Positions 1 to 64,000 of a DNA stretch of 64,000 nt are shown here, one piece after another. Source of the DNA: Patescibacteria group bacterium (GTDB lineage: Bacteria; Patescibacteriota; JABMPQ01; JAQVVF01); NCBI GenBank assembly GCA_041662665.1, contig JBAZSC010000001.1, forward strand, positions 1,511-65,510, given 5' to 3'. A model generated the notes under the pieces. The model did not search any database and was not told the origin of the DNA. It saw only the letters and a program-made list of their open reading frames with translations. The position numbers were made by a program, and so were the translations under genes. Each line of letters begins with the position of its first letter. Position 1 is the first letter of the stretch.

Positions 1-346
1 TTTGGCAGATTCTGATTTTTTTAGAACAAAATCTGGAATTCCATCATCGCAAGTTTGTTGTTGCTCAATTTGAGTTGGTGCTTGTTGAGTTTCTGTTTTT
101 GCCAAATCAAAAGGAATATTTAATGCTAGAATCTTAGAAGGCGGATTATCTTTGATGTACTCATAGCTTCCTAGAAAAATAATTGCCAGAACCACAAAAG
201 AATAAATCATAAGATGAGTTTTTCTTTCCATTCTCTTTTTCTCCTTGTAGTTTTAAGGGTGCGCGAAGAATTTTAGCTCTTTATAATAATAAAATTTTAC
301 AATTTTGTCAATAAAAAAATCCTCATAGAGGATTAAACAAGGTACA

Positions 347-1252
347 TTATTTTGTCGAAAAGGGATTGCAAATTGGCTTGACCAAAAGAATTTGATCAAC
401 CAGATCTACTCGTGACTTCCTTCTCAGATTATGAATTCCATCAACACTATAGATTTTCCAATCAGTAATTTCATCAAATCCATTATGACTAACTTTTGAT
501 CTAAAATACATTCTGAATCCTTTGTCATTTACAGTTGATGCAAAAGAAACATCACAGAAATTCTCATACTGCCAACAATTCACTTCAACACCTTCATTAT
601 AATATCCAAAACAAAGATAGCGCATTTGCGAGAGCTCAGCTTTCCAGCGTTTCAAGGTTTCTTTATCTATCGAATTCCCTCTTTTACCACCTTGCATCAG
701 CAAAACTTTCCATGAAGGGTCAGCATTTTCACCTAAAACATGATCTTTCTTGCTTGGACCAAATTTCAAATAACTAACTTTGGGAACATTATCTTTTGGA
801 TCAATGACAATATTTCTTTTCAAACTAGCATCGCCTTTTTGAATCAAAGGTGTAGTCTGAGTCGCCTGAGTAGTAGTCTTTGCAGTTTTATGTCCATTAC
901 ACTCAAAGAAGTGCATCTGCAGTTTCCAATCAAAGAACCAGGCAACCAAGATCAGCAAAAAAGTAATAATAGCAAAAGCAACCAATAGTCTCATCACAGT
1001 CTTAAATCGTTGCTTCAATCTATGATAGGCTCTTCCAATTGCTATTATTTTTTTTACAGGAACTGCAATGACTAAGAACAATACTGATATTATGCCCAAA
1101 ATACTTTTCAGTTTTCCACCTGCAACTGGCAATATCTTTCTCTTAAATACGTCTTTAATTTCGAGCCACTTGAATTTCAATTCATTTTTCAATGAACTAA
1201 CCATTGTTTTGATGCTCATCTTTTTCCTCCTATGAAAAGGACGTGAAAACAA
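347..1252 (-). CDS. hypothetical membrane-anchored protein (two N-terminal TM segments, soluble C-terminal domain)
   Basis: 301-aa ORF; hydrophobic stretches near the N-terminus; no recognisable catalytic motif. Confidence 0.45.
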   Translation of the reverse strand: MFSRPFHRRKKMSIKTMVSSLKNELKFKWLEIKDVFKRKILPVAGGKLKSILGIISVLFLVIAVPVKKIIAIGRAYHRLKQRFKTVMRLLVAFAIITFLLILVAWFFDWKLQMHFFECNGHKTAKTTTQATQTTPLIQKGDASLKRNIVIDPKDNVPKVSYLKFGPSKKDHVLGENADPSWKVLLMQGGKRGNSIDKETLKRWKAELSQMRYLCFGYYNEGVEVNCWQYENFCDVSFASTVNDKGFRMYFRSKVSHNGFDEITDWKIYSVDGIHNLRRKSRVDLVDQILLVKPICNPFSTK

Positions 1253-1385
1253 GAATAATTGAGTATATATCTTTTACAACATTTTGTCAAGATTTAAGAA
1301 TTGAATATTTATGTTTCGCTTGCTAAAAATAAGCAATTTGATTATACTAACTTAAGCTCTTTATCAACTGACAAGGAGGAAGGAA

Positions 1386-1909
1386 TGAAGCCTGAAGCAA
1401 ACGACGCTTTTAACAAAATTGTTGCAAATATTAAAGCAATGCATCAAAATACTGGCGGCAAGTTTAAGGATTTGCGTATTGCAGTTAGAACATATTCTGA
1501 TGAAAAATTTCAGGTAACATATTTTTATTTGCCAACAAAAGAGCCATTAGTTTTTTCTTGGCCACGTGAATTTGAACCAAAAGAAAATGAAAAAGTTGAA
1601 AAAGTCGCTTTTATCGGTTTTACAGAGCAAGGCAAAGAAGCGCCAGTTACTGATTTTAGCAAAATGGTTTTTATGGTTTATAGAAAGTATCTTGAACGTG
1701 GCGGACAAAAAGAAAAGTTTATTGTGCGAGTGATCGTTAGCCATGATATTTTCACAATTAGTGTTTTTGACAGGCAAGAAGATTTGAATCAAATTGCAAT
1801 GTGCGGAATGCGAAAAAATGATGAAACTTTCTTGCCTATTGGCGATGGAGATTATCTTGTTCATATCAGAAATGGCAATCTCTATATTACGAATTTTGAT
1901 TTGCCATAG
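1386..1909 (+). CDS. hypothetical protein
   Basis: ORF 1301..1909; start moved to the ATG preceded by AAGGAGGAAGGA RBS; promoter-like TTGCTA-N17-TATACT upstream; own hairpin terminator downstream. Confidence 0.5.
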
Positions 1910-1924
1910 TGTTCTTTACTTTTT

Positions 1925-1947
1925 ACAGCATAATGTGCTGTTTTTTC
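1925..1947 (+). terminator. rho-independent terminator (acagc-N-gctgt hairpin + T-run)
   Basis: acagcataatgtgctgt followed by tttttt; same hairpin design recurs after the next two genes. Confidence 0.55.
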
Positions 1948-1951
1948 TTTG

Positions 1952-2030
1952 TCCGCCGACTTGTCCTCCGAAGCTTAGCGAAGGAGGAAGTCCCAGCCTT
2001 TTCGCAAAAAGTGCTGGACGAAGGAGGATT
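1952..2030. repeat. GC-rich palindromic intergenic repeat (ccgccgacttgtcc...cgaaggagg family)
   Basis: related copies at 12284-12372 and inside the element at 62452-62602. Confidence 0.5.
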
Positions 2031-2108
2031 CAAATAATATTGCCAAGAATAACAAAATAATATATAGTTTAGCTTGCTCTTTTAGCAATCAGCAAAGGAG
2101 GAAAAAAG

Positions 2109-2564
2109 ATGCCCAGACCGCCGATTTCCTGTGCAGTTGCTTCTCTTCGAGAATATTATTTGTCACAAGGCGAAAAACTCGCAGATCTTCGTTTTCAGAT
2201 GACAACAATAGAAGACGGATCTTTTGAAATCGTTCGCGTTGATGAAAAAGGCAGAGTATTAGATTTTCATACTGAGGTAGGTATCGCCACAGTTGAAGAT
2301 CCAGCCTGGCGAAATCAAGGCGTCTATTATCTTCGTCCAGATAATCTTGGTCAATTTCATTTGGAAACAACAGTTGAAAAATCTTTCTTAGCAATGGAAC
2401 GACATTTGGCAAAATATTCTCTTGATTATAGCAATCTTGTTTATCGAGACGAAGATCAAAATACTTATGTTTTGCGAATTGACGTAAATCGTGGATTAAA
2501 TATCTTGTTTTCCGAAACATTCGCCAAAACTCCAGCTTGGAGATCAGGACAAATCGAAGCCTAA
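2109..2564 (+). CDS. hypothetical protein, tandem paralog A (N-terminal M-x-x-PPIS-x-A-x-ASLRE-x-Y)
   Basis: 151 aa; clear similarity over the full length to ORF 2739..3209; GGAGG RBS. Confidence 0.6.
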   Translation: MPRPPISCAVASLREYYLSQGEKLADLRFQMTTIEDGSFEIVRVDEKGRVLDFHTEVGIATVEDPAWRNQGVYYLRPDNLGQFHLETTVEKSFLAMERHLAKYSLDYSNLVYRDEDQNTYVLRIDVNRGLNILFSETFAKTPAWRSGQIEA

Positions 2565-2585
2565 TCAAATTTAATCGTACTTTTT

Positions 2586-2608
2586 ACAGCTTTATCGCTG
2601 TTTTTTTA
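2586..2608 (+). terminator. rho-independent terminator (acagc-N-gctgt + T-run)
   Basis: acagctttatcgctgt + ttttttt. Confidence 0.55.
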
Positions 2609-2738
2609 TTTCTGCTATTTCTGCGTTAACTTCCGCGTATTTCTGCGCTAAGAGTTAAAAAGCCTTGTTCAAATCGCAAAAATAATATATATTAATCTTG
2701 CTCTTTCGGGACCGCAACAGGAGAGGAGGAGGAAAAAG

Positions 2739-3209
2739 ATGGCAAAGCCACCGATTTCTGCAGCAATAGCTTCTTTGAGAGAACATTATGTTGCAAGTGG
2801 AGTTCAACTCTCGGATCTTCGTTTTCGAATGATAATTTTCGAAGAAGGAAAATTTGAAATTGTTCGAGTCGATGAAACAGGAATGGTTTCATATTTTCGT
2901 TTAGAAGAAGGAGTTTCAACTATCGATGATCCCGCTTGTGCAACTCCAGGTGTTTACTACCTTCGTCCAGATTCACTTGGCAAGTTTCATCAGGAAATAG
3001 CAATGGCAGACGCTTTGCTGATTGTTCAAAATAGGATCGAAAGAGAAAAGATCACAGGACACACAATCGTTCCAACTGATGATGGAAATACTTTTAAATT
3101 TACTGTTCGAAGCAAAGACAGAGAATTTTTCTCTCTGACCTTCGCAAAATCGCCAGTTTTAAGAGCGTACTCTCAAGCGAATCCTCTTCATGTACCAACC
3201 GCACCTTAG
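2739..3209 (+). CDS. hypothetical protein, tandem paralog B
   Basis: 156 aa; paralogous to 2109..2564; GAGGAGGAGG RBS; duplicated upstream module. Confidence 0.6.
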   Translation: MAKPPISAAIASLREHYVASGVQLSDLRFRMIIFEEGKFEIVRVDETGMVSYFRLEEGVSTIDDPACATPGVYYLRPDSLGKFHQEIAMADALLIVQNRIEREKITGHTIVPTDDGNTFKFTVRSKDREFFSLTFAKSPVLRAYSQANPLHVPTAP

Positions 3210-3212
3210 TCA

Positions 3213-3235
3213 ACAGCTTTCACGCTGTTTTTTAT
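3213..3235 (+). terminator. rho-independent terminator (acagc-N-gctgt + T-run)
   Basis: acagctttcacgctgt + tttttt. Confidence 0.55.
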
Positions 3236-3282
3236 TTGGGACCGTTAGAAATGGGAAATGAGAATTGGGAAAGCTTTATAAA

Positions 3283-3633
3283 TCATTTATATTTTTTCCA
3301 CCTGTTTCTCAAACAATAAATTTGTTTTCCAACAATATTATATTTTTCAATTAATTTTTCCGCAGTATCTTTTCTTATATACCCAGACATTAAAGCATCT
3401 TCTATATGACTTATTAATTCATTACATGAACCTAAAGCAGAAGTTAGATATCTTTTAAATTCAGCTTCTGATCTGCCGAATCCTTCTGCTATGTTAGCAT
3501 GAATTGAATTTGCAGCTCTTAAAATTTGGTTAACCAAATATTTTCCTTCATAAGGAAATTTTCTGACAATTTTTATTAATACTGAGAATAAAAGTTTAGA
3601 ATTTTTATAAACAATCAAATCATTATATTTCAT
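3283..3633 (-). CDS. four-helix-bundle protein (23S rRNA intervening-sequence protein family)
   Basis: 116 aa; motif ...LRAANSIHANIAEGFGRSEAEFKRYL...SCNELISHIEDA... typical of this family. Confidence 0.75.
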   Translation of the reverse strand: MKYNDLIVYKNSKLLFSVLIKIVRKFPYEGKYLVNQILRAANSIHANIAEGFGRSEAEFKRYLTSALGSCNELISHIEDALMSGYIRKDTAEKLIEKYNIVGKQIYCLRNRWKKYK

Positions 3634-3745
3634 GAATTAATAATATAATAAAAAACCAGAAACATTAAATTTCTGGTTTAAATTTTTTTAATTTTCAGTT
3701 CTCATTTCTCACTTCCCATTTCCCAAGTTCCCATTTCCCACGCTC

Positions 3746-5728
3746 CTATCCAAAAATATGATATTGAGCCACAAGAAACGCAATAATTACGGCAATCGTA
3801 TTGATAACCTTAATCAAAGAATTCAACGCTGGTCCAGCTGTATCTTTAAATGGATCTCCAACTGTATCGCCAACAACTGCAGCTTTATGAGCATTTGATC
3901 CTTTTCCACCCAAATTTCCATCTTCAATATATTTCTTGGCATTATCCCAAGCAGCACCGCCAGTTGTCATTTGAATTGCTAATAATAGTCCTGTAATAAT
4001 AAGACCAATCAATAATCCGCCAAGAGCCTTAGGACCTAATACAAATCCAACAAATATTGGTGATAATACTGCTAATAAAGCAGGAGCAATCATTTCTTTT
4101 TGAGCTGCTTTTGTAACAATATCAACGCATTGTCCATAATCAGGCTTATCAATACCTTCCATAATTTTCTTTTCTCTGAATTGTTTTCGAACATTATCAA
4201 CGACTTTGAAAGCAGCTTTTCCTACAGCTTGCATTGCAAATGAGCTGAAAACAAATGGTAATACTCCACCAATTAATAAGCCAACTAAAACATAAACATT
4301 ATCAACTTGTAAAACAGTGTCTAAATTAAGATTGAATTTTTTAACTGCGTTTGCAATTTCATCAGTATATGCTGCAAATAATGCTAATGCAGCCAAAGCA
4401 GCAGATCCAATGGCATAGCCTTTTGTAACTGCTTTAGTTGTATTTCCAACTGCATCTAAAGCATCAGTAATTTTTCTTGTTTGTTCAGGTAATCCTGACA
4501 TTTCTGCGATACCGCCAGCATTATCAGTAATTGGTCCATAAGCATCAATTGCAACTACAATTCCAGCCATTGATAACATTGCGCATGCAGCAATTGCAAT
4601 TCCATAGACACCGCCAAGAGAAAAGGAAGCTAAGATACCAACAATAATTGTTAATACAATTGGCCAAGTACTTTGCAATCCAACTGCCAATCCAGTAATG
4701 ATGTTTGTTCCTGCACCTGTTTCTGAAGCTTTAGCAATTGATTTAACTGGTTTATTTTTACCTGTGTAATATTCAGTAATTACAGTAATAATAATTGTTA
4801 CAGCTAATCCAACTAATGCTGCAAAATATAAATTTAAATCAATTCTCAAAATTCTAACAACAACCAAAAATCCAATTGCTGAAAAAATTGCTGAAGCAAT
4901 TGTACCTTTGTACAAAGCCTTCATAATATTTTCGTCAGTCAATTTTACAAAGAATGTACCAAGAATTGATGCGATAATAGCGACACCACCCAAAGCTAAT
5001 GGGAAAATAACGCCATTTGAAACCGCAACGCCTAAAAGCATTGCTGCAATTAATGTGACAGCATAAGTTTCAAATAAATCAGCAGCCATGCCAACATCAT
5101 CGCCAACATTATCACCAACATTATCAGCAATAACAGCAGGATTTCTTGGATCATCTTCTGGAATTCCAGCTTCAACCTTGCCTACTAGATCAGCGCCAAC
5201 ATCAGCAGCTTTTGTGTAAATTCCTCCGCCAACTCTAGCGAATAAAGAAACTAATGAAGCGCCAAAACCAAATCCAATCAATAAAATTGGATCTCTAAAA
5301 ATTAAATAAAATATTGTTACGCCTAAAAGGCTTGTTCCAACAACAGCCATGCCAGTAACAGCTCCGCCTTTGAAAGCTACATCCAAAGCTTTTGATAATC
5401 CTCTTGTTGCAGCTTGAGCAGTTTTTACGTTAGCTCTAACTGAAACGCTCATTCCAATAAATCCAGCCAAAGCTGACAAGAAAGCGCCAACCAAGAAGCC
5501 GATTGCAGTTTGAAAATTTGTTGCAACCCATAGGACTACAAACAAAATTACTGCAAAGATAGCAATTGCCCTATATTGTCTTTTTAAATAGGCCATTGCT
5601 CCTTCTCTAATCGCTTTTGAGATTTCCTCCATTTTTTGGTTGCCTTTTTCTGCTTTGTTAATTTGCATGACCAAATAGCCTGCAAAAAACAACGCGATAA
5701 TCGCGGATACCAATGCGAAAATTGTCAT
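3746..5728 (-). CDS. hppA: membrane-bound proton/sodium-translocating pyrophosphatase
   Basis: 660 aa polytopic; [10 protein letters not shown] and [11 protein letters not shown] motifs characteristic of H+-PPase. Confidence 0.92.
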
Positions 5729-5948
5729 AACGTTTTATTTAATTGTTATATTTAAACTTAAAATATTCGGAAATTATATTATTACACGCATATCTATTTC
5801 AATACACTAATATCCTAATATCTTAATATCCGAATATCTAAACGATTTAATATTCGGAAATTATATTCAAAACGTAAATCTTTTTCTACAAGTCAATATC
5901 CGAATTTCTTAGTATCTGAATATCTACACGATTTTGATATTACGGATA
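5729..5948. repeat. AT-rich word repeats (aatattcggaaattatatt / atccgaatatct) forming inverted repeats
   Basis: aatattcggaaattatatt twice; related ccgaat/attcgg words recur at 7984-8030 and 17195-17215. Confidence 0.5.
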
Positions 5949-7187
5949 TTATTTCTTCTCGGCTTTTTCTTTCTTTTCAGATTTATCTTCCTTTTTTGAT
6001 TCTTCTTTTTTAGTTTCAACTTTTTCTTCCTTAGCCTCAGGTTTTTTATCAGTTTTTTCTGTTTTCTCTTTACTGTTTTCTGTTTTTACATCCTTCTTCT
6101 CTTCAGCCTTAGTTTTATCGTCAGTCTTTTCATCATTGCCAGAACTTTCATCCTTGAGCACGTCGATTTTCCAACCCGTCAATTTCACAGCCAAGCGTAC
6201 ATTTTGTCCATGTTTACCAATAGCTAATGATAATTGATCTTCAACAACTTCAACTTTTGCTGTTTTTTCTTCTTCATTTAATTGAACAGAAATAGCTTTT
6301 GCTGGAGATAATGCATTTGTAATAAATTTAACTGGATTTTCATCCCAAGAAATAATGTCAATCTTTTCTCCGCCTAATTCATTAATAATTGTTTGAACTC
6401 TAGTACCTCGCTGGCCTACGCAAGCGCCAATTGGATCAATTTCTTCTTTTGTTGACATAACTGCGATCTTTGTTCTTGCACCAGCTTCTCTGGCAACAGC
6501 TTTAATTACAACAGCGCCAGCTGCGATTTCTGGTACTTCTAATTCAAACATTCTTCTGACAATATCAGGATGAGATCTAGATAAAATAATTTCTGGTCCT
6601 TTTGCTGATTCTTTTACTTCGACTAAAAACACTTTTAATCTTTGTCCAATAGAATATTCTTCGCCTCTGATTTGTTCAGTTGGAAATAATAATCCAGTTG
6701 CTTGGCCAAGATCAACAAACATAGTTTGACCTTCCATCCTTTGGATTGTGCCATTTAATACTTCGCCTTCTTTATCTTTATAAGCATCAAAGATTGTATT
6801 TCTTTCTGCTTCTCTGATTTTTTGGATAATAACTTGTTTTGCAGTTTGAGCAGCAATTCTACCAAATGAAATTTCTTTTGGTGTAATTTCTGTTTTGATA
6901 ATATCGCCTACTTTTGCGCCCTTTTTTAATTTTTGACCTTCTTCTACTGTTACTTGTCTTTCAGCCTTGTCTTCCTCTTCTTTTTCTTCAACAACTTCTT
7001 TGACATCAAAAACTAATGTCTTGCCAGTCTTTGGATCAAATTCAGTTTCAATCAATTGACCTTTTTTGCCATAATCTTTACGAAAAGCAGCAGCCAAAGC
7101 AGCCTCAATTGTTGAGATTACATCTTCTTTTTTTAAATTTTTTTCTTCACAAATTTGTTCAATAGCGAGTTCAAATTCAGTAGCCAT
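5949..7187 (-). CDS. nusA: transcription termination/antitermination factor NusA with K/E-rich C-terminal tail
   Basis: 412 aa; NusA N-domain, S1 and tandem KH regions recognisable; low-complexity lysine/glutamate tail. Confidence 0.9.
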   Translation of the reverse strand: MATEFELAIEQICEEKNLKKEDVISTIEAALAAAFRKDYGKKGQLIETEFDPKTGKTLVFDVKEVVEEKEEEDKAERQVTVEEGQKLKKGAKVGDIIKTEITPKEISFGRIAAQTAKQVIIQKIREAERNTIFDAYKDKEGEVLNGTIQRMEGQTMFVDLGQATGLLFPTEQIRGEEYSIGQRLKVFLVEVKESAKGPEIILSRSHPDIVRRMFELEVPEIAAGAVVIKAVAREAGARTKIAVMSTKEEIDPIGACVGQRGTRVQTIINELGGEKIDIISWDENPVKFITNALSPAKAISVQLNEEEKTAKVEVVEDQLSLAIGKHGQNVRLAVKLTGWKIDVLKDESSGNDEKTDDKTKAEEKKDVKTENSKEKTEKTDKKPEAKEEKVETKKEESKKEDKSEKKEKAEKK

Positions 7188-7214
7188 AAGTTTAATATTA
7201 GATAATTATTAGTT

Positions 7215-7345
7215 AAATTAATTTTACCAAATTTCACAGGAAATGGGAAATGTGACTTTGAGAAATGTGATAATGAGACCTTGGGATCTTGGGATTGCGA
7301 ACTGCGTTGCGTTTCTCATTTCCCATTATCCCATTTCTCACGGTC
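7215..7345. repeat. word-built inverted repeat (gaaatgggaaatg ... catttcccattatcccatttc)
   Basis: arms complementary; same cccattt/gggaaat words at 3690-3750 and 44790-44860. Confidence 0.5.
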
Positions 7346-7443
7346 CCAATAAAAAAGAACACTAATGTGTTCTAGGATTGACTTATTCAACTTTAGATAA
7401 GTTTATCATAATGTACGAAAAATGCAAGAGAATTAGTGTTTAA

Positions 7444-7920
7444 TTAGGAAATCTTGTCACTATTTGGAAATTCAGTTTCAAATTCATCATTACACGAATT
7501 TGGCGCTGAAGCAATGACGACAACAGTTGCACCATCGGTACAAGCAATCACCTGATGGATAACGCCAGGTTCGATATAAACAGCTTGATGCTCGCTCGCA
7601 TTCAGGTTCGTAGAGTGTCTGTAACATTTTCCACATCTAATCACTTTAACAGAACCATTAGTGCAAAAAAGCATTTCGTGCTTTCTTTTGTGATAGTGGC
7701 AACCTGTCTTATTCCCCTTTGTATCCAGAGTCACACAATAAACGAATCTGCATTTGAATTTTGGAGCTAAGGGAGCACGTTTATCAAAAAGTACCTTTAA
7801 AGTACGTCCGGGCTTTTCGTCATTTCTTCTTTGAGGCAAATCAAAAGTTGTTTCCATAAATGACTGTGTTGGTTTTGAAAGAAAATCCATCGGATCATCG
7901 CCAAACTTCTTTCTCGCCAT
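7444..7920 (-). CDS. cupin-fold protein (WxcM-like sugar isomerase/epimerase C-terminal-domain type)
   Basis: ORF 7444..7983 trimmed to the ATG with GGAGGG RBS; HYHKRKHEMLFCTNGS...IHQV cupin-like His-rich motifs. Confidence 0.5.
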   Translation of the reverse strand: MARKKFGDDPMDFLSKPTQSFMETTFDLPQRRNDEKPGRTLKVLFDKRAPLAPKFKCRFVYCVTLDTKGNKTGCHYHKRKHEMLFCTNGSVKVIRCGKCYRHSTNLNASEHQAVYIEPGVIHQVIACTDGATVVVIASAPNSCNDEFETEFPNSDKIS

Positions 7921-8028
7921 CTCTCTTCCCTCCTCTTGTCCAAGGTGCTTATTACAGCTTAATCTTATGTACGTAAAAGTCAATATTTAATATTTAATAT
8001 CCGTAATATCTTAATTTCCGAATTTCCG

Positions 8029-8400
8029 TCAGCTCTCCGCCAGCGCATCCTTAAAATGCCTTAAACTTGCTCTTCTCGTTTTCATATTCAGCTCAATCGC
8101 CACAACATCAATTCTTATCGCATCACGAATATTATTTAGACTAATATAATTATAAATCGTCTTTGCCATCTTTTTTAGCTTAAAAAAATCAACCGCTTCT
8201 TGCGGTTGACCAAAATATAAATTAGTTCTTGTTTTAACTTCAACAAAGACAATTGTATTCTTATCTTTTGCAATAATATCAATCTCACCAAATCTAGAAT
8301 GATAATTTTTATCTAAAATAATATAATTTAGTTTTTTCAAATGATCACAAGCCAACTTTTCACCCAAATCACCAATTTTAAGATTAGTATTTGTCATCAA
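8029..8400 (-). CDS. YraN-family (UPF0102) endonuclease
   Basis: 123 aa; GE-x-A...GEIDIIAKD...VFVEVKTR motif pattern. Confidence 0.75.
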   Translation of the reverse strand: MMTNTNLKIGDLGEKLACDHLKKLNYIILDKNYHSRFGEIDIIAKDKNTIVFVEVKTRTNLYFGQPQEAVDFFKLKKMAKTIYNYISLNNIRDAIRIDVVAIELNMKTRRASLRHFKDALAES

Positions 8401-8422
8401 GTTACTAGTTACTAATTACAAG

Positions 8423-8983
8423 TTACTTTTTAAAAATTAAACCATAATGATATTCATCAGTCTTTATATCTTTAACAAATGAAAATCCAGCATTCTTGGC
8501 ATGTTTTAGCACAACATCATAAGCAATTCTCTCATTAACATTTGGTCCAACAGGAATTGCTTCTTTTCTCCAATCAACAACTAATAATTTTCCGCCTGGT
8601 TTGGTCATTCTATAGCTTTCCGCAAAAATCATGTCTGGTTTTTTTGATTGATAAAGATTCATAACAAGCATTACCAAATCAACGCTATCGTTTGAAATTC
8701 CAGTTGCATTTGGTACTTCAATATCTGCCCAAACAGGCTTTACATTTCTGGCACCATAAAAACTAATGTCTGATCTAATTCCAGACAAAACAGCTTTTTG
8801 CACATCAACAGCATAAACAATTCCAGAAGGTCCAACTAATTTTGATGCTGCAAATGTCATATATCCAGATCCGCAACCAAGATCAGCAACAATCATATTT
8901 TGGGCAATATCAGATTGCCTTAAAATATCTTTCGGATTCAAAAAACTTGGCGCTTTTAATGAAATTGGTTTTTGTTTTTGCAT
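8423..8983 (-). CDS. class I SAM-dependent methyltransferase
   Basis: 186 aa; VADLGCGSGYMT glycine-rich SAM-binding motif. Confidence 0.7.
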   Translation of the reverse strand: MQKQKPISLKAPSFLNPKDILRQSDIAQNMIVADLGCGSGYMTFAASKLVGPSGIVYAVDVQKAVLSGIRSDISFYGARNVKPVWADIEVPNATGISNDSVDLVMLVMNLYQSKKPDMIFAESYRMTKPGGKLLVVDWRKEAIPVGPNVNERIAYDVVLKHAKNAGFSFVKDIKTDEYHYGLIFKK

Positions 8984-9162
8984 AATATTACACTAATATT
9001 TTACTAATTACTCTAATTATCACTAATATAACATACAATTGACGAATTGTTAAAAATGAGATAAATTTAAACTAACAAATCTTACACAGATTCAAAACAG
9101 ATTTTACACAGATACACAGATTATTTTGTTATTTATAATTTAGTTATTTTGTTATTATTTCG

Positions 9163-9234
9163 GGCCTGTAGCTCAGTGGTACGAGCGGTCGGCTCATAAC
9201 CGATTGGTCGTTGGTTCGATCCCAACCAGGCCCA
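9163..9234 (+). tRNA. tRNA-Met or tRNA-Ile2 (anticodon CAT)
   Basis: gggcctgtagctcagtgg...ggctCATaacc...ggttcgatcc...caggccca cloverleaf; 7-bp acceptor. Confidence 0.85.
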
Positions 9235-9318
9235 AATCTAATTATAAATTACAAAATGAGAAATAACAAAATTTCCGATAATTTTTCATTTATAATTTAG
9301 TTATTTTGTTATTAGCTT

Positions 9319-9395
9319 GGGCGGTTAGCTCAGTTGGCTAGAGCGTTACGTTGACATCGTAAAGGTCATCTGTTCAAATCAGATACCGCCCACCA
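9319..9395 (+). tRNA. tRNA-Val (anticodon GAC), CCA encoded
   Basis: gggcggt acceptor, loop ttGACat, T-arm gttcaaatc, 3' accgcccacca. Confidence 0.85.
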
Positions 9396-9424
9396 AGAAA
9401 ATTATAAATGCAAAATTCAAAATG

Positions 9425-9536
9425 AAAAATTTCTACCCTGCCCATGGCAGGGGTTTCGTTTTAAAATGCTTAATGCTTTTTTACACGAACCCCTCCCATG
9501 GGGAGGGTAGAAACCTTTACAAAACAATATTTTCCT
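9425..9536. repeat. MITE-like palindromic element with terminal inverted repeats ttctaccctgccc...gggagggtagaa
   Basis: arms ctaccctgcccatggcagggg / cccctcccatggggagggtag; second family member at 62452-62602. Confidence 0.6.
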
Positions 9537-9585
9537 GCTAAATTAATTTATTCATAATTTTGCTCGCACCAAGGAGGAGGAACAC

Positions 9586-9840
9586 ATGCAAAAACTCGTT
9601 GGAAAAAGAGTTATTGCCATATTTGATGAAAAAAAAGGCATCGGCGAGCGCGAATATAAGGGACAAATTGAAAAAATGGAAGGTTCTCTAGTGCTACTTG
9701 TATCAGTCAAACGAGTTCTCGATTACGACCTCGATGAAAAGACCAATAAGTATAAAGAAGAAGATCATCCTGACCTTTTGATAAATATGCATTCTGCAAA
9801 ATTTATTCGCTTTGCGATCATTCCGGAAAGCAAAGCTTAG
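9586..9840 (+). CDS. hypothetical small protein
   Basis: 84 aa; AAGGAGGAGG RBS; hairpin terminator downstream. Confidence 0.45.
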   Translation: MQKLVGKRVIAIFDEKKGIGEREYKGQIEKMEGSLVLLVSVKRVLDYDLDEKTNKYKEEDHPDLLINMHSAKFIRFAIIPESKA

Positions 9841-9842
9841 AC

Positions 9843-9872
9843 CATCGTCAACGGTCTTTTTTATTTTGTTAA
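9843..9872 (+). terminator. rho-independent terminator
   Basis: gaccatcgtcaacggtc hairpin + ttttttatttt. Confidence 0.55.
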
Positions 9873-11342
9873 AATTTTCACAAATCTCTTCGGTATTTCT
9901 TCAACAAACCTAGATTCTCTATTCTTAATTGTACAAAGATAGAGAATTTTTTTTGCTCGAGTAACGCCAACATAAAAACATCTTCTCTCTTCCGACAATC
10001 TTTCTTCTAAGCTTGCATCTCTAATCACTTTCATAATTTCATAATCTTCTTTAACCTGTGGAAAGCCATGCCTGCCAGAATGAAGTCCAACCAGAAATAC
10101 AATATCGCTTTCCATACCTTTTGCGGAATGAATCGTTGTAATTGTGGGTACAGACGCGACGCTCGGCTTTTTCCGGAGAAAGCCGAGCGTCTTCTGGTTA
10201 AATCTCTCAATATATGGTGCCAGAACTTTCCAATTGCGACCTAGAATCATTATGTTTTGCTTCTTTATCTTTTTAATTTCACTCAACACAAATTCCACTT
10301 CTTCTCGTTTATCTTTTGCTTTAAAAACCAAAATCTTATTTTTAAATGGCCAAAAAGGCTTAATCTTTTTTCTATATTGCTTTTTATTTTTCCTAATAAT
10401 TTTAGAAGCAGAATTCACAATATACCCATCGCTTCTATAATTAAAAGGCAAAACAATTGATTCACAAGTCTCTTTATATTTCTTTTTAAAATCCAAAATA
10501 AAACCAATATTTCCGCCTCGCCAGCCATAAATCGCCTGCCAATCATCACCAACTACAAATAAATTATTATTCTTATTATTTAGCAAATCCAAGAATTTAA
10601 CTTGAGTAAAATTAACATCTTGGAATTCATCAACTAAAATATGTTTGAATTTATTTTGATAATGTTTTAAAACTTTTTTATCATTAACAAGCAATTCAAT
10701 CGCCTTGTTCATTAAATCTTCAAAATCAAAATAATTATGCAAAAATAGGTATTTTTGATAATAGCTAAAAATTAAAAATAATAATCTATAAAAATTCTTC
10801 GAATCGCAATCAGAAATTAATTTTGCTCTCTTGACAATGTCAGCTAAAGTCAGTGATCTTGATTTGCATTCTTTTATTATCTTAGTTACCTCTTCAAAAA
10901 ATAGATATTCAGGCCAATTATTCTCTTCTAAATAATCTTTATAAGCTAAAGCAAACTTTTTATTCTCGCATAATTTATCAATGCAAAATTTAAACATCTT
11001 ATCTTGATTTTTGTCAGTAATAATCTTAATCTTGCTCGCATTTCTAAAATTTTCACGTAATATCTTAAAAGCAGTTGCATGAAAAGTTGATACCCACATT
11101 AAATTTGCATTCACATCCATCTTTATTAATCTTTCTTTCATTTCTTTTGCTGCATTTCTTGTAAACGTTATCGCCAAAATATTTTCTGGATTAATTTTAT
11201 TATTTTTTACTAAATTAAAAACACGAGATGTTAAAACTCGTGTTTTGCCAGATCCAGCACCAGCCAAGCACAAAATATGTTTAGATTTAGAAGTTGAAGC
11301 CTGCAATTGTCCAGGATCTAATTTTTTTAAATAATCTAACAT
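9861..11342 (-). CDS. UvrD/PcrA/Rep-family ATP-dependent DNA helicase (compact, 493 aa)
   Basis: Walker A LAGAGSGKTRVLTSR near the N-terminus; helicase motifs (DEFQD, GDDWQAIYGWRG, VGVTRAK) present. Confidence 0.8.
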   Translation of the reverse strand: MLDYLKKLDPGQLQASTSKSKHILCLAGAGSGKTRVLTSRVFNLVKNNKINPENILAITFTRNAAKEMKERLIKMDVNANLMWVSTFHATAFKILRENFRNASKIKIITDKNQDKMFKFCIDKLCENKKFALAYKDYLEENNWPEYLFFEEVTKIIKECKSRSLTLADIVKRAKLISDCDSKNFYRLLFLIFSYYQKYLFLHNYFDFEDLMNKAIELLVNDKKVLKHYQNKFKHILVDEFQDVNFTQVKFLDLLNNKNNNLFVVGDDWQAIYGWRGGNIGFILDFKKKYKETCESIVLPFNYRSDGYIVNSASKIIRKNKKQYRKKIKPFWPFKNKILVFKAKDKREEVEFVLSEIKKIKKQNIMILGRNWKVLAPYIERFNQKTLGFLRKKPSVASVPTITTIHSAKGMESDIVFLVGLHSGRHGFPQVKEDYEIMKVIRDASLEERLSEERRCFYVGVTRAKKILYLCTIKNRESRFVEEIPKRFVKILTK

Positions 11343-11426
11343 AATTTATCGCTTCACTTGATTTATCTTAAATTAAATATTATTATTCAATATTCGCACT
11401 TTCACAACCAAGGAGGGAAAAAGAAA

Positions 11427-11858
11427 ATGCCAAACCATTCTCGCAAAATGAGAATCTTTAGTGCTGTCGCGCTTTATCCTCAATTCTTGATTTGGTTATC
11501 TGGATTTGTTTGGTCAATTCTATTTCTTATGTCTACACTCGTAAGTTACAATGATCTACGCTTAATTACAATCGGCAGCATAATTGTATGTATTTCATTT
11601 TGTTTTTTGATTTTTGGTTTTGAACTAAACTATCGTTTTATCAAAATTATTTTAATCATTATAAATGCAATTGCTGTTTCGCTGATTCTCTATTTTGTTT
11701 TAACTCATCCTTATTCTTTCGATGATTTTGGAGGAAAAATATTCTTCTATCCAGCATTTTTATTTCTCGGATTTGATATCTTCCTCGCAATTTCACTTTT
11801 TTTCATTCCCTTTGATCTGATCATCAATTATGTTATGACTATGCAAAAATATTTCTAA
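11427..11858 (+). CDS. hypothetical polytopic membrane protein
   Basis: ORF 11358..11858 trimmed to the ATG after AAGGAGGG RBS; four hydrophobic helices. Confidence 0.45.
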   Translation: MPNHSRKMRIFSAVALYPQFLIWLSGFVWSILFLMSTLVSYNDLRLITIGSIIVCISFCFLIFGFELNYRFIKIILIIINAIAVSLILYFVLTHPYSFDDFGGKIFFYPAFLFLGFDIFLAISLFFIPFDLIINYVMTMQKYF

Positions 11859-11873
11859 CAGGAGGGAAAGGAA

Positions 11874-12263
11874 ATGGAACCAGAATCAACAATCATCTGG
11901 CGTCAAAGAATTCAGAAGTTTTTTCTTGATATTCAAGAAATCATTTGGTTGCTTGGCTTAATCTGGTCAGAATTATGTACTATTATCATCATTCCAACTC
12001 AAGGAATTATTTCTTACTGCTTTGTTATTTGTGTGTATAGTTACATGATTCTGTCGATTTTTTCAATCTTCAAATTTTTCCACAGATATCTTAGCTTGTT
12101 TTTTATCTTAATCAGTATTTTTGCCATGCTTCCATATGCATTCATTCTTAACTCAATTCCAAAATTGCCAGTCAATGTTCCGATGTTCTATATACTTGGC
12201 TTCATTTTCTTTTTGTTTTTCGATCTTTGTATCTTCGTTTGCACGTTCAAATCAAAAGACTAA
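11874..12263 (+). CDS. hypothetical polytopic membrane protein
   Basis: 129 aa; AGGAGGGAAAGG RBS; hydrophobic. Confidence 0.45.
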   Translation: MEPESTIIWRQRIQKFFLDIQEIIWLLGLIWSELCTIIIIPTQGIISYCFVICVYSYMILSIFSIFKFFHRYLSLFFILISIFAMLPYAFILNSIPKLPVNVPMFYILGFIFFLFFDLCIFVCTFKSKD

Positions 12264-12283
12264 GCTTTTTGCCTAGTCTTTTT

Positions 12284-12372
12284 TTATCCGCCGACTTGTC
12301 CACCGACTTGTCCACCGAAGCTTTGCGGAGGCGGAAGCCTTTGCGAAGGTGGAAGCTTTAGCGAAGGCGGAT
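12284..12372. repeat. GC-rich palindromic intergenic repeat (tccgccgacttgtccaccgacttgtccaccgaag...gcgaaggcgg)
   Basis: same family as 1952-2030; internal tandem duplication of cgacttgtccacc. Confidence 0.55.
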
Positions 12373-12377
12373 TTTGT

Positions 12378-13271
12378 TTACTTTTTTAATTCTTTGAAAG
12401 TTAATGTCCAGAGATTATATTTGAAAGTAATCAATAAAGTTTTTATCGTTAGCGAAACAATTATTAACAATAATACTGCAAGAACAACGCAAATCCAAAA
12501 CAAAATTGATCCTAGAATTGCTTTAGTTAGCAAAATCAAAATAACAACTGGAACTGCAATCAAGAATATTGCCATAAAAATCGCAATTGAAACTGCCAAA
12601 TTTATGCCAATAAAAATTAATGCAACAACAATGGTCTGCCAGAAATTATTAATCAGCAAATTATAAGCTGTCTTTATTGATTCAACAATTTTATTATCTT
12701 TCAAAACAATTGCCCTCAAAGCATAATTTAAAATCAAAGACAGAAAAATTACTTCAGGCACAAAAATTAATAATGCTAGTAATAATAACAAAACTGCTCT
12801 GCCAAATAGTTGAAAATAAAATAACAATGTTACTGGCGTACCAAGAATTATAAATGACAAAAATATCGTTAGCCCAAACAGCAAAGATATTCCTAAAATT
12901 CTCCAGAAATATTTTTTGCCAATAATAAGTCCATCTTTAACATTAGTTTTAACTTGTTTATCAAGCTTATCAGCACAGCCAATCAAAGCGCCTTGTGAAA
13001 TTATTGATAAAATCCATAATGCTAGACCTATCAAAAATAAAACTGCCAAAATTACAATAATTACCCAAATAACATTTTGATCAATAAAAGATTTAAGATC
13101 TAAATTTTGAGTGTTGATTTGAGTAGTTTTAGGCATTGACCCCATATCAAATCCATTAAAATTCATTCCGCTTCCACCAGACATCAATGCAATAAATAAT
13201 CCAAAAAACCAGAGGAATTTGAATTTCCAAGTCAAACTTAAACTACGTTTAACTAAATTAATATAGTCCAT
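12378..13271 (-). CDS. hypothetical polytopic membrane protein
   Basis: 297 aa; 6-7 predicted TM helices. Confidence 0.5.
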   Translation of the reverse strand: MDYINLVKRSLSLTWKFKFLWFFGLFIALMSGGSGMNFNGFDMGSMPKTTQINTQNLDLKSFIDQNVIWVIIVILAVLFLIGLALWILSIISQGALIGCADKLDKQVKTNVKDGLIIGKKYFWRILGISLLFGLTIFLSFIILGTPVTLLFYFQLFGRAVLLLLLALLIFVPEVIFLSLILNYALRAIVLKDNKIVESIKTAYNLLINNFWQTIVVALIFIGINLAVSIAIFMAIFLIAVPVVILILLTKAILGSILFWICVVLAVLLLIIVSLTIKTLLITFKYNLWTLTFKELKK

Positions 13272-13279
13272 ATTTTTAA

Positions 13280-13455
13280 CTTAAGAATCAATTTTCTTCA
13301 GCAAATCTGCACGACTAGAACTAAAGTTCTCCGAACCCCAGCTGAAGCTGGGTCATAACCGAAATTACTACCCAACTTTAGTTGGGGTTAGTGCAACTTT
13401 AGTTGCAGAACGGCTGCGGCCTGGAAGACAATTCAAATTTATTTTTTTTGCGATT
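13280..13455. repeat. series of hairpins downstream of ftsH, including ctacccaactttagttggggtt shared with the gyrA 3' region
   Basis: cccagctgaagctggg, cccaactttagttgggg, gcaactttagttgc palindromes; cccaacttttagttgggg also at 24465-24490. Confidence 0.5.
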
Positions 13456-13459
13456 AACT

Positions 13460-15280
13460 TTATTTATCTTCCGCCATCATTTTGTTAAACTCTTCTTTCT
13501 CGATAACTTCGTGATCAATAAGTGCGTTCGCGATTTTTTCAAGTTTAGCCTTATTATCAGTAATAGTTTTAGTCGCCAAAGCATTTCCATTATTAACAAA
13601 TCCTCTGACAGCTCTATCAATTTCAGCAGCAACTGCTTCAGAATAATCTCTTTGCTCGCCAATTTCTTTACCTAAAAAGACTAATTCTTCTTTTTGACCA
13701 AAAGTCATTGGGCCAAGATCAGACATTCCATAATCAGTCACAAGTTTGCGTGCAACAGCAGTTACTTGTCTTAAATCAGATGTTGCGCCAGTAGTTACAT
13801 CGCCAAAAGTTAATTTTTCAGCAACATAACCGCCTAATAATACTGCTAAATCATCCAAAAATTCAGCTTTAGCATGAAAATGTTTTTCTTTTTCAGGTAA
13901 TTTAAGCGTATATCCTGCAGCTTGTCCTCTTGAAATAATTGAAATCTTTTGAACTGGATCAGCATTTGGCAATAAATGTGAAATCAAAGCATGACCAGCT
14001 TCATGATATGCAGCAATCTTCTTTTCTTCTTTAGACAACATAAAACTTTTTCTCTCAGGCCCTAGCATTACTTTTTCAATTGCATCAACACAATTTTTCA
14101 TGCTGACAGTCTTTTTATTTTCGCGAGCAGCAGTTATTGCAGCTTCGTTCATTAAATTTTTTAAATCAGCACCAGAAAATCCAGGAGTTCGCTGTGATAA
14201 TACTTTTATATCAACATCTTTTTCTAAAGGTTTGTTCTTTGCATGAATTTTCAAAATTGCTTCTCTTGATTCCATATCTGGCAAATCCAAAACAACTCTT
14301 CTATCAAATCTGCCTGGGCGAAGCAAAGCTGGATCCAAAACATCAGGTCTATTTGTCGCAGCAATAACTACAATTCCAGAATTAGGAATAAATCCATCCA
14401 TTTCTGACAAAATTTGATTTAGCGTTTGCTCTCTTTCATCATGAGATCCGCCTAAACCAGCACCTCTATGTCTGCCAACTGCATCAATTTCATCAATGAA
14501 AATAAGGCATGGAGCAGTCTTTTTTGCTTTATCAAATAAATCTCTAACACGTGATGCGCCAACACCAACAAACATTTCCACAAATTCAGAACCAGAAATA
14601 CTATAAAATGGCACATTTGCTTCATTTGCAACAGCTTTTGCAAGCAAAGTCTTACCAGTTCCTGGAGGTCCAATCAACAAAACGCCTTTCGGAATTTCAG
14701 CGCCAAGTTCAGAAAACTTTTTTGGGCTTTTTAAAAATTCAACAACTTCCCATAATTCTTCTTTTGCTTCTTTTGCGCCAGCAACATCTTTGAAAGTAAT
14801 TTTTTTCTTGCCTTTTTCTGGCTCATATTTTTTGGCTCTTGATTCGCCAAACATCATTGCTTTAGAATTTGATTTTTGAATTCCTCTTGCCATAAACCAA
14901 ATAAATACGCCAACAAGCAAGAAAGGCAAAACAAAAGGCAAAATATTTCCTAACCAATACATTGTGCCAGATTGTTCTGAAACTATGATATTTACTTTTG
15001 CTAATTTTTCAGGCTTTACTCCATAATTATTTAAAGAATCTGTCAAAGATGTTTCTTCTTCTTTCTTCGTCTTTACGATCTTGTCATCAGATTTTTTGAT
15101 TTCTAATTCATTGCCGTTAATCTTTATCTCTTTAACCTGCTCTTTATTTATATCAGATGTCAATTGAGTCAAAGAAATCTCTTCAGTTTTAGTTAGCGGT
15201 GTCTTATAAAATGCAAAAATAGATGCAATTATCAAAAACACCAAAATCGCCAATACAAAATTTTTAAGTATTTTTTTCAT
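13460..15280 (-). CDS. ftsH: ATP-dependent zinc metalloprotease FtsH
   Basis: 606 aa; N-terminal TM, AAA+ Walker [18 protein letters not shown] zinc site. Confidence 0.93.
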
Positions 15281-15346
15281 GAATTTATAAGTAAATTAGT
15301 AATAAGTAACTAGTAACTAGAATACAGTTTTTCTAATTACCAGTTA

Positions 15347-16390
15347 CTAATTACTAGTTGCAAGCATTTTAATTTTGTCATATTCTTTCAAGATTTGCAA
15401 CCCCTTAATTTGTCGCATTGAACCAGTTTTCGCTGTCCTCAAAACTCTCAAAGCTTCTTCCAAATCTAAAAAGCTAATATCTTTAAATTTCTCTAATTTC
15501 AATCTCAAAATCGCTCTTTGCAAAGATTTATCAAGAGCTAAAAATTCATTTAATTTCAAAGTATTTTCATCTAAGCTTAGCTCTGCCAATTTTAGTTTTG
15601 CGGTCCTTTCAATATAATCAAAATCATCTTTCAAAGTCTTTGCACTCTGGCAAATTGTTGATCTTAAATTTTTGTTATATCCTTCTTCCAAAAATGGCAC
15701 CAATTCATGCCTAATTTTGTTTCTTAAATAAATATTTTGTGAATTTGTGGAATCATTTCGATATTCCAAATGGTTTTCTTTCAAATAAAGCAAAATATCT
15801 CGCTTATAACAATTTAATAATGGCCTGATGATATTATTTTGTTCAAATTTAATTCCGCTCAATCCTTTTAATCCAGATCCTCTCAAGAAAAACATCAAAA
15901 TTGTCTCTGCATCATCATCCTTATTATGAGCAACTGCAATCTTATCTGCCTTTTCTTTAGCCAAAATTTCATTAAAATAATCATATCTAATTTTCCGGCA
16001 TTTTGCTTCCAATCCCTTATCTTTTAAATCTAAATCTTTAACCTCTTTAACATAAATTGGCAAATTATATTGTTCAGCCAGTTTTCGTGCCAAAATCATA
16101 TCCAAAAAAGAATCTTTTCCTCTCAAATTATAATTTACGTGCGCTAATACCAAATCAAAATCAAGAATATTTTGGACTTTCCTGTCTGCCGTAGTTTCAG
16201 CGAAGGCAGATAATTCATTACTTTTGACTTTAGATTTTAGACTTTTAATCTTACACAAAATATCCAGCAAGCATACGGAGTCGGGTCCAGAAGACAAACC
16301 TAAAATAACCTTCTCGCGAGGCTTAATTAAATTATAATCTGAAATTGTTTTTAATACTAGATCTTGCATAAGTAAGCGGTAGTTTAGCAT
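15347..16390 (-). CDS. tilS: tRNA(Ile)-lysidine synthetase
   Basis: 347 aa; PP-loop GLSSGPDSVCLL; TilS-type C-terminal region. Confidence 0.85.
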   Translation of the reverse strand: MLNYRLLMQDLVLKTISDYNLIKPREKVILGLSSGPDSVCLLDILCKIKSLKSKVKSNELSAFAETTADRKVQNILDFDLVLAHVNYNLRGKDSFLDMILARKLAEQYNLPIYVKEVKDLDLKDKGLEAKCRKIRYDYFNEILAKEKADKIAVAHNKDDDAETILMFFLRGSGLKGLSGIKFEQNNIIRPLLNCYKRDILLYLKENHLEYRNDSTNSQNIYLRNKIRHELVPFLEEGYNKNLRSTICQSAKTLKDDFDYIERTAKLKLAELSLDENTLKLNEFLALDKSLQRAILRLKLEKFKDISFLDLEEALRVLRTAKTGSMRQIKGLQILKEYDKIKMLATSN

Positions 16391-16401
16391 TAATTAGTGA
16401 A

Positions 16402-16548
16402 GTAATCAAGGTTTTGTGTTTCGGACCGTCGGACCGTCAGAACGTCAGAGCTTCGGACCGTCAGAACTTCGGACCGTCAGAACGTCCTACGCTCCGACGA
16501 TCTGACGCTCCGACGTTCCCACGTTCCCACGTTCTGATGCTCTAAAAT
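16402..16548. repeat. long GC-rich imperfect palindrome built from words (cgtcagaacgtc / ggaccgtc | gacgctccgacg / ttcccacgttc)
   Basis: left arm words are the reverse complement of right arm words; family also at 17044-17152, 43321-43400, 43545-43600, 43755-43850, 43895-43950, 50340-50440. Confidence 0.6.
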
Positions 16549-16611
16549 ATTTGACAAAAAATTTATATTGTGCTAATTTAGTGCTGGCTGTAAAAAAGCA
16601 CAGGAGGGAGA

Positions 16612-17006
16612 ACATGGTCGAAGAATACTTGCCATATGCAAAAATCTTGTTAATCTCTGTATCTACATTATTCGGTTCAATAGTATTTCATGAGCTTGGC
16701 CACATCATAGCCTATAAAGCATTCAAGGTAAAATTAGTAAAAATAGGTTTTGACAAAATTCCTGGTAGGTTGGAGTATGGTTTTTATGTCAGTTATCAGA
16801 AAGATGCCCAATTTTCAAACAGAAAGGACAAGATTGCAACCTTTTCTGGCCCTCTTCTGGAATTCATATTTGGAATTATTTTTCTAGCCTATTGCTTATC
16901 TGTACAAAATTCTTATGCTCTCCTCTCTATTATGCCAATTAGCAGTGCCCTTTACAATCTATCTCCATTTTGTCCAGATGGTTCACTGATCTGGAAAAAA
17001 GATTAA
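16612..17006 (+). CDS. small membrane protein with HExxH zinc-peptidase-like motif
   Basis: ORF 16551..17006 trimmed to the ATG after AGGAGGGAGAAC RBS; FHELGHIIAY motif; two or three TM helices. Confidence 0.45.
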
Positions 17007-17027
17007 TGTTCATTTTTCACGCCCATG

Positions 17028-17050
17028 CGTGATTTTTTTTATTTAGAGTA
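17028..17050 (+). terminator. rho-independent terminator
   Basis: cacgcccatgcgtg hairpin + tttttttt. Confidence 0.6.
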
Positions 17051-17152
17051 TCAGACCTTCAGACCGTCAGAGCTTCGGACCGTCGGACCGTCAGAACGTC
17101 AGAGCTTCGGACCGTCAGAACGTCCTACGCTCCGACGCTCCGACGCTCTAAA
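17044..17152. repeat. GC-rich word palindrome (same family as 16402-16548)
   Basis: cagaccgtcagagcttcggaccgtc...cgctccgacgctccgacgctc. Confidence 0.55.
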
Positions 17153-17162
17153 AACGAAAACC

Positions 17163-17195
17163 AGCGTTTTCACGCTGGCTCATAGTAATTTTTAA
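17163..17195 (-). terminator. rho-independent terminator for rpsA
   Basis: minus strand reads ccagcgtgaaaacgctgg followed by ttttcgttttt. Confidence 0.55.
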
Positions 17196-17213
17196 TTTCC
17201 GAAATTCCGAATA

Positions 17214-18437
17214 TTATTTTTTCTTCTCTTCAGTCTTTTTTTTCTTGTCAGCCTTTTTTTCAGGTTCTTCCTCTTTCTTCACGTCTTTCGTTTCATCAAG
17301 CTTTAGCGTTAATCCCAAACGGTGTTCTCCTGGTTCAATTGATAAGATTCTGAATTCTCGCTCTGTACCCATTGGTAATTCTTTTTTAGAATCAGCAATA
17401 TTGAATGGAAGTTCAGAAACATGGACTAATCCATGAATATCTTTATCAAGTTGAATGAAAATACCGAATGGCTTAACTTCTTTGACAATTCCCATAACCT
17501 TCTGTCCTACTTTATATTTCTTAACAGCTTCAATCCAAGGATCTTTTTGTAATTTCTTGATAGATAATGTAATTTTTGAATCTTCAATTCCGATGATTTC
17601 AGCTTTAATCTTATCACCAATCTTAACTAAATTTGCTGGATCATCAACTCTTTGCCAAGATAATTCAGAAATATGAACTAATCCTTCAAGACCATCAAAT
17701 TTTACAAAGATACCGAAATCAACAATTCCAGAAACTTCGCCTTCTACAACATCGCCAACTTTCACATTGCCAATTTTTTCTTTTTGCTTTGTGAATGCTG
17801 CTTCTTTTTCAGATATAATTAATTTTTCATCTTTTGGATCAGCTGTAACAATTTGAATCTTCATTTTCTTTCCAATGAAAGATTGCAATTTAGATAAAAT
17901 TTTATCTTGATCTCCGCCTTCAACCCTAGGATAATGCTCTGGAGTTAATTGAGAAACAGGCATAAAAGCAGGAATTCCAAATAATGTTGTTAATAATCCG
18001 CCTTTATTTGCGCTTTGAATTTTAACAGTAATGATTTCTCTTTTATCTCTTTTTTCATTTAATTCATCCCAAACTTCTTTCTTTGTTGCTTTTCTGAATG
18101 TTAATTCTAGAATATTTTCTTCATTTTCCATTTCCAAAATTGTTGCTTCAACTTCATCGCCAACATTTAATTCGCCATAAACATCCAAGCTTTCCCAAAG
18201 TTCTTTGCCACGTACAACGCCAATACCATATTGACCTAAGTCAATGTAAACAGCGTTTTTTGACATTTCGATAACTTTGCCAACCAAAGTATCGGAAGGC
18301 TTTGGGACTACCTGATTTTCTAATTGTTCCATAAGAGCATCCTGCTCTTTTTTTTGTTCGATCTCTGTCTCTTTGACTTTTTCACTGACAAGATTGTCAA
18401 GTGTCTTTAATTGTTTAGTGTTTTTCATATAGACCAT
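17214..18437 (-). CDS. rpsA: 30S ribosomal protein S1 (compact form, four S1 domains) with lysine-rich C-terminal tail
   Basis: 407 aa; repeated S1-domain signatures (GxV..V...GxFV.L..G..GLxH.SE). Confidence 0.8.
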   Translation of the reverse strand: MVYMKNTKQLKTLDNLVSEKVKETEIEQKKEQDALMEQLENQVVPKPSDTLVGKVIEMSKNAVYIDLGQYGIGVVRGKELWESLDVYGELNVGDEVEATILEMENEENILELTFRKATKKEVWDELNEKRDKREIITVKIQSANKGGLLTTLFGIPAFMPVSQLTPEHYPRVEGGDQDKILSKLQSFIGKKMKIQIVTADPKDEKLIISEKEAAFTKQKEKIGNVKVGDVVEGEVSGIVDFGIFVKFDGLEGLVHISELSWQRVDDPANLVKIGDKIKAEIIGIEDSKITLSIKKLQKDPWIEAVKKYKVGQKVMGIVKEVKPFGIFIQLDKDIHGLVHVSELPFNIADSKKELPMGTEREFRILSIEPGEHRLGLTLKLDETKDVKKEEEPEKKADKKKKTEEKKK

Positions 18438-18580
18438 TATAATTAGTTTTTATTACTTTGGCAAGAGATTTATATCAAATAAGTTAGACTAGTTAGACTG
18501 GTTAGAATAGTTTTGTTTTCTTGTTTTATTGCTTTATTGTTCATATGGTGTGAGGCAACAAAAAACAGGTCTAAAACCTG

Positions 18581-18856
18581 TTAAAACAAAAGTGCGTTTA
18601 CTTCATTCTCGCTCATCCATCGATGCAAACCAAATTTCCTCAAGAATCGCTCGATGATTGCGATATCAACCCTCGCCAATCTTTCCCAAAGTGAATTGTT
18701 ATTGTCAACCTTGACCAGATCAGCAATTTTCAAAATTCCTTTGCCTTTCAACACATGATTTCCATCTTCAGAAAGATTAAGTATTGTTACTTCTCTGAGT
18801 AAAGCTTCTTTTCTGTTTAATAAAGACAACGAATTCATCTGATCATCCGATCTCAT
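18581..18856 (-). CDS. hypothetical protein
   Basis: 91 aa; GAGGAGG RBS. Confidence 0.4.
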   Translation of the reverse strand: MRSDDQMNSLSLLNRKEALLREVTILNLSEDGNHVLKGKGILKIADLVKVDNNNSLWERLARVDIAIIERFLRKFGLHRWMSENEVNALLF

Positions 18857-18870
18857 CTTGTCCTCCTCTC

Positions 18871-19164
18871 TTAAAGCTCGGTCAGATGTTCAATCACTTG
18901 ATTGTAAATTCTTCGCAAATCGTATACTTGGCTTGTGATATCCTGTTCGAAATAGCCACTTGGACCATTTGCACAAAAAGTCAATTTCTGACCGTTTTCT
19001 TGCAGTCCAACGAAATAGCCTTCTTCGAATCGAATCACAAAGCCATTACCTTCAATTTTAGCAATGAAATCTACTTCTTTCAAATCATCGAAATATGTTG
19101 CATCATTGCCAGAAAGAAGAGTGATCTTGCCCGCAATCTTCTTCCAAGATGTAATTCTAGACAT
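18871..19164 (-). CDS. hypothetical protein (paralog of the next gene)
   Basis: 97 aa; shares GF[VM]IRF.(E)GY.VGL block with 19157..19474; 8-nt overlap with upstream gene. Confidence 0.45.
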   Translation of the reverse strand: MSRITSWKKIAGKITLLSGNDATYFDDLKEVDFIAKIEGNGFVIRFEEGYFVGLQENGQKLTFCANGPSGYFEQDITSQVYDLRRIYNQVIEHLTEL

Positions 19165-19474
19165 GTTCGCCTCCTCGCTGACTTTTCAAAACTCTCAATT
19201 CATTGATCGCTGTCTTGAAAAGATTGACAGCAGCCAGAGAATTCTCCAATTGCTCTTCCACTTCTCCATTAGGCTCGTAAGCTTTGTAATACAATGCAGC
19301 TTTTCTCAAGTGCAATCCAACGTTATAGCCCTTGAAACGAATCATGAATCCATCAATCAACTCCTCAGGAACAAATTCATTTTCATCGATTTGTAAAAAG
19401 AACTTTAAGTCAAAAGACGTCTTTTTGGCATAACAGACAACGCTAACTGCAATCATTTTCCAGTTCATTGCCAT
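19157..19474 (-). CDS. hypothetical protein (paralog of 18871..19164)
   Basis: ORF 19157..19510 trimmed to MAMNWK after AGGAGGG RBS. Confidence 0.45.
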   Translation of the reverse strand: MAMNWKMIAVSVVCYAKKTSFDLKFFLQIDENEFVPEELIDGFMIRFKGYNVGLHLRKAALYYKAYEPNGEVEEQLENSLAAVNLFKTAINELRVLKSQRGGEHV

Positions 19475-19510
19475 CTTTCCCTCCTGTGGCTCGAGTCTCT
19501 TGAACACCAA

Positions 19511-19539
19511 ATACTACCACAAACAAAAATTACTGTCAA
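19511..19539 (-). promoter_or_regulatory. sigma70-like promoter TTGACA-N17-TAGTAT (copy 1 of a duplicated module)
   Basis: minus-strand ttgacagtaatttttgtttgtggtagtat; near-identical copy at 20528-20555. Confidence 0.5.
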
Positions 19540-19568
19540 ATGAAATAAAAAAACGTATCAAAGATACG
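19540..19568 (-). terminator. rho-independent terminator
   Basis: minus strand acgtatctttgatacgt hairpin + ttttttt immediately after the 305-aa gene. Confidence 0.5.
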
Positions 19569-20486
19569 TCAGTTCAAAGACCGATCAGAATTTGCTCTCA
19601 AATATCGCACAGGATCAAGGTCCATCTTCGGCAAATCTGGATCAACAAAAGGAACATCGGAATGAACATGAATAGAGCACAAAGATTCGTTAGTTCCATA
19701 GAATACTATTTCCATAAACATGCCTTCAATAAGATCTTCAAACTTGAAATCAACAGCATGGTCGTTGAAATATGGCCTAGCAATCTGGTACGAGCATACT
19801 TCAAATTTCATGAAATCAAGCAAATCGCCATTTGTTCCAGCAATCAGATATGCAGTGTTGCCTTCAATTCTGCAAATTTGTCCGGCATACCATGAATAAT
19901 ACTCTCGATCATATTTCATTTTTGGCGCCAAATGAGGACCTTTCCACCAATCGTCACAATGGATATTGATAGGAAAAACACACATTTCCCTTTGAGCTGC
20001 GAGCAATGCATACAGCATATTCTTTAGTGACAAGAATGTTTTTTCCTTCTTGATTTCTTCAGGAACAGTTTCAAAAATCTCGCGCGCCCAATCAAGCTGT
20101 GCTCGATGAAGCAACAATGTCATGACTTTTGTGTGCAAGATCATGAAGACAGATCTTTTCTTGTCAGAAAGACTCATATACTTTTCCCATTCAAGTTTTG
20201 CTTCCTTGATTCTGCCAAGTGTAATCAAGAAGCATACCAAGTAAGCCATGTACTCTGGATTTTTCGGTTCAACAAGAGTTGCCAGACGGTAATATCCCTC
20301 TGCCAATTCTCTATTAACAGCCAATCCATCAATGCAAAAAGCGTTCAAAAAACAAAATTCTGCATTTTTCGAAGTTTCGCGTTCAGGATCTTCCAGGAAA
20401 TACTCTTCAAGGAGTCTTCTCATTTCAAGAAAATTGTTTGTCGCCTGCAAAGTTCTACAATGAACGATCAGTTTGTCTCTTTCCAC
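19569..20486 (-). CDS. hypothetical protein with TPR-like N-terminal helical region
   Basis: 305 aa; helical-repeat-like N-half; no catalytic motif recognised. Confidence 0.45.
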   Translation of the reverse strand: MERDKLIVHCRTLQATNNFLEMRRLLEEYFLEDPERETSKNAEFCFLNAFCIDGLAVNRELAEGYYRLATLVEPKNPEYMAYLVCFLITLGRIKEAKLEWEKYMSLSDKKRSVFMILHTKVMTLLLHRAQLDWAREIFETVPEEIKKEKTFLSLKNMLYALLAAQREMCVFPINIHCDDWWKGPHLAPKMKYDREYYSWYAGQICRIEGNTAYLIAGTNGDLLDFMKFEVCSYQIARPYFNDHAVDFKFEDLIEGMFMEIVFYGTNESLCSIHVHSDVPFVDPDLPKMDLDPVRYLRANSDRSLN

Positions 20487-20527
20487 CTTTTCCTCCTTCT
20501 CCCTCGCTGTCTAATTCAAGACATAAA

Positions 20528-20555
20528 ATACTACCACAAACAAAAATATTGTCAA
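20528..20555 (-). promoter_or_regulatory. sigma70-like promoter TTGACA-N16-TAGTAT (copy 2)
   Basis: minus-strand ttgacaatatttttgtttgtggtagtat. Confidence 0.5.
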
Positions 20556-20707
20556 ATGTAAAACAACGAGAACAACAAAACAATAAAACATGAAAAATGT
20601 TGAGCAATGTAACAATTTAACAATTTAGCAATCTAACAACAAAGATTTTTCTTGCCTCAAATCAGCGGATATGCTATTCTTAAAGAGTAAAAAATTAATT
20701 TACGATT

Positions 20708-21346
20708 ATGAATATCCAATGGTATGGACAATCTTGTTTTAAAATTGTCAGCAAAGAATTAACAATTTTCACCGATCCTTATGATAAGGAAACAGGCTTA
20801 AGACCAGCTCGAACTCATGCTGATATTGTTACTGTTAGCCACAATCATCATGACCACAATAATGTCGCTGAATTAAAAGACAATCCTTTTGTTATCAATA
20901 CTCCTGGTGAATATGAGATCAAATCTGTCTTTGTCAAAGGCATCTCATCATTTCATGATGCAAAAAATGGTGCTGAACGTGGTGAAAACACAATTTACAC
21001 AATTACAGTAGAAGATATTACAATTTGCCATCTTGGTGATTTAGGAACAGAATTATCAGAAAAACAAATAGATCGAATTGGCGAGGTTGATATTCTTATG
21101 ATTCCAGTTGGCGAAAAATATACAATTTCAGTTGAGGAAGCAACAAAAATTATCAATCAAATTGAGCCAAGAGTAATTATGCCAATGCATTATGCCCTAC
21201 CTAGTCAGAAAACTGATATGTCAAAAGTAGACAAATTCTTAAAAGAAATGGGCGCAAAAAAACAAACTCTTGAAAAATACGTTATTAAAAAGAAAGATCT
21301 AGCTCCTGACCAATCAGACGTTATTGTCTTCAAAAATTTAGGATAA
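20708..21346 (+). CDS. MBL-fold metal-dependent hydrolase (UPF0173 type)
   Basis: 212 aa; VSHNHHDHN metallo-beta-lactamase motif; conserved downstream Asp/His. Confidence 0.75.
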   Translation: MNIQWYGQSCFKIVSKELTIFTDPYDKETGLRPARTHADIVTVSHNHHDHNNVAELKDNPFVINTPGEYEIKSVFVKGISSFHDAKNGAERGENTIYTITVEDITICHLGDLGTELSEKQIDRIGEVDILMIPVGEKYTISVEEATKIINQIEPRVIMPMHYALPSQKTDMSKVDKFLKEMGAKKQTLEKYVIKKKDLAPDQSDVIVFKNLG

Positions 21347-21354
21347 TTGCGAGT

Positions 21355-21440
21355 TAAATAAGTTAGACTAGTTAGATTTGTTAGACTAGTTAGACGATTC
21401 GTCGTAACCAATTTAACTTATCTAACAAGTCTAACAAAAA
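21355..21440. repeat. word-built inverted repeat (aagttagactagttagac ... gtctaacaa)
   Basis: arms complementary; same words at 18470-18510 and 47960-47995. Confidence 0.5.
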
Positions 21441-21446
21441 TTAATT

Positions 21447-21926
21447 ATGCTCGAAAATCGAACTGAATCAGAAAGAAAACGAATTTTCTGGATTCTATTA
21501 ATTGGCACAGGTTTAATTATTTTTTTTATTTGGTTAATCCTTTTAATAAAAGGCTTTGTTCTTGATTCTGTAAAATTAGCAGAAACAAAAAAACAGGATG
21601 CAGTTCAACAAAATACTAATTCATTCGGCGATCAATTTAAAGAAGCCATTAATGGTTTTAAAAAACTTGATGTTCAAGGCAAAATATTAAATATTAAAGA
21701 TGGCATAAAGAATTTAAATATCAATGAAAATATCGAAAATAATAATTTGAACCAAAACGAAGAACAAGCTTTGAATTCAAATGAAAATGTTAATCAAGAA
21801 CAAGTCCAAGTTAACGAACAAGAAAAAACAGAAGAGCCAGTTAGTCAGGAAAATCCAGAAAACTTAAATCAAGAAGAAAATTTAAATACACCATCAATAC
21901 CTCGTTTGCCAGTTGAAAACGAGTAA
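21447..21926 (+). CDS. membrane-anchored low-complexity (N/Q/E-rich) protein
   Basis: 159 aa; single N-terminal TM then N/E/Q-rich repeats. Confidence 0.4.
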   Translation: MLENRTESERKRIFWILLIGTGLIIFFIWLILLIKGFVLDSVKLAETKKQDAVQQNTNSFGDQFKEAINGFKKLDVQGKILNIKDGIKNLNINENIENNNLNQNEEQALNSNENVNQEQVQVNEQEKTEEPVSQENPENLNQEENLNTPSIPRLPVENE

Positions 21927-21929
21927 TAA

Positions 21930-21990
21930 GTAACAAGTAACTTGTAACAAGTAAACGTTTTTACTAATTACTAGTTACTTATTACTAATT
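21930..21990. repeat. word-built inverted repeat (gtaacaagtaac / gtaactagtaac family)
   Basis: taagtaacaagtaacttgtaacaagtaaac...ttactaattactagttacttattac; family recurs at 15290-15360, 29140-29190, 48125-48160, 50500-50545, 60760-60825. Confidence 0.5.
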
Positions 21991-22008
21991 AACTAATTAC
22001 TTACACAT

Positions 22009-24444
22009 ATGGAAATAGGTTTAATTAGAGATCGCAAAATTATCGACGAAATGCAGGAATCATATCTTGATTATGCAATGTCAGTTATCGTTTCACGTGC
22101 TTTGCCTGATGTTCGTGATGGTTTAAAACCAGTTCATCGCCGTATTTTATACGCGATGTGGGATATTGGTTTGCGTGCAAATGCAAAATTTAGAAAATCT
22201 GCGACAGTCGTCGGTGAAGTTTTGGGTAAATATCATCCTCATGGCGATACAGCTGTTTATGATTCCTTAGTTCGCTTGGCTCAAGAATTCTCAATGCGAG
22301 ATCCTCTTGTCAACGGTCAAGGTAACTTTGGTTCAGTTGATGGCGATTCAGCAGCTGCGATGCGTTATACAGAATGTAAATTAACAAAAATAGCTGAAGA
22401 AATGCTATTTGATATTGATAAAGAAACAGTAAATTTTATTGACAATTATGATGGCTCGCATAAAGAGCCTCAGATTTTGCCAGCCAAGTTACCAAATACT
22501 TTAATCAATGGCACAATGGGTATTGCAGTTGGCATGGCAACAAACATCCCTCCTCATAATTTAATTGAAATTGCTGATGCTATTAATTGTTTAATTGAAA
22601 ATAAAGATGCTGGAATTGAAGATTTGATGCAATTTGTCAAAGGTCCAGATTTTCCAACTGGCGGAGTAATCTTTAATAAAAAAGAAATTCTACAAGTTTA
22701 TGCAACAGGCAAAGGTGGAATCGTCATGCGAGGCGTTGCCGATATTGAAGAAACAAAAAAGGGCGCATTTAGAATCATAATTACTGCAATTCCTTATCAA
22801 GTTAATAAAGCAACATTAATTGAAAAAATTGCTGATCTAGTCAAGAACAAAAAAATTGATGGCATTAGAGATATTCGCGATGAATCTAATAAAGATGGAA
22901 TCAGAGTCGTTATCGAATTAAAAAAAGAAGCATTTCCAAAGAAAGTTTTAAACAGATTATATAGCCTTACACAATTACAGGAGAAATTTCATGTTAACAT
23001 GCTTGCTCTAGTTGATGGAATTAAGCCAATGGTTCTGAATTTAAAAATGATGCTTGAAGAATATATTAAGCATCGAGTCGAAATTGTAACAAGACGTGCT
23101 CAATATGATTTGCGAAAAGCAAAAGAACGAGAACACATTTTGGAAGGCTTAAGCACTGCATTAGATCATATTGATGAGATCATCAGAATAATCAAAAAAT
23201 CACCAAGCCGAGAAGTTGCTCACCAGAACTTAATGAAACGCTTCAAGTTCAGTGATCTGCAAACCGAAGCAATTCTTGAAATGAGATTATCGCAACTAGC
23301 TGCTTTGGAAAGAATCAAAATAGAAGATGAATTAAAAGAAAAAAGAAGAATAATCAAAGAATTGGAAGAATTATTAGGAAGCAGAAAAAAAATCTTAGGC
23401 GTTGTCAAAACAGAAGTTGCTGAATTGAAAGAAAAATATGGAACAGAAAGAAATACAAAAGTCATTGCCGGCGGTATGGAAGAATTCAAGCCAGAAGATT
23501 TAATTCCAAAAGAAGACATTGTTATTAGTCTAACTCGAGGCGGTTATATCAAGAGTTTGCCAGAAGCAACCTATCATGCGCAAAAGCGTGGCGGTAAAGG
23601 AGTTATGGGCATGGCAACTAAAGAAGAAGACGTCGTAGATCACTTCTTTATGACTGATACTCACGCTGATATCCTCTTCTTTACAAATTCAGGCAAGGTC
23701 TTTCAATTAAAGGCATATGAAATTCCAAAAGCAACAAGACAAGCCAAAGGCCAATCAATTGTGAACTTTTTACAATTATCATCAGAGGAAAAAGTAACAG
23801 CCTTAATTTCACTTGATAAGACAATAGTTGCAAAATACTTAGTCATGGTAACAAAGCAAGGCGTTATTAAAAAAGTAACTATCGAAGATTTCAATAATGT
23901 CAGACGTTCAGGATTAATAGCGATCAAGATTAAGCCAGGTGATGAACTAGAATGGGTTAAGCTCACAACTGGTTCTGATCAAGTCGTTCTTATCACTCAA
24001 AAAGGCCAATCAATCAGATTCAAAGAAAAAGATGTTCGTGCTATGGGTCGTACAGCTTCTGGTGTTCGCGGAATGAAATTAAAAAATGGCGATTTGATAG
24101 TCAGTATGGATGTCATTTCTGAAAAAGTTAATAAAGATCAAAAGATGTTCGTTATTACAGAAAAAGGTTACGGCAAAACAACAAAAGTCAGTGCCTACAA
24201 AATTCAAGGACGTGGCGGAAGCGGAGTCAAGACAGCAAAAATCACTTCCAAGAATGGACCAATTGTTGCTGCAGGAGCTATTGATCATACTATTGAAGAA
24301 TTAATTATTATCTCTTCAAAAGGCGCAGTCATCAGAATTTCTGCTGATGCAGTTCCAGAACATGGCCGAGCAACACAAGGCGTTCGCGTCATGCGCTTAG
24401 AGGCCGGCGACAAAGTTGCCAGCGTTGCGTATATAAAAGTTTAA
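22009..24444 (+). CDS. gyrA: DNA gyrase subunit A
   Basis: 811 aa; [34 protein letters not shown], catalytic Tyr region, C-terminal beta-pinwheel repeats. Confidence 0.93.
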
Positions 24445-24512
24445 AAAAGCGACAGAGGCTTCTACCCAACTTTTAGTTGGGGTTCGTATGGCTTTAGCCA
24501 TAGGCGACGTAG

Positions 24513-24543
24513 GGCGGAGTTTAAGAATCTCCGCCTTTTTTGT
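24513..24543 (+). terminator. rho-independent terminator after gyrA
   Basis: ggcggagtttaagaatctccgcc + tttttt; preceded by cccaacttttagttgggg and atggctttagccat hairpins. Confidence 0.65.
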
Positions 24544-24709
24544 CATAAAAAAACATCCATTAAGGATGTAGTAAAAAAGTTCAAACAATTGCTAGGACAT
24601 TGTCCAAAAAATCAAACTGATAAAAATCATCGCACCATGAAGAAAAAGGATTATCAGAACTAGCCTAGAAAACAAGATATCCTCCTCCCTTTACATCAAA
24701 AAAAATCAA

Positions 24710-25060
24710 TCAAGTAATCGGTACAGCCACAAACCACAAGCCTAGCCATGAAAATTCCGCTGAATCACCACCATAAAAATCAGTAAAATACCAATTGCCA
24801 TTTTTGGCTTTATATATGCCCGAATATGTTTGTCCAGCAAAATTCCCACCTCTGCATTCAGGTGCTGTAGCAGCAATTTTACACATTTCTTCAATTTCTT
24901 GACGATGGTTTGCTAAAAGAGCATTTAATTCTGCACTGCCCCCGCCTTTCAAACCTCTTTCTTTCATGAAATTATGATGACTATACTCTCCATGCTTTTG
25001 AGGATCAAGACGAAACAATGTCATATTTTCTATTTCCTTCGTTTCAACTATCCAATCCAT
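24710..25060 (-). CDS. hypothetical protein
   Basis: 116 aa; AAGGAGGAAACG RBS; slightly higher GC than surroundings. Confidence 0.4.
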   Translation of the reverse strand: MDWIVETKEIENMTLFRLDPQKHGEYSHHNFMKERGLKGGGSAELNALLANHRQEIEEMCKIAATAPECRGGNFAGQTYSGIYKAKNGNWYFTDFYGGDSAEFSWLGLWFVAVPIT

Positions 25061-25269
25061 TTTCGTTTCCTCCTTTTCGTTGCCAAGCTACACGTATTTT
25101 AAAGCACACAAATATTAAAGTCAAGATTAATATAAAATCCAAACAAAAAAGCGATTTTAAAAATATTGTTTTTTAGTATCTATTATTTCTCCTCCCTGTT
25201 TTTAAGGTACGAATTTGAAAATAAAGTTTACAATTATAAAAATAAAAAGTCATTCAATTAAATTTTTAT

Positions 25270-25296
25270 GTATAAAAAAAAGACCAAAAATGGTCT
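25270..25296 (-). terminator. rho-independent terminator
   Basis: minus strand agaccatttttggtct + tttttttt overlapping the stop of 25295..25654. Confidence 0.5.
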
Positions 25297-25654
25297 AATC
25301 AACAAGTGTGCGCGAAAAATCATAAATCAATTTTGAAAGATCATTTGGCTTTATGCCCCATAGCGCAGAGAATTCAAGAAATACTTTTTGCTGAGCAAGA
25401 CTATTTTCATTATACTTATTCAGCGAATAAATAACTTCTCTGCCTGAAAGAGGGTCATTTATGTTGCAGTCTCGAAGTACAACCAAGAGACCAGAACGCA
25501 TCTGAGAGAAAATCAAGACTGCTCTAAATCTAACATTGCGACAAACATCTGAAATATTCCAAACTTGCAGTGCGATAAGAATCGGATGAGAAGGATCCGA
25601 AGAATCCTTAATGCCAAATCCAATTCTCTCAAGATATGTGATTCTGCTTGGCAT
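25295..25654 (-). CDS. hypothetical protein
   Basis: 119 aa; GAAGGAGGCA RBS. Confidence 0.4.
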   Translation of the reverse strand: MPSRITYLERIGFGIKDSSDPSHPILIALQVWNISDVCRNVRFRAVLIFSQMRSGLLVVLRDCNINDPLSGREVIYSLNKYNENSLAQQKVFLEFSALWGIKPNDLSKLIYDFSRTLVD

Positions 25655-25774
25655 AACGTGCCTCCTTCTGCTTGCCTTGGCAAGCTATGCAATATAAGTT
25701 AACTGCAAAAAAAATTTTTTGTCAACAAAAAAGCACCCAATATGGGAGCTATGAATCAAAGAACGAAATCAATA

Positions 25775-25975
25775 TCATCTCCAATGAGCAATAGTTTTAT
25801 TAACATTTTTTCGGTAAGTTTCATATTCAGATTCAGTCAAATAAACTCCAAGCATTGCAACAAATATTCTTTTTTCGGTAGATGCATCATTCTGTTTTGA
25901 TTTTTGAGAATGTGATGGATGTGAATCACAGTGATCATATGGGCAATCAGAATAATCACAACTTCCTCCGCACAT
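25775..25975 (-). CDS. hypothetical small Cys/His-rich protein
   Basis: 66 aa; MCGGSCDYSDCPYDHCDSH; GAAGGAGGCA RBS identical in context to the neighbour. Confidence 0.35.
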   Translation of the reverse strand: MCGGSCDYSDCPYDHCDSHPSHSQKSKQNDASTEKRIFVAMLGVYLTESEYETYRKNVNKTIAHWR

Positions 25976-26131
25976 CTTTGCCTCCTTTCTTCTTCCTGAC
26001 CCAGTGTACTTTAAATTTTTTCAAGCTCATTAATTTTGACCTAAACCAAAATTACAACTAAAATCAAAAAAAGTCAACAAAAAAACGGCCCATGCCGATT
26101 ATGTTAAATTAAAATTTTTGACAAATAAAAA

Positions 26132-26214
26132 TGCCCAGGGAGGGACTCGAACCCTCAAGACCTTGCGGTCACAGGATTTTAAGTCCTGCGTGTATACCAT
26201 TCCACCACCTGGGC
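26132..26214 (-). tRNA. tRNA-Leu (anticodon TAA), long variable arm
   Basis: minus strand gcccaggtggtggaatgg...ctTAAaa...long variable stem...ggttcgagtcc...cctgggca. Confidence 0.85.
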
Positions 26215-26254
26215 GTATTCAAATTATAAATAACTAAATTATAAATGCAAAATT

Positions 26255-26311
26255 ATCGGCATCAGATCTGCGTTCGATCAGCGTTAGAAATCAGCGTCAT
26301 ATCAGCTTCTA
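26255..26311. repeat. 3'-end-associated direct repeat (GCTGAT-word element), copy overlapping trmL stop
   Basis: ...atcagcgtcatatcagcttcta; 22-bp core identical to 26826-26847; related copy at 44699-44745. Confidence 0.55.
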
Positions 26312-26766
26312 TTCATACTGATCTCGTAAGCCACAATCCCACATGCAACAGAAACATTCAAAGATTCTTTTTTACCTTTCATCGGAATCTCTATAAATTC
26401 ATCACAATATTTTAAAATATCTTTTGATAAACCTGTTACTTCATTGCCTAATACTAATGCAACTGGAAATTTGGGTTTATATTCAAAATAATTAATACTT
26501 TTTTTAGTTTGTTCAAGAGCTACTATATTATAACCACTTTCTTTAAGTTTTTTCAAGATCCGCCAAGTTATTTTAACACTTTCAAACGGTACAAACTTTT
26601 CAGCACCTAATGCAACCTTTGCAATTTTAGAATGAGGTGGTGCAGGTGTAATTCCGCATAAATAGATTTTGTCTATTCCTGCTCCATCAGCAGTTCTAAA
26701 TATAGATCCAACATTGAATCTACTTCTTACATTATCAAGAACTAAAATAAAACTGTCATTTTTCAT
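26302..26766 (-). CDS. trmL: SpoU-family tRNA (cytidine/uridine-2'-O)-methyltransferase (TrmL-like)
   Basis: 154 aa; SpoU motifs NVGSIFRTADGAG, LVLGNEVTGL, ESLNVSVACGIV. Confidence 0.8.
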   Translation of the reverse strand: MKNDSFILVLDNVRSRFNVGSIFRTADGAGIDKIYLCGITPAPPHSKIAKVALGAEKFVPFESVKITWRILKKLKESGYNIVALEQTKKSINYFEYKPKFPVALVLGNEVTGLSKDILKYCDEFIEIPMKGKKESLNVSVACGIVAYEISMNRS

Positions 26767-26800
26767 TCAAAATCTTTACAAAATTATAAGAAAAAATGCT

Positions 26801-26847
26801 AATCAGAGTCAAATCAGCGTTCGATATCAGCGTCATATCAGCTTCTA
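26801..26847. repeat. 3'-end-associated direct repeat, copy overlapping NUDIX stop codon
   Basis: aatcagagtcaaatcagcgttcgatatcagcgtcatatcagcttcta. Confidence 0.55.
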
Positions 26848-27276
26848 CATCTTCCATTTCAAAATTCCTCGCTTAATTAAATCTGGAAAAATCTTATTCT
26901 TAATAATTGGTGATAATTCATTCCTGTCACTTCCTTGAGTAAACCAGACAATTTCTTTAATTTCACTCGTCGGTCTTGCTTCGTGAGCTATATTTCCTTG
27001 GTATAATTTAATTCTAACAATTTTATTTTCTGATTCGTCATCAGAAGCAGCTTTATCAATATATGTTCCGATATAAGATGGGTCACCAACTATTTTATTA
27101 TCAGATCCGAGCTCTTCTTTAATTTCGCGTCTTAAACAAGTTATATCATCCTCGCCTGCTTCAATTTTACCTCCAGGCAAAATTAATTTAGAAGTATAAT
27201 CTTTCTTGCGACAAAATAAAATTTTATCATTAAGCACAACTAATAAACCTATTTTGTCGAAATCGATATTTTTCAT
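26845..27276 (-). CDS. NUDIX hydrolase
   Basis: 143 aa; Nudix box GGKIEAGEDDITCLRREIKEELG. Confidence 0.8.
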   Translation of the reverse strand: MKNIDFDKIGLLVVLNDKILFCRKKDYTSKLILPGGKIEAGEDDITCLRREIKEELGSDNKIVGDPSYIGTYIDKAASDDESENKIVRIKLYQGNIAHEARPTSEIKEIVWFTQGSDRNELSPIIKNKIFPDLIKRGILKWKM

Positions 27277-27305
27277 TTTTAATTTTGAATTTTTAATTCG
27301 AAATG

Positions 27306-27376
27306 AGGCCTGGACCGGATTTGAACCGATGTACGCAGTTTTGCAAACTGCTGCCTAGCCACTCGGCCACCAGGCC
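27306..27376 (-). tRNA. tRNA-Cys (anticodon GCA)
   Basis: minus strand ggcctggtggccgagtgg...ttGCAaa...ggttcaaatcc...ccaggcct (U73). Confidence 0.85.
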
Positions 27377-27396
27377 AGTATAAATTAAATAAAACA

Positions 27397-27468
27397 AGCG
27401 GGTGAGCGGAATCGAACCGCCGTATCGAACTTGGCAAGCTCGCATAATAGCCATTATATTACACCCGC
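27397..27468 (-). tRNA. tRNA-Gly (anticodon GCC), AT-rich D-arm
   Basis: minus strand gcgggtgtaatataatggctat...cgagc ttGCCaa gttcg...ggcggttcgattccgct cacccgc t; first 10 nt overlap the 3' end of the upstream CDS. Confidence 0.75.
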
Positions 27469-28130
27469 ATATTATTTATTTCTTTTGACATTAATTTAAT
27501 CCAAACAAGAACTTTTTCTTTTAAAAAATGACTGTCGTTAACTCTTATGAGACAAATTCCATTCATAAGCCTTGCTGTTGGATGTTTACCATAGATTGTG
27601 CTGCTTTTATCAAAATTTTTAATCGAAATCCCAGTTTTTGAACACCAATATTTTTTACATTCGAAGTCATCTAGATCTGGATATAAAACAAGAGATATAC
27701 GAATTTTTCCTAAATCAACATTACAAATTTTTATAAGAAAATTATAAAATAATTTAATCATTTCTGCATCTGTATTTGATAATCTAAGGGGATATTTCAA
27801 GACTCTATCACCTTCACCCCAATAGAGCATTAAACCAGCAACAAAAAGTAAATTATTTTTTAATACGTGAAATTGGTTTATGGCTTCAACTCTACATTTC
27901 TTAATCTTCGTTAATCTTAGAGCGCCTTGCCTCTTTCTTATAGTTTTAAGATTCTCAATAGAATCAATTTTAGCCTTGTTTATCAAAGATTTTTTAATCA
28001 CGTTTGACCAGCTACAATTTTTGAACCAATAGTGCATCGTGCTTTTTGGAATACCTAATTTATTACTTATTTCATTATAACTAGCACCCTTTTTTCTGAG
28101 TAAAATTGCAGAATGTTTATCATTCCTCAT
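27459..28130 (-). CDS. HTH-domain protein with LAGLIDADG-like motif (putative free-standing homing-endonuclease-like gene), paralog 1
   Basis: 223 aa; N-terminal HTH (GASYNEISNKLGIPKSTMHYWFK); VAGLMLYWGEGD motif; C-terminal ...INNMRV* encoded by atgcgggtgtaa = tRNA-Gly acceptor stem; paralog at 50894..51577. Confidence 0.5.
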   Translation of the reverse strand: MRNDKHSAILLRKKGASYNEISNKLGIPKSTMHYWFKNCSWSNVIKKSLINKAKIDSIENLKTIRKRQGALRLTKIKKCRVEAINQFHVLKNNLLFVAGLMLYWGEGDRVLKYPLRLSNTDAEMIKLFYNFLIKICNVDLGKIRISLVLYPDLDDFECKKYWCSKTGISIKNFDKSSTIYGKHPTARLMNGICLIRVNDSHFLKEKVLVWIKLMSKEINNMRV

Positions 28131-28197
28131 AAATTGAACTTATTAATGTATCAACATTATTATAGCATAATAGTTCAAAGTTGTTAAAGATCAAATT

Positions 28198-28269
28198 TGC
28201 CGAAGGGCAGAATCGGACTGCCGACACAACGGTTTTCAGCCGTTTGCTCTACCACTGAGCTACTTCGGC
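28198..28269 (-). tRNA. tRNA-Phe (anticodon GAA)
   Basis: minus strand gccgaagtagctcagtggtagagc...ctGAAaa...ggcagtccgattctgcc cttcggca. Confidence 0.85.
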
Positions 28270-28272
28270 TCA

Positions 28273-28345
28273 TGGGCGGTACTGGGCTCGAACCAATGAC
28301 CTACTCGGTGTAAACGAGTTGCTCTACCAACTGAGCTAACCGCCC
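28273..28345 (-). tRNA. tRNA-Val (anticodon TAC)
   Basis: minus strand gggcggttagctcagttggtagagc...ttTACac...ggttcgagccc...accgccca. Confidence 0.85.
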
Positions 28346-28436
28346 AATAATAACAAAATTATAAATCAAAAATTACTTTAGCGATTGTAATAGTTAGTAA
28401 TTTTGTTATTTATCATTTAGTTATTTATAATTATAT

Positions 28437-28521
28437 TGGTGCCGCGGGGGAGACTCGAACTCCCAAGCCTTACGGCACATGCACCTCAAGCATGCCTGTA
28501 TGCCAATTCCAGCACCGCGGC
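28437..28521 (-). tRNA. tRNA-Leu (anticodon GAG), long variable arm, CCA encoded
   Basis: minus strand gccgcggtgctggaattgg...ttGAGgt...gccgtaaggc...ggagttcgagtctccc ccgcggcacca. Confidence 0.85.
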
Positions 28522-28533
28522 TAGACAACAAAA

Positions 28534-29118
28534 TTATTTCTTCTCTTCTTTTTTAGTTTTATCTTCTACTTTCTTATCTTCAACTTTTTTAGTATCTTTT
28601 TTAACTTCTTCAGTTTTAACAGCTTCTGGTTTTCCTTCTCTCTTTGCATCTTTAGCTACTTCAGCAGCTTGAGCTTCAGCTTTTTTCTTATTTTCTTCTT
28701 CTTGTTTTAATCTAATAGCTTCTTTTTCTTTTACTTCATCAAAACCCATTGCTTCTAGATCAGCAGGAGTCATTTCTTTTTCTTTTAGCTTAGATTTTTT
28801 CTTTTGCAAATTTCTTAAATAATATAATTTAGCACGTCTAACATCGCCTTTCTTGATAACTTCAAGCTTAACAATAGTTGGCAAATGAAAAGGAAATATT
28901 TTTTCTACTCCAACACCAGAAGCAATTTTTCGAACAGTAAAAGATCCATTCATTCCGCGACCGCTATTAATTCTAATAACAGTTCCTTGAAAAAACTGGA
29001 CTCTTTCTTTATCGCCTTCTTTAATTTTTTGGTATACTTTTACAGTATCGCCAGGCTCAATTGCTGGCATTTTTCTTTTGATTTGATCTTTCTCAAATTT
29101 CTTGATTAATTCTTGCAT
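28534..29118 (-). CDS. rplS: 50S ribosomal protein L19 with lysine-rich C-terminal extension
   Basis: L19 core PAIEPGDTVKVYQKIKEGDKERVQFFQGTVIRINSGRG...RRAKLYYLR; start set to MQELIKK. Confidence 0.85.
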   Translation of the reverse strand: MQELIKKFEKDQIKRKMPAIEPGDTVKVYQKIKEGDKERVQFFQGTVIRINSGRGMNGSFTVRKIASGVGVEKIFPFHLPTIVKLEVIKKGDVRRAKLYYLRNLQKKKSKLKEKEMTPADLEAMGFDEVKEKEAIRLKQEEENKKKAEAQAAEVAKDAKREGKPEAVKTEEVKKDTKKVEDKKVEDKTKKEEKK

Positions 29119-29188
29119 ACACACGAAGTTAATTAGTAATTAGTAACTAGTAACTAGCGACGTCGTCGGTCTAATTACTAATTACTAA

Positions 29189-29749
29189 TTACTTATTTTC
29201 AGTAGATATTTCAAGACCTCGTTTTTCTAATTCACTTAACACAAATTCAAGCGTCTCGCCTGGCTCTTTATCACTTGTCTCAACTACTAAATCATATATG
29301 GAAAGATTAGAAATGTCAATGCCATATATCGATTTATATCGTTTTGCTTCGCTCTTTTCTCGCATCTCTACTTTTTTTGAAGTTACATCTAATGTTTCAT
29401 TTTCGCGATGAGCAATTCTCTCTAATCTAATATCAATTGGAGCAGTCACCCATATCTTTACAAAATCATTATTCTGTTCGCGATGTGCAAACCAGCCAGA
29501 CAATCTTCCTTCGACAATGCAATTCTCATGAGAATCAGCAAAATTCATTACTTGTCGATCTAAATTAGTATCAATCGATGGGTCATTTTCGATTTGCTTA
29601 TTAAATTCTTCTACGCTTAATCCTCTTTTTTCAGCCATTTCTCGAAAAATTTTGCCAGCATAAATATAATCAAAGCTCAAAACTTTGTTTAAATTTTTGC
29701 ATAATGTTGTTGTACCGCTACCAGGTAGACCGCTAACCGTTATTTTCAT
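29189..29749 (-). CDS. cmk: cytidylate kinase, archaeal type
   Basis: MKITVSGLPGSGTTTLCKNL...IFRE...EGRLSGW...LVVETS pattern matches archaeal-type CMP kinase; start moved to the ATG after AGGTG RBS (the ORF-caller start was GTG). Confidence 0.8.
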   Translation of the reverse strand: MKITVSGLPGSGTTTLCKNLNKVLSFDYIYAGKIFREMAEKRGLSVEEFNKQIENDPSIDTNLDRQVMNFADSHENCIVEGRLSGWFAHREQNNDFVKIWVTAPIDIRLERIAHRENETLDVTSKKVEMREKSEAKRYKSIYGIDISNLSIYDLVVETSDKEPGETLEFVLSELEKRGLEISTENK

Positions 29750-29813
29750 TAATTGCACCTAATTTCTAATTTCCAATTTCTAATATTGTTATTTTAATAT
29801 TAGATATTAGAAA

Positions 29814-30509
29814 TTAGATATTAAACTTCGTTAATTCATTTAAGAATATTTGCAAATCATCTGACAGCTCAATTTCGAAAGTCTTATTTTCACCGCTTGG
29901 CAATTTGAATTTTAGATAATGCGCATGCAAGAACTGTCTTTTTAATTTAGTTGGATCTAATTTTCTAAACCGATATTCTTGGTCTCCAACAATTGGATGT
30001 CCAATCTTAGCCAAATGGACTCTGATTTGATGAGTTCTTCCAGTTTCTATTTTAACATCTAGTAAAGAAAATTTATCACCAAATTCTTTAATAACTTCAT
30101 ATCGAGTTACAGCAGGTTTGCTAGTTTTAGATAGTCTAGCTCTTACCTTACCTTTTTTTTCAAGAGAATAGACAATAATTCCTTTCTTTTCTTTCATTAT
30201 ACCATAAACTAATGCAAAATATTTCTTTTCAATTTGCCTATTCTTAAAAATATCAATTAAATAATCATAAGCCGATTTGTTTTTAGCCACAATTATCAAT
30301 CCTGAAGTATCTTTATCCAATCTATGTACAATTCCAGGTCTTAAAGACTGTCCAACATTTTTAATTTCTGGATAATTTTCAACAACAAAATCAGACAAAG
30401 TATTATCTTTATATGTATTGTCAGGATGAACAACTAGCCCAGCAGGTTTATTAATAATCAAAACATCATTATCTTCAAAAACAATATGTTTTTTTAGATC
30501 AAATTGCAT
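29814..30509 (-). CDS. RluA-family pseudouridine synthase
   Basis: 231 aa; catalytic HRLDKDTSGLIIVAKN motif. Confidence 0.85.
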   Translation of the reverse strand: MQFDLKKHIVFEDNDVLIINKPAGLVVHPDNTYKDNTLSDFVVENYPEIKNVGQSLRPGIVHRLDKDTSGLIIVAKNKSAYDYLIDIFKNRQIEKKYFALVYGIMKEKKGIIVYSLEKKGKVRARLSKTSKPAVTRYEVIKEFGDKFSLLDVKIETGRTHQIRVHLAKIGHPIVGDQEYRFRKLDPTKLKRQFLHAHYLKFKLPSGENKTFEIELSDDLQIFLNELTKFNI

Positions 30510-30633
30510 AAAATTATTTAAACATATTTTAACTTATATAAATAATCTTATCAAGTCTATCTACGAGATTTTATAAAACAAAAAAAATGCATCATAACGA
30601 TGCATTTGCTTTCTACATTCTACTTTCTGCTTG

Positions 30634-31632
30634 CTACATAGTCGGTAAAGTCATTTCCTGAACTTTATAATACATTACATATTTGCCATTATTTTTCCTC
30701 GTAACACTTGGATCGCAAATAATTTGATTTTGTTCGCTCGATAAAATAGATCTTTCTCCAGACCATTTTTCTGCATTCTTTGAAAGAGACATGCTGATTC
30801 CAGCTTTGCAATAATATAACGCATATTTCTTGCTCAATTTGGTAATATGAGGTGAAGCTCCATCTTGTGCCGAACCCTTTAGCTTGCCTTTTAATTTAAA
30901 AGTTGTTCCATTTGTGCTTGTTGCCCAAAAAAGTCCTTCATTATCGCCTGACACAACCATTATCCACTTATCGCCAACTTTCATAACAGTTGGATCAATA
31001 TACATTTTACCCTTCAAAGCAGTTGAATCTTCTTCTAACCAATTAATTCCATCTCTGGAAACTGCTGTTTTTATCTTGCTTGTTTCAGATGCAGTTGAAA
31101 AAGCGCTAGGCGGTGACATAAAATACATTCTATAATAATCATCAACTTTCACAACTTCTGGATCCCAAGCTTTTTTGCCAGAAAAATTATAAATTCGGCA
31201 TTTCCCAGGTTTTAACTTGCCATTCTCTTTAATTCTGCAATTCATAGTATCGTATTTTCCATCAACATAATAAACAATTTCTTTGTCATTAACAATTTGC
31301 ATATCTGGTACACTAGCATGGTCAATTAATTTTTTATTCTCTTTTGTCCATGTTTTGCCATCTTTAGAATTTGCACGCCAGACAGAATGATAATAAGGAT
31401 GACTGCAACAAGGTGGTACTCCTTGATCTATTTTGGGATTTTTGTGACCTGCTTTAGTTGGATCAAAATCAGGAGAAGTCGGATCAAGATAATCTGTTGA
31501 GTTTGTTGATAAACTTGCCTCGCAATAATTTTTCGCTAAAGCATTTTTAGTCTCACCTGCCGTAAAAACAAATAAAGCCAAATACAAACCAAAAATACCT
31601 AAAATGAGGCTAATAATTTTAACTTGTTTCAT
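30634..31632 (-). CDS. exported hypothetical protein, beta-propeller-like (GH43/BNR-like fold suspected)
   Basis: 332 aa; N-terminal signal/anchor; repeated D-x-x-V and W-containing strands; no confident family call. Confidence 0.4.
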   Translation of the reverse strand: MKQVKIISLILGIFGLYLALFVFTAGETKNALAKNYCEASLSTNSTDYLDPTSPDFDPTKAGHKNPKIDQGVPPCCSHPYYHSVWRANSKDGKTWTKENKKLIDHASVPDMQIVNDKEIVYYVDGKYDTMNCRIKENGKLKPGKCRIYNFSGKKAWDPEVVKVDDYYRMYFMSPPSAFSTASETSKIKTAVSRDGINWLEEDSTALKGKMYIDPTVMKVGDKWIMVVSGDNEGLFWATSTNGTTFKLKGKLKGSAQDGASPHITKLSKKYALYYCKAGISMSLSKNAEKWSGERSILSSEQNQIICDPSVTRKNNGKYVMYYKVQEMTLPTM

Positions 31633-31692
31633 TTTGTTTTTATTATTAATAATTTATATTAATAATATATCATATTTTTTGCAAAACAAAAA

Positions 31693-31765
31693 TGGACCCT
31701 ATCGGGATCGAACCGATTACCTTTTCCATGCCATGGAAACGCTCTACCAAGTGAGCTAAGGGCCC
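31693..31765 (-). tRNA. tRNA-Ala (anticodon GGC)
   Basis: minus strand gggcccttagctcacttggtagagc...atGGCat...G3:U70 identity pair present. Confidence 0.85.
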
Positions 31766-31850
31766 AAAAAACAATTAACAATTAACTTTTAACAATTAAC
31801 AAAATATACTAAAAGTTAACTGTTAAATGTTAATAGTTAATTGTTTAAAT

Positions 31851-31922
31851 TGCCCTCGAGAGGATTCGAACCTCTGCTGCTAGTTCCGAAGACTAGAGTG
31901 ATATCCGCTTCACTACGAGGGC
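31851..31922 (-). tRNA. tRNA-Arg (anticodon TCG)
   Basis: minus strand gccctcgtagtgaagcggatatcac...ctagt ctTCGga actag...ggttcgaatcctc tcgagggca. Confidence 0.8.
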
Positions 31923-31925
31923 GAT

Positions 31926-32020
31926 GGCAATGGCGGGCAGGAGACTAGAGTGATATCCGCCTTGTCTTCCGAAGTCCCGAATGGAATGAGGGACGAAGGA
32001 GGATTCACTATGAGGGCCAT
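31926..32020. repeat. partial duplication of tRNA-Arg internal sequence (tRNA-gene remnant)
   Basis: gactagagtgatatccgc repeated at 31893-31910 and 31945-31962; further scrambled tRNA-like words (cttgtcttccgaag, aggaggattcac, gagggcc). Confidence 0.5.
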
Positions 32021-32141
32021 TCAAAACTACTTTAATATAAAATCAAAGAATAATCAATCCAAAATATGATTAAGCTTGACTAATTTAATTCTTTCTATAA
32101 TATTTAGTACAGCACCCTCAACAAGGAGAAAGGAGAAAAAG

Positions 32142-32687
32142 ATGAGAAGAACACTTGTTTTTGTATTATGTCTAATATCTTCGGCTTGTGTTTATGTGCC
32201 TGGACCTGGTCCATATCCGTATTCCAATCAATCTACTGGCAATAATCTTGATGACAGCTCTGATTCATATCAAGATTTAAATGATGTTCCTGAAATTCCA
32301 GTTCCTGGACTTCCTGATATCGCAATTTCCAGTCTTCAGCCAAATGGCCAGCCAGTAATTTATTTCAATCCAATGCTTGTCGCACAAGCGGGTCCATATA
32401 TCACAAAATATACTAAGATGCATGAATATGGTCATATTATGCTTGGCCATCTCCAGAAACAATATTACGAGCGATATTTTATGACCAATCCATATAGCCA
32501 AATGTGGACTAATCATACCAGAGAATTGGAAGCAGATTGCTGGGCTACAGAACATTTAACAGAAGATCCAGCAGCAATTAGATCTGCAATAAATCTTTTT
32601 CAAAGCCAAGGAATGTTTCAAGCTAGTCCCAATCATCCTCCAGGAATTGCAAGAGCGCAAAAAATTATGGAATGTTCAAAAGAATAA
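32142..32687 (+). CDS. putative lipoprotein zinc metallopeptidase-like protein (HExxH)
   Basis: ORF 32076..32687 trimmed to MRRTLVFVLCLISSAC (lipobox-like) after AAGGAGAAAGGAG RBS; MHEYGHIMLGH motif. Confidence 0.5.
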   Translation: MRRTLVFVLCLISSACVYVPGPGPYPYSNQSTGNNLDDSSDSYQDLNDVPEIPVPGLPDIAISSLQPNGQPVIYFNPMLVAQAGPYITKYTKMHEYGHIMLGHLQKQYYERYFMTNPYSQMWTNHTRELEADCWATEHLTEDPAAIRSAINLFQSQGMFQASPNHPPGIARAQKIMECSKE

Positions 32688-32726
32688 ATCCGAAATTTCT
32701 GTTCAAGATCACAAGGAGGAGGAGAA

Positions 32727-33044
32727 ATGGCAGAGAAAAAAGCTGAAAAGAAACCATCTAGATTGTTTTATTTCTGGAAATGGATTCGCCATTATGCTGA
32801 CAATTCACAAATTTTCTTTTTAACCTTTACTCCTGCAATTGTTGTCTGTCTATGGTATGAATCAATCACAAATCCAAGAATTGCATTAAATGCTATTAGA
32901 GCAGTGATTTTTTCAGCATTTACAATAGTTTTAGTCATTTTGTTTATTGTGAATTACCTTAAGCTCAAGTCTTCTTGGCAATCATATGCCTATGACATGA
33001 TTGATTCTCAATCGCTAAGAAATGATACTAAGCAAAGTTCATAA
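32727..33044 (+). CDS. hypothetical small membrane protein
   Basis: 105 aa; AAGGAGGAGG RBS; two TM helices. Confidence 0.45.
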   Translation: MAEKKAEKKPSRLFYFWKWIRHYADNSQIFFLTFTPAIVVCLWYESITNPRIALNAIRAVIFSAFTIVLVILFIVNYLKLKSSWQSYAYDMIDSQSLRNDTKQSS

Positions 33045-33251
33045 AAAATCCGCACTTTTTAAAGCCTATTTAACAGGCTTTTTTTATTTTTAAATCACAT
33101 CCGCTTATATCCGCATTAGAATCCGCGCATTTCCGTATCGCAAATATATAAAAATTTATGCTATATACAATAAATGCGCCCAAAACACAACAAAACAATA
33201 ATTAATGAAATAAAAAAAGAGGCGTTAACCTCTAAAAGAAAAAAAAGAACT

Positions 33252-34997
33252 TCAGCGTGCAACCTGCAAGCTGTATCCATTCGGATCATCATGAAGACTG
33301 ACATCAAGTCCAGGAGTAGGACTTGCAACATCAGGCGTCAACAACATCCAGTTGCCAAGCGTGCTCGAGAAATTGAAGTAGACATATGCCATCGTTGTCG
33401 GCAACGGATAGGTCATCATCTTCAATGCTTCGTCATACTGACCATGCACGTAATCACGCAGATAGTATTCGTTGCTGACAGGATCGAAAGCATACTCTTC
33501 AGTCCAGAAATAAACTCCAGGCCAATTCACTGCTTCATCACCCATCAGATAGATGTTGGAAGCGTCAGCGAAGACATCCAGACCATGTGTCATCTGAGCG
33601 ATCACATGTTCGTCAGTCACACCATCGCAGTCGTTGTCGATTCCGTCAGGAAATTCGATCGCCTGCGGATGAATCTGATCGTTGTTGTCATCGCAATCAA
33701 CTGCATCCGGATAACTATCAGAATCAACATCGTCTGCATTGACGCATGCTTCTTCATCAGTCTCACCATCGCAGTCGTTGTCCAATGCATCGCAAGTTTC
33801 CGGAACCGGATTCATCGGCACAGCATTGCAATAGGTCTTGTTCGGCGAAAGCTGGTCCGGATTACAGATCATCTCGCCAAGAGTTGCGCATTCGCCAACC
33901 CCAACCATGCAAGGATCGCCAAGTCCAATGAAGTCTTCGTCAGTCTTGCCATCGCAGTTATTGTCAATGCCGTCGCAGATCTCCGGAGTTCCAGAGTTCA
34001 GAACAGCATTGCAGACCATCTGGCCATCAGCATTGCACATGAATGTTCCAACCGAAACGCAATTGCCATCGCCAACGAAGCATTCTGCACCCAAGCCAAT
34101 GAAATCATCGTCCACCAAACCATCGCAGTCATTGTCCTTGCCATCGCAGATCTCATCAGTTCCATCGATCACGGCAGCATTGCATTCCAGACCAGAGCCA
34201 TCCGCAGTGCAGATATACACGCCCTGGTTGAAACAAACGCCAACTCCGCGTTCACATGTCTGATTCAGATTCACGAAGTCCTCGTCAGTCGATCCATCGC
34301 AGTCATTGTCCTTGCCATCACAAGCTTCTGCAACTGGCGAAACCTCACCTTCACAATTCCAGTTGCCATTCGTGCAAGTGTTGATACCAGGATTGCATTC
34401 ACCTTCCGAAATCCCACAAGGCATCGTCATCTGATCAGTGACGCCATCGCAATCGTTGTCGACATTGTCACAGACTTCTTCAGAAGGCAAACCTTCAACA
34501 GCATCGCACTTCATCGTGTCCTTGCTTCCGCTGCAGATATAGAATCCAGCAGATTCACAAGCACCGATACCAACAAGGCAAGGCTGATTCAGCATCACGT
34601 AATCTTCATCAACTGCATCATCGCAATCGTTGTCCTTGTAATCGCAGAGCTCAAGAGCACCAGGATAGACATCGGAATTGCGAGGATCGCAGTCAACAGT
34701 GCAATCGTCATAGGAATCGCCATCGAAATCAGCATAGTCCACAATCTGATCGCAGTTGTTGTCAATCAAATCACCACAGATTTCTTCAGCTCCAGGCTTG
34801 ATCGACGAATTATTGTCATTGCAATCGCCTGTTTCAGGAGTGAATCCATCGCCATCCTGATCGTTTCCACAGTAATTGTAAACTTCATTCATCGGCTTTG
34901 AAATCGTGTTCAGATCCTGATTGTCATCATTGGTTGCATCGAAACATCCACAAACAGAAACCAACATCAACAATACACACAATCTCTGCTGTCTCAT
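33252..34997 (-). CDS. secreted Cys-rich repeat protein with >=9 C-D-x-x-D-N-D-C-D-G-x-x-D-E putative metal-binding repeats; visibly GC-rich (foreign-looking) gene
   Basis: 581 aa; signal peptide MRQQRLCVLLMLVSVCGC; repeats CDGKDNDCDGSTDED etc.; CAGGAGGGCGAG RBS; antisense ORF 33174..34901 judged spurious. Confidence 0.65.
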   Translation of the reverse strand: MRQQRLCVLLMLVSVCGCFDATNDDNQDLNTISKPMNEVYNYCGNDQDGDGFTPETGDCNDNNSSIKPGAEEICGDLIDNNCDQIVDYADFDGDSYDDCTVDCDPRNSDVYPGALELCDYKDNDCDDAVDEDYVMLNQPCLVGIGACESAGFYICSGSKDTMKCDAVEGLPSEEVCDNVDNDCDGVTDQMTMPCGISEGECNPGINTCTNGNWNCEGEVSPVAEACDGKDNDCDGSTDEDFVNLNQTCERGVGVCFNQGVYICTADGSGLECNAAVIDGTDEICDGKDNDCDGLVDDDFIGLGAECFVGDGNCVSVGTFMCNADGQMVCNAVLNSGTPEICDGIDNNCDGKTDEDFIGLGDPCMVGVGECATLGEMICNPDQLSPNKTYCNAVPMNPVPETCDALDNDCDGETDEEACVNADDVDSDSYPDAVDCDDNNDQIHPQAIEFPDGIDNDCDGVTDEHVIAQMTHGLDVFADASNIYLMGDEAVNWPGVYFWTEEYAFDPVSNEYYLRDYVHGQYDEALKMMTYPLPTTMAYVYFNFSSTLGNWMLLTPDVASPTPGLDVSLHDDPNGYSLQVAR

Positions 34998-35483
34998 CTT
35001 CTCGCCCTCCTGTTGTGGAGACCCGCAGGTCTCTCTGTTGTCGGACCCAATATTCCAATATATATACGTAGAAAGAGCAATACCAGAATATAATCTATTT
35101 TTTAGAATATGTCAAGCCTTTTGGCTAGAATTAGGACAAAAAAGCAAAATTTAGGAATAAATAATAAATTGCTTTTTCTAAGCCAAAATAACAGCAATTA
35201 AAACCTAAATTCAAAGATTGCTATATTTTGCTTATTTTAAGCCAAAATAACAATATTCGTAATTCGTATCATTTGCATTTATTCGTATATTTGTATTATA
35301 TTTAGGAAATACTATTGACAAAAATATAATAGTATGCTACTCTTAATAGCTGTGTTAAAAGCCTCAAAAATAAACAATAGTACCTAAAAACCTATTTTCG
35401 CCTCAAATTTGAGAGAAAGGAAGCATCAGATATTTAATATTAGTTATTCAGATCTTCTATCTTTTTCTCAATTTTGAGGCAAT

Positions 35484-35506
35484 TTCCTTCCAGTGCTGGA
35501 AGGACG
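35484..35506 (+). promoter_or_regulatory. perfect palindrome/hairpin tccttccagtgctggaagga upstream of small-peptide ORF
   Basis: ccttccag words recur in the 70-bp direct repeats at 35644-35713 and 36036-36105. Confidence 0.4.
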
Positions 35507-35521
35507 GTCAAGGAGGATTGA

Positions 35522-35608
35522 ATGGAGAACTTCGACATCGCGGTTGCTCTGGTACTCATTGCAGCGCTGTCCTTCGGGCTCGGCTACTGGCTTCGTGGAA
35601 GGCACTAG
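35522..35608 (+). CDS. small hydrophobic peptide (28 aa) MENFDIAVALVLIAALSFGLGYWLRGRH, type I toxin-like
   Basis: AAGGAGGATTG RBS 6 nt upstream; single TM helix + basic/aromatic C-terminus; GC-rich. Confidence 0.35.
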   Translation: MENFDIAVALVLIAALSFGLGYWLRGRH

Positions 35609-35643
35609 CCTTCCGCACTTTGCTACCCGCACCTTGCTACCTG

Positions 35644-35713
35644 CCGTATTCGATCTCTGATCGTCTACGGCCCTTCCAGAGTTTACAAATATCTTTTGTA
35701 GATTGTGGAAGGA
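35644..35713. repeat. 70-bp direct repeat, copy 1 (ccgtattcgatct...ggcccttccagagtttacaaat...ttgtagattgtggaagga)
   Basis: near-identical copy at 36036-36105; contains the ccttccaga...tggaagg hairpin. Confidence 0.65.
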
Positions 35714-35757
35714 TAGTTCACTACAGGAGATAGCTCCTGTCAAAAGAGGAGGACACA

Positions 35758-35988
35758 ATGTTGTCCGCAGCGTTGCTCGGGATCCTGGTGTGGGTGGCGA
35801 TCGTGGTCTTCTGCGGGATCATGGTACCCTGCGGGATGGCAATCGTCGATCGTAAGATCGACGACATCAAGCTCATCCCCGGGTTCACGATGGAGATGGC
35901 GAAGCGGACGTGGTTCGTCTTGCCCATCGTCATCGTGTGCAACATGATCTTCGTGGCTGCACTCACGTTCTACCAGACCGGTCTCTGA
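35758..35988 (+). CDS. small two-TM membrane protein (76 aa), GC-rich
   Basis: AAGAGGAGGACACA RBS; flanked on both sides by the 70-bp direct repeat. Confidence 0.45.
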   Translation: MLSAALLGILVWVAIVVFCGIMVPCGMAIVDRKIDDIKLIPGFTMEMAKRTWFVLPIVIVCNMIFVAALTFYQTGL

Positions 35989-36035
35989 TCTTCTCACGAT
36001 CTTCCTTTCGCTTCTTCACAGCTCTTTGCTACTAG

Positions 36036-36105
36036 CCGTATTCGATCTTCGATCGTTTTACGGCCCTTCCAGAGTTTACAAATCATTTTGTAGATTGTGG
36101 AAGGA
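36036..36105. repeat. 70-bp direct repeat, copy 2
   Basis: ccgtattcgatcttcgatcgttttacggcccttccagagtttacaaatcattttgtagattgtggaagga. Confidence 0.65.
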
Positions 36106-36416
36106 AAAAATAATTAACTTCAATGTTACAAAACATTATAAAAGCAAAGATTTATGATCTTTATACAAGATTCATAACATCTCCAATTGGTTTATATCTA
36201 GTTTTCAAAAAATAACAAACGTCCCCCATTGTCCGCCAAAGTCTCAAGACGAAGGCGGATAATTGGGGGATTTTTGTTTTCAATAAAATCTGTTAAAATC
36301 AAAGTAGTTATAAAGTCCTTAAAGTTATAAAGTTTATAAAGTCTACGACTTTCCGAACTTTATAACTTTAAAAACTTTACAAACTTTGTGAACTTCGTGA
36401 TTTAAAGATTTCTATA

Positions 36417-37505
36417 ATGAAAAAAAATAAAATAATAATTATAATAAGTGTTATTATATTGGCGATAATTCTGTCTCTTGTTTTTGTCAAATTCAAAACT
36501 GCCAAGCCTAATCCTCTGAAAAACTGGACTCTCAAACAAAAAGTCGGTCAATTGATGATAGTCAACTTCAATGGAACAGAACCAGATTATTATATTAACA
36601 AAATGATTTTGGAGCGAAATGTCGGCGGTGTGATTTTGATGGGAGCAAATATCAAAGACAATGATCAAATCAAAACTTTGACCAATGCTTTGCAATATAA
36701 TACGACTATAAATGAAAAGCAAATTCCTCTTTTTATTTCAATTGATCAAGAGGGAGGAATAGTTACGAGATTGCAAGATGTCGAACATACAGCAGAGAAA
36801 GATATTAAGACTGAAGAACAAGCAATAAAAGTTGCTAAAACAAGAGGAGAACAACTATTATCTTTGGGCATTAATATTAATCTAGCTCCTGTCTTAGATT
36901 TTTCAACTGACAAAAATTCATTTATTTATTCTCGAACTTTCGAAAATAATTTAGCAGAAACATCAAAATTAGCAGTTGCAACTGCTAAAGGTTATAACCA
37001 AGCTAAAATTATTTATGTTCCAAAACATTTTCCAGGTCATTTTAATTCTGTGATTGATTCACATCAAGAATTACCAATGATTTTAGAATCAGAAAAAGAA
37101 ATGTTAAATAATACAAAGCCATTTCAAGAAGTTATCAACAATCAAGACCCAAAAATCATCATGACCTCTCACACACTTTATCCAAAAATTGATCCAAAAT
37201 ATCCAGCTACATTATCCAAAAAAATATTAACTGATATTCTAAGGAAAAAATTAAAATATAATGGACTAATCATGACTGACGATTTAAGCATGAAAGCTTT
37301 AACAAAAAAGTACACTCTTGAAGAAATAGCAATCAAAGCTTTGCAAGCTTCCAATGATATTCTTCTCTTCATTGGCGAGCCAGAAGAACAAGTCAACGTT
37401 TACAATGCCATTATTAAAGCAGTTGAAGACAAAAAAATATCAGAAAAAGAGATAGATGAAAAAGTTATCAAGATTCTAGAACTCAAAAATCAGATGCAAG
37501 AATAA
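36417..37505 (+). CDS. glycoside hydrolase family 3 beta-N-acetylhexosaminidase (NagZ-like), membrane anchored
   Basis: 362 aa; GH3 N-domain pattern ...KHFPGHF...D...MTSH.. and catalytic Asp region LIMTDDLSM. Confidence 0.75.
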   Translation: MKKNKIIIIISVIILAIILSLVFVKFKTAKPNPLKNWTLKQKVGQLMIVNFNGTEPDYYINKMILERNVGGVILMGANIKDNDQIKTLTNALQYNTTINEKQIPLFISIDQEGGIVTRLQDVEHTAEKDIKTEEQAIKVAKTRGEQLLSLGININLAPVLDFSTDKNSFIYSRTFENNLAETSKLAVATAKGYNQAKIIYVPKHFPGHFNSVIDSHQELPMILESEKEMLNNTKPFQEVINNQDPKIIMTSHTLYPKIDPKYPATLSKKILTDILRKKLKYNGLIMTDDLSMKALTKKYTLEEIAIKALQASNDILLFIGEPEEQVNVYNAIIKAVEDKKISEKEIDEKVIKILELKNQMQE

Positions 37506-37508
37506 ATT

Positions 37509-37536
37509 TTTACAAAAATTAAAAAAATGTTATAAT
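37509..37536 (+). promoter_or_regulatory. promoter with extended -10 (TTTACA-N16-TGtTATAAT)
   Basis: tttacaaaaattaaaaaaatgttataat directly upstream of the 59-aa ORF. Confidence 0.5.
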
Positions 37537-37556
37537 ATTTATATAAAAAGAATAAT

Positions 37557-37736
37557 ATGACATACGAAGAATACAAAAATCTAAAACCTCATTTTTCTCA
37601 CGCAAAACCATCAAAAAGGATACCAAAGCATGACCCTAAGTTAATTCAGGAATTACTTGAACTTGCAAAAAAAAATCATGAAATAAGAGAAAAATGGGAA
37701 GCAAAGCATGGAATAAGTAATGAGTACTATATCTAA
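37557..37736 (+). CDS. hypothetical small protein (59 aa), possible antitoxin-like partner
   Basis: below the ORF-track cut-off; ATG at 37557; stop TAA overlaps the start of the next ORF (taATATG). Confidence 0.3.
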   Translation: MTYEEYKNLKPHFSHAKPSKRIPKHDPKLIQELLELAKKNHEIREKWEAKHGISNEYYI

Positions 37737-37737
37737 T

Positions 37738-38289
37738 ATGAGTCAAGTCTTAGGAATTGAAGGAAAATATATTTATTTAGACAGTGATTTTTTAAAAGTA
37801 CTTTCAGAAGATATTAATTTTGCTCAAAATATATACAAAATATTAATAAAAAATTATTTAGTTATTGACAATTTAATCAGACTTGAATTTTTAAGGGATA
37901 TATTTATTCCAGAACAAAAAGCTGATAAAGAAAAATTCATTAATAGTAATTTCTTTCAGCAATCTATATTGCATCCTGAAGTATTCACAAAGCAACAGGA
38001 AAATGCACTTTTACTATCAAAAATTTACAAACAGCAAATTAGAAATACTAAAAAGAATACAGCCTGCCATTCTAGTCCTGTAGATTTACTTCTGGCTGCA
38101 AGATTGATGTTGAATTATGTACGAGAACTTTTAATTACTGGCAACAAAAAGGATTTTCCATCGTGTATATTTGATATAATCCATATTTTTCCCTATGAAT
38201 TAAAACAAGGCAATATAATTCCATTTTGTCTGATAAAATTTAATAAAGATAAATTCGATAAATATCATAAAGAATTAAAAGAAATTTAA
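37738..38289 (+). CDS. hypothetical protein, weak PIN-like N-terminal signature (IYLDSDFL)
   Basis: ORF 37720..38289; translationally coupled ATG at 37738; assignment tentative. Confidence 0.35.
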   Translation: MSQVLGIEGKYIYLDSDFLKVLSEDINFAQNIYKILIKNYLVIDNLIRLEFLRDIFIPEQKADKEKFINSNFFQQSILHPEVFTKQQENALLLSKIYKQQIRNTKKNTACHSSPVDLLLAARLMLNYVRELLITGNKKDFPSCIFDIIHIFPYELKQGNIIPFCLIKFNKDKFDKYHKELKEI

Positions 38290-38334
38290 GTAAAACAAAA
38301 ACAGCTTCAAAGCTGTTTTTTAATTTCACAAAAT

Positions 38335-38559
38335 TTACTCAGTTTCAGCGCCATTAATGCAATAGTACAATTTTTTCAATCCATATTGGCTGGCAACTGG
38401 GCATTCTCCGCAAATACAGCCTTGTTTTTTTGGATTGCATTCTGTTTTGCCTACAGCACAGAATAATTTTTGATTTTTTTCTTTCATACAATCAATATAT
38501 GTTGGACAGCCAGTGCAAATGCATTTTGCAAAATTCTCTTTATTGTTCTCTACAATCAT
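38335..38559 (-). CDS. small cysteine-rich protein (multiple CxxC; DUF2769-like)
   Basis: 74 aa; CICTGCPTYIDC...CICGECPV. Confidence 0.45.
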   Translation of the reverse strand: MIVENNKENFAKCICTGCPTYIDCMKEKNQKLFCAVGKTECNPKKQGCICGECPVASQYGLKKLYYCINGAETE

Positions 38560-38584
38560 AATTTATATATTAATTAATAAAAAT

Positions 38585-39703
38585 TTATTTAGTCTGTTTA
38601 ATACAGAAAATATTTCCTTTTGGCTCTCCTTTTTCATTTTTTTCGCCATGTAAATCAGTAAAATATAATCCATCAGGTCCAAACGCCAATCCGCAAGGGC
38701 TAGCTGGACCATTGCCATTATATTGTAAGAAATCAGTGTATGATAAAACATTGTCATTTTCCTTATCAATTTCTAACATTACCATTTTCTTACCTTTAAC
38801 AGTTTTTCCTTCAAAATATGAAGTTCCAAAAAGATTTAAAAACAAAAAATCATTATATTCTTCAGAAAATATATTATCTTGATTAAAAGCCATTGCTGTT
38901 GGTGCTTGAGTTATATACCAATCAAAAATAATATTTTGCCTTATATTATCTGGCCAGCCATAATTTTCGCCTGCCTTTATTCTCATAATCCTATCATTTC
39001 GATCAGGTCCATTATCTGATACATATAATGATTGATTACTTTTTCTAAACGTTCCGCCAAAAGGATTTCTGACGCCTTTGGCAAATACCGGACTTTTTGG
39101 ATTTGGATTATCAGAAGGAATTGAGCCATCAAGATTTAATCTCAAAATTTTTCCTCTCAAATCATTATCATCTTGAGCAACACTTGAGTCTAACATTCCA
39201 TCGCCTAAATTAATGTATAATTTATTGTCAGGACCAATATTCAAAGCTTGAATCTGATGAGCTGCATGAACAGATGGAATATTTTCAATAATAATTTTTG
39301 AACTTTCCATTTTAAATCCGTCAATACTTGTTGTTCTAATTACTCTTGATTTAAATTTTCCATTATCAATATAAGTCATTGATAAAAATAGATCGCCCGT
39401 TTCCTTTTCAATACAAATTCCAGTCAATCCGCACTCGCCTTTTCCAGGAATATCTTCTCTTTGCTGTTTAAAATTCAAAAGATCTTCAGCATAAGTAAAA
39501 ATCTCAAATTTATCATTAAAAACTTTTACTTTGCCATAAAGCTCATTTACATAGCATAATGGCTTGTCTTCTCCTCTTTTTTCTTTTTCGACAAAGGCAA
39601 TATTTACAGGTAAATCAAGATTTGTAGCAACATTTTTAATCTCAAAACCAGCTGTTGTTAACCAGTTTTTTGTTAAACTATTATTCATAAATTTTATTTC
39701 CAA
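38585..39703 (-). CDS. PQQ-dependent sugar (glucose/sorbosone) dehydrogenase-like beta-propeller protein
   Basis: 372 aa; GKILRLNLDGSIPSDNPNP and GLAFGPDGLYFTD blades typical of the sGDH/YliI family. Confidence 0.65.
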   Translation of the reverse strand: MEIKFMNNSLTKNWLTTAGFEIKNVATNLDLPVNIAFVEKEKRGEDKPLCYVNELYGKVKVFNDKFEIFTYAEDLLNFKQQREDIPGKGECGLTGICIEKETGDLFLSMTYIDNGKFKSRVIRTTSIDGFKMESSKIIIENIPSVHAAHQIQALNIGPDNKLYINLGDGMLDSSVAQDDNDLRGKILRLNLDGSIPSDNPNPKSPVFAKGVRNPFGGTFRKSNQSLYVSDNGPDRNDRIMRIKAGENYGWPDNIRQNIIFDWYITQAPTAMAFNQDNIFSEEYNDFLFLNLFGTSYFEGKTVKGKKMVMLEIDKENDNVLSYTDFLQYNGNGPASPCGLAFGPDGLYFTDLHGEKNEKGEPKGNIFCIKQTK

Positions 39704-40182
39704 AAATTGATATAACTTTTTTGTTTTTTAATTATCGGCATTATATATGTATATAGAAGCCAAGCAACAAGCAAAGAAATAATCATACTGGCAATAATAT
39801 CAATTGTATGATGAACTCCTGACAGAACTCTTGAAATTCCAACAAGAACAGTCAGAATCCATAATACAATCCCAACCTTTTTATCATAAAAAATAATTAC
39901 TGAAGCAATCGCAGCTGAAATCAAGGTATGATCAGATGGAAATCCGTTATCTGGAGCATGCGGAATTAATGGCGCAAAATTTCCAACTACAAATGGACGT
40001 TCATTAAAATAAAAAAGACTGATAATCTTGGCAAATACATAAATCAAAGGCAAAGCCATTAAAAAAAAGACGATTAAATCTTTTTGACGCTCTCTCTTTG
40101 AGAATATAATAAAACCTAATGCAATAATTATAATTGCCAAAAATAAATATTTCGCACCAAAAATTATTAATGTATTTATCAT
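39694..40182 (-). CDS. PAP2-family phosphatase (undecaprenyl-diphosphatase/phosphatidic acid phosphatase type)
   Basis: 162 aa; KxxxxxxRP, PSDH and SRVLSGVHHTID motifs. Confidence 0.8.
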   Translation of the reverse strand: MINTLIIFGAKYLFLAIIIIALGFIIFSKRERQKDLIVFFLMALPLIYVFAKIISLFYFNERPFVVGNFAPLIPHAPDNGFPSDHTLISAAIASVIIFYDKKVGIVLWILTVLVGISRVLSGVHHTIDIIASMIISLLVAWLLYTYIMPIIKKQKSYINFWK

Positions 40183-40264
40183 ATTAATTTTAATATACTA
40201 TATTTTTAAAAATAAAAAAATAGCAGAAAGCTATTTAGTTATTTTGAATTTCTAATTTAGTTAT

Positions 40265-40337
40265 TATTTTAAAGGGGTGGCTAAAGGGAATCGAACCCTT
40301 GTAGCTGCTGCCACAGAGCAGTGCTCTGCCATTGAGC
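40265..40337 (-). tRNA. tRNA-His (anticodon GTG) with encoded G-1
   Basis: minus strand g-gtggcta tagctcaatggcagagc...ctGTGgc...ggttcgattccc tagccac c. Confidence 0.8.
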
Positions 40338-40437
40338 TATAGCCACCACATTTCGAATTATAAATTCCAAATGAAAAATGAAAAATTTTTAATTATCGTA
40401 ATTTATAATTTTTCATTTAAAATTTATAATTCGTATC

Positions 40438-40509
40438 TGCCCCCAGCACGAATTGAACGCGCATCTCTCCCTTAGGACGGGATAGCTCTATCCGTTGAGC
40501 TATGGGGGC
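40438..40509 (-). tRNA. tRNA-Arg (anticodon CCT)
   Basis: minus strand gcccccatagctcaacggatagagc...gtCCTaa...gcgcgttcaattcgtgc tgggggca. Confidence 0.75.
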
Positions 40510-40650
40510 CGGATAGAATCTAATCAAATCAACCATAACAATACAATTATATATGAAAAATAACACTTGGTCAATTCATTTTCTTGCCAAAATTAATATA
40601 TTATGCTACTTTACGTTGAACGTTCTTTCACAACCAGAGGGAGGAAAACA

Positions 40651-41352
40651 ATGGCAAGACAACAAGTTTTAGTTGAAGATTTGATTCGTCAAGAAGAGGC
40701 AAGATTTATTGATACAATGGGAGATCTGGAAGCGCAAAGATCAGCAGAAAGAAATGCTGAACAAGAAATCGATAGCGCAATTACAAGAATGCGCGATACA
40801 GTGTCAACTGCTTATCCAAGTATTTCCACTGATGAACTTAATCGGCGTTTGACTGAAACTCGCTTGACTCTTCGTCGCCAAGTCGGACTTGAACCAGCAT
40901 CTTCAAGACAAAGTCAAATACAGCGATCACCTAGCGAAGAAAGCTTTTCAAGCAAAAATATAAATGCCATCATAGTAATGGTTCTTGCTTTACTCGCAAT
41001 TTGTGTAGGTGGCTTACTCTTTGGAGCGTATATCGCTGATGACTGGTTAACAACAACAGATCAGCCAGCTGAAACTGAAAGTGATGTGATTGTCTCCATT
41101 CTTGCAACGCCATTATTTAATAATATTGAAGCAGATATAACAATCGCTGTAGATAGAGATGTCGATGAGGTTATTCTTTACCGTAATACAAGCGTAGTCA
41201 ATAAATGGAACAAAGGAACTATTTTTAGTAGCCGTGAAGTTCATACAAGCGGCACCTATGTCTATTTCGCCGAAGTGTTCAAGGACAACAGAAAGACTAC
41301 CAGCAATCAAGTCCAGGTAGTCTACGGACAACCAAAAGAGGAGGCAAAGTAA
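40651..41352 (+). CDS. hypothetical membrane-anchored protein
   Basis: ORF 40603..41352 trimmed to MARQQ after AGAGGGAGGAAAACA RBS; one TM helix mid-protein. Confidence 0.45.
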   Translation: MARQQVLVEDLIRQEEARFIDTMGDLEAQRSAERNAEQEIDSAITRMRDTVSTAYPSISTDELNRRLTETRLTLRRQVGLEPASSRQSQIQRSPSEESFSSKNINAIIVMVLALLAICVGGLLFGAYIADDWLTTTDQPAETESDVIVSILATPLFNNIEADITIAVDRDVDEVILYRNTSVVNKWNKGTIFSSREVHTSGTYVYFAEVFKDNRKTTSNQVQVVYGQPKEEAK

Positions 41353-41353
41353 A

Positions 41354-43270
41354 ATGACGTTTCTCTGGGCTTTGATCGTAAGTTTGTTTGGCGCACAGAG
41401 CCTTGTAATTGACAATCGAAAGACAAGCTACATTTTCCACGCAGTCATTCGTTGCGTTGTTTACTTGGTTTTGATATGGCTCATCCAGTATAAAGTTTTG
41501 ATCACTTTTGATGGCATCAGAACATTTACGGTAATTCTATGTCTGTTTTTGATCAGCAACGGCTATGATCTATTTATCAATAGTGATTGTGGTGATGGAG
41601 AAGTCAGTAATTCAGGACTTGTAACAATGGTTATCGGAATTCTAGTCTTAATTGCTCTGCCAATTTGTACTAGCGATTGTGGCCATGCAGACACGCTTTA
41701 CCAAAAAGCAGCTTCAATGCAAGTTGATGCAAGCAAGTTCAATCAAAATCCAGTTGATGAAAATCATATTCGAGTTGTGCCAAGAGAAACAGCTTTGAGA
41801 ATTGCTCGTGAAAAGATTTCTTCAAGCGGTCAAAACTATGGCGCCTATTACCAGTTTGAAGATGCGACAATGACTATTCAGAAGGTTAATGACAGATTGT
41901 ATTGGGTCGCGCCAATGGAATTTGGCGGATTCTTCAAATCAATGAATGCAGGAAAAACATCACCAGGCTACATCATGATTTCAGCTGAAGATGAGACAGA
42001 AAAGCCTCGATTGATTACCAAAAAAGCTGACAAATCAGAAATGAAAATGCTATATCTAATGTCAGCATATTTTGGGAACGCGCTAGATAGATATTTGTAT
42101 AATGAGCATCCAGATTGGTACCTCGCTGATTTCTCGTTTGAAATTGATGAGCAGTTGAATCCATGGCAAGTGGTTACAGTTCTTGATTGTTTCAAGGGTT
42201 ACGATTATTACACTATAAAGGGTGTCTTGGTTGTCAATCCGGAAACAGGTGCAGAGAAATTCTACAAAGTAAATGATATTCCAAACTGGGTTGATCGAGC
42301 TGTACCTCAAGAATTGGCAATTGATTATTTCAAATGGTGGGGCACTTACAAGCATGGTTGGATGAACAATGTGAATGCCAATCCAGACTTGAAAAAGCCA
42401 ACAGAAATTGGTGAAAAGAGCGCTGTTGAAATGGTTTGGGGATCTGACGGTGAGCCGTATTGGTTCACAGGCTTTACCTCAATGAATGACAATGATCAAT
42501 CGCTAGTCGGCAAAGCTTTCATGGATTCAAGGACTGGCAAGTTCTTCTTTCTTCCTGCAAGTGGTGCAACTGAAGAGCGAATTGAAAGCGATATCTTGGC
42601 AGCACTTGGCAAGCAAGTTGTTGAGCAATCACCAACTGAGCCTATTCCTTACAATATGTATGGTCAGCCAAACTGCTGGGTTGCACAAGTGATTTCAATG
42701 TCAGGAAAGAGTCATTCCGGAGGAGCTCTTGTTAAAATTGCAATCGTAAATGGTGATACATCTTCACCACCAATTCTGGCTGATAGCAAAAAGGAAGCAC
42801 TGACACTATTCAAAAAGACTTTGTCACAACGAGGAATTCAGGCAACAGTCAGTGACACAAGCGAAGTCAAAGAATACAAGGGTAAGATTGACCGCCTTAG
42901 CATTATCCCGCAAGAAAAATCAACCAGCATTCGCTTCAGTCTCGAAGGAATGCCATTGGAATTTGCTTGTGATGTCATGAAGTCTGATCAAAGCAAGACA
43001 TCTTTGACACTAGCCAAGCCTGGTGATGTTGTCAGTGTCAAATACTTTGAAACCAAAGAGCGAGTCGTGACAGTTGATGATTACACAGTAGAAGGACAAT
43101 CCCCAATTATCTCGCCAAATCAAGAAAGATCTGACGAAATGATGAGACAACAAGAAGAGTTAGAGCAAGAGCAAGATCCACATAGAGTTCTTCCAGGCCT
43201 AGAGGGACTAGAAGAAATAGTCAATCCAAATAGTAGAAAGCCAGATTGGCGAGGTCTTATTCTCTACTAA
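41354..43270 (+). CDS. large hypothetical protein with N-terminal TM helices (638 aa), translationally coupled to upstream gene
   Basis: GAGGAGGCAAAG RBS inside the end of the upstream gene; ATG 1 nt after its stop; no family recognised. Confidence 0.5.
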   Translation: MTFLWALIVSLFGAQSLVIDNRKTSYIFHAVIRCVVYLVLIWLIQYKVLITFDGIRTFTVILCLFLISNGYDLFINSDCGDGEVSNSGLVTMVIGILVLIALPICTSDCGHADTLYQKAASMQVDASKFNQNPVDENHIRVVPRETALRIAREKISSSGQNYGAYYQFEDATMTIQKVNDRLYWVAPMEFGGFFKSMNAGKTSPGYIMISAEDETEKPRLITKKADKSEMKMLYLMSAYFGNALDRYLYNEHPDWYLADFSFEIDEQLNPWQVVTVLDCFKGYDYYTIKGVLVVNPETGAEKFYKVNDIPNWVDRAVPQELAIDYFKWWGTYKHGWMNNVNANPDLKKPTEIGEKSAVEMVWGSDGEPYWFTGFTSMNDNDQSLVGKAFMDSRTGKFFFLPASGATEERIESDILAALGKQVVEQSPTEPIPYNMYGQPNCWVAQVISMSGKSHSGGALVKIAIVNGDTSSPPILADSKKEALTLFKKTLSQRGIQATVSDTSEVKEYKGKIDRLSIIPQEKSTSIRFSLEGMPLEFACDVMKSDQSKTSLTLAKPGDVVSVKYFETKERVVTVDDYTVEGQSPIISPNQERSDEMMRQQEELEQEQDPHRVLPGLEGLEEIVNPNSRKPDWRGLILY

Positions 43271-43296
43271 TATTTAATATCTTTGTACCTTATTTA

Positions 43297-43318
43297 ACCG
43301 CAATCGCGGTTTTTTTAT
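43297..43318 (+). terminator. rho-independent terminator
   Basis: accgcaatcgcggt hairpin + tttttttatttt. Confidence 0.6.
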
Positions 43319-43320
43319 TT

Positions 43321-43400
43321 TCAGAGCGTCAGAACGTCAGACCGTAGGACCGTCAGACCGTCTGAGCTTCGGAACGTCGGAACGTCAGATCGTCAGACAT
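43321..43400. repeat. GC-rich word repeat (cgtcagaacgtcagaccgtaggaccgtcagaccgtc...)
   Basis: same family as 16402-16548; complementary arms at 43545-43600, 43755-43850 and 43895-43950. Confidence 0.55.
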
Positions 43401-43732
43401 TAGAACTTAAAATTTATAAGTTTAAAAGTTTAGATTTTGGATTGCTTAGCCTCGAAATATTAAAGATTAAAGCTGTCGGAACTCTCCGACTAATTTTCTA
43501 TAGTCCAGCCCTCAAACAAGATACTCCGAAATCCGACGTTCTCACATTCTGATTTCCTACGCTCCGAAGCTCCTACGCTCTGTTCTTATCCTGTGCATAA
43601 CTATAGGATAACCTGTGTTTTAGTGCCTTTTAGCTGTTGGCAATTTAATTGAATAAGTGTTACAATTATGTCGGAAGTGTCGGACATTTCCGACAGTAGC
43701 TTAAATAAGGCAAAAAGTCTGTTTCTGCTCAA

Positions 43733-43752
43733 AATGTTCCACGTGGAACATT
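43733..43752. promoter_or_regulatory. perfect 20-bp palindrome AATGTTCCACGTGGAACATT (operator-like site 1)
   Basis: read directly; a 24-bp perfect version recurs at 44771-44794 on the other side of the TrmB-family gene. Confidence 0.6.
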
Positions 43753-43951
43753 CGTGGAGCGTCGGAACGTCAGAACGTAAGAGCGTCAGATCGTCAGTTC
43801 GTCGGACGGTCGGACCGTCGGACCGTCGGAAAATCCTAACTCAGGATTATAATCCAATGCCTAGAAATTCCACGTCCAACGCTCAAACATTCATACGATC
43901 TTCCGTTCTGACGTTCCGACGCTCCGACGCTCCGACGCTCATCACACAAAT

Positions 43952-44701
43952 ATGGACATCCGCGAATCGTTACAACAATTTGGTCTAAAACTCAGCGAGT
44001 CAAATCTTTACCTCGCTGGTTTAAAGTTGGGCAAAGCAACAGTTAATGCCCTGTCAAAAGAAGCCAATGTAAAAAGAACAACAGCTTATGACAGTTTAGA
44101 GAAGCTAAAAAAAATCAAACTTACAAAAGAGTACAAAAAGGGGAGATCTACAATCTATGAAATGAGTTCTCCTGAAAGTCTTCGCGATACATTAAAAATG
44201 CAAAGAGAAAAATTAATAGAACAAGAAGTCCTACTCACCGACCTTATTCCTAATATCAATGACTTTTTGAAATCAGAAACAAAGGTTGAAAATATTAAAA
44301 AGTGTGATAAGATTGAAGACATCAAGCAGATTTTGTTCGATCTTTTCTTATCTAAAGACAAATTGCTAATCATGGGATCCGACAAATACTTAAGCGAATA
44401 TTTAGATAAAATGAAATTCCTAGATAAATTTTTAAGTCAAAGAATCTCTAAGAACAACAATATCTATATCGTTACTGATGCAAAAGACATTGTTACTGGT
44501 AAATACCCTGCTGATCAATCATCTCCTCATTACAAATTTACGCCTAATCAGATTGACTTCAAATCATTAATTTTAATTTCGGGAAATCGTTTCTTGCAAA
44601 TTCATTTCAACGCAAAAGTTACAGCACTATATATAGAAGACAAACATTTTATTTCAGCAATGAGATATTTCTTTCAATTCTTGTGGAATTCATTGAAATA
44701 G
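43952..44701 (+). CDS. TrmB-family transcriptional regulator
   Basis: 249 aa; N-terminal winged-HTH GLKLSESNLYLAGLKLGKATVNALSKEANVKRTTAYDSLEKL matches the TrmB HTH pattern. Confidence 0.6.
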   Translation: MDIRESLQQFGLKLSESNLYLAGLKLGKATVNALSKEANVKRTTAYDSLEKLKKIKLTKEYKKGRSTIYEMSSPESLRDTLKMQREKLIEQEVLLTDLIPNINDFLKSETKVENIKKCDKIEDIKQILFDLFLSKDKLLIMGSDKYLSEYLDKMKFLDKFLSQRISKNNNIYIVTDAKDIVTGKYPADQSSPHYKFTPNQIDFKSLILISGNRFLQIHFNAKVTALYIEDKHFISAMRYFFQFLWNSLK

Positions 44702-44745
44702 AAGCAGATCTGGCGCTGATTTCGAACGCAGATGCGACGCTGATA
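44699..44745. repeat. 3'-end-associated GCTGAT-word element beginning at the regulator's TAG stop
   Basis: tagaagcagatctggcgctgatttcgaacgcagatgcgacgctgataac; same family as the repeats at the 3' ends of trmL and NUDIX genes. Confidence 0.5.
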
Positions 44746-44770
44746 ACTCTAAATTTAGTTTTGCGAGTAT

Positions 44771-44794
44771 AAAATGTTCCACGTGGAACATTTT
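44771..44794. promoter_or_regulatory. perfect 24-bp palindrome AAAATGTTCCACGTGGAACATTTT (operator-like site 2)
   Basis: read directly; preceded by TATAAA; followed by acgtgggaa x2. Confidence 0.6.
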
Positions 44795-44871
44795 GGGAAC
44801 GTGGGAAATGAGAGATGAGAAATGGGAAGTTGTTCCCACATCCCACTTCTCACGTTCACGCTTCACATTTT

Positions 44872-44942
44872 CGGGACATAGTATACCGGTAGTACGCGTC
44901 CTTCGGGAGGATGTAGACTGAGTTCGATTCTCAGTGTCCCGA
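44872..44942 (+). tRNA. tRNA-Pro (anticodon CGG)
   Basis: cgggaca tagtataccggtagtac...ttCGGga...gagttcgattctc tgtcccg a. Confidence 0.8.
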
Positions 44943-45070
44943 TAATCGAATAACAAAATAACAAAATTCTAAATAACAAAATTGCCGACGTCGTAATTTA
45001 GTTATTTAGCATTTAGCCCGCCTGCATCGCTATGCGAAGCATTGCGGGCAGGTTATTTATAATTCACGCT

Positions 45071-45141
45071 GGGCCTATATTATAGTGGTAATATATCGCA
45101 TTCGCATTGCGGGGACGCGAGTTCGATTCTCGCTAGGTCCA
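45071..45141 (+). tRNA. tRNA-Ala (anticodon CGC), AT-rich D-arm
   Basis: gggccta...tcgca ttCGCat tgcgg...gcgagttcgattctcgc taggtcc a; G3:U70 present. Confidence 0.7.
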
Positions 45142-45224
45142 AATCAACTTTTAACAATTAACAGTTAACATTTAACAATCGCAAAAAGTGTTAATTGTTA
45201 AAAGTTAATGGTTAAATGTTAAAA

Positions 45225-45296
45225 GGGCAATTAGCTCAGTGGTAGAGCGTTCCGTTCACATCGGAGAGGCCAGTGGTTCGATACCACTATTGCCCA
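45225..45296 (+). tRNA. tRNA-Val (anticodon CAC)
   Basis: gggcaattagctcagtggtagagc...ttCACat...gtggttcgataccac attgccc a. Confidence 0.85.
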
Positions 45297-45363
45297 TTCA
45301 AAATAATTTTCAATTACCAATTTACAATAAATTTCCAATATTTAATTTTCAATATAAAACAAA

Positions 45364-46815
45364 ATGTTCAAAAAAATCATCAAGAATTCATATTTATACT
45401 TATTTTACGCCTTTCTATTTACAATTCCTTTTCAAAAGCGTCATATATTCAATTTAGCGACTGCAAAAATAGGTGATATCTTTGTTGAATGGCAAACAAT
45501 CACTATTTATGCGTCAGATATTTTGTTTGCATTATGCTTGATTTTTTGGGTAATTAATTTAATTCTTGTCAAAACAAAAAAGCAAGAAAATCACCCTACG
45601 GGTGACCACTCGAAGGGTGGCAATAAAACAAACCCTTTCATATTCATATTGCCGATAGCAATCTTCTTTTTCAGCTTAATAAGTGTTTTTGTCAACTATA
45701 ATAACTATTTAGATCACAATGTTGCGATCTTCAGAATGATCAAGCTAGCAGAATTCATTCTGCTTATTATTTTTATAATCTTAAATTTAAACACAAAAAA
45801 GAGGCTTATTTCAGCCATTTATGTTCTAATTACATCAGGTGTGTTATCTTCAATCTTAGTCATTATTCAGTATTTAAAACAACAGACTCTAGGATTAACA
45901 ATATTAGGCGAGCCATTAGTATTACCAGTACTTCAAAATGTTGCCAAAATAGTCCTAGACAATGGCAATGTGATTATGCGAGCTTATGGCACTTTTCCAC
46001 ATCCGAATGTTCTAGCAGGCTTTTTGCTAGCAAGTATGGTAATTCTGATAGGATTAATGATTTATCAGCTCAATAATTATGGCTTAGATAAGCCAAAATA
46101 TAGAATATTGACAATTTTGCTAAGTTTTGGTCTAATTTTAGAATTCATTGCTTTCATCTTTACATTTTCAAGAACAGCTTGGATTGCCTTTGTTATAGCT
46201 TTAGCAATCTTAGTTATTAGTTTAAGAAAGAAAATAGTCATTGCTCTAAATAATATCAAAACAAACAGCTTTTATCACCCATTTATCATTATAATTTTGG
46301 CAATTATATTCATCATTGTTGCGCAATGGCCACAAATTACTGCACGAGCAGCAATCGCTGATCAAAATGGCGACAAAGCTGTTTCAAATCGCGCTTTTTA
46401 CAATCAGATTTCATTTAACATGATTAAGTCTCATCCATTTTTTGGAATTGGCTACAATAACTTCACTAGCCAAATGTCAAAATATACAAATCAAAAAATT
46501 GAATGGTGGCAATACCAGCCGGCACACAATATCTATTTGCTGATTTTTGCAGAATCTGGAATTTTCAGTTTGTTGTCATTTTTAGGGCTAATTATTGTTA
46601 TTAGTTATCAGTTATCCGCCTTTGCTTTCGCTTCGGCGGACAAGCAAGTTAACAGTTCGATATTTAATTTTGTTTGTTTTAGTATTCTCGTTGCTTTTCT
46701 TTTTATCGCATTATTCGATCATTATTTATGGACGATTCAACAAGGTCAACTATTATTTTGGCTGGTACTTGGTTTAACAGCAACAAAAATTAATCAACAA
46801 AAAATCGAGAAATAA
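45364..46815 (+). CDS. O-antigen ligase/polymerase-family (Wzy_C-type) polytopic membrane protein
   Basis: 483 aa; ~10 TM helices; HPFFGIGYNNF...AHNIYL...ESG motif typical of O-antigen ligase domain. Confidence 0.65.
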   Translation: MFKKIIKNSYLYLFYAFLFTIPFQKRHIFNLATAKIGDIFVEWQTITIYASDILFALCLIFWVINLILVKTKKQENHPTGDHSKGGNKTNPFIFILPIAIFFFSLISVFVNYNNYLDHNVAIFRMIKLAEFILLIIFIILNLNTKKRLISAIYVLITSGVLSSILVIIQYLKQQTLGLTILGEPLVLPVLQNVAKIVLDNGNVIMRAYGTFPHPNVLAGFLLASMVILIGLMIYQLNNYGLDKPKYRILTILLSFGLILEFIAFIFTFSRTAWIAFVIALAILVISLRKKIVIALNNIKTNSFYHPFIIIILAIIFIIVAQWPQITARAAIADQNGDKAVSNRAFYNQISFNMIKSHPFFGIGYNNFTSQMSKYTNQKIEWWQYQPAHNIYLLIFAESGIFSLLSFLGLIIVISYQLSAFAFASADKQVNSSIFNFVCFSILVAFLFIALFDHYLWTIQQGQLLFWLVLGLTATKINQQKIEK

Positions 46816-46844
46816 TCTCGATTTTTTTAAATTAATTTTTATAA

Positions 46845-47144
46845 TTATTTTACAATTCCATTTAGCATGTTGCTAGCAATATTTCCTAAGAAATTTGTAC
46901 TTAGATCATAATAATACATTGCAACAGAGATTCCAATCAAAACAAGAGTCAAAATAATCAAATTTCTTAAATCTTTGTTAATGTAACTTGTCTTAAGGGA
47001 CAAAGAATTTGTTTCAGCACTTGTTTTATCGCCATTTAAAATAGCAGTATAAGATTCTTTTTCAGATTTTTGATTTTTGTACAAATTCTTAATGTAATCA
47101 AGATTCTTTTGTCTTCTTTCTTCTTTCTTATTATTCTTTGACAT
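46845..47144 (-). CDS. hypothetical small protein (basic N-terminus, one TM helix)
   Basis: 99 aa. Confidence 0.4.
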   Translation of the reverse strand: MSKNNKKEERRQKNLDYIKNLYKNQKSEKESYTAILNGDKTSAETNSLSLKTSYINKDLRNLIILTLVLIGISVAMYYYDLSTNFLGNIASNMLNGIVK

Positions 47145-47393
47145 AAAATTAGATTAATTTATTTAAAGATATAATAGCAACAATTAAAAATAATTTCTAT
47201 AGAAAAACAAAAAGCCCAGGAAAAACCTGGGCAATTTGTTTAGAATGGAAAGAGCAAATATTATTTCAAATCTAATTATATTGAAAAATAAAAATTAGTC
47301 AAGATAATTATCAACAGCAAAAAATTTTAAAATTTTAAAAAAGCATGCTATATTAAATTAACAAAATTATTTACTAATTATTTAATAAAAAAC

Positions 47394-47954
47394 ATGGAAA
47401 ACAAAGCTCGAAAAGCAGCGATCGTTTTGTCAGCTGTTGCTTTTGCACTTGTGCTCACTGGAGCAGGTTGCAAAAAAAGTTCAACAGAGACTGCTACAAC
47501 AACAGAAAAAAATTGGACATCATCAACTGAAAAAGGCTCAATTCCAGACAAAGCAATTTCTGGAAAAATCAATGGCAAGAATGTTACAATCGCAAATGTA
47601 GCAATTACTAAATTTGACGGTAAGTATGATTGGGCTTTTTCAAATCAGGCTCCATCAGAAGCATGCGGAGTAGTAACAGGCAATGATGCAGTAAATATTA
47701 GCATGAAGACATTACAAAAAGGCACATTTGAAAAAACTGTTAGCGAAGAATTACCTTTCAATGATTACAGCTCATACTATTATTACAACCAAGAAAATGG
47801 CACACCAATGAGCATTAACACAAATTGGGATGCAAAAGTTGTAATCACAAATATTGATGAAGCAGCAAAGAAAGTAACAGGCTTTGCAAAAATCAGCTAT
47901 GATGATACAAAGACAGAAATTTCTGGCGCATTTACTGCTGACCTTTGCGAGTAA
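47394..47954 (+). CDS. putative lipoprotein
   Basis: 186 aa; signal peptide ...LVLTGAGC lipobox-like. Confidence 0.5.
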   Translation: MENKARKAAIVLSAVAFALVLTGAGCKKSSTETATTTEKNWTSSTEKGSIPDKAISGKINGKNVTIANVAITKFDGKYDWAFSNQAPSEACGVVTGNDAVNISMKTLQKGTFEKTVSEELPFNDYSSYYYYNQENGTPMSINTNWDAKVVITNIDEAAKKVTGFAKISYDDTKTEISGAFTADLCE

Positions 47955-48165
47955 AAAAAGTTAAATAAGTTAGACTAGTTAGACTAGTTAAATAAAAAAG
48001 GCGAGCAATTTTGCTCGTCTTTTCGTTTATGTTTGCTAGAATCGGCTAAGGTTGGAGTGAGATTTAATGAAAAATCTTTTTAAAGATCAATCATTTAAAC
48101 CTTAGCCAGTTTTAGAAAACGAGTTTACCAGTAACTAGTAATTAGTAACTAGTAACTCGAATTAC

Positions 48166-48208
48166 GATTCTCACAATCTTGAAATTTCTTTCAAGACTCT
48201 GAGAATCC
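48166..48208. repeat. degenerate TIR element (gattctcacaatcttgaaa...tttcaagactctgagaatc)
   Basis: diverged member of the gatcctcacaattttggaa...ttccaaagctgtgaggatc family. Confidence 0.45.
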
Positions 48209-48295
48209 GCCAGCATAATATAATAAAAATATGAATAATCGCTAGCGGAATAATGTGCTTCTTAGGGAACAAAATATTAGGGAACAAAATTCTTT

Positions 48296-48556
48296 CTAGG
48301 AATGGTAAACGTACCCCTTTCCATCCATATCCCAGACGTAGATCTTCCAGCCGTCAACGTTGTCCTTAGCCGTCGACACCATCGGGTAGGAGCTGTTCAG
48401 GATGGTCATCTCGAGCATCCCGTACAGAACGATCGCCATCGGGTAGTTCTTGTGGTAGCACGAGGGCACGTACCCGACCTCCTGGACACACGCGATGGCT
48501 TTCTGGTAGAGAACAAATCCAAGCGCGTCCAGTCCGTTCACCTGGTTCGTGATCAT
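48296..48556 (-). CDS. hypothetical protein (86 aa), GC-rich cargo gene
   Basis: GGAGAGG RBS; palindromic operator-like agcatcatg...catgatgct upstream; bounded by TIR elements. Confidence 0.45.
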   Translation of the reverse strand: MITNQVNGLDALGFVLYQKAIACVQEVGYVPSCYHKNYPMAIVLYGMLEMTILNSSYPMVSTAKDNVDGWKIYVWDMDGKGYVYHS

Positions 48557-48655
48557 CTGCCTCTCCGTTGCCTGTTCTCACAGGCTCAAGTGGCTGCACT
48601 TGCAGCATCATGATGACATTTTATCAGCATGATGCTACAAGTCAGATGTTTTAAA

Positions 48656-48719
48656 GATCCTCACAATTTTGGAAACTAGTAGAGAGTAATACACTCATGT
48701 TCCAAAGCTGTGGGGATCC
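48656..48719. repeat. MITE-like element with terminal inverted repeats gatcctcacaattttggaa / ttccaaagctgtggggatc
   Basis: 64 bp; longer family members at 48920-49016, 49674-49790, 50026-50100. Confidence 0.65.
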
Positions 48720-48809
48720 TGCAAAACTTACGTCTTACAGGAAAGGTACAATCGCCGAGAGAGGATCTCGACTTCCCGTTGCCCTATTCGTAGAATCAGG
48801 CATTGGGCA
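48720..48809. repeat. 90-bp repeat 'B' (tgcaaaacttacgtcttacaggaaaggtacaatcgccgagagaggatctcgacttcccgttgccctattcgtagaatcaggcattgggca), copy 1
   Basis: identical copy at 49791-49880; each abuts the 3' end of a minus-strand small-peptide ORF. Confidence 0.7.
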
Positions 48810-48817
48810 ATCAATGT

Positions 48818-48901
48818 TCAGGCGAGTAAACCGTACAAGCACGCAGAAGCAATGATGAGGGCGAAAAGAAATACACCATCAAGCACCAGATTCTTGATCA
48901 T
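48818..48901 (-). CDS. small hydrophobic peptide (27 aa) MIKNLVLDGVFLFALIIASACLYGLLA, type I toxin-like
   Basis: CAGGAGGAACGACAA RBS; single TM helix; stop immediately adjacent to repeat B. Confidence 0.35.
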   Translation of the reverse strand: MIKNLVLDGVFLFALIIASACLYGLLA

Positions 48902-48919
48902 TTGTCGTTCCTCCTGAAA

Positions 48920-49016
48920 GATCCTCACAATTTTGGAACAAGAGATTTCAGAAGGGGAAGGGATTTCCTTCCGACCTCCGACATCCGATTTCCGATTTCC
49001 AAAGCTGTGAGAATCC
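48920..49016. repeat. MITE-like TIR element (long form with internal ccgacctccgacatccgatttccgatttcc word block)
   Basis: same termini as 48656-48719. Confidence 0.65.
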
Positions 49017-49273
49017 GCCAGAAAAAATAATTGAATATTTTACTAGCGGAGAAAGTACCAACAATAATAATGAGCACAGGTGGTCCATTCTTCCGAGTCC
49101 TCCGCCTTCTGCTACAACTCAAGCTCTGCTTGGTCGTCGTATGCAGATTAAGGCTGAACCTTGAGGACGAACAAAGCCTTACAGCTTTGCCCTTCTCGGA
49201 CCGCGGGTTTTGCAGGGAACCCATGGTTAAACCCTCCAGCAAGTCTTAACGCTCTTGCTGGTAGCGTGACACA

Positions 49274-49534
49274 CTACTTTTCGTCCATCTTGAACGAAAA
49301 GTCGTGGACTCCACCAAGCTTATCCTGCACCCTGACGTACAGAGTGCCGTAAGTGGGGATCCGACCCGCCGTGCACGCGTATGTGCGGCTCTCGACGTTT
49401 CCCGAGGCGAACAGACTCGCCTCGCGGATGATGTTCCTTCCCTCCTCCGCCAGGAACCAGGTCCTGGCGATCTCGCCCGTCCAACCGGGCATTGGTCCAC
49501 CGACCAACGCCAAACACTCATCCATCCTCGTCAT
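49274..49534 (-). CDS. hypothetical protein (86 aa), GC-rich cargo gene
   Basis: GAAGGAGAG RBS + ATG; imperfect 45-bp palindrome aatcaccatcataatgattattgagtaatcaacataatggtgatt upstream; overlapping alternative-frame ORFs judged spurious. Confidence 0.45.
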   Translation of the reverse strand: MTRMDECLALVGGPMPGWTGEIARTWFLAEEGRNIIREASLFASGNVESRTYACTAGRIPTYGTLYVRVQDKLGGVHDFSFKMDEK

Positions 49535-49673
49535 AAAACTCTCCTTCGCCCTTTTTTAGGGCGGCTTGCCTCCAGATTGACACCGAGTGAAATCTCGGTA
49601 TGGTCACTCTGTCGGCTCTTTTCAATCACCATCATAATGATTATTGAGTAATCAACATAATGGTGATTAAAAA

Positions 49674-49790
49674 ATATTTTAAAGATCCTCACAATTTTGG
49701 AAACTAGTAGAACAAGGGATTTCAGAAGGGGAAGGGATTTCCTTCCGACTTCCGACATCCGATTTCCGATTTCCAAAGCTGTGGGGATCC
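49674..49790. repeat. MITE-like TIR element (long form)
   Basis: gatcctcacaattttggaaactagtagaacaagggatttcagaaggggaagggatttccttccgacttccgacatccgatttccgatttccaaagctgtggggatcc. Confidence 0.65.
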
Positions 49791-49880
49791 TGCAAAACTT
49801 ACGTCTTACAGGAAAGGTACAATCGCCGAGAGAGGATCTCGACTTCCCGTTGCCCTATTCGTAGAATCAGGCATTGGGCA
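49791..49880. repeat. 90-bp repeat 'B', copy 2 (identical to 48720-48809)
   Basis: read directly. Confidence 0.7.
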
Positions 49881-49889
49881 GGAGTTAGC

Positions 49890-50009
49890 TCAGTGATTGA
49901 TGAAATACCACATGAGGTAGGAGACGACCATCCCAACGCCTACGCCGGCGAGGAATGTGACTGCGAGTTTTGCCTTCAAGGGCAACAGATCCCATTCGCT
50001 CTGTGGCAT
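49890..50009 (-). CDS. small hydrophobic peptide (39 aa) MPQSEWDLLPLKAKLAVTFLAGVGVGMVVSYLMWYFINH, type I toxin-like
   Basis: TAGGAGGGCGTC RBS; one TM helix with aromatic C-terminus; stop abuts repeat B. Confidence 0.35.
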   Translation of the reverse strand: MPQSEWDLLPLKAKLAVTFLAGVGVGMVVSYLMWYFINH

Positions 50010-50025
50010 GACGCCCTCCTAGTTT

Positions 50026-50100
50026 GAATCCTCACAATTTTGGAATAGTTTCCGACTTCCGAAGCTCTAAAGCTCCGACGTTCCAAAGCTGTGAGGATCC
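50026..50100. repeat. MITE-like TIR element
   Basis: gaatcctcacaattttggaatagtttccgacttccgaagctctaaagctccgacgttccaaagctgtgaggatcc. Confidence 0.6.
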
Positions 50101-50339
50101 GGCAAAATATAAATAACAAAGTATTAAATAGATTGCCGAAAAAGAAAGGGTGCCCTATTTCAATACCGCTTGCGCAGTAAAGAAACAAAGCGTCCTAGAG
50201 TATATGCCATTTCACTGGCTAGCTAGTCAAAAACAAGGCGTTTTTGACGGATGCGCTAGCGAAGTGAAAAGTTCATAAAGTCCATAAAGCTATAAAGTAC
50301 GGAAAGCTGGCAAGCATCAGAATCAGTTCGTGGAAGAAT

Positions 50340-50440
50340 CAGATATCAGAGTTCAACGCTCTGACGTTCAGACGCTCCGAAGTCCCGACGTTCCGAAGCT
50401 CCCACGCTCCCACGCTCCCACGTCCAACCTCCCAGGTTTT
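50340..50440. repeat. GC-rich word repeat (gttcaacgctctgacgttcagacgctccgaagtcccgacgttccgaagctcccacgctcccacgctcccacg)
   Basis: same word family as 16402-16548. Confidence 0.5.
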
Positions 50441-50804
50441 GTCCCAAAAAAATAGGACAAGCCAATATTTGAAAGAGTGATCAAATACTGACTTGTCCGA
50501 ATTTAGCTTCTTCAAGTTACTAGTTACTAGTAACTAGTAACTAGCTCGCTTGGATCTCACTCCAATATTTTGCTTTTTGCCACATTTCGTGACAATAAGC
50601 TATATTCACTTTTAAATAACAATTTTTATTGTATAATCTATTATACGCTAGTATTGTTATTTTGTCAAGGGTATTTCCAAAATATCAATTGTTTTTGGCT
50701 TATTTAAAGCAAATTAAAAATTAGATTTCTTATATATTTTACATAATAAATTATATACAATATATGCTTGATTTATTTTTGAAATGTATTAAAATAAGAA
50801 CTGA

Positions 50805-50875
50805 CGGGGTGTAGTATACCGGTAGTACACGTGCTTTGGGAGCATGTAGACAGGGTTCAATTCCCTGCACCCCGA
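50805..50875 (+). tRNA. tRNA-Pro (anticodon TGG)
   Basis: cggggtg tagtataccggtagtac...ttTGGga...agggttcaattccct caccccg a. Confidence 0.8.
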
Positions 50876-50893
50876 AAATAATAACTAAATAAA

Positions 50894-51577
50894 ATGAAGT
50901 CTCTAAGCCTTCGGCAAGAAATAATTACTTACCGAAAAAGTGGCTATTCCTACGGGATGATTAGCAAAAAATTTGGTTTATCAAAAAGTACCCTTAGTAC
51001 CTGGCTTAAAGAGATTCCATATACACCTAATAAAGAAGTTATTGATAGAATTGGAAATGCTCGTATGCAATCTGCCACATCGAAGCACAATCAGATGATG
51101 GCTGATATACAAAAAATGAGAAAAGTTGCAAAGGATGAATTAGGAAAATTATCAAAAAGAGATTTATGGATGCTTGGAATCGGTCTTTACATAGGTGAAG
51201 GCAATAAAGCATATGAACAAATAAGATTAACCAATTCCGATCCAAAAATCATACTATTAGCATTAGAATGGTTTAGAACGTTTTGCAATCTTAAAGAAGA
51301 AAATTTTAGAATTAGAATACATATTTATCCAGACATAGTTCCTGATGAAGCACTTAAATATTGGTCAAAAATAACAGGTCTCGCTGAAAAAAATTTTGAT
51401 AAAATTCAAATTGATAGACGTACTAATAAAGTAGCCAAAAAAAGAAGAACGCTTCCATTCGGCACAATTCAAATAGTTATAAAAAGTAATGGTAAGAAAG
51501 AATTCGGAAAAAGTCTTCATCGAAGAATCATGGGTTGGATTGATAATTCTTTAGAACAAATAAATGTGCGGGTGTAA
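50894..51577 (+). CDS. HTH-domain protein with LAGLIDADG-like motif, paralog 2; 3' end embedded in tRNA-Gly
   Basis: 227 aa; HTH GYSYGMISKKFGLSKSTLSTWLK; LGIGLYIGEGNK motif; C-terminal ...QINVRV* = aatgtgcgggtgtaa overlapping the tRNA-Gly(TCC) acceptor stem; homologous over the full length to 27459..28130. Confidence 0.5.
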   Translation: MKSLSLRQEIITYRKSGYSYGMISKKFGLSKSTLSTWLKEIPYTPNKEVIDRIGNARMQSATSKHNQMMADIQKMRKVAKDELGKLSKRDLWMLGIGLYIGEGNKAYEQIRLTNSDPKIILLALEWFRTFCNLKEENFRIRIHIYPDIVPDEALKYWSKITGLAEKNFDKIQIDRRTNKVAKKRRTLPFGTIQIVIKSNGKKEFGKSLHRRIMGWIDNSLEQINVRV

Positions 51578-51638
51578 TTTAATGGTAAAATATCTCTTTT
51601 CCAAAGAGATTACAGGAGTTCGATTCTCCTTACCCGCT
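51568..51638 (+). tRNA. tRNA-Gly (anticodon TCC)
   Basis: gcgggtg taatttaatggtaaaata tctct ttTCCaa agaga...aggagttcgattctcct tacccgc t. Confidence 0.75.
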
Positions 51639-51779
51639 TATTAAATATTAAAAATTTCAAATTTTAAAACAGCATTTAACTCGCTGTTTTTTATTAACAA
51701 AAAACATAATTAATAACATTTTCCATAAAATAATTATTATGTTATAATAATTCAAAAGACTACCATATCAAAAACAAAA

Positions 51780-53513
51780 ATGAATTTAACAAAAGAACAG
51801 CTTGTCCATATTCTAGTTGAGACTAAGATGATTGAGGAAACAAAGTTAGACGAGCTGATTGCAACAGCAAAAAAAGAAAATCAAAAAATTGAAAACGTTT
51901 TAATTTCATCTGGAATTATCAATGAAACTCTTTTATCGCAAAAATATGCTGAAAGTATCGGTGTGCCTTATGTAGATTTAACAAAGATTTCAGTTAGAAA
52001 AGATTTATTATTCCAAATTCCAGAAAGAATTGCTATCGCGAATAATGTTGTTATTTTTGATGAGTCAGAAGAAGGCATAAAAATCGCCATGACAGATCCA
52101 GAAGACTTGCAAACTATTGAATTTATCAAAAAACAAATTCCTGGAAAAAGACTTCAAGTTTATCTTGCTACAAAACAAGGAATGCTTTCAGTTTTAAAAC
52201 AATACAAAAAAGGTTTACAAGCTGAATTTAATGAAATAATTGATCAAAGTTTAGCAGCAACAAAAACTTCAGAAAAAGATTTAAAAAAAATGGCTGCCAA
52301 TCTTCCAATCGTTAGAATTGTTGATACTTTGTTAGAACATGCTGTTTTACAAAATGCCAGCGATATACATATTGAGCCATTAGAAAAAAAGGCAATAGTT
52401 CGTTATCGAATTGATGGCATTCTTCATGATGTTATCGTCTTGCCAAAAGAAATCATGCCAGGCATTGTTGCTAGAATAAAAATATTAGCTAATTTAAAAA
52501 TTGATGAACATCGTCTTCCTCAAGATGGACGTTTCAAAGTAGAAAAAGAAGGCTACAAATTTTCTTTTCGTGTTTCTATCTTGCCAGTCTTTGATGGTGA
52601 AAAAATAGTCATGCGTTTATTATCAGAATCTACTGAAGTTTTAACATTAGAACAACTTGGCTTGCAACACGATGCCTTAAAAAAAGTAAAACTCAACATT
52701 CAAAAACCATATGGAATGGTTTTGATCACAGGTCCAACAGGTTCAGGAAAGACTACTACTCTTTACGCCATTATGGGAATTTTAAATACTCCAGAAGTAA
52801 ATATTTCAACAATCGAAGATCCAATTGAATATCGAATGCCAAGAATTAGTCAAAGCCAAGTCAAACCAAAAATTGGCTTCACTTTTGCCAATGGACTTCG
52901 CGCTCTTCTTCGTCAAGATCCAGATATTATTATGGTTGGAGAAATCAGAGATACTGAAACAGCAGGAATGGCAATCAATTCTGCTTTAACTGGTCATCTT
53001 GTATTATCAACACTTCACACTAACGATGCCTCAAGTGCTCCAACTAGACTTATTGATATGGGTGCAAAACCATTTTTAGTTACTTCAACTTTGAATGTCG
53101 TCATTGCCCAACGTTTAGTCAGAAAAATTTGCACTAATTGTATTGAAAAATACAAACTAGACAAATCAATTATCAAGGTTTTAGATAAAGAATTTGGAAT
53201 TGACCATCTAATGGAAGCACTACTAAAAAGCAAAATTACCACAAAACCAAAACCAATTGAAGAAATAGAATTTTCCAGAGGCAAAGGCTGTGATCAATGC
53301 AATCAAGAAGGCTACAAAGGCAGAATCGGAATTTACGAAGTCTTCGAAACTTCTCCAAAGATCAATGAACTCATTTTAGCAGATGCTGAAACCTCCAAAA
53401 TAAGCAAACAAGCTCAAGATGAGGGAATGTTGACAATGGCTCAAGACGGTTTTGTCAAAGCAGTTACTGGGATCACTTCAATTGATGAAATACTCAAGGT
53501 TACTAAGGATTAA
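51780..53513 (+). CDS. pilB: type IV pilus assembly ATPase PilB (GspE family)
   Basis: 577 aa; N-terminal GspII domains; Walker A GPTGSGKTTTLYA; Asp and His boxes; tetracysteine CTNC...CDQC. Confidence 0.9.
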   Translation: MNLTKEQLVHILVETKMIEETKLDELIATAKKENQKIENVLISSGIINETLLSQKYAESIGVPYVDLTKISVRKDLLFQIPERIAIANNVVIFDESEEGIKIAMTDPEDLQTIEFIKKQIPGKRLQVYLATKQGMLSVLKQYKKGLQAEFNEIIDQSLAATKTSEKDLKKMAANLPIVRIVDTLLEHAVLQNASDIHIEPLEKKAIVRYRIDGILHDVIVLPKEIMPGIVARIKILANLKIDEHRLPQDGRFKVEKEGYKFSFRVSILPVFDGEKIVMRLLSESTEVLTLEQLGLQHDALKKVKLNIQKPYGMVLITGPTGSGKTTTLYAIMGILNTPEVNISTIEDPIEYRMPRISQSQVKPKIGFTFANGLRALLRQDPDIIMVGEIRDTETAGMAINSALTGHLVLSTLHTNDASSAPTRLIDMGAKPFLVTSTLNVVIAQRLVRKICTNCIEKYKLDKSIIKVLDKEFGIDHLMEALLKSKITTKPKPIEEIEFSRGKGCDQCNQEGYKGRIGIYEVFETSPKINELILADAETSKISKQAQDEGMLTMAQDGFVKAVTGITSIDEILKVTKD

Positions 53514-53669
53514 AATCCTAAATCCTAAATCCTAAATAAATACAAATGACCAAAAATTAAAGGTCCAAAAGGTTTTGAAAATTTGGAATTTAGATTTTGA
53601 ATTTGTTTAGAAGTTAAAAGCGACCTTAGAAGCTTTTAACGAAATTAGTGCTTAGAATTTATTGAAGTT

Positions 53670-54887
53670 ATGCCAAAGTTTAGCTATCTAGCCAGAGATA
53701 ATCAAGGTAATATTAAAAGAGGCGAATTAATTGCGCCTAATGAAACATCCTTAGCAAAAGTTTTAAGAAGCAAAGGTCTTCTTTTAACGCACGCCGAAAG
53801 CGAACAAGCAAAAAAAGCCTTTTTTAATAAGAATATTTCAGGTTTTCTTGGAAAAATTACTATAACCGACAAAATTCTTTTCACTAGAAACATGCAAGTC
53901 ATGATTAAGGCTGGCTTGCCAATTTCTAAAGCACTAGAAATTCTTGTGAAACAGACATCCAAAAAAAATTTTAAAGCAATAATTTCTGATATCTCAAATA
54001 ATGTTCAAAAAGGTCGAAGTTTTGCAGATAGTTTAGCTCTTTATCCAAAAGTTTTTCCGCCATTATATGTTAATATGATTAAAGTTGGAGAAATTGGTGG
54101 AGAATTGGAAAAAGTATTAGACCAGCTTGCAACACAAATGAAAAAAGACAGCGATCTTTTATCTAACATAAAATCAGCAATGATCTATCCAGTAATTATC
54201 TTAACTTTAATGATTGCAGTAATTATTATCATGATTATCTTTGTATTGCCTGAACTTGCTAATGTTTTTCGAGATATCCAAGCTGATTTACCTCTTACAA
54301 CAAGAATGATTATTGGCTTCTCTGATTTTATCAGTAAATATGGAATTTATGTCGCTATCGGCATTGTCGCTTTAGGTTTTACAATCTATATAATTCTAAG
54401 AACAAAAGAAGGACACAGAAATTTTCACAAATTAATATTGATTATTCCAGTTTTGGGACCAAACGTAAAAAAAGTTAATCTTGCTCGTTTTGCTAGAACT
54501 ACTAGTACGTTGTTAACAAGTGGTGTTCCAATTATTAACACTTTAAATATTACTGGTGAAGTCTTAGGTAATGCTATGTATAAAGAAGCCGTACTTGCTG
54601 CTGGTTCTGAAGTTAAAAAAGGTTTGCGTTTAGTTGAAGTTTTAGACCAAAATAAAAAATTATTTCCTCCTCTTATTACACAAATGGTTGCTGTTGGCGA
54701 GGAAACAGGCAATTTAGACAATATTTTAAAAGACGTTGCTGATTTCTACGAAACTGATGTTACTCGCACTACAGAAAATTTATCTTCAATTATCGAACCT
54801 ATTTTAATGATAACTTTAGGAATCGGTGTCGCTGTCATGGCTGTTGCTATAGTTTCACCAATTTACTCGATGATGGAAAAGATCTAA
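53670..54887 (+). CDS. pilC: type IV pilus assembly platform protein PilC (GspF family)
   Basis: 405 aa; duplicated GspF domains with 3 TM helices. Confidence 0.88.
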   Translation: MPKFSYLARDNQGNIKRGELIAPNETSLAKVLRSKGLLLTHAESEQAKKAFFNKNISGFLGKITITDKILFTRNMQVMIKAGLPISKALEILVKQTSKKNFKAIISDISNNVQKGRSFADSLALYPKVFPPLYVNMIKVGEIGGELEKVLDQLATQMKKDSDLLSNIKSAMIYPVIILTLMIAVIIIMIIFVLPELANVFRDIQADLPLTTRMIIGFSDFISKYGIYVAIGIVALGFTIYIILRTKEGHRNFHKLILIIPVLGPNVKKVNLARFARTTSTLLTSGVPIINTLNITGEVLGNAMYKEAVLAAGSEVKKGLRLVEVLDQNKKLFPPLITQMVAVGEETGNLDNILKDVADFYETDVTRTTENLSSIIEPILMITLGIGVAVMAVAIVSPIYSMMEKI

Positions 54888-54986
54888 CGCTAATTCCTAA
54901 TTTCTAAACACTTTAGGGTTAACGATGTTTTAAAATTAAAGCATTAAAAATTTAATAAAAATTAGAAATTATAAATTGAAAATTAG

Positions 54987-57338
54987 TTGCAAAAAGACAA
55001 AAAATACAAAAAATTTGAGAAAGGATTCACATTAGTAGAAACATTAATCGCTCTCGCCATACTTGCTATTATTTCAGCAGGAATTTTTGGTATTTTTCAA
55101 GCTGTTAGCAAAAGTTCAAATATTTATGAAACAAGGACAGTTGCTACTGGATTAGCCAATGAACAAATGGAATTGATAAGAAATTTACCTTATCTTCAAG
55201 TTGGTACAACAGAAGGCTGGCCACAAGGTAATATTCCTTCAACTAGTCCTGCACGAAATATTAATAATGTTAATTATACTGTTCATACTGATGTTCAATA
55301 TGTTGATGATCAATTTGATGAATTAGCTCCAAATGATCCATATAATGCTGATTATAAAAAAGCTCGCGTTTGGGTGACTTGGGACACATATCCAAGTACA
55401 AATCCAGTAACACTTGTTACAACTATTGTTCCAAAAGGACAAGAATCAATTGAAAATGGCGGAACATTATCTTTACAAGTTTTTGATAATGTTGTTGCTC
55501 CTGTTTCTCAGGTTAGCGTACATATCGAAAACAAAAGTTTAATACCAAATATCGATATTAATACTCAAACAAATAGTCAAGGCGAGCTTGTTGTTCCAGC
55601 TTTGCCCGTTGATACTGGAAATAACTACTATATTAGAGTTAGCAAAACTGGTTACACTTCTGATTATACAGTTCCAATCACACAAGAGGATCCAAGTCCA
55701 ACATTGCCAAATCAATCAATTCAGCAAGGCACAATTACTGAAGTCAGCTTTACAATTGATAAAGTCAGCCGTTTGACAATCAATGCTACAGGTACGCAAG
55801 GCGGAGGAAGTTGGTGGGACGTTGGCTATCAATACCGAAAACAAATTACAGTTCACAATAATAGCGCAAATATTCTTCCAGCTCATTCAACAGTTGCCTT
55901 GAATTTAGACCATTATTCTTTAGTCCAAGCAAATAAATCATTAAGTAATGGCAATGATATCAGAATCGTATATTTTGATGGTTCAACTTGGCATGATTTA
56001 GATCGAATAAATTCAACAGATTGGAATCAGAATGGTACTGAAACAAAAATTTGGTTTGCAACTCAACAAGATATACAAGCTTCAGCATTATCTGACACTT
56101 ATTTCCTATATTATGATAATAGTTCAGCTTCAAATCCGAACACAAATTTAACTTCAATCTTCACACCAGAACGTGATAGTGATACAGCAGGATTATACTA
56201 TTTTGAAAATTCAGATGGTACAATAATTACGGATTCATCAGGAAATAATAACAATGGAACAGTAACAAATCCAAACTGGACAGCTGGTTTTAGCGGACAT
56301 TCATTATTATACGATTTACCATCAGCATATGCCGAAGTTTCTGTTGCTGATAATTCTTCATTAGATATAGAAGGCCAATTAACTTTAGAAGCTTGGGTCA
56401 ACCCAACATCAATCGCTGGAAATCAAACAATTATCGATCGTTTAAATGATTATGCCTTATGGTTAGACAATGGAATACCTTCATTTGGCGTTTTTGATCA
56501 AGTCGCTGGTTTAAAAAGCATTCAAGCAACAGATCCTGTCCCAACAGACACATGGTCATATGTCTCAGGCACTTATCTTCCAGGAAACATGAAAATTTTT
56601 GTAAACGGAGAAGAGAAAAATTCTAAAAGTGAAACAGTTACATATCTAGCAGTAAATTCATCGCCTTTGACAATAGGCAATGGCAATAACTTTGGTGAAA
56701 AATCTTCTCAATTTATCGGAAAAATTGATAGCGCTAGAATTTCCGATATTATCAGAGTTAATTTTCCATTTAGTTCTATTCCAGATACAAATTTAACTTT
56801 GGGTGAAGAAGAAAGCGTGATTGGCGCCAATCCAGTTGCTGGAATCAGCTTAAATATAGTAGGCGAAAGACCAATTGGACATGACGGAGAGGGCAATCCA
56901 ATCATCAGAAATAATTTTTTAAACCAAACAACTAATGCCTCAGGTCAATTAATCCTAACTGATATTGAATGGGATAAATATACAATTACTTTAGCTAGTG
57001 ATGGTTACGATTTAGCTGAAATTTCTCCTCCAAATCCAGTCAATATTACACCAAATGAAAATCAAGTTGTAACTTTAGTTTTGGTTCCTCACACTGACAA
57101 CAGTTTAAAGGTTACAGTTGTTGATAGTTCTAAAGATCCAATCAATCAAGCAACAGTTCATGTAACAAATAATGGATTTGATCAAACAAAAGCTACAGGC
57201 TCTGCAGGACAAGTATTTTTTAGCGCTTTAAATCCAGGCACATATAATATAGAAGTTACTAAAGATGGTTTTGAAACAATCACTACAACACAAGACGTTT
57301 CAGGTCAATCAAGCCGTGAAATAATTTTAGCACCGTAG
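54987..57338 (+). CDS. large type IV pilin-like protein (783 aa) with prepilin leader and C-terminal beta-sandwich (carboxypeptidase-regulatory-like / LamG-like) domains
   Basis: KKFEKG|FTLVETLIALAILAIISAGI class III signal (Gly-1, Phe+1, Glu+5); only in-frame start is TTG at 54987. Confidence 0.6.
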   Translation: MQKDKKYKKFEKGFTLVETLIALAILAIISAGIFGIFQAVSKSSNIYETRTVATGLANEQMELIRNLPYLQVGTTEGWPQGNIPSTSPARNINNVNYTVHTDVQYVDDQFDELAPNDPYNADYKKARVWVTWDTYPSTNPVTLVTTIVPKGQESIENGGTLSLQVFDNVVAPVSQVSVHIENKSLIPNIDINTQTNSQGELVVPALPVDTGNNYYIRVSKTGYTSDYTVPITQEDPSPTLPNQSIQQGTITEVSFTIDKVSRLTINATGTQGGGSWWDVGYQYRKQITVHNNSANILPAHSTVALNLDHYSLVQANKSLSNGNDIRIVYFDGSTWHDLDRINSTDWNQNGTETKIWFATQQDIQASALSDTYFLYYDNSSASNPNTNLTSIFTPERDSDTAGLYYFENSDGTIITDSSGNNNNGTVTNPNWTAGFSGHSLLYDLPSAYAEVSVADNSSLDIEGQLTLEAWVNPTSIAGNQTIIDRLNDYALWLDNGIPSFGVFDQVAGLKSIQATDPVPTDTWSYVSGTYLPGNMKIFVNGEEKNSKSETVTYLAVNSSPLTIGNGNNFGEKSSQFIGKIDSARISDIIRVNFPFSSIPDTNLTLGEEESVIGANPVAGISLNIVGERPIGHDGEGNPIIRNNFLNQTTNASGQLILTDIEWDKYTITLASDGYDLAEISPPNPVNITPNENQVVTLVLVPHTDNSLKVTVVDSSKDPINQATVHVTNNGFDQTKATGSAGQVFFSALNPGTYNIEVTKDGFETITTTQDVSGQSSREIILAP

Positions 57339-57438
57339 ATCTAATTAATTGTTAGATTTACATATTTTGCATACTATTTGTAAATTCCTGCCTATTGGCA
57401 GGCAGGCGTGCAAAATTAGTGAAAATTCGAGAAATTTT

Positions 57439-58050
57439 ATGTTTAAAATATTTAAAAAAGAAGCAGGCTTAACAGCTCTTGAAGTAGTCATTACTATCGG
57501 AATAATGGCATTAATTTCCGGAGCACTCTATGGCTTTGTTAGAGTTACCTTAAAAGCACAGCAAAAAAGTTTCGCTGATATCAAAGCAGGCGATGAAGCA
57601 AGAAAAGCAATTCTCTCACTTGCTGATAATCTTCGTGATACAATACAATCGTCAAGTGGTAGTTATCCAATACAAAACGCCGCAAATCAATCAATTACTT
57701 TTTTTTCAAATGTTGATCAAGATGACGAAGTTGAAAGAGTTCGATACTTTTTAGACGGAACTGATTTAAAAATTGGAACGATTGAACCACAAGGTGTTCC
57801 AGTAACTTATCCTGTTAATCAAGAAAAAATTAGAACAGTTGCACATTACATTCAAAATGGCGCTAATCCAATTTTTTATTATTTTGACAAAAATTATACT
57901 GGCACTCAAGCTGCAATAAATCCAAATAACGTTGGCGAAATTAGATTAATAAAAATCGTTGTCATCGTTGATGCCAACCCAAACAGTGCTCCTCCTGCTA
58001 CAACAATGGAAACAGAAGTTGGATTGAGGAATTTAAAAGACAATCTCTGA
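57439..58050 (+). CDS. type IV pilin-like / pseudopilin protein
   Basis: ORF 57349..58050 trimmed to MFKIFKKEAG|LTALEVVITIGIMALI prepilin-type N-terminus. Confidence 0.55.
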   Translation: MFKIFKKEAGLTALEVVITIGIMALISGALYGFVRVTLKAQQKSFADIKAGDEARKAILSLADNLRDTIQSSSGSYPIQNAANQSITFFSNVDQDDEVERVRYFLDGTDLKIGTIEPQGVPVTYPVNQEKIRTVAHYIQNGANPIFYYFDKNYTGTQAAINPNNVGEIRLIKIVVIVDANPNSAPPATTMETEVGLRNLKDNL

Positions 58051-58158
58051 AAAATTTTTAATTTCTAATTACTAATTTTTATTAAATTTATAATATCTAA
58101 TTATTAAACAACTGCGACAAGATAGTTTTGAAAATTTTAGCATTGAAAATTTAAAATT

Positions 58159-59559
58159 ATGAAAAGTAACAATCATAATCAAAAAGGCCAAGCCCTAGTC
58201 GTAGTCCTTGTCTTCACAAGTGTTTTTATGATTGTCGCAATTGGTTTATTACAACTTGTTGCTACTTTATACAAAACAGCTGTCAAAAAACAAAGTTCTT
58301 TGCGTGCCTTGCAGATTGCCGAAGCTGGAGCAAATTATTACAAATGGCGACTTTCTCATTCACCAGAAGATTATTCTGGATCTGGAGATTACGATTATAC
58401 AGACCCTTATGGAGGTATAATTGGTCATTATAATCTACAAATTACGCCTCCAATTTTAGGTTCTACAATAGTTACAATTAGATCTACTGGTTATTTAAAT
58501 GATGATCCAAACGTTCATCGCACTATAGAGGTAAAATTTGGAAAAAGGTCATTATCAGATTATAGTTTTTTTACTCATAGCAATGTTTGGTTTGGTGAAG
58601 ATGAAGAAGTAAAAGGTAAAGTCCATTCAAATGGTGGTATTCGGATGGATGGAGAAGGCGATTCTGTTGTCGAAAGCTCAAGAGAAAAATATATCTGTGG
58701 ACCAGAACATGGTTGCAATTATGTTGAACATGATGGAGTCTGGGGTACTGGAAAAATCCAAGAATTATGGCATTTTCCTCCAATTTATCAAGTACCAACA
58801 ATTGATTTTAATTCAATAAGTGTTGATCTTGGCGGTGCAGGCGGGCTTAAAGAAAAAGCACAATCAGCAGACGGAGATTATATCGGTTACTCAGGTAGTT
58901 TTGGTTATCGAATAAAATTTAATACGAATCCAGCGACATATGATCTTTATCGAGTTACAAGTACAATACCTACATATGGATATGATTTTAGTGATGGTTG
59001 GAAATGGAGATACATTGACATCCGTAATCAAACCTACGTAGCTACATATCCAGTTCCTGAGAATGGCATAATCTTTGTTGAGGATCAAGTCTGGGTTGAT
59101 GGCACTGTCGAAGGTAGAATTACTTTAGCTGCAGCAAATTTTTTGGCAACTGGCTCGGATCGTAGTATAATAATAAATAATAACATTGATTATCTAGAAA
59201 AAGATGGTAATCACGCGTTAGGCCTTATTGCTCAAAAAGATATTTTAGTTCCATTGTATAGTCCAGAAAGATTAGAAATCGATGCTGCTATGATTGCACA
59301 GAAAGGACATGTTTTTATTTATAATTATCAAGCTTCTAGATATGGGGCAAATACAGTAGTAAAGGACTATATAGAAGTTTATGGCAGTATCGGATCATAT
59401 AATATCTGGACTTGGTCATGGGTTAACGCGCAAAATACAGTTATTTCAGGTTATAAACAAACAGAAACATTATATGATAATAATCTGACGTATGCAGCTC
59501 CGCCAGATTTCCCTCAAAAAGAAGAATATGAACAAATTAGCTGGAAAGAAATCCACTAA
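58159..59559 (+). CDS. PilX-like minor pilin / pilus-associated protein
   Basis: 466 aa; N-terminus NQKGQALVVVLVFTSVFMIVAIGLLQLV resembles PilX_N domain. Confidence 0.5.
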   Translation: MKSNNHNQKGQALVVVLVFTSVFMIVAIGLLQLVATLYKTAVKKQSSLRALQIAEAGANYYKWRLSHSPEDYSGSGDYDYTDPYGGIIGHYNLQITPPILGSTIVTIRSTGYLNDDPNVHRTIEVKFGKRSLSDYSFFTHSNVWFGEDEEVKGKVHSNGGIRMDGEGDSVVESSREKYICGPEHGCNYVEHDGVWGTGKIQELWHFPPIYQVPTIDFNSISVDLGGAGGLKEKAQSADGDYIGYSGSFGYRIKFNTNPATYDLYRVTSTIPTYGYDFSDGWKWRYIDIRNQTYVATYPVPENGIIFVEDQVWVDGTVEGRITLAAANFLATGSDRSIIINNNIDYLEKDGNHALGLIAQKDILVPLYSPERLEIDAAMIAQKGHVFIYNYQASRYGANTVVKDYIEVYGSIGSYNIWTWSWVNAQNTVISGYKQTETLYDNNLTYAAPPDFPQKEEYEQISWKEIH

Positions 59560-59688
59560 AACAAAATTTACAAATCCCAAATCTCGATGGCAAACAAACT
59601 ACAAACCACAAATCACAAACTTTTAGCTATTTTTTGTAATTTGTCATTTGTATTTTGTTTGTAATTTGGAATTTGGAATTTCAACACT

Positions 59689-60756
59689 ATGTCAATTTTC
59701 ACTCCAAAAAAACAAGCCTTTGGCATCGAAATCAGCGATGCTTCAATAAAAGTTCTCCAATTAAAAAAGGGAGGCAAGTTTTATAAACTCGTAGGTTACA
59801 ATGTTTTAAAAATTCCTCAAGGAATAGTCGTTTCTGGTGAAATAAAAGATTCTAAACTCCTAGCTTCATATATTCAAAAAGCAACAAATAGTGCAAAACC
59901 AAAAAAAATTTTTATTTCAAATGTAGTTTGTTCTCTTCCAGAAAACAAAACCTTTGTTAGAATACTAGAAATTCCTCAAATGAGCAAAGAAGAATTAAGC
60001 GAAGGAATAAAATGGCAAGCAGAGCAGTATATTCCATTGCCAATTGATACAGTATATCTTGATTGGCAAATTATCGAAACAATAGATAGCAGACAAAGGA
60101 TATTAGTTGCTGCAGCTCCAAAAAAAATTGTTGATAGTTATATCAATGTTTTGAAGATCGCTAGATTAAAACCACAGGTTTTAGATCTTGAAGAAGCAGC
60201 TGAAGCAAGAGCTTTGATTCCAGAAAATCAAAAAGAGGCGAGTCTCATTGTTGATATTGGTGCCACAAAAACAGTTTTCTTTGTTCAAGATCGAAAAATT
60301 GTTCCATTCGCTTCAAATACTCAAGAAGTTTGCGGTAATAAGTTCACCGAAAATATCAGCAAAGCTTTAAAAATAAATATCGAAAATGCCGAAGCAAAAA
60401 AAGCAGCTTGTTGCAGTCCAGATCTTTCAAATGAAGAAAAAACGTTATTGCAATCAATTTATCCATTGTTTGACTCACTTGCAACTCAGATTATTAAAAT
60501 AATTGGCTATTACCAAAATCATTTCAAATCCGCAAATCCAATTAACAACATAATTTTATGCGGTGGAGGAGCCAATATCTCCGGAATAGTTCCTCATCTT
60601 ACTTTGAAATTAAAAATGAAAATCTCAATAGCGAATCCACTAACTAATTTACCAGTCAAAAAAAGCTTGCCAATCAATAATCAAGACTTGCTTAGCTTAA
60701 CAACAGTTATTGGTCTTGGAATAAGAGGCGCAGAGATCGTGAAGTATAGTAAATAG
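59689..60756 (+). CDS. pilM: type IV pilus assembly protein PilM (actin-like ATPase fold)
   Basis: 355 aa; N-terminal GIEISDASIKVLQL and VDIGATKT actin-fold phosphate motifs. Confidence 0.8.
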   Translation: MSIFTPKKQAFGIEISDASIKVLQLKKGGKFYKLVGYNVLKIPQGIVVSGEIKDSKLLASYIQKATNSAKPKKIFISNVVCSLPENKTFVRILEIPQMSKEELSEGIKWQAEQYIPLPIDTVYLDWQIIETIDSRQRILVAAAPKKIVDSYINVLKIARLKPQVLDLEEAAEARALIPENQKEASLIVDIGATKTVFFVQDRKIVPFASNTQEVCGNKFTENISKALKINIENAEAKKAACCSPDLSNEEKTLLQSIYPLFDSLATQIIKIIGYYQNHFKSANPINNIILCGGGANISGIVPHLTLKLKMKISIANPLTNLPVKKSLPINNQDLLSLTTVIGLGIRGAEIVKYSK

Positions 60757-60836
60757 TAATTAGTAACTAGTAACTAGACTTTCGTTTCGTCAGTTTCTAG
60801 TTACTGATTACTAATTACAAGTTACAGCAAAACACA

Positions 60837-61388
60837 ATGATCACAATCAATCTATTATCATCAGAAGAAAAGAAGGATATTTCCTATGAAAAAAACAACA
60901 TTTCTTTAATAGGCTCTTTTGTGATACTTGGTTTTATTATTGCATTATTAACTTTTGTTATTATAACAATTGAGGATGTTCAAACAGGTAATCTAGATGC
61001 ATTAACTTCTGAAACAAAAAATATTGAAAAATTTTTAAATCAAACTGGAAATCAGCAAATTGAATCAAAGATGAGGCAAATTAATTATTATTTAAGTACG
61101 ATTAAAACAATTAAAGGCGATCGAACAAATTTTTCGAAAACAATTGTCGAAATTGCAAATCAAACTCCAAATGGTATTAGACTATTTGACATAAAGCTTA
61201 ATAAGACAGACAAAAATTTTGAAATTTCCGGAAATGCAGGAACAAGAGACGAATTAATATTATTTACGAGCAATCTTGAAAAAACAGGTTACTTCGAAAA
61301 TATAGAATCACCATCCTCAAATTTGATCAGTCCAACAAATGTTAGTTTTAAAATAACAGGAAAATTAACCGATAAAGCTTTAAAATGA
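60837..61388 (+). CDS. pilN: type IV pilus assembly protein PilN-like
   Basis: 183 aa; N-terminal INLLSSEEKK (PilN INLLP-type motif) then single TM helix. Confidence 0.6.
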   Translation: MITINLLSSEEKKDISYEKNNISLIGSFVILGFIIALLTFVIITIEDVQTGNLDALTSETKNIEKFLNQTGNQQIESKMRQINYYLSTIKTIKGDRTNFSKTIVEIANQTPNGIRLFDIKLNKTDKNFEISGNAGTRDELILFTSNLEKTGYFENIESPSSNLISPTNVSFKITGKLTDKALK

Positions 61389-61498
61389 CTAGCAAGTCAT
61401 TCTGAGTTAGATTTATTGATATCAATAAATCTAACAAATGAAGAATCTCGTGAATATATTAGGGATAATCATTGCCAACAGAATAACAAAAACTAAAA

Positions 61499-62176
61499 AT
61501 GCAAAAATTGCAAAAAACATGGCTTACGATCGGAATCAGTCTTGGAATAGTTTTACTATACACAGGACTTATTATCTATCCTCAAACTTCAAACATTCTT
61601 GATCTCAACAATAAAATTTATCAAGAAAAAATCAGGCAAGAAGGATTGAAGATCCAAGAAAATGATATTAAGCAAGCCAAAGACAAAGAACAGAATATTG
61701 ATACAATCTTAGATCAGCTTTCAATCCATTTGACTACAAAAGATGATATTGTCAATTTTATAGTTGATCTCGAAAATATCGCCAAACAGACAAATAACGA
61801 GCAAACAATAAACATTCTAGAACAAACAAATGCTCCTCAAATCAAAAAAACAGAAAAAGAAGATACAACAAATACAGACACGAGTACAAATACTTCAGTT
61901 ACCACAAATCCAACTCAGGCCAATCCAACTAACAATTTCATCGAAGTAGAAGTTAAATTGCAAGGCTCGTTCGAAGACTTAGTTGCCTATCTTAACGAGT
62001 TAAAAAAAGCGACTACTCTAACTGATGAAACTTCCTTAGACAGCCAACTTGCAGAGCTTGCTACAACAAAAACTAGTACTCAAGTTGTTCAAAACGAAGC
62101 TATGCCAACAACAAGTGAGCTTTCAACAACTCTTAATCTTAAAGTATTTATAAAAGACCAAAATGCCACAAAATAG
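61499..62176 (+). CDS. PilO-like pilus assembly protein (tentative)
   Basis: 225 aa; N-terminal TM then coiled-coil; position after pilM-pilN. Confidence 0.4.
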   Translation: MQKLQKTWLTIGISLGIVLLYTGLIIYPQTSNILDLNNKIYQEKIRQEGLKIQENDIKQAKDKEQNIDTILDQLSIHLTTKDDIVNFIVDLENIAKQTNNEQTINILEQTNAPQIKKTEKEDTTNTDTSTNTSVTTNPTQANPTNNFIEVEVKLQGSFEDLVAYLNELKKATTLTDETSLDSQLAELATTKTSTQVVQNEAMPTTSELSTTLNLKVFIKDQNATK

Positions 62177-62447
62177 TCCAAAAAAAAGCCAAAATATTAG
62201 CGATTATTTTCAAAACAATAACAATAAAATGATCATTTTAGGTGTTTTTATAATATCCCTATTATTTATTATCTTTGGAACATGGATTTACTTCGTTACT
62301 TTTATTATTCCACAAGAACCAGTAGTAAGCGATATCACTCAAAAAAGACTAAAAATCGATACTGAGCAATATCAAGACGTGATCCAAAGCCTAACTAATG
62401 ACCAAGAATCAATAACACTTACGCCAAACAAAAACCCGTATAAATAG
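62163..62447 (+). CDS. hypothetical small membrane protein at the end of the pilus cluster
   Basis: 94 aa; one TM helix; 14-nt overlap with upstream gene. Confidence 0.4.
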   Translation: MPQNSPKKSQNISDYFQNNNNKMIILGVFIISLLFIIFGTWIYFVTFIIPQEPVVSDITQKRLKIDTEQYQDVIQSLTNDQESITLTPNKNPYK

Positions 62448-62451
62448 AACC

Positions 62452-62602
62452 TTCTACCCTGCCCGTGCCTGCCCGCCGATTTATCTGCCGCAGTTTTTAA
62501 CGAAGGCAGAAGTTCGACGAAGGCGGGGCAGGGGGTCATCAATGCACAAAACAAGGTTTTACAATAGCCACGCACCTCCCCTGCCGTGGGCAGGGTAGAA
62601 TT
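62452..62602. repeat. MITE-like palindromic element (ctaccctgccc...gggcagggtagaa) with nested ccgccga...cgaaggcgg core
   Basis: family member of 9425-9536; inner part resembles the 1952-2030/12284-12372 family. Confidence 0.6.
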
Positions 62603-62763
62603 CTGTCTTATTAAGTATGAAAAAAGACTTATTTAAGATAATGCCTATTTTAAGCCAAAATCACAAAAAACAGTTAATATCTGGTGTATAAAAAAAGATC
62701 TTTTTTATGACAAACTAGTTATTTTGCCTTAAAAAAGCCTAAATAATCCTTCAAAAAAAGGCT

Positions 62764-62830
62764 TGACATGCTTTTTAGCTAGTATAGTATATATATTAAG
62801 ACCGAACTTAAATGATATCTTCGGTTTTTT
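62764..62830 (+). promoter_or_regulatory. promoter (TTGACA-N18-TATATA) followed by leader hairpin accgaa...ttcggt + TTTTT (attenuator-like)
   Basis: read directly upstream of the LysM-CHAP gene region. Confidence 0.4.
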
Positions 62831-62922
62831 AGTCCCTAAAATTAACTTATCTAATCTAGCTTTCTTTAAAGCTGGATGACCAAAATTGACTGGATATCGA
62901 TTGCCATTCTGTCATCACTTGA

Positions 62923-64000
62923 ACTGGTCACCAATCAATTTCCAAGGAACATTATAAGCCTATTACTAGGACAAAACAAATCTTTGTTCATCTAATACCC
63001 AAAATTAAAACTGGGCTGAACAAGATTTACAACTACATTACAAAAACAAAAGAAAAAATTCAAAAACATCTAAAAATATTAGAACCTTTAAAAAACGTTG
63101 CTAAAAAATATAGCAAATATTACCTACACGCTGCTGTCATTATTATTGCTATTACTGTTGCCACATTTAATGTGTTAGCAAAAGAAGAAACAGTAACAGT
63201 TAAAGACAGTAGCATCTTAGCTAACTTAGCATTTCCAGAATCTAAAAAATACGAGATTGTTAAGAATGCCAACAAAAAACCAGCTAAGACAAATTATTTA
63301 TCTATTATCTCAATCGCTTCTGCTTCACCAACAGGTGGAGCAATGAACACAAGCAAAAATGCTGTTGGTGCAACTTCAATTGCAACATTAGCTAAAGCTA
63401 CAAAAAGCTTGCCAATGTTCAATAGCGATACATTAGTTAAAAATAGTTCAGTTAAAACAATCAAAACTAAACCAGAATCTGAAAAAAGAAACGAACCTTT
63501 CAAATATTTCGTAAAAGATGGTGATACAATCACAAGTATTGCATACAATTTTGCTGTTGATCCAGCTACTATATTAGTAGAAAACGATTTGTATGCTGAT
63601 GATGTAATCAAACCTGGTATGGAATTAAATATCCTTCCTGTTCCTGGTACTACAAAAAAAGTAGAAGCAGGCGACACTTTGGATCAAATTGCTGCTGATT
63701 CTGAAGCTGATCTTGAAAAAATTATTAAATTCAATAAATTAGCTAAAGCAGACAGCATTAAAGAAGGTCAAATCTTAATTATTCCTGATGGAAAACGTTC
63801 TATCAAGGAAAGACCTATTCCAACTCCAGAAGAACAAGAAGTCTTAATTGCAAATTACAACGAAACAAACGATACATACGATACACCACAAGACGTTTAC
63901 CAATCTCCAGTTGTACATATTCAAGGTAGAGTTGCAAACAACTTTCCTTGGGGACAATGTACTTGGTACGTTGCTGAAAGACGCGGAGATGTTACATGGA
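62923..64000 (+). CDS. membrane-anchored LysM-LysM-CHAP peptidoglycan hydrolase (partial, runs off window end; start codon unresolved)
   Basis: frame-1 ORF open from 62923 to the window end; TM helix LHAAVIIIAITVATFNVLA; two LysM repeats (DGDTITSIAYNF..., AGDTLDQIAADS...); CHAP-type NFPWGQCTWYVAERRG; no in-frame ATG before the TM helix. Confidence 0.6.

What the first reader, a model, noticed from the sequence alone, without database searches (positions are those of the whole stretch)
50805..51638. Second copy of the same HTH/LAGLIDADG-like gene, again fused to the 5' end of a tRNA-Gly (anticodon TCC this time)
The 227-aa plus-strand ORF 50894..51577 is homologous over its full length to 27459..28130. 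The motifs L-G-I-G-L-Y-I-G-E-G-N and I-x-I-x-I-Y-P-D...K-Y-W-S-K-x-T-G...N-F-D-K are conserved.

It ends ...QINVRV* = aatgtgcgggtgtaa, where gcgggtgtaa is the start of tRNA-Gly(TCC). It is preceded by tRNA-Pro(TGG).

Two independent loci with the same 10-nt CDS/tRNA overlap means the C-terminal M/V-R-V is dictated by the shared tRNA-Gly acceptor stem, or the reverse. This is a conserved, apparently undescribed gene-tRNA fusion architecture.
Basis: seen in the sequence. Interest (0 to 1): 0.8.

Follow-up and report, generated by a model that had tools for sequence, protein, structure and literature searches.

The report
Endonuclease-like gene lodged before tRNA-Gly
Both glycine tRNA genes in this window are preceded by a gene for a DNA-binding, homing-endonuclease-like protein from a large unnamed family; related genomes lack the gene at exactly these spots, so it is probably a selfish insertion, and its overlap with the tRNA is incidental.

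Summary
ORF B (50894..51577, +) ends 10 nt inside tRNA-Gly(TCC). ORF A (27459..28130, -) ends 10 nt inside tRNA-Gly(GCC). The two proteins are homologous (E=8e-26).

They belong to a large unnamed Patescibacteria family (about 3,800 clusters at 50% identity with E<=1e-10). The architecture is an N-terminal HTH, a long helix, and one divergent LAGLIDADG-like domain whose acidic residue is conserved (E or D in 97%).

In 62 of 62 informative orthologous loci the gene lies directly 5' of tRNA-Gly(TCC). Only 26 of those overlap the tRNA (by 15, 10 or 1 nt); the other 36 stop 0-31 nt before it. The "fusion" is therefore read-through to the first stop codon in the tRNA. What is conserved is tight adjacency.

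Protein clades follow the tRNA downstream (Gly-TCC, Gly-GCC, Met, Arg, Val). Syntenic relatives have empty sites in which tRNA-Pro and tRNA-Gly are 3-6 nt apart. Some copies are pseudogenes, there are no terminal repeats, and dN/dS is 0.06-0.17.

Best reading: a free-standing LAGLIDADG-type homing-endonuclease gene sitting in the tRNA 5' leader, which tRNA processing should remove. No nuclease activity or homing has been shown. No description was found in the literature searched.

The parts
50768..50795 (+). Promoter-like site (TTGATT-16-TAAAAT) just upstream of tRNA-Pro. It is the likely start of a tRNA-Pro / ORF B / tRNA-Gly transcript.
   Evidence: Consensus scan, 9 of 12 matches. Weak evidence on its own.
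50805..50875 (+). tRNA-Pro(TGG), the left boundary of insertion B.
   Evidence: ARAGORN. Rfam 59.3 bits.
50876..51567 (+). Insertion B: 692 nt between tRNA-Pro and tRNA-Gly. Related genomes have a 3-6 nt spacer here.
   Evidence: Empty-site relatives L134 and L188 compared with filled L029 and L011.
50894..51577 (+). ORF B, 227 aa, an HTH-LAGLIDADG-like protein of the tRNA-Gly(TCC) clade.
50909..51004 (+). N-terminal three-helix HTH (residues 6-37).
   Evidence: Sub-threshold Pfam HTH_28, HTH_SB and HTH_23 hits; HTH_23 in 99 of 111 members. AF2 helices 6-15, 20-27 and 31-37.
51032..51142 (+). Long single helix (residues 47-83) linking the HTH to the nuclease-like domain.
   Evidence: AF2 model, pLDDT above 90.
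51155..51565 (+). Single divergent LAGLIDADG-like alpha/beta domain (residues 88-224).
51164..51208 (+). LAGLIDADG-type motif L-W-M-L-G-I-G-L-Y-I-G-E-G-N-K (residues 91-105). E102 (51197..51199) is the putative catalytic acid.
   Evidence: It aligns with I-DmoI G-L-Y-V-A-E(117)-G-D-K, and the I-DmoI E117A chain scores about 4 bits lower. E or D in 97% of 389 family members, the following G in 99%, and N114 in 97%.
51568..51638 (+). tRNA-Gly(TCC). Its first 10 nt (51568..51577) also encode R-V-stop of ORF B.
   Evidence: ARAGORN. Rfam 66.5 bits. Sequence.
51669..51693 (+). Hairpin (ACAGC / GCTGT, 9-nt loop) followed by a T-run, a possible terminator after tRNA-Gly.
   Evidence: Read from the sequence. 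Not called by the scan, whose loop limit is 8 nt.
28198..28269 (-). tRNA-Phe(GAA), the left boundary of insertion A.
28159..28187 (-). Promoter-like site TTAACA-17-TG-n-TATAAT between tRNA-Phe and ORF A.
   Evidence: Consensus scan, 11 of 12 matches with an extended -10. A similar TTGAAC-17-TATAAT site precedes the ORF in 26 of 63 related loci, against 0 of 63 control windows.
27459..28130 (-). ORF A, 223 aa, the paralogue of the tRNA-Gly(GCC) clade.
27397..27468 (-). tRNA-Gly(GCC). Its first 10 nt (27459..27468) encode R-V-stop of ORF A.
27305..27376 (-). tRNA-Cys(GCA), the next gene in the same tRNA operon.

Best explanation
Each locus is a free-standing homing-endonuclease-type gene. It encodes one divergent LAGLIDADG domain, expected to act as a homodimer, fused to an N-terminal HTH. 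It sits in the few nucleotides in front of a specific tRNA gene, inside the 5' leader of the tRNA precursor.

Shown here:
- The protein family exists and is large.
- Its fold and motif resemble LAGLIDADG enzymes, with the acidic residue retained.
- Each protein clade keeps to one tRNA gene.
- The gene is present or absent at exactly the same site in syntenic genomes.
- Decayed copies exist alongside copies under strong purifying selection.

Inferred, not shown:
- The protein cuts the uninterrupted junction between the upstream sequence and the tRNA in genomes that lack the gene.
- Repair from a gene-bearing copy then installs the gene.
- The position is harmless because 5'-leader removal (by RNase P, from general knowledge) releases a normal tRNA, much as splicing makes intron-borne endonuclease genes harmless.
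- The ORF is expressed from the tRNA operon promoter or from a promoter just upstream of it.
- The overlap with the tRNA arises because the insertion ends flush with the tRNA. An ORF without its own stop reads on to TAA/TAG at tRNA positions 8-10 or 13-15.
For: 1. Fold and motif.
- The AF2 model is confident (pLDDT 88.6).
- Family profiles find I-DmoI's second LAGLIDADG motif at E about 0.001-0.002. With the domain-only profile nothing else in the PDB appears up to E=10.
- The acidic residue is E or D in 97% of 389 members, and N114 is kept in 97%.

2. Site specificity.
- 62 of 62 informative loci of the B clade have tRNA-Gly(TCC) on the same strand, -15 to +31 nt from the stop.
- In a neighbour-joining tree the clades match the downstream tRNA: Gly-TCC, Gly-GCC, Met-CAT, Arg and Val-TAC.
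- One genome (L030) has three paralogues, before tRNA-Arg(TCG), tRNA-Gly(TCC) and tRNA-Gly(GCC).

3. Presence/absence at the same site.
- L134 has tRNA-Pro, 6 nt, then tRNA-Gly. L029 has an identical tRNA-Pro and an 83%-identical flank but 722 nt containing the gene.
- L188 (3-nt spacer) is syntenic on both sides with the filled loci L011, L008 and L014.
- L091, L129 and L167 have tRNA-Phe 2-6 nt from tRNA-Gly(GCC), the empty form of locus A.
- Of tRNA-Gly genes sharing one 18-nt 5' sequence in metagenomes, only 1 of 45 (TCC) and 4 of 25 (GCC) have the gene upstream.

4. Life-cycle signs.
- Interrupted copies occur in L024, L059 and L063.
- dN/dS is 0.06-0.17 in eight intact pairs.

5. Precedents.
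- T4 SegB is a free-standing homing endonuclease in a tRNA cluster that recognises tRNA-gene sequence (PMC2330249).
- Single-domain LAGLIDADG enzymes are active in rRNA insertions of the same bacterial group (PMC11270868).
Against: - No nuclease activity, cleavage site or homing event has been shown.
- No Pfam LAGLIDADG model matches any of 111 members, even at E<=1.
- Within the Gly-TCC clade the protein tree roughly follows taxonomy (Staskawiczbacteria, Kaiserbacteria and Microgenomates group together). Selection is strongly purifying. Long vertical inheritance with occasional loss would therefore explain the empty sites as well as gain would.
- Homing needs two alleles in one cell. How that would happen in these bacteria is not known.
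- Some distant family members are not next to any tRNA (L065, L069, L073, L074).
Confidence: 0.55

Rival explanations
1. A domesticated LAGLIDADG-derived DNA-binding protein, comparable to WhiA. It would be a transcription factor or chromosome-organising factor for the tRNA operon in which it sits, inherited vertically and lost in some lineages.
For: - dN/dS is 0.06-0.17.
- The tree is broadly congruent with taxonomy inside the Gly-TCC clade.
- The family is very large and present across several Patescibacteria lineages.
- A uniform TTGAAC-17-TATAAT promoter lies next to the gene.
Against: - The acidic LAGLIDADG residue and the I-DmoI-N129-equivalent Asn are kept in 97% of members. From general knowledge, WhiA has lost its catalytic residues.
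- Close relatives lack the gene, with only 3-6 nt left between the tRNAs.
- Occupancy among sampled tRNA-Gly genes is low.
- Pseudogenes exist.
- Separate paralogue clades are each dedicated to a different tRNA gene. That is the pattern of site-specific insertion, not of a single regulator.
Confidence: 0.22
2. An RNA-directed role. The protein would bind or help process the tRNA precursor it is co-transcribed with, like a maturase. Alternatively, the overlap would couple its translation to tRNA maturation as a regulatory device.
For: - From general knowledge, LAGLIDADG proteins have repeatedly become RNA maturases.
- The ORF is always on the same strand and in the same transcript as the tRNA.
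- In 26 of 62 loci, leader cleavage would remove the stop codon.
Against: - The tRNAs are ordinary and function in relatives without the gene.
- The overlap is absent in 36 of 62 loci, so it cannot be required.
- The HTH and the conserved acidic site point to DNA.
Confidence: 0.08
3. A small insertion sequence or integrative element whose HTH protein is a transposase or recombinase with a preference for tRNA 5' ends.
For: - The N-terminal HTH resembles those of IS630/Tc1, Sleeping Beauty and resolvases.
- The gene shows presence/absence polymorphism.
Against: - There are no terminal inverted repeats or target-site duplications around either window insertion.
- There is no DDE, serine- or tyrosine-recombinase domain. 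The C-terminal domain matches LAGLIDADG proteins instead.
- There is one copy per target rather than scattered copies.
Confidence: 0.05

Closest known systems
Phage T4 SegB (free-standing GIY-YIG homing endonuclease in the T4 tRNA gene cluster; PMC2330249)
   Same: It is a free-standing endonuclease gene lodged between tRNA genes. Related genomes lack it at that place. Its recognition site includes conserved tRNA-gene sequence. The surrounding tRNA genes are inherited with it.
   Different: SegB has a different catalytic fold (GIY-YIG, not LAGLIDADG). It is in a phage, not a bacterial chromosome. It recognises the T-psi-C arm shared by many tRNAs, whereas each clade here keeps to one tRNA and abuts its 5' end. 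SegB's activity is proven; none is proven here.
Single-domain (homodimeric) LAGLIDADG homing endonucleases such as I-CreI, I-CeuI, I-Vdi141I, and I-ShaI from rRNA insertions of the same bacterial group (PMC11270868)
   Same: There is one LAGLIDADG-type helix ending in an acidic residue, followed by an alpha/beta DNA-binding platform. The size is about 140 aa. The same bacterial group is already known to be rich in such enzymes.
   Different: Those enzymes lie inside introns or insertions of rRNA genes and match Pfam LAGLIDADG_1/2/3. This family matches none of those models. It carries an extra N-terminal HTH and a long helix. It is free-standing in a tRNA leader.
I-DmoI (archaeal two-domain LAGLIDADG endonuclease)
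   Same: It is the only PDB protein found by the family's sequence profile. The motif G-L-Y-x-x-E-G-D-K ... N aligns with I-DmoI's second motif, including E117, K120 and N129.
   Different: I-DmoI is a monomer with two domains and is encoded in an rRNA intron. The similarity is limited to about 35-45 residues at E about 0.001.
WhiA (LAGLIDADG-derived transcription factor of Gram-positive bacteria)
   Different: WhiA has two LAGLIDADG domains without catalytic residues and a C-terminal HTH, and it is a core gene. This family has one domain with the acidic residue kept and an N-terminal HTH, and it is patchily present.
Group I introns with homing-endonuclease genes in tRNA genes of Patescibacteria (PMC13011429)
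   Same: Same bacteria and same kind of target (tRNA genes). The logic is the same: the insertion is removed from the RNA, so the tRNA stays intact.
   Different: Those are ribozyme introns inside the anticodon loop. Here there is no intron (no Rfam group I match), and the gene lies outside the mature tRNA, in its leader.

Membership tests
LAGLIDADG homing endonucleases | Alpha/beta fold with an N-terminal helix packed at the (pseudo)dimer interface, followed by a beta-sheet platform | tested here: met
LAGLIDADG homing endonucleases | LAGLIDADG-type motif ending in a conserved acidic residue that binds the catalytic metal | tested here: met
   The family motif G-x-x-L-Y-x-G-E-G aligns with I-DmoI's second motif. 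The E117A mutant chain scores 17.4 against 21.7 bits. E or D in 97% of 389 members.
LAGLIDADG homing endonucleases | Match to a curated family model (Pfam LAGLIDADG_1, _2, _3, or WhiA-type) | tested here: not met
   No such hit at E<=1 in the two window proteins or in any of the 111 aligned members. Only HTH models match. NCBIfam and PHROGs also give only HTH-type hits.
LAGLIDADG homing endonucleases | Site-specific double-strand cleavage of the allele that lacks the gene | not testable with these tools
   This needs purified protein and an empty-site substrate.
Homing endonuclease genes in general | Gene present or absent at one defined site in otherwise homologous DNA | tested here: met
   L134 against L029, L188 against L011/L008/L014, and L091/L129/L167 for the Gly(GCC) site.
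Homing endonuclease genes in general | Evidence of gain or horizontal spread, not only loss | tested here: inconclusive
   Clades track the target tRNA, and a few members sit in contigs labelled Chloroflexota or on very large viral-collection contigs. However, the tree inside the main clade follows taxonomy, and no reconciliation was done.
Intron- or intein-encoded endonucleases | Gene embedded in a self-splicing intron or an intein | tested here: not met
   No group I or group II intron match around either locus. The flanking tRNAs are complete. The ORF stands alone.
WhiA | Two degenerate LAGLIDADG domains lacking catalytic residues, plus a C-terminal HTH | tested here: not met
   One domain, acidic residue conserved, HTH at the N-terminus. 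No Pfam WhiA hits.
Insertion sequences / transposons | Terminal inverted repeats and target-site duplication; transposase catalytic domain | tested here: not met
   No bounding repeats at either locus. No transposase catalytic domain; only HTH similarity.
   26 of 62 loci overlap (by 15, 10 or 1 nt, in different frames). The other 36 stop 0-31 nt upstream.

The most novel reading that the evidence does not exclude
The 5' leader of a tRNA precursor may be a previously unrecognised safe harbour for homing-endonuclease genes, with leader removal (RNase P) playing the part that splicing plays for intron-borne genes.

Where the ORF ends inside the tRNA, as at both loci in this window, leader cleavage would cut off the stop codon. 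Full-length protein could then come only from unprocessed precursor, and processed mRNA would go to non-stop decay. That would tie endonuclease dosage inversely to tRNA maturation.

Because each paralogue clade reads a different tRNA gene, the family would also be a natural set of LAGLIDADG enzymes with diversified, tRNA-gene-specific targets.
Probability: 0.25. Interest if true: 0.75.

Novelty: new variant of a known kind. Interest (0 to 1): 0.6.

Why it matters
- **A name for an unannotated family.** Thousands of 'hypothetical' or 'HTH-domain' proteins in Patescibacteria would gain a name and a testable activity.
- **A new niche for endonuclease genes.** It would add a chromosomal, free-standing niche to the introns, inteins and phage intergenic regions already known, explained by tRNA leader processing.
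- **Variation in tRNA operons.** It would account for part of the unusual spacing and layout of tRNA operons in these reduced genomes.
- **Possible tools.** It could supply compact LAGLIDADG enzymes with varied specificities.
- **Annotation.** The C-terminal residues and the ORF/tRNA overlap should not be read as a functional fusion. The public gene call for ORF B starts 21 codons too late.

Tried and rejected
- **Conserved 10-nt fusion.** Rejected: orthologues end at -15, -10, -1 or 0 to +31 nt relative to the tRNA.
- **False-positive tRNAs.** Rejected: both pass Rfam at 58.8-66.5 bits.
- **Group I or group II intron context.** Nothing in Rfam at the gathering threshold or at E<=1.
- **Insertion sequence or transposon.** No terminal inverted repeats or target duplications.
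- **Curated family assignment.** Pfam, NCBIfam and PHROGs return only sub-threshold HTH hits.
- **Foldseek.** Searches of the PDB and of viral structures gave no match at E<=0.001. The afdb50 library was unavailable.
- **RecA hits in the single-sequence PDB search**. No aligned stretch passed on its own, and the hits vanished with the family profile. Treated as spurious.
- **Third protein search with a domain-only profile**. The 120 listed hits were all from within the family, so it gave no bridge to annotated LAGLIDADG families.
- **Phage reservoir.** Only two related loci were found in the viral collection, both on 372-497 kb contigs.
- **Occupancy figures**. These mix phyla, because the 18-nt tRNA-Gly pattern is not specific to Patescibacteria. 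Only loci whose flanks match Patescibacteria loci were used as empty sites.

Full report
**1. The observation**

The plus-strand ORF 50894..51577 (227 aa...QINVRV*) is real. ARAGORN places tRNA-Pro(TGG) at 50805..50875 and tRNA-Gly(TCC) at 51568..51638. Rfam's tRNA model scores them 59.3 and 66.5 bits.

The ORF's last 10 nt, GCGGGTGTAA, are the first 10 nt of tRNA-Gly, so the stop codon is tRNA positions 8-10. The minus-strand ORF 27459..28130 (223 aa...INNMRV*) overlaps tRNA-Gly(GCC) 27397..27468 by the same 10 nt. That tRNA scores 58.8 bits.

The two proteins are homologous: BLASTP gives E=8e-26 and 33% identity over 173 aa. A family profile covers both from end to end and finds no third copy in the window. 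At the nucleotide level the two junctions are alike only in the tRNA and the two or three codons before it.

**2. The protein family**

Each copy has hundreds of relatives, 557 for B and 214 for A. Almost all come from metagenome-assembled Patescibacteria genomes (Nealson-, Staskawicz-, Portnoy-, Specht-, Kaiser- and Collierbacteria, among others). They are annotated as hypothetical or 'helix-turn-helix domain-containing'.

A profile search of 1.84 billion cluster representatives finds 6,302 clusters at E<=0.001, 3,849 at E<=1e-10 and 628 at E<=1e-30.

Pfam, NCBIfam and PHROGs recognise only the N-terminal HTH, and only below threshold. No LAGLIDADG model matches any of 111 members.

The AlphaFold2 model built on a 111-sequence alignment is confident (pLDDT 88.6). 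It shows:
- a three-helix HTH (residues 6-37);
- a 37-residue single helix;
- an alpha/beta domain (residues 88-224).

The family's sequence profile independently hits I-DmoI's second LAGLIDADG motif, at E about 0.001-0.002. With the domain-only profile, nothing else in the PDB appears up to E=10. The alignment puts the family's G-E-G-D-K...N on I-DmoI's A-E117-G-D-K120...N129. The I-DmoI E117A chain scores about 4 bits lower.

Across 389 family members the acidic residue is E or D in 97%, the following Gly is kept in 99%, and the Asn in 97%.

My conclusion is a divergent single-domain LAGLIDADG-type protein with an added HTH. The catalytic acid is retained, unlike in WhiA (the WhiA point is from general knowledge).

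**3. What is conserved around the gene**

A scan of one genome per species returned at least 549 related loci, of which 80 were kept.

Among the 63 loci of the B clade, 62 have tRNA-Gly(TCC) on the same strand directly after the ORF. The 63rd (L043) reaches the contig end 41 nt after its stop, so it is uninformative.

The distance from stop codon to tRNA in those 62 loci is:

| Offset | Loci |
|---|---|
| -15 nt | 18 |
| -10 nt | 6 |
| -1 nt | 2 |
| 0 to +31 nt | 36 |

The C-termini of the database proteins tell the same story. They fall into classes ...NQI*...xRV*/xRE* (CGG GTG/GAG TAA) and ...AG[VMI]V* (GCG GGT RTR GTT TAA).

The overlap is therefore not a conserved fusion. An ORF that lacks its own stop reads into the tRNA until it meets TAA or TAG at positions 8-10 or 13-15. 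The conserved trait is that the gene ends flush with the tRNA's 5' end.

More distant relatives sit in the same way before tRNA-Gly(GCC), tRNA-Met(CAT), tRNA-Arg(TCT/TCG), tRNA-Val(TAC) and tRNA-Ala(TGC). In a neighbour-joining tree the clades coincide with the tRNA downstream. One genome (L030) has three paralogues before three different tRNAs. A few distant members are not next to a tRNA.

**4. The gene is an insertion that relatives lack**

I scanned metagenome contigs for an 18-nt tRNA-Gly 5' sequence common in these loci.

Of the tRNA-Gly genes with at least 700 nt of upstream sequence, only 1 of 45 (TCC) and 4 of 25 (GCC) have a family ORF upstream. That sample mixes phyla. I therefore looked for contigs whose flanks match the gene-bearing loci. 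These gave clean empty sites:
- **L134 against L029.** L134 has tRNA-Pro, 6 nt, then tRNA-Gly. L029 has a 100% identical tRNA-Pro, an 83%-identical upstream flank and a similar downstream region, but 722 nt carrying the gene between the two tRNAs.
- **L188 against L011, L008 and L014.** L188 has a 3-nt spacer and is syntenic on both sides (67-73% identity) with these filled loci.
- **The Gly(GCC) site.** L091, L129 and L167 have tRNA-Phe 2-6 nt from tRNA-Gly(GCC). This is the unoccupied form of the window's locus A.

In window coordinates, the insertions are 50876..51567 (692 nt) and 27469..28197 (729 nt).

Other properties of the insertion:
- Neither window insertion is bounded by inverted repeats or target duplications.
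- Interrupted copies occur in L024, L059 and L063.
- Intact orthologue pairs show dN/dS of 0.06-0.17.

**5. Expression context**

Locus A has a strong promoter-like site (TTAACA-17-TG-n-TATAAT, 28187..28159) between tRNA-Phe and the ATG. Locus B has only 18 nt between tRNA-Pro and the ATG, with a weaker promoter-like site before tRNA-Pro.

In 26 of 63 related loci a TTGAAC-17-TATAAT-type site lies within about 100 nt upstream of the ORF. None was found in 63 control windows inside the ORFs.

Some gene-less relatives with spacers of about 100 nt (for example L105) also carry a promoter-like sequence before tRNA-Gly. So the ORF appears to lie between a promoter and the tRNA, that is, in the tRNA's 5' leader.

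From general knowledge, RNase P cuts at tRNA position +1. That would release a normal tRNA whatever lies upstream. In the overlapping cases it would also remove the ORF's stop codon. This step is inferred, not shown.

**6. Interpretation**

The best-supported reading is a free-standing LAGLIDADG-type homing-endonuclease gene that targets the junction in front of a particular tRNA gene. The supporting pattern is:
- a nuclease-type fold with the catalytic acid kept;
- clades dedicated to particular tRNA genes;
- exact presence/absence at one site;
- pseudogenes alongside selected copies;
- no transposon ends.

The closest precedent is T4 SegB. It is a free-standing GIY-YIG endonuclease inside the phage tRNA cluster, and its recognition site includes tRNA-gene sequence (PMC2330249). 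Active single-domain LAGLIDADG enzymes are already documented in rRNA insertions of these bacteria (PMC11270868). Intron-borne endonuclease genes occur in their tRNA genes (PMC13011429).

The main rival is a domesticated, WhiA-like DNA-binding protein that is inherited vertically and sometimes lost. Strong purifying selection and the rough agreement of the tree with taxonomy fit it. The conserved active-site residues, the low occupancy and the multi-tRNA clade structure fit it less well.

Nothing here demonstrates cleavage or homing.

**7. Novelty**

Four full-text searches found no description of this family or of endonuclease genes in bacterial tRNA leaders. The library searched is incomplete.

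I rate it a new variant of a known kind. Homing-endonuclease biology and the LAGLIDADG fold are known. The domain architecture (HTH, long helix, one LAGLIDADG domain), the absence of any curated model, and the niche (chromosomal tRNA 5' leaders, one clade per tRNA) appear to be new.

**8. Verdict**

The 'fusion' interpretation is replaced by 'insertion flush with the tRNA'. Interest is moderate to high (0.6).

Noticed in passing
window 48150..50130 (best read on the minus strand): A GC-rich block (43-59% GC in a genome of about 30% GC) has no ORF longer than 115 aa. It contains small ORFs preceded by AGGAGG-type ribosome-binding sites, which the neighbouring native genes lack. These are separated by five copies of a hairpin module, GGATCCTCACAGCTTTGGAA ... 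TTCCAAAATTGTGAGGATC. One 110-nt segment is duplicated exactly (48700-48809 = 49771-49880). It looks like a cassette array or a foreign insert. No Rfam family matches.
   Followed up: partly
window 50445..50632, minus strand: A candidate small RNA of about 190 nt. It has a perfect TTGACA-17-TATAAT promoter (50668..50640) and an 18-bp hairpin plus U-run terminator (50498..50445). Folding energy z-score is -8.7. It contains a palindromic GUUACUAGUUACUAGUAACUAGUAAC stretch. No Rfam match at E<=1 apart from a spurious SL1 hit.
   Followed up: partly
L001 591-1097, L004 216-719, L007 2132-2629 (all minus strand), L064 3932-4423: A Cys-rich ORF of about 165 aa (MPIVKCKICKKEFYAKPSWLK-GWGKYCS...) fills the roughly 545-650 nt gap between tRNA-His and tRNA-Arg(TCT) in several related genomes. 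It resembles zinc-finger/HNH-type endonuclease genes and may be a second kind of gene lodged between tRNAs. Not searched against families.
   Followed up: no
L038, L039, L042, L043, L049, L061 (between tRNA-Gly(GCC) and tRNA-Pro(TGG)): A protein of about 135 aa with a YraN/UPF0102-like signature (GELD-[LIV]-[VI]-A ... HF-[VI]-EVK) regularly occupies the roughly 590-690 nt spacer upstream of tRNA-Pro. It is another nuclease-fold gene embedded in these tRNA operons.
   Followed up: no
L024 2938-3666, L059 1217-1975, L063 2950-3518: Family copies interrupted by a stop or frameshift (split profile hits), still next to tRNA-Gly(TCC). These are decaying copies.
   Followed up: partly
L081 and L082, 3001-3573 (IMG/VR contigs of 497 kb and 372 kb): A distant family member (29% identity) lies inside a tRNA array (two tRNA-Asn, two tRNA-Glu) on very large contigs of the viral collection, but on the strand opposite to the tRNAs. 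These could be a huge phage or a misfiled cellular contig.
   Followed up: partly
L054, L057, L062: Family members next to tRNA-Gly(TCC) occur on contigs labelled Chloroflexia, Herpetosiphonaceae and Ardenticatenales, and they form their own branch. This could be real spread outside Patescibacteria or binning error. L054 is a 304-kb contig.
   Followed up: no
window 50894..50956: The public gene call for ORF B (P0001, 206 aa) starts at Met22. Homologues conserve the preceding 21 residues, which form the first HTH helix, so the deposited annotation truncates the DNA-binding domain.
   Followed up: yes
window 26302..26766 and 26845..27276, minus strand: A SpoU/TrmH-like methyltransferase-looking ORF (154 aa) and a NUDIX-looking ORF (143 aa) sit between tRNA-Cys and tRNA-Leu(TAA), in the same tRNA-rich stretch as locus A. 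Both were identified by eye only.
   Followed up: no
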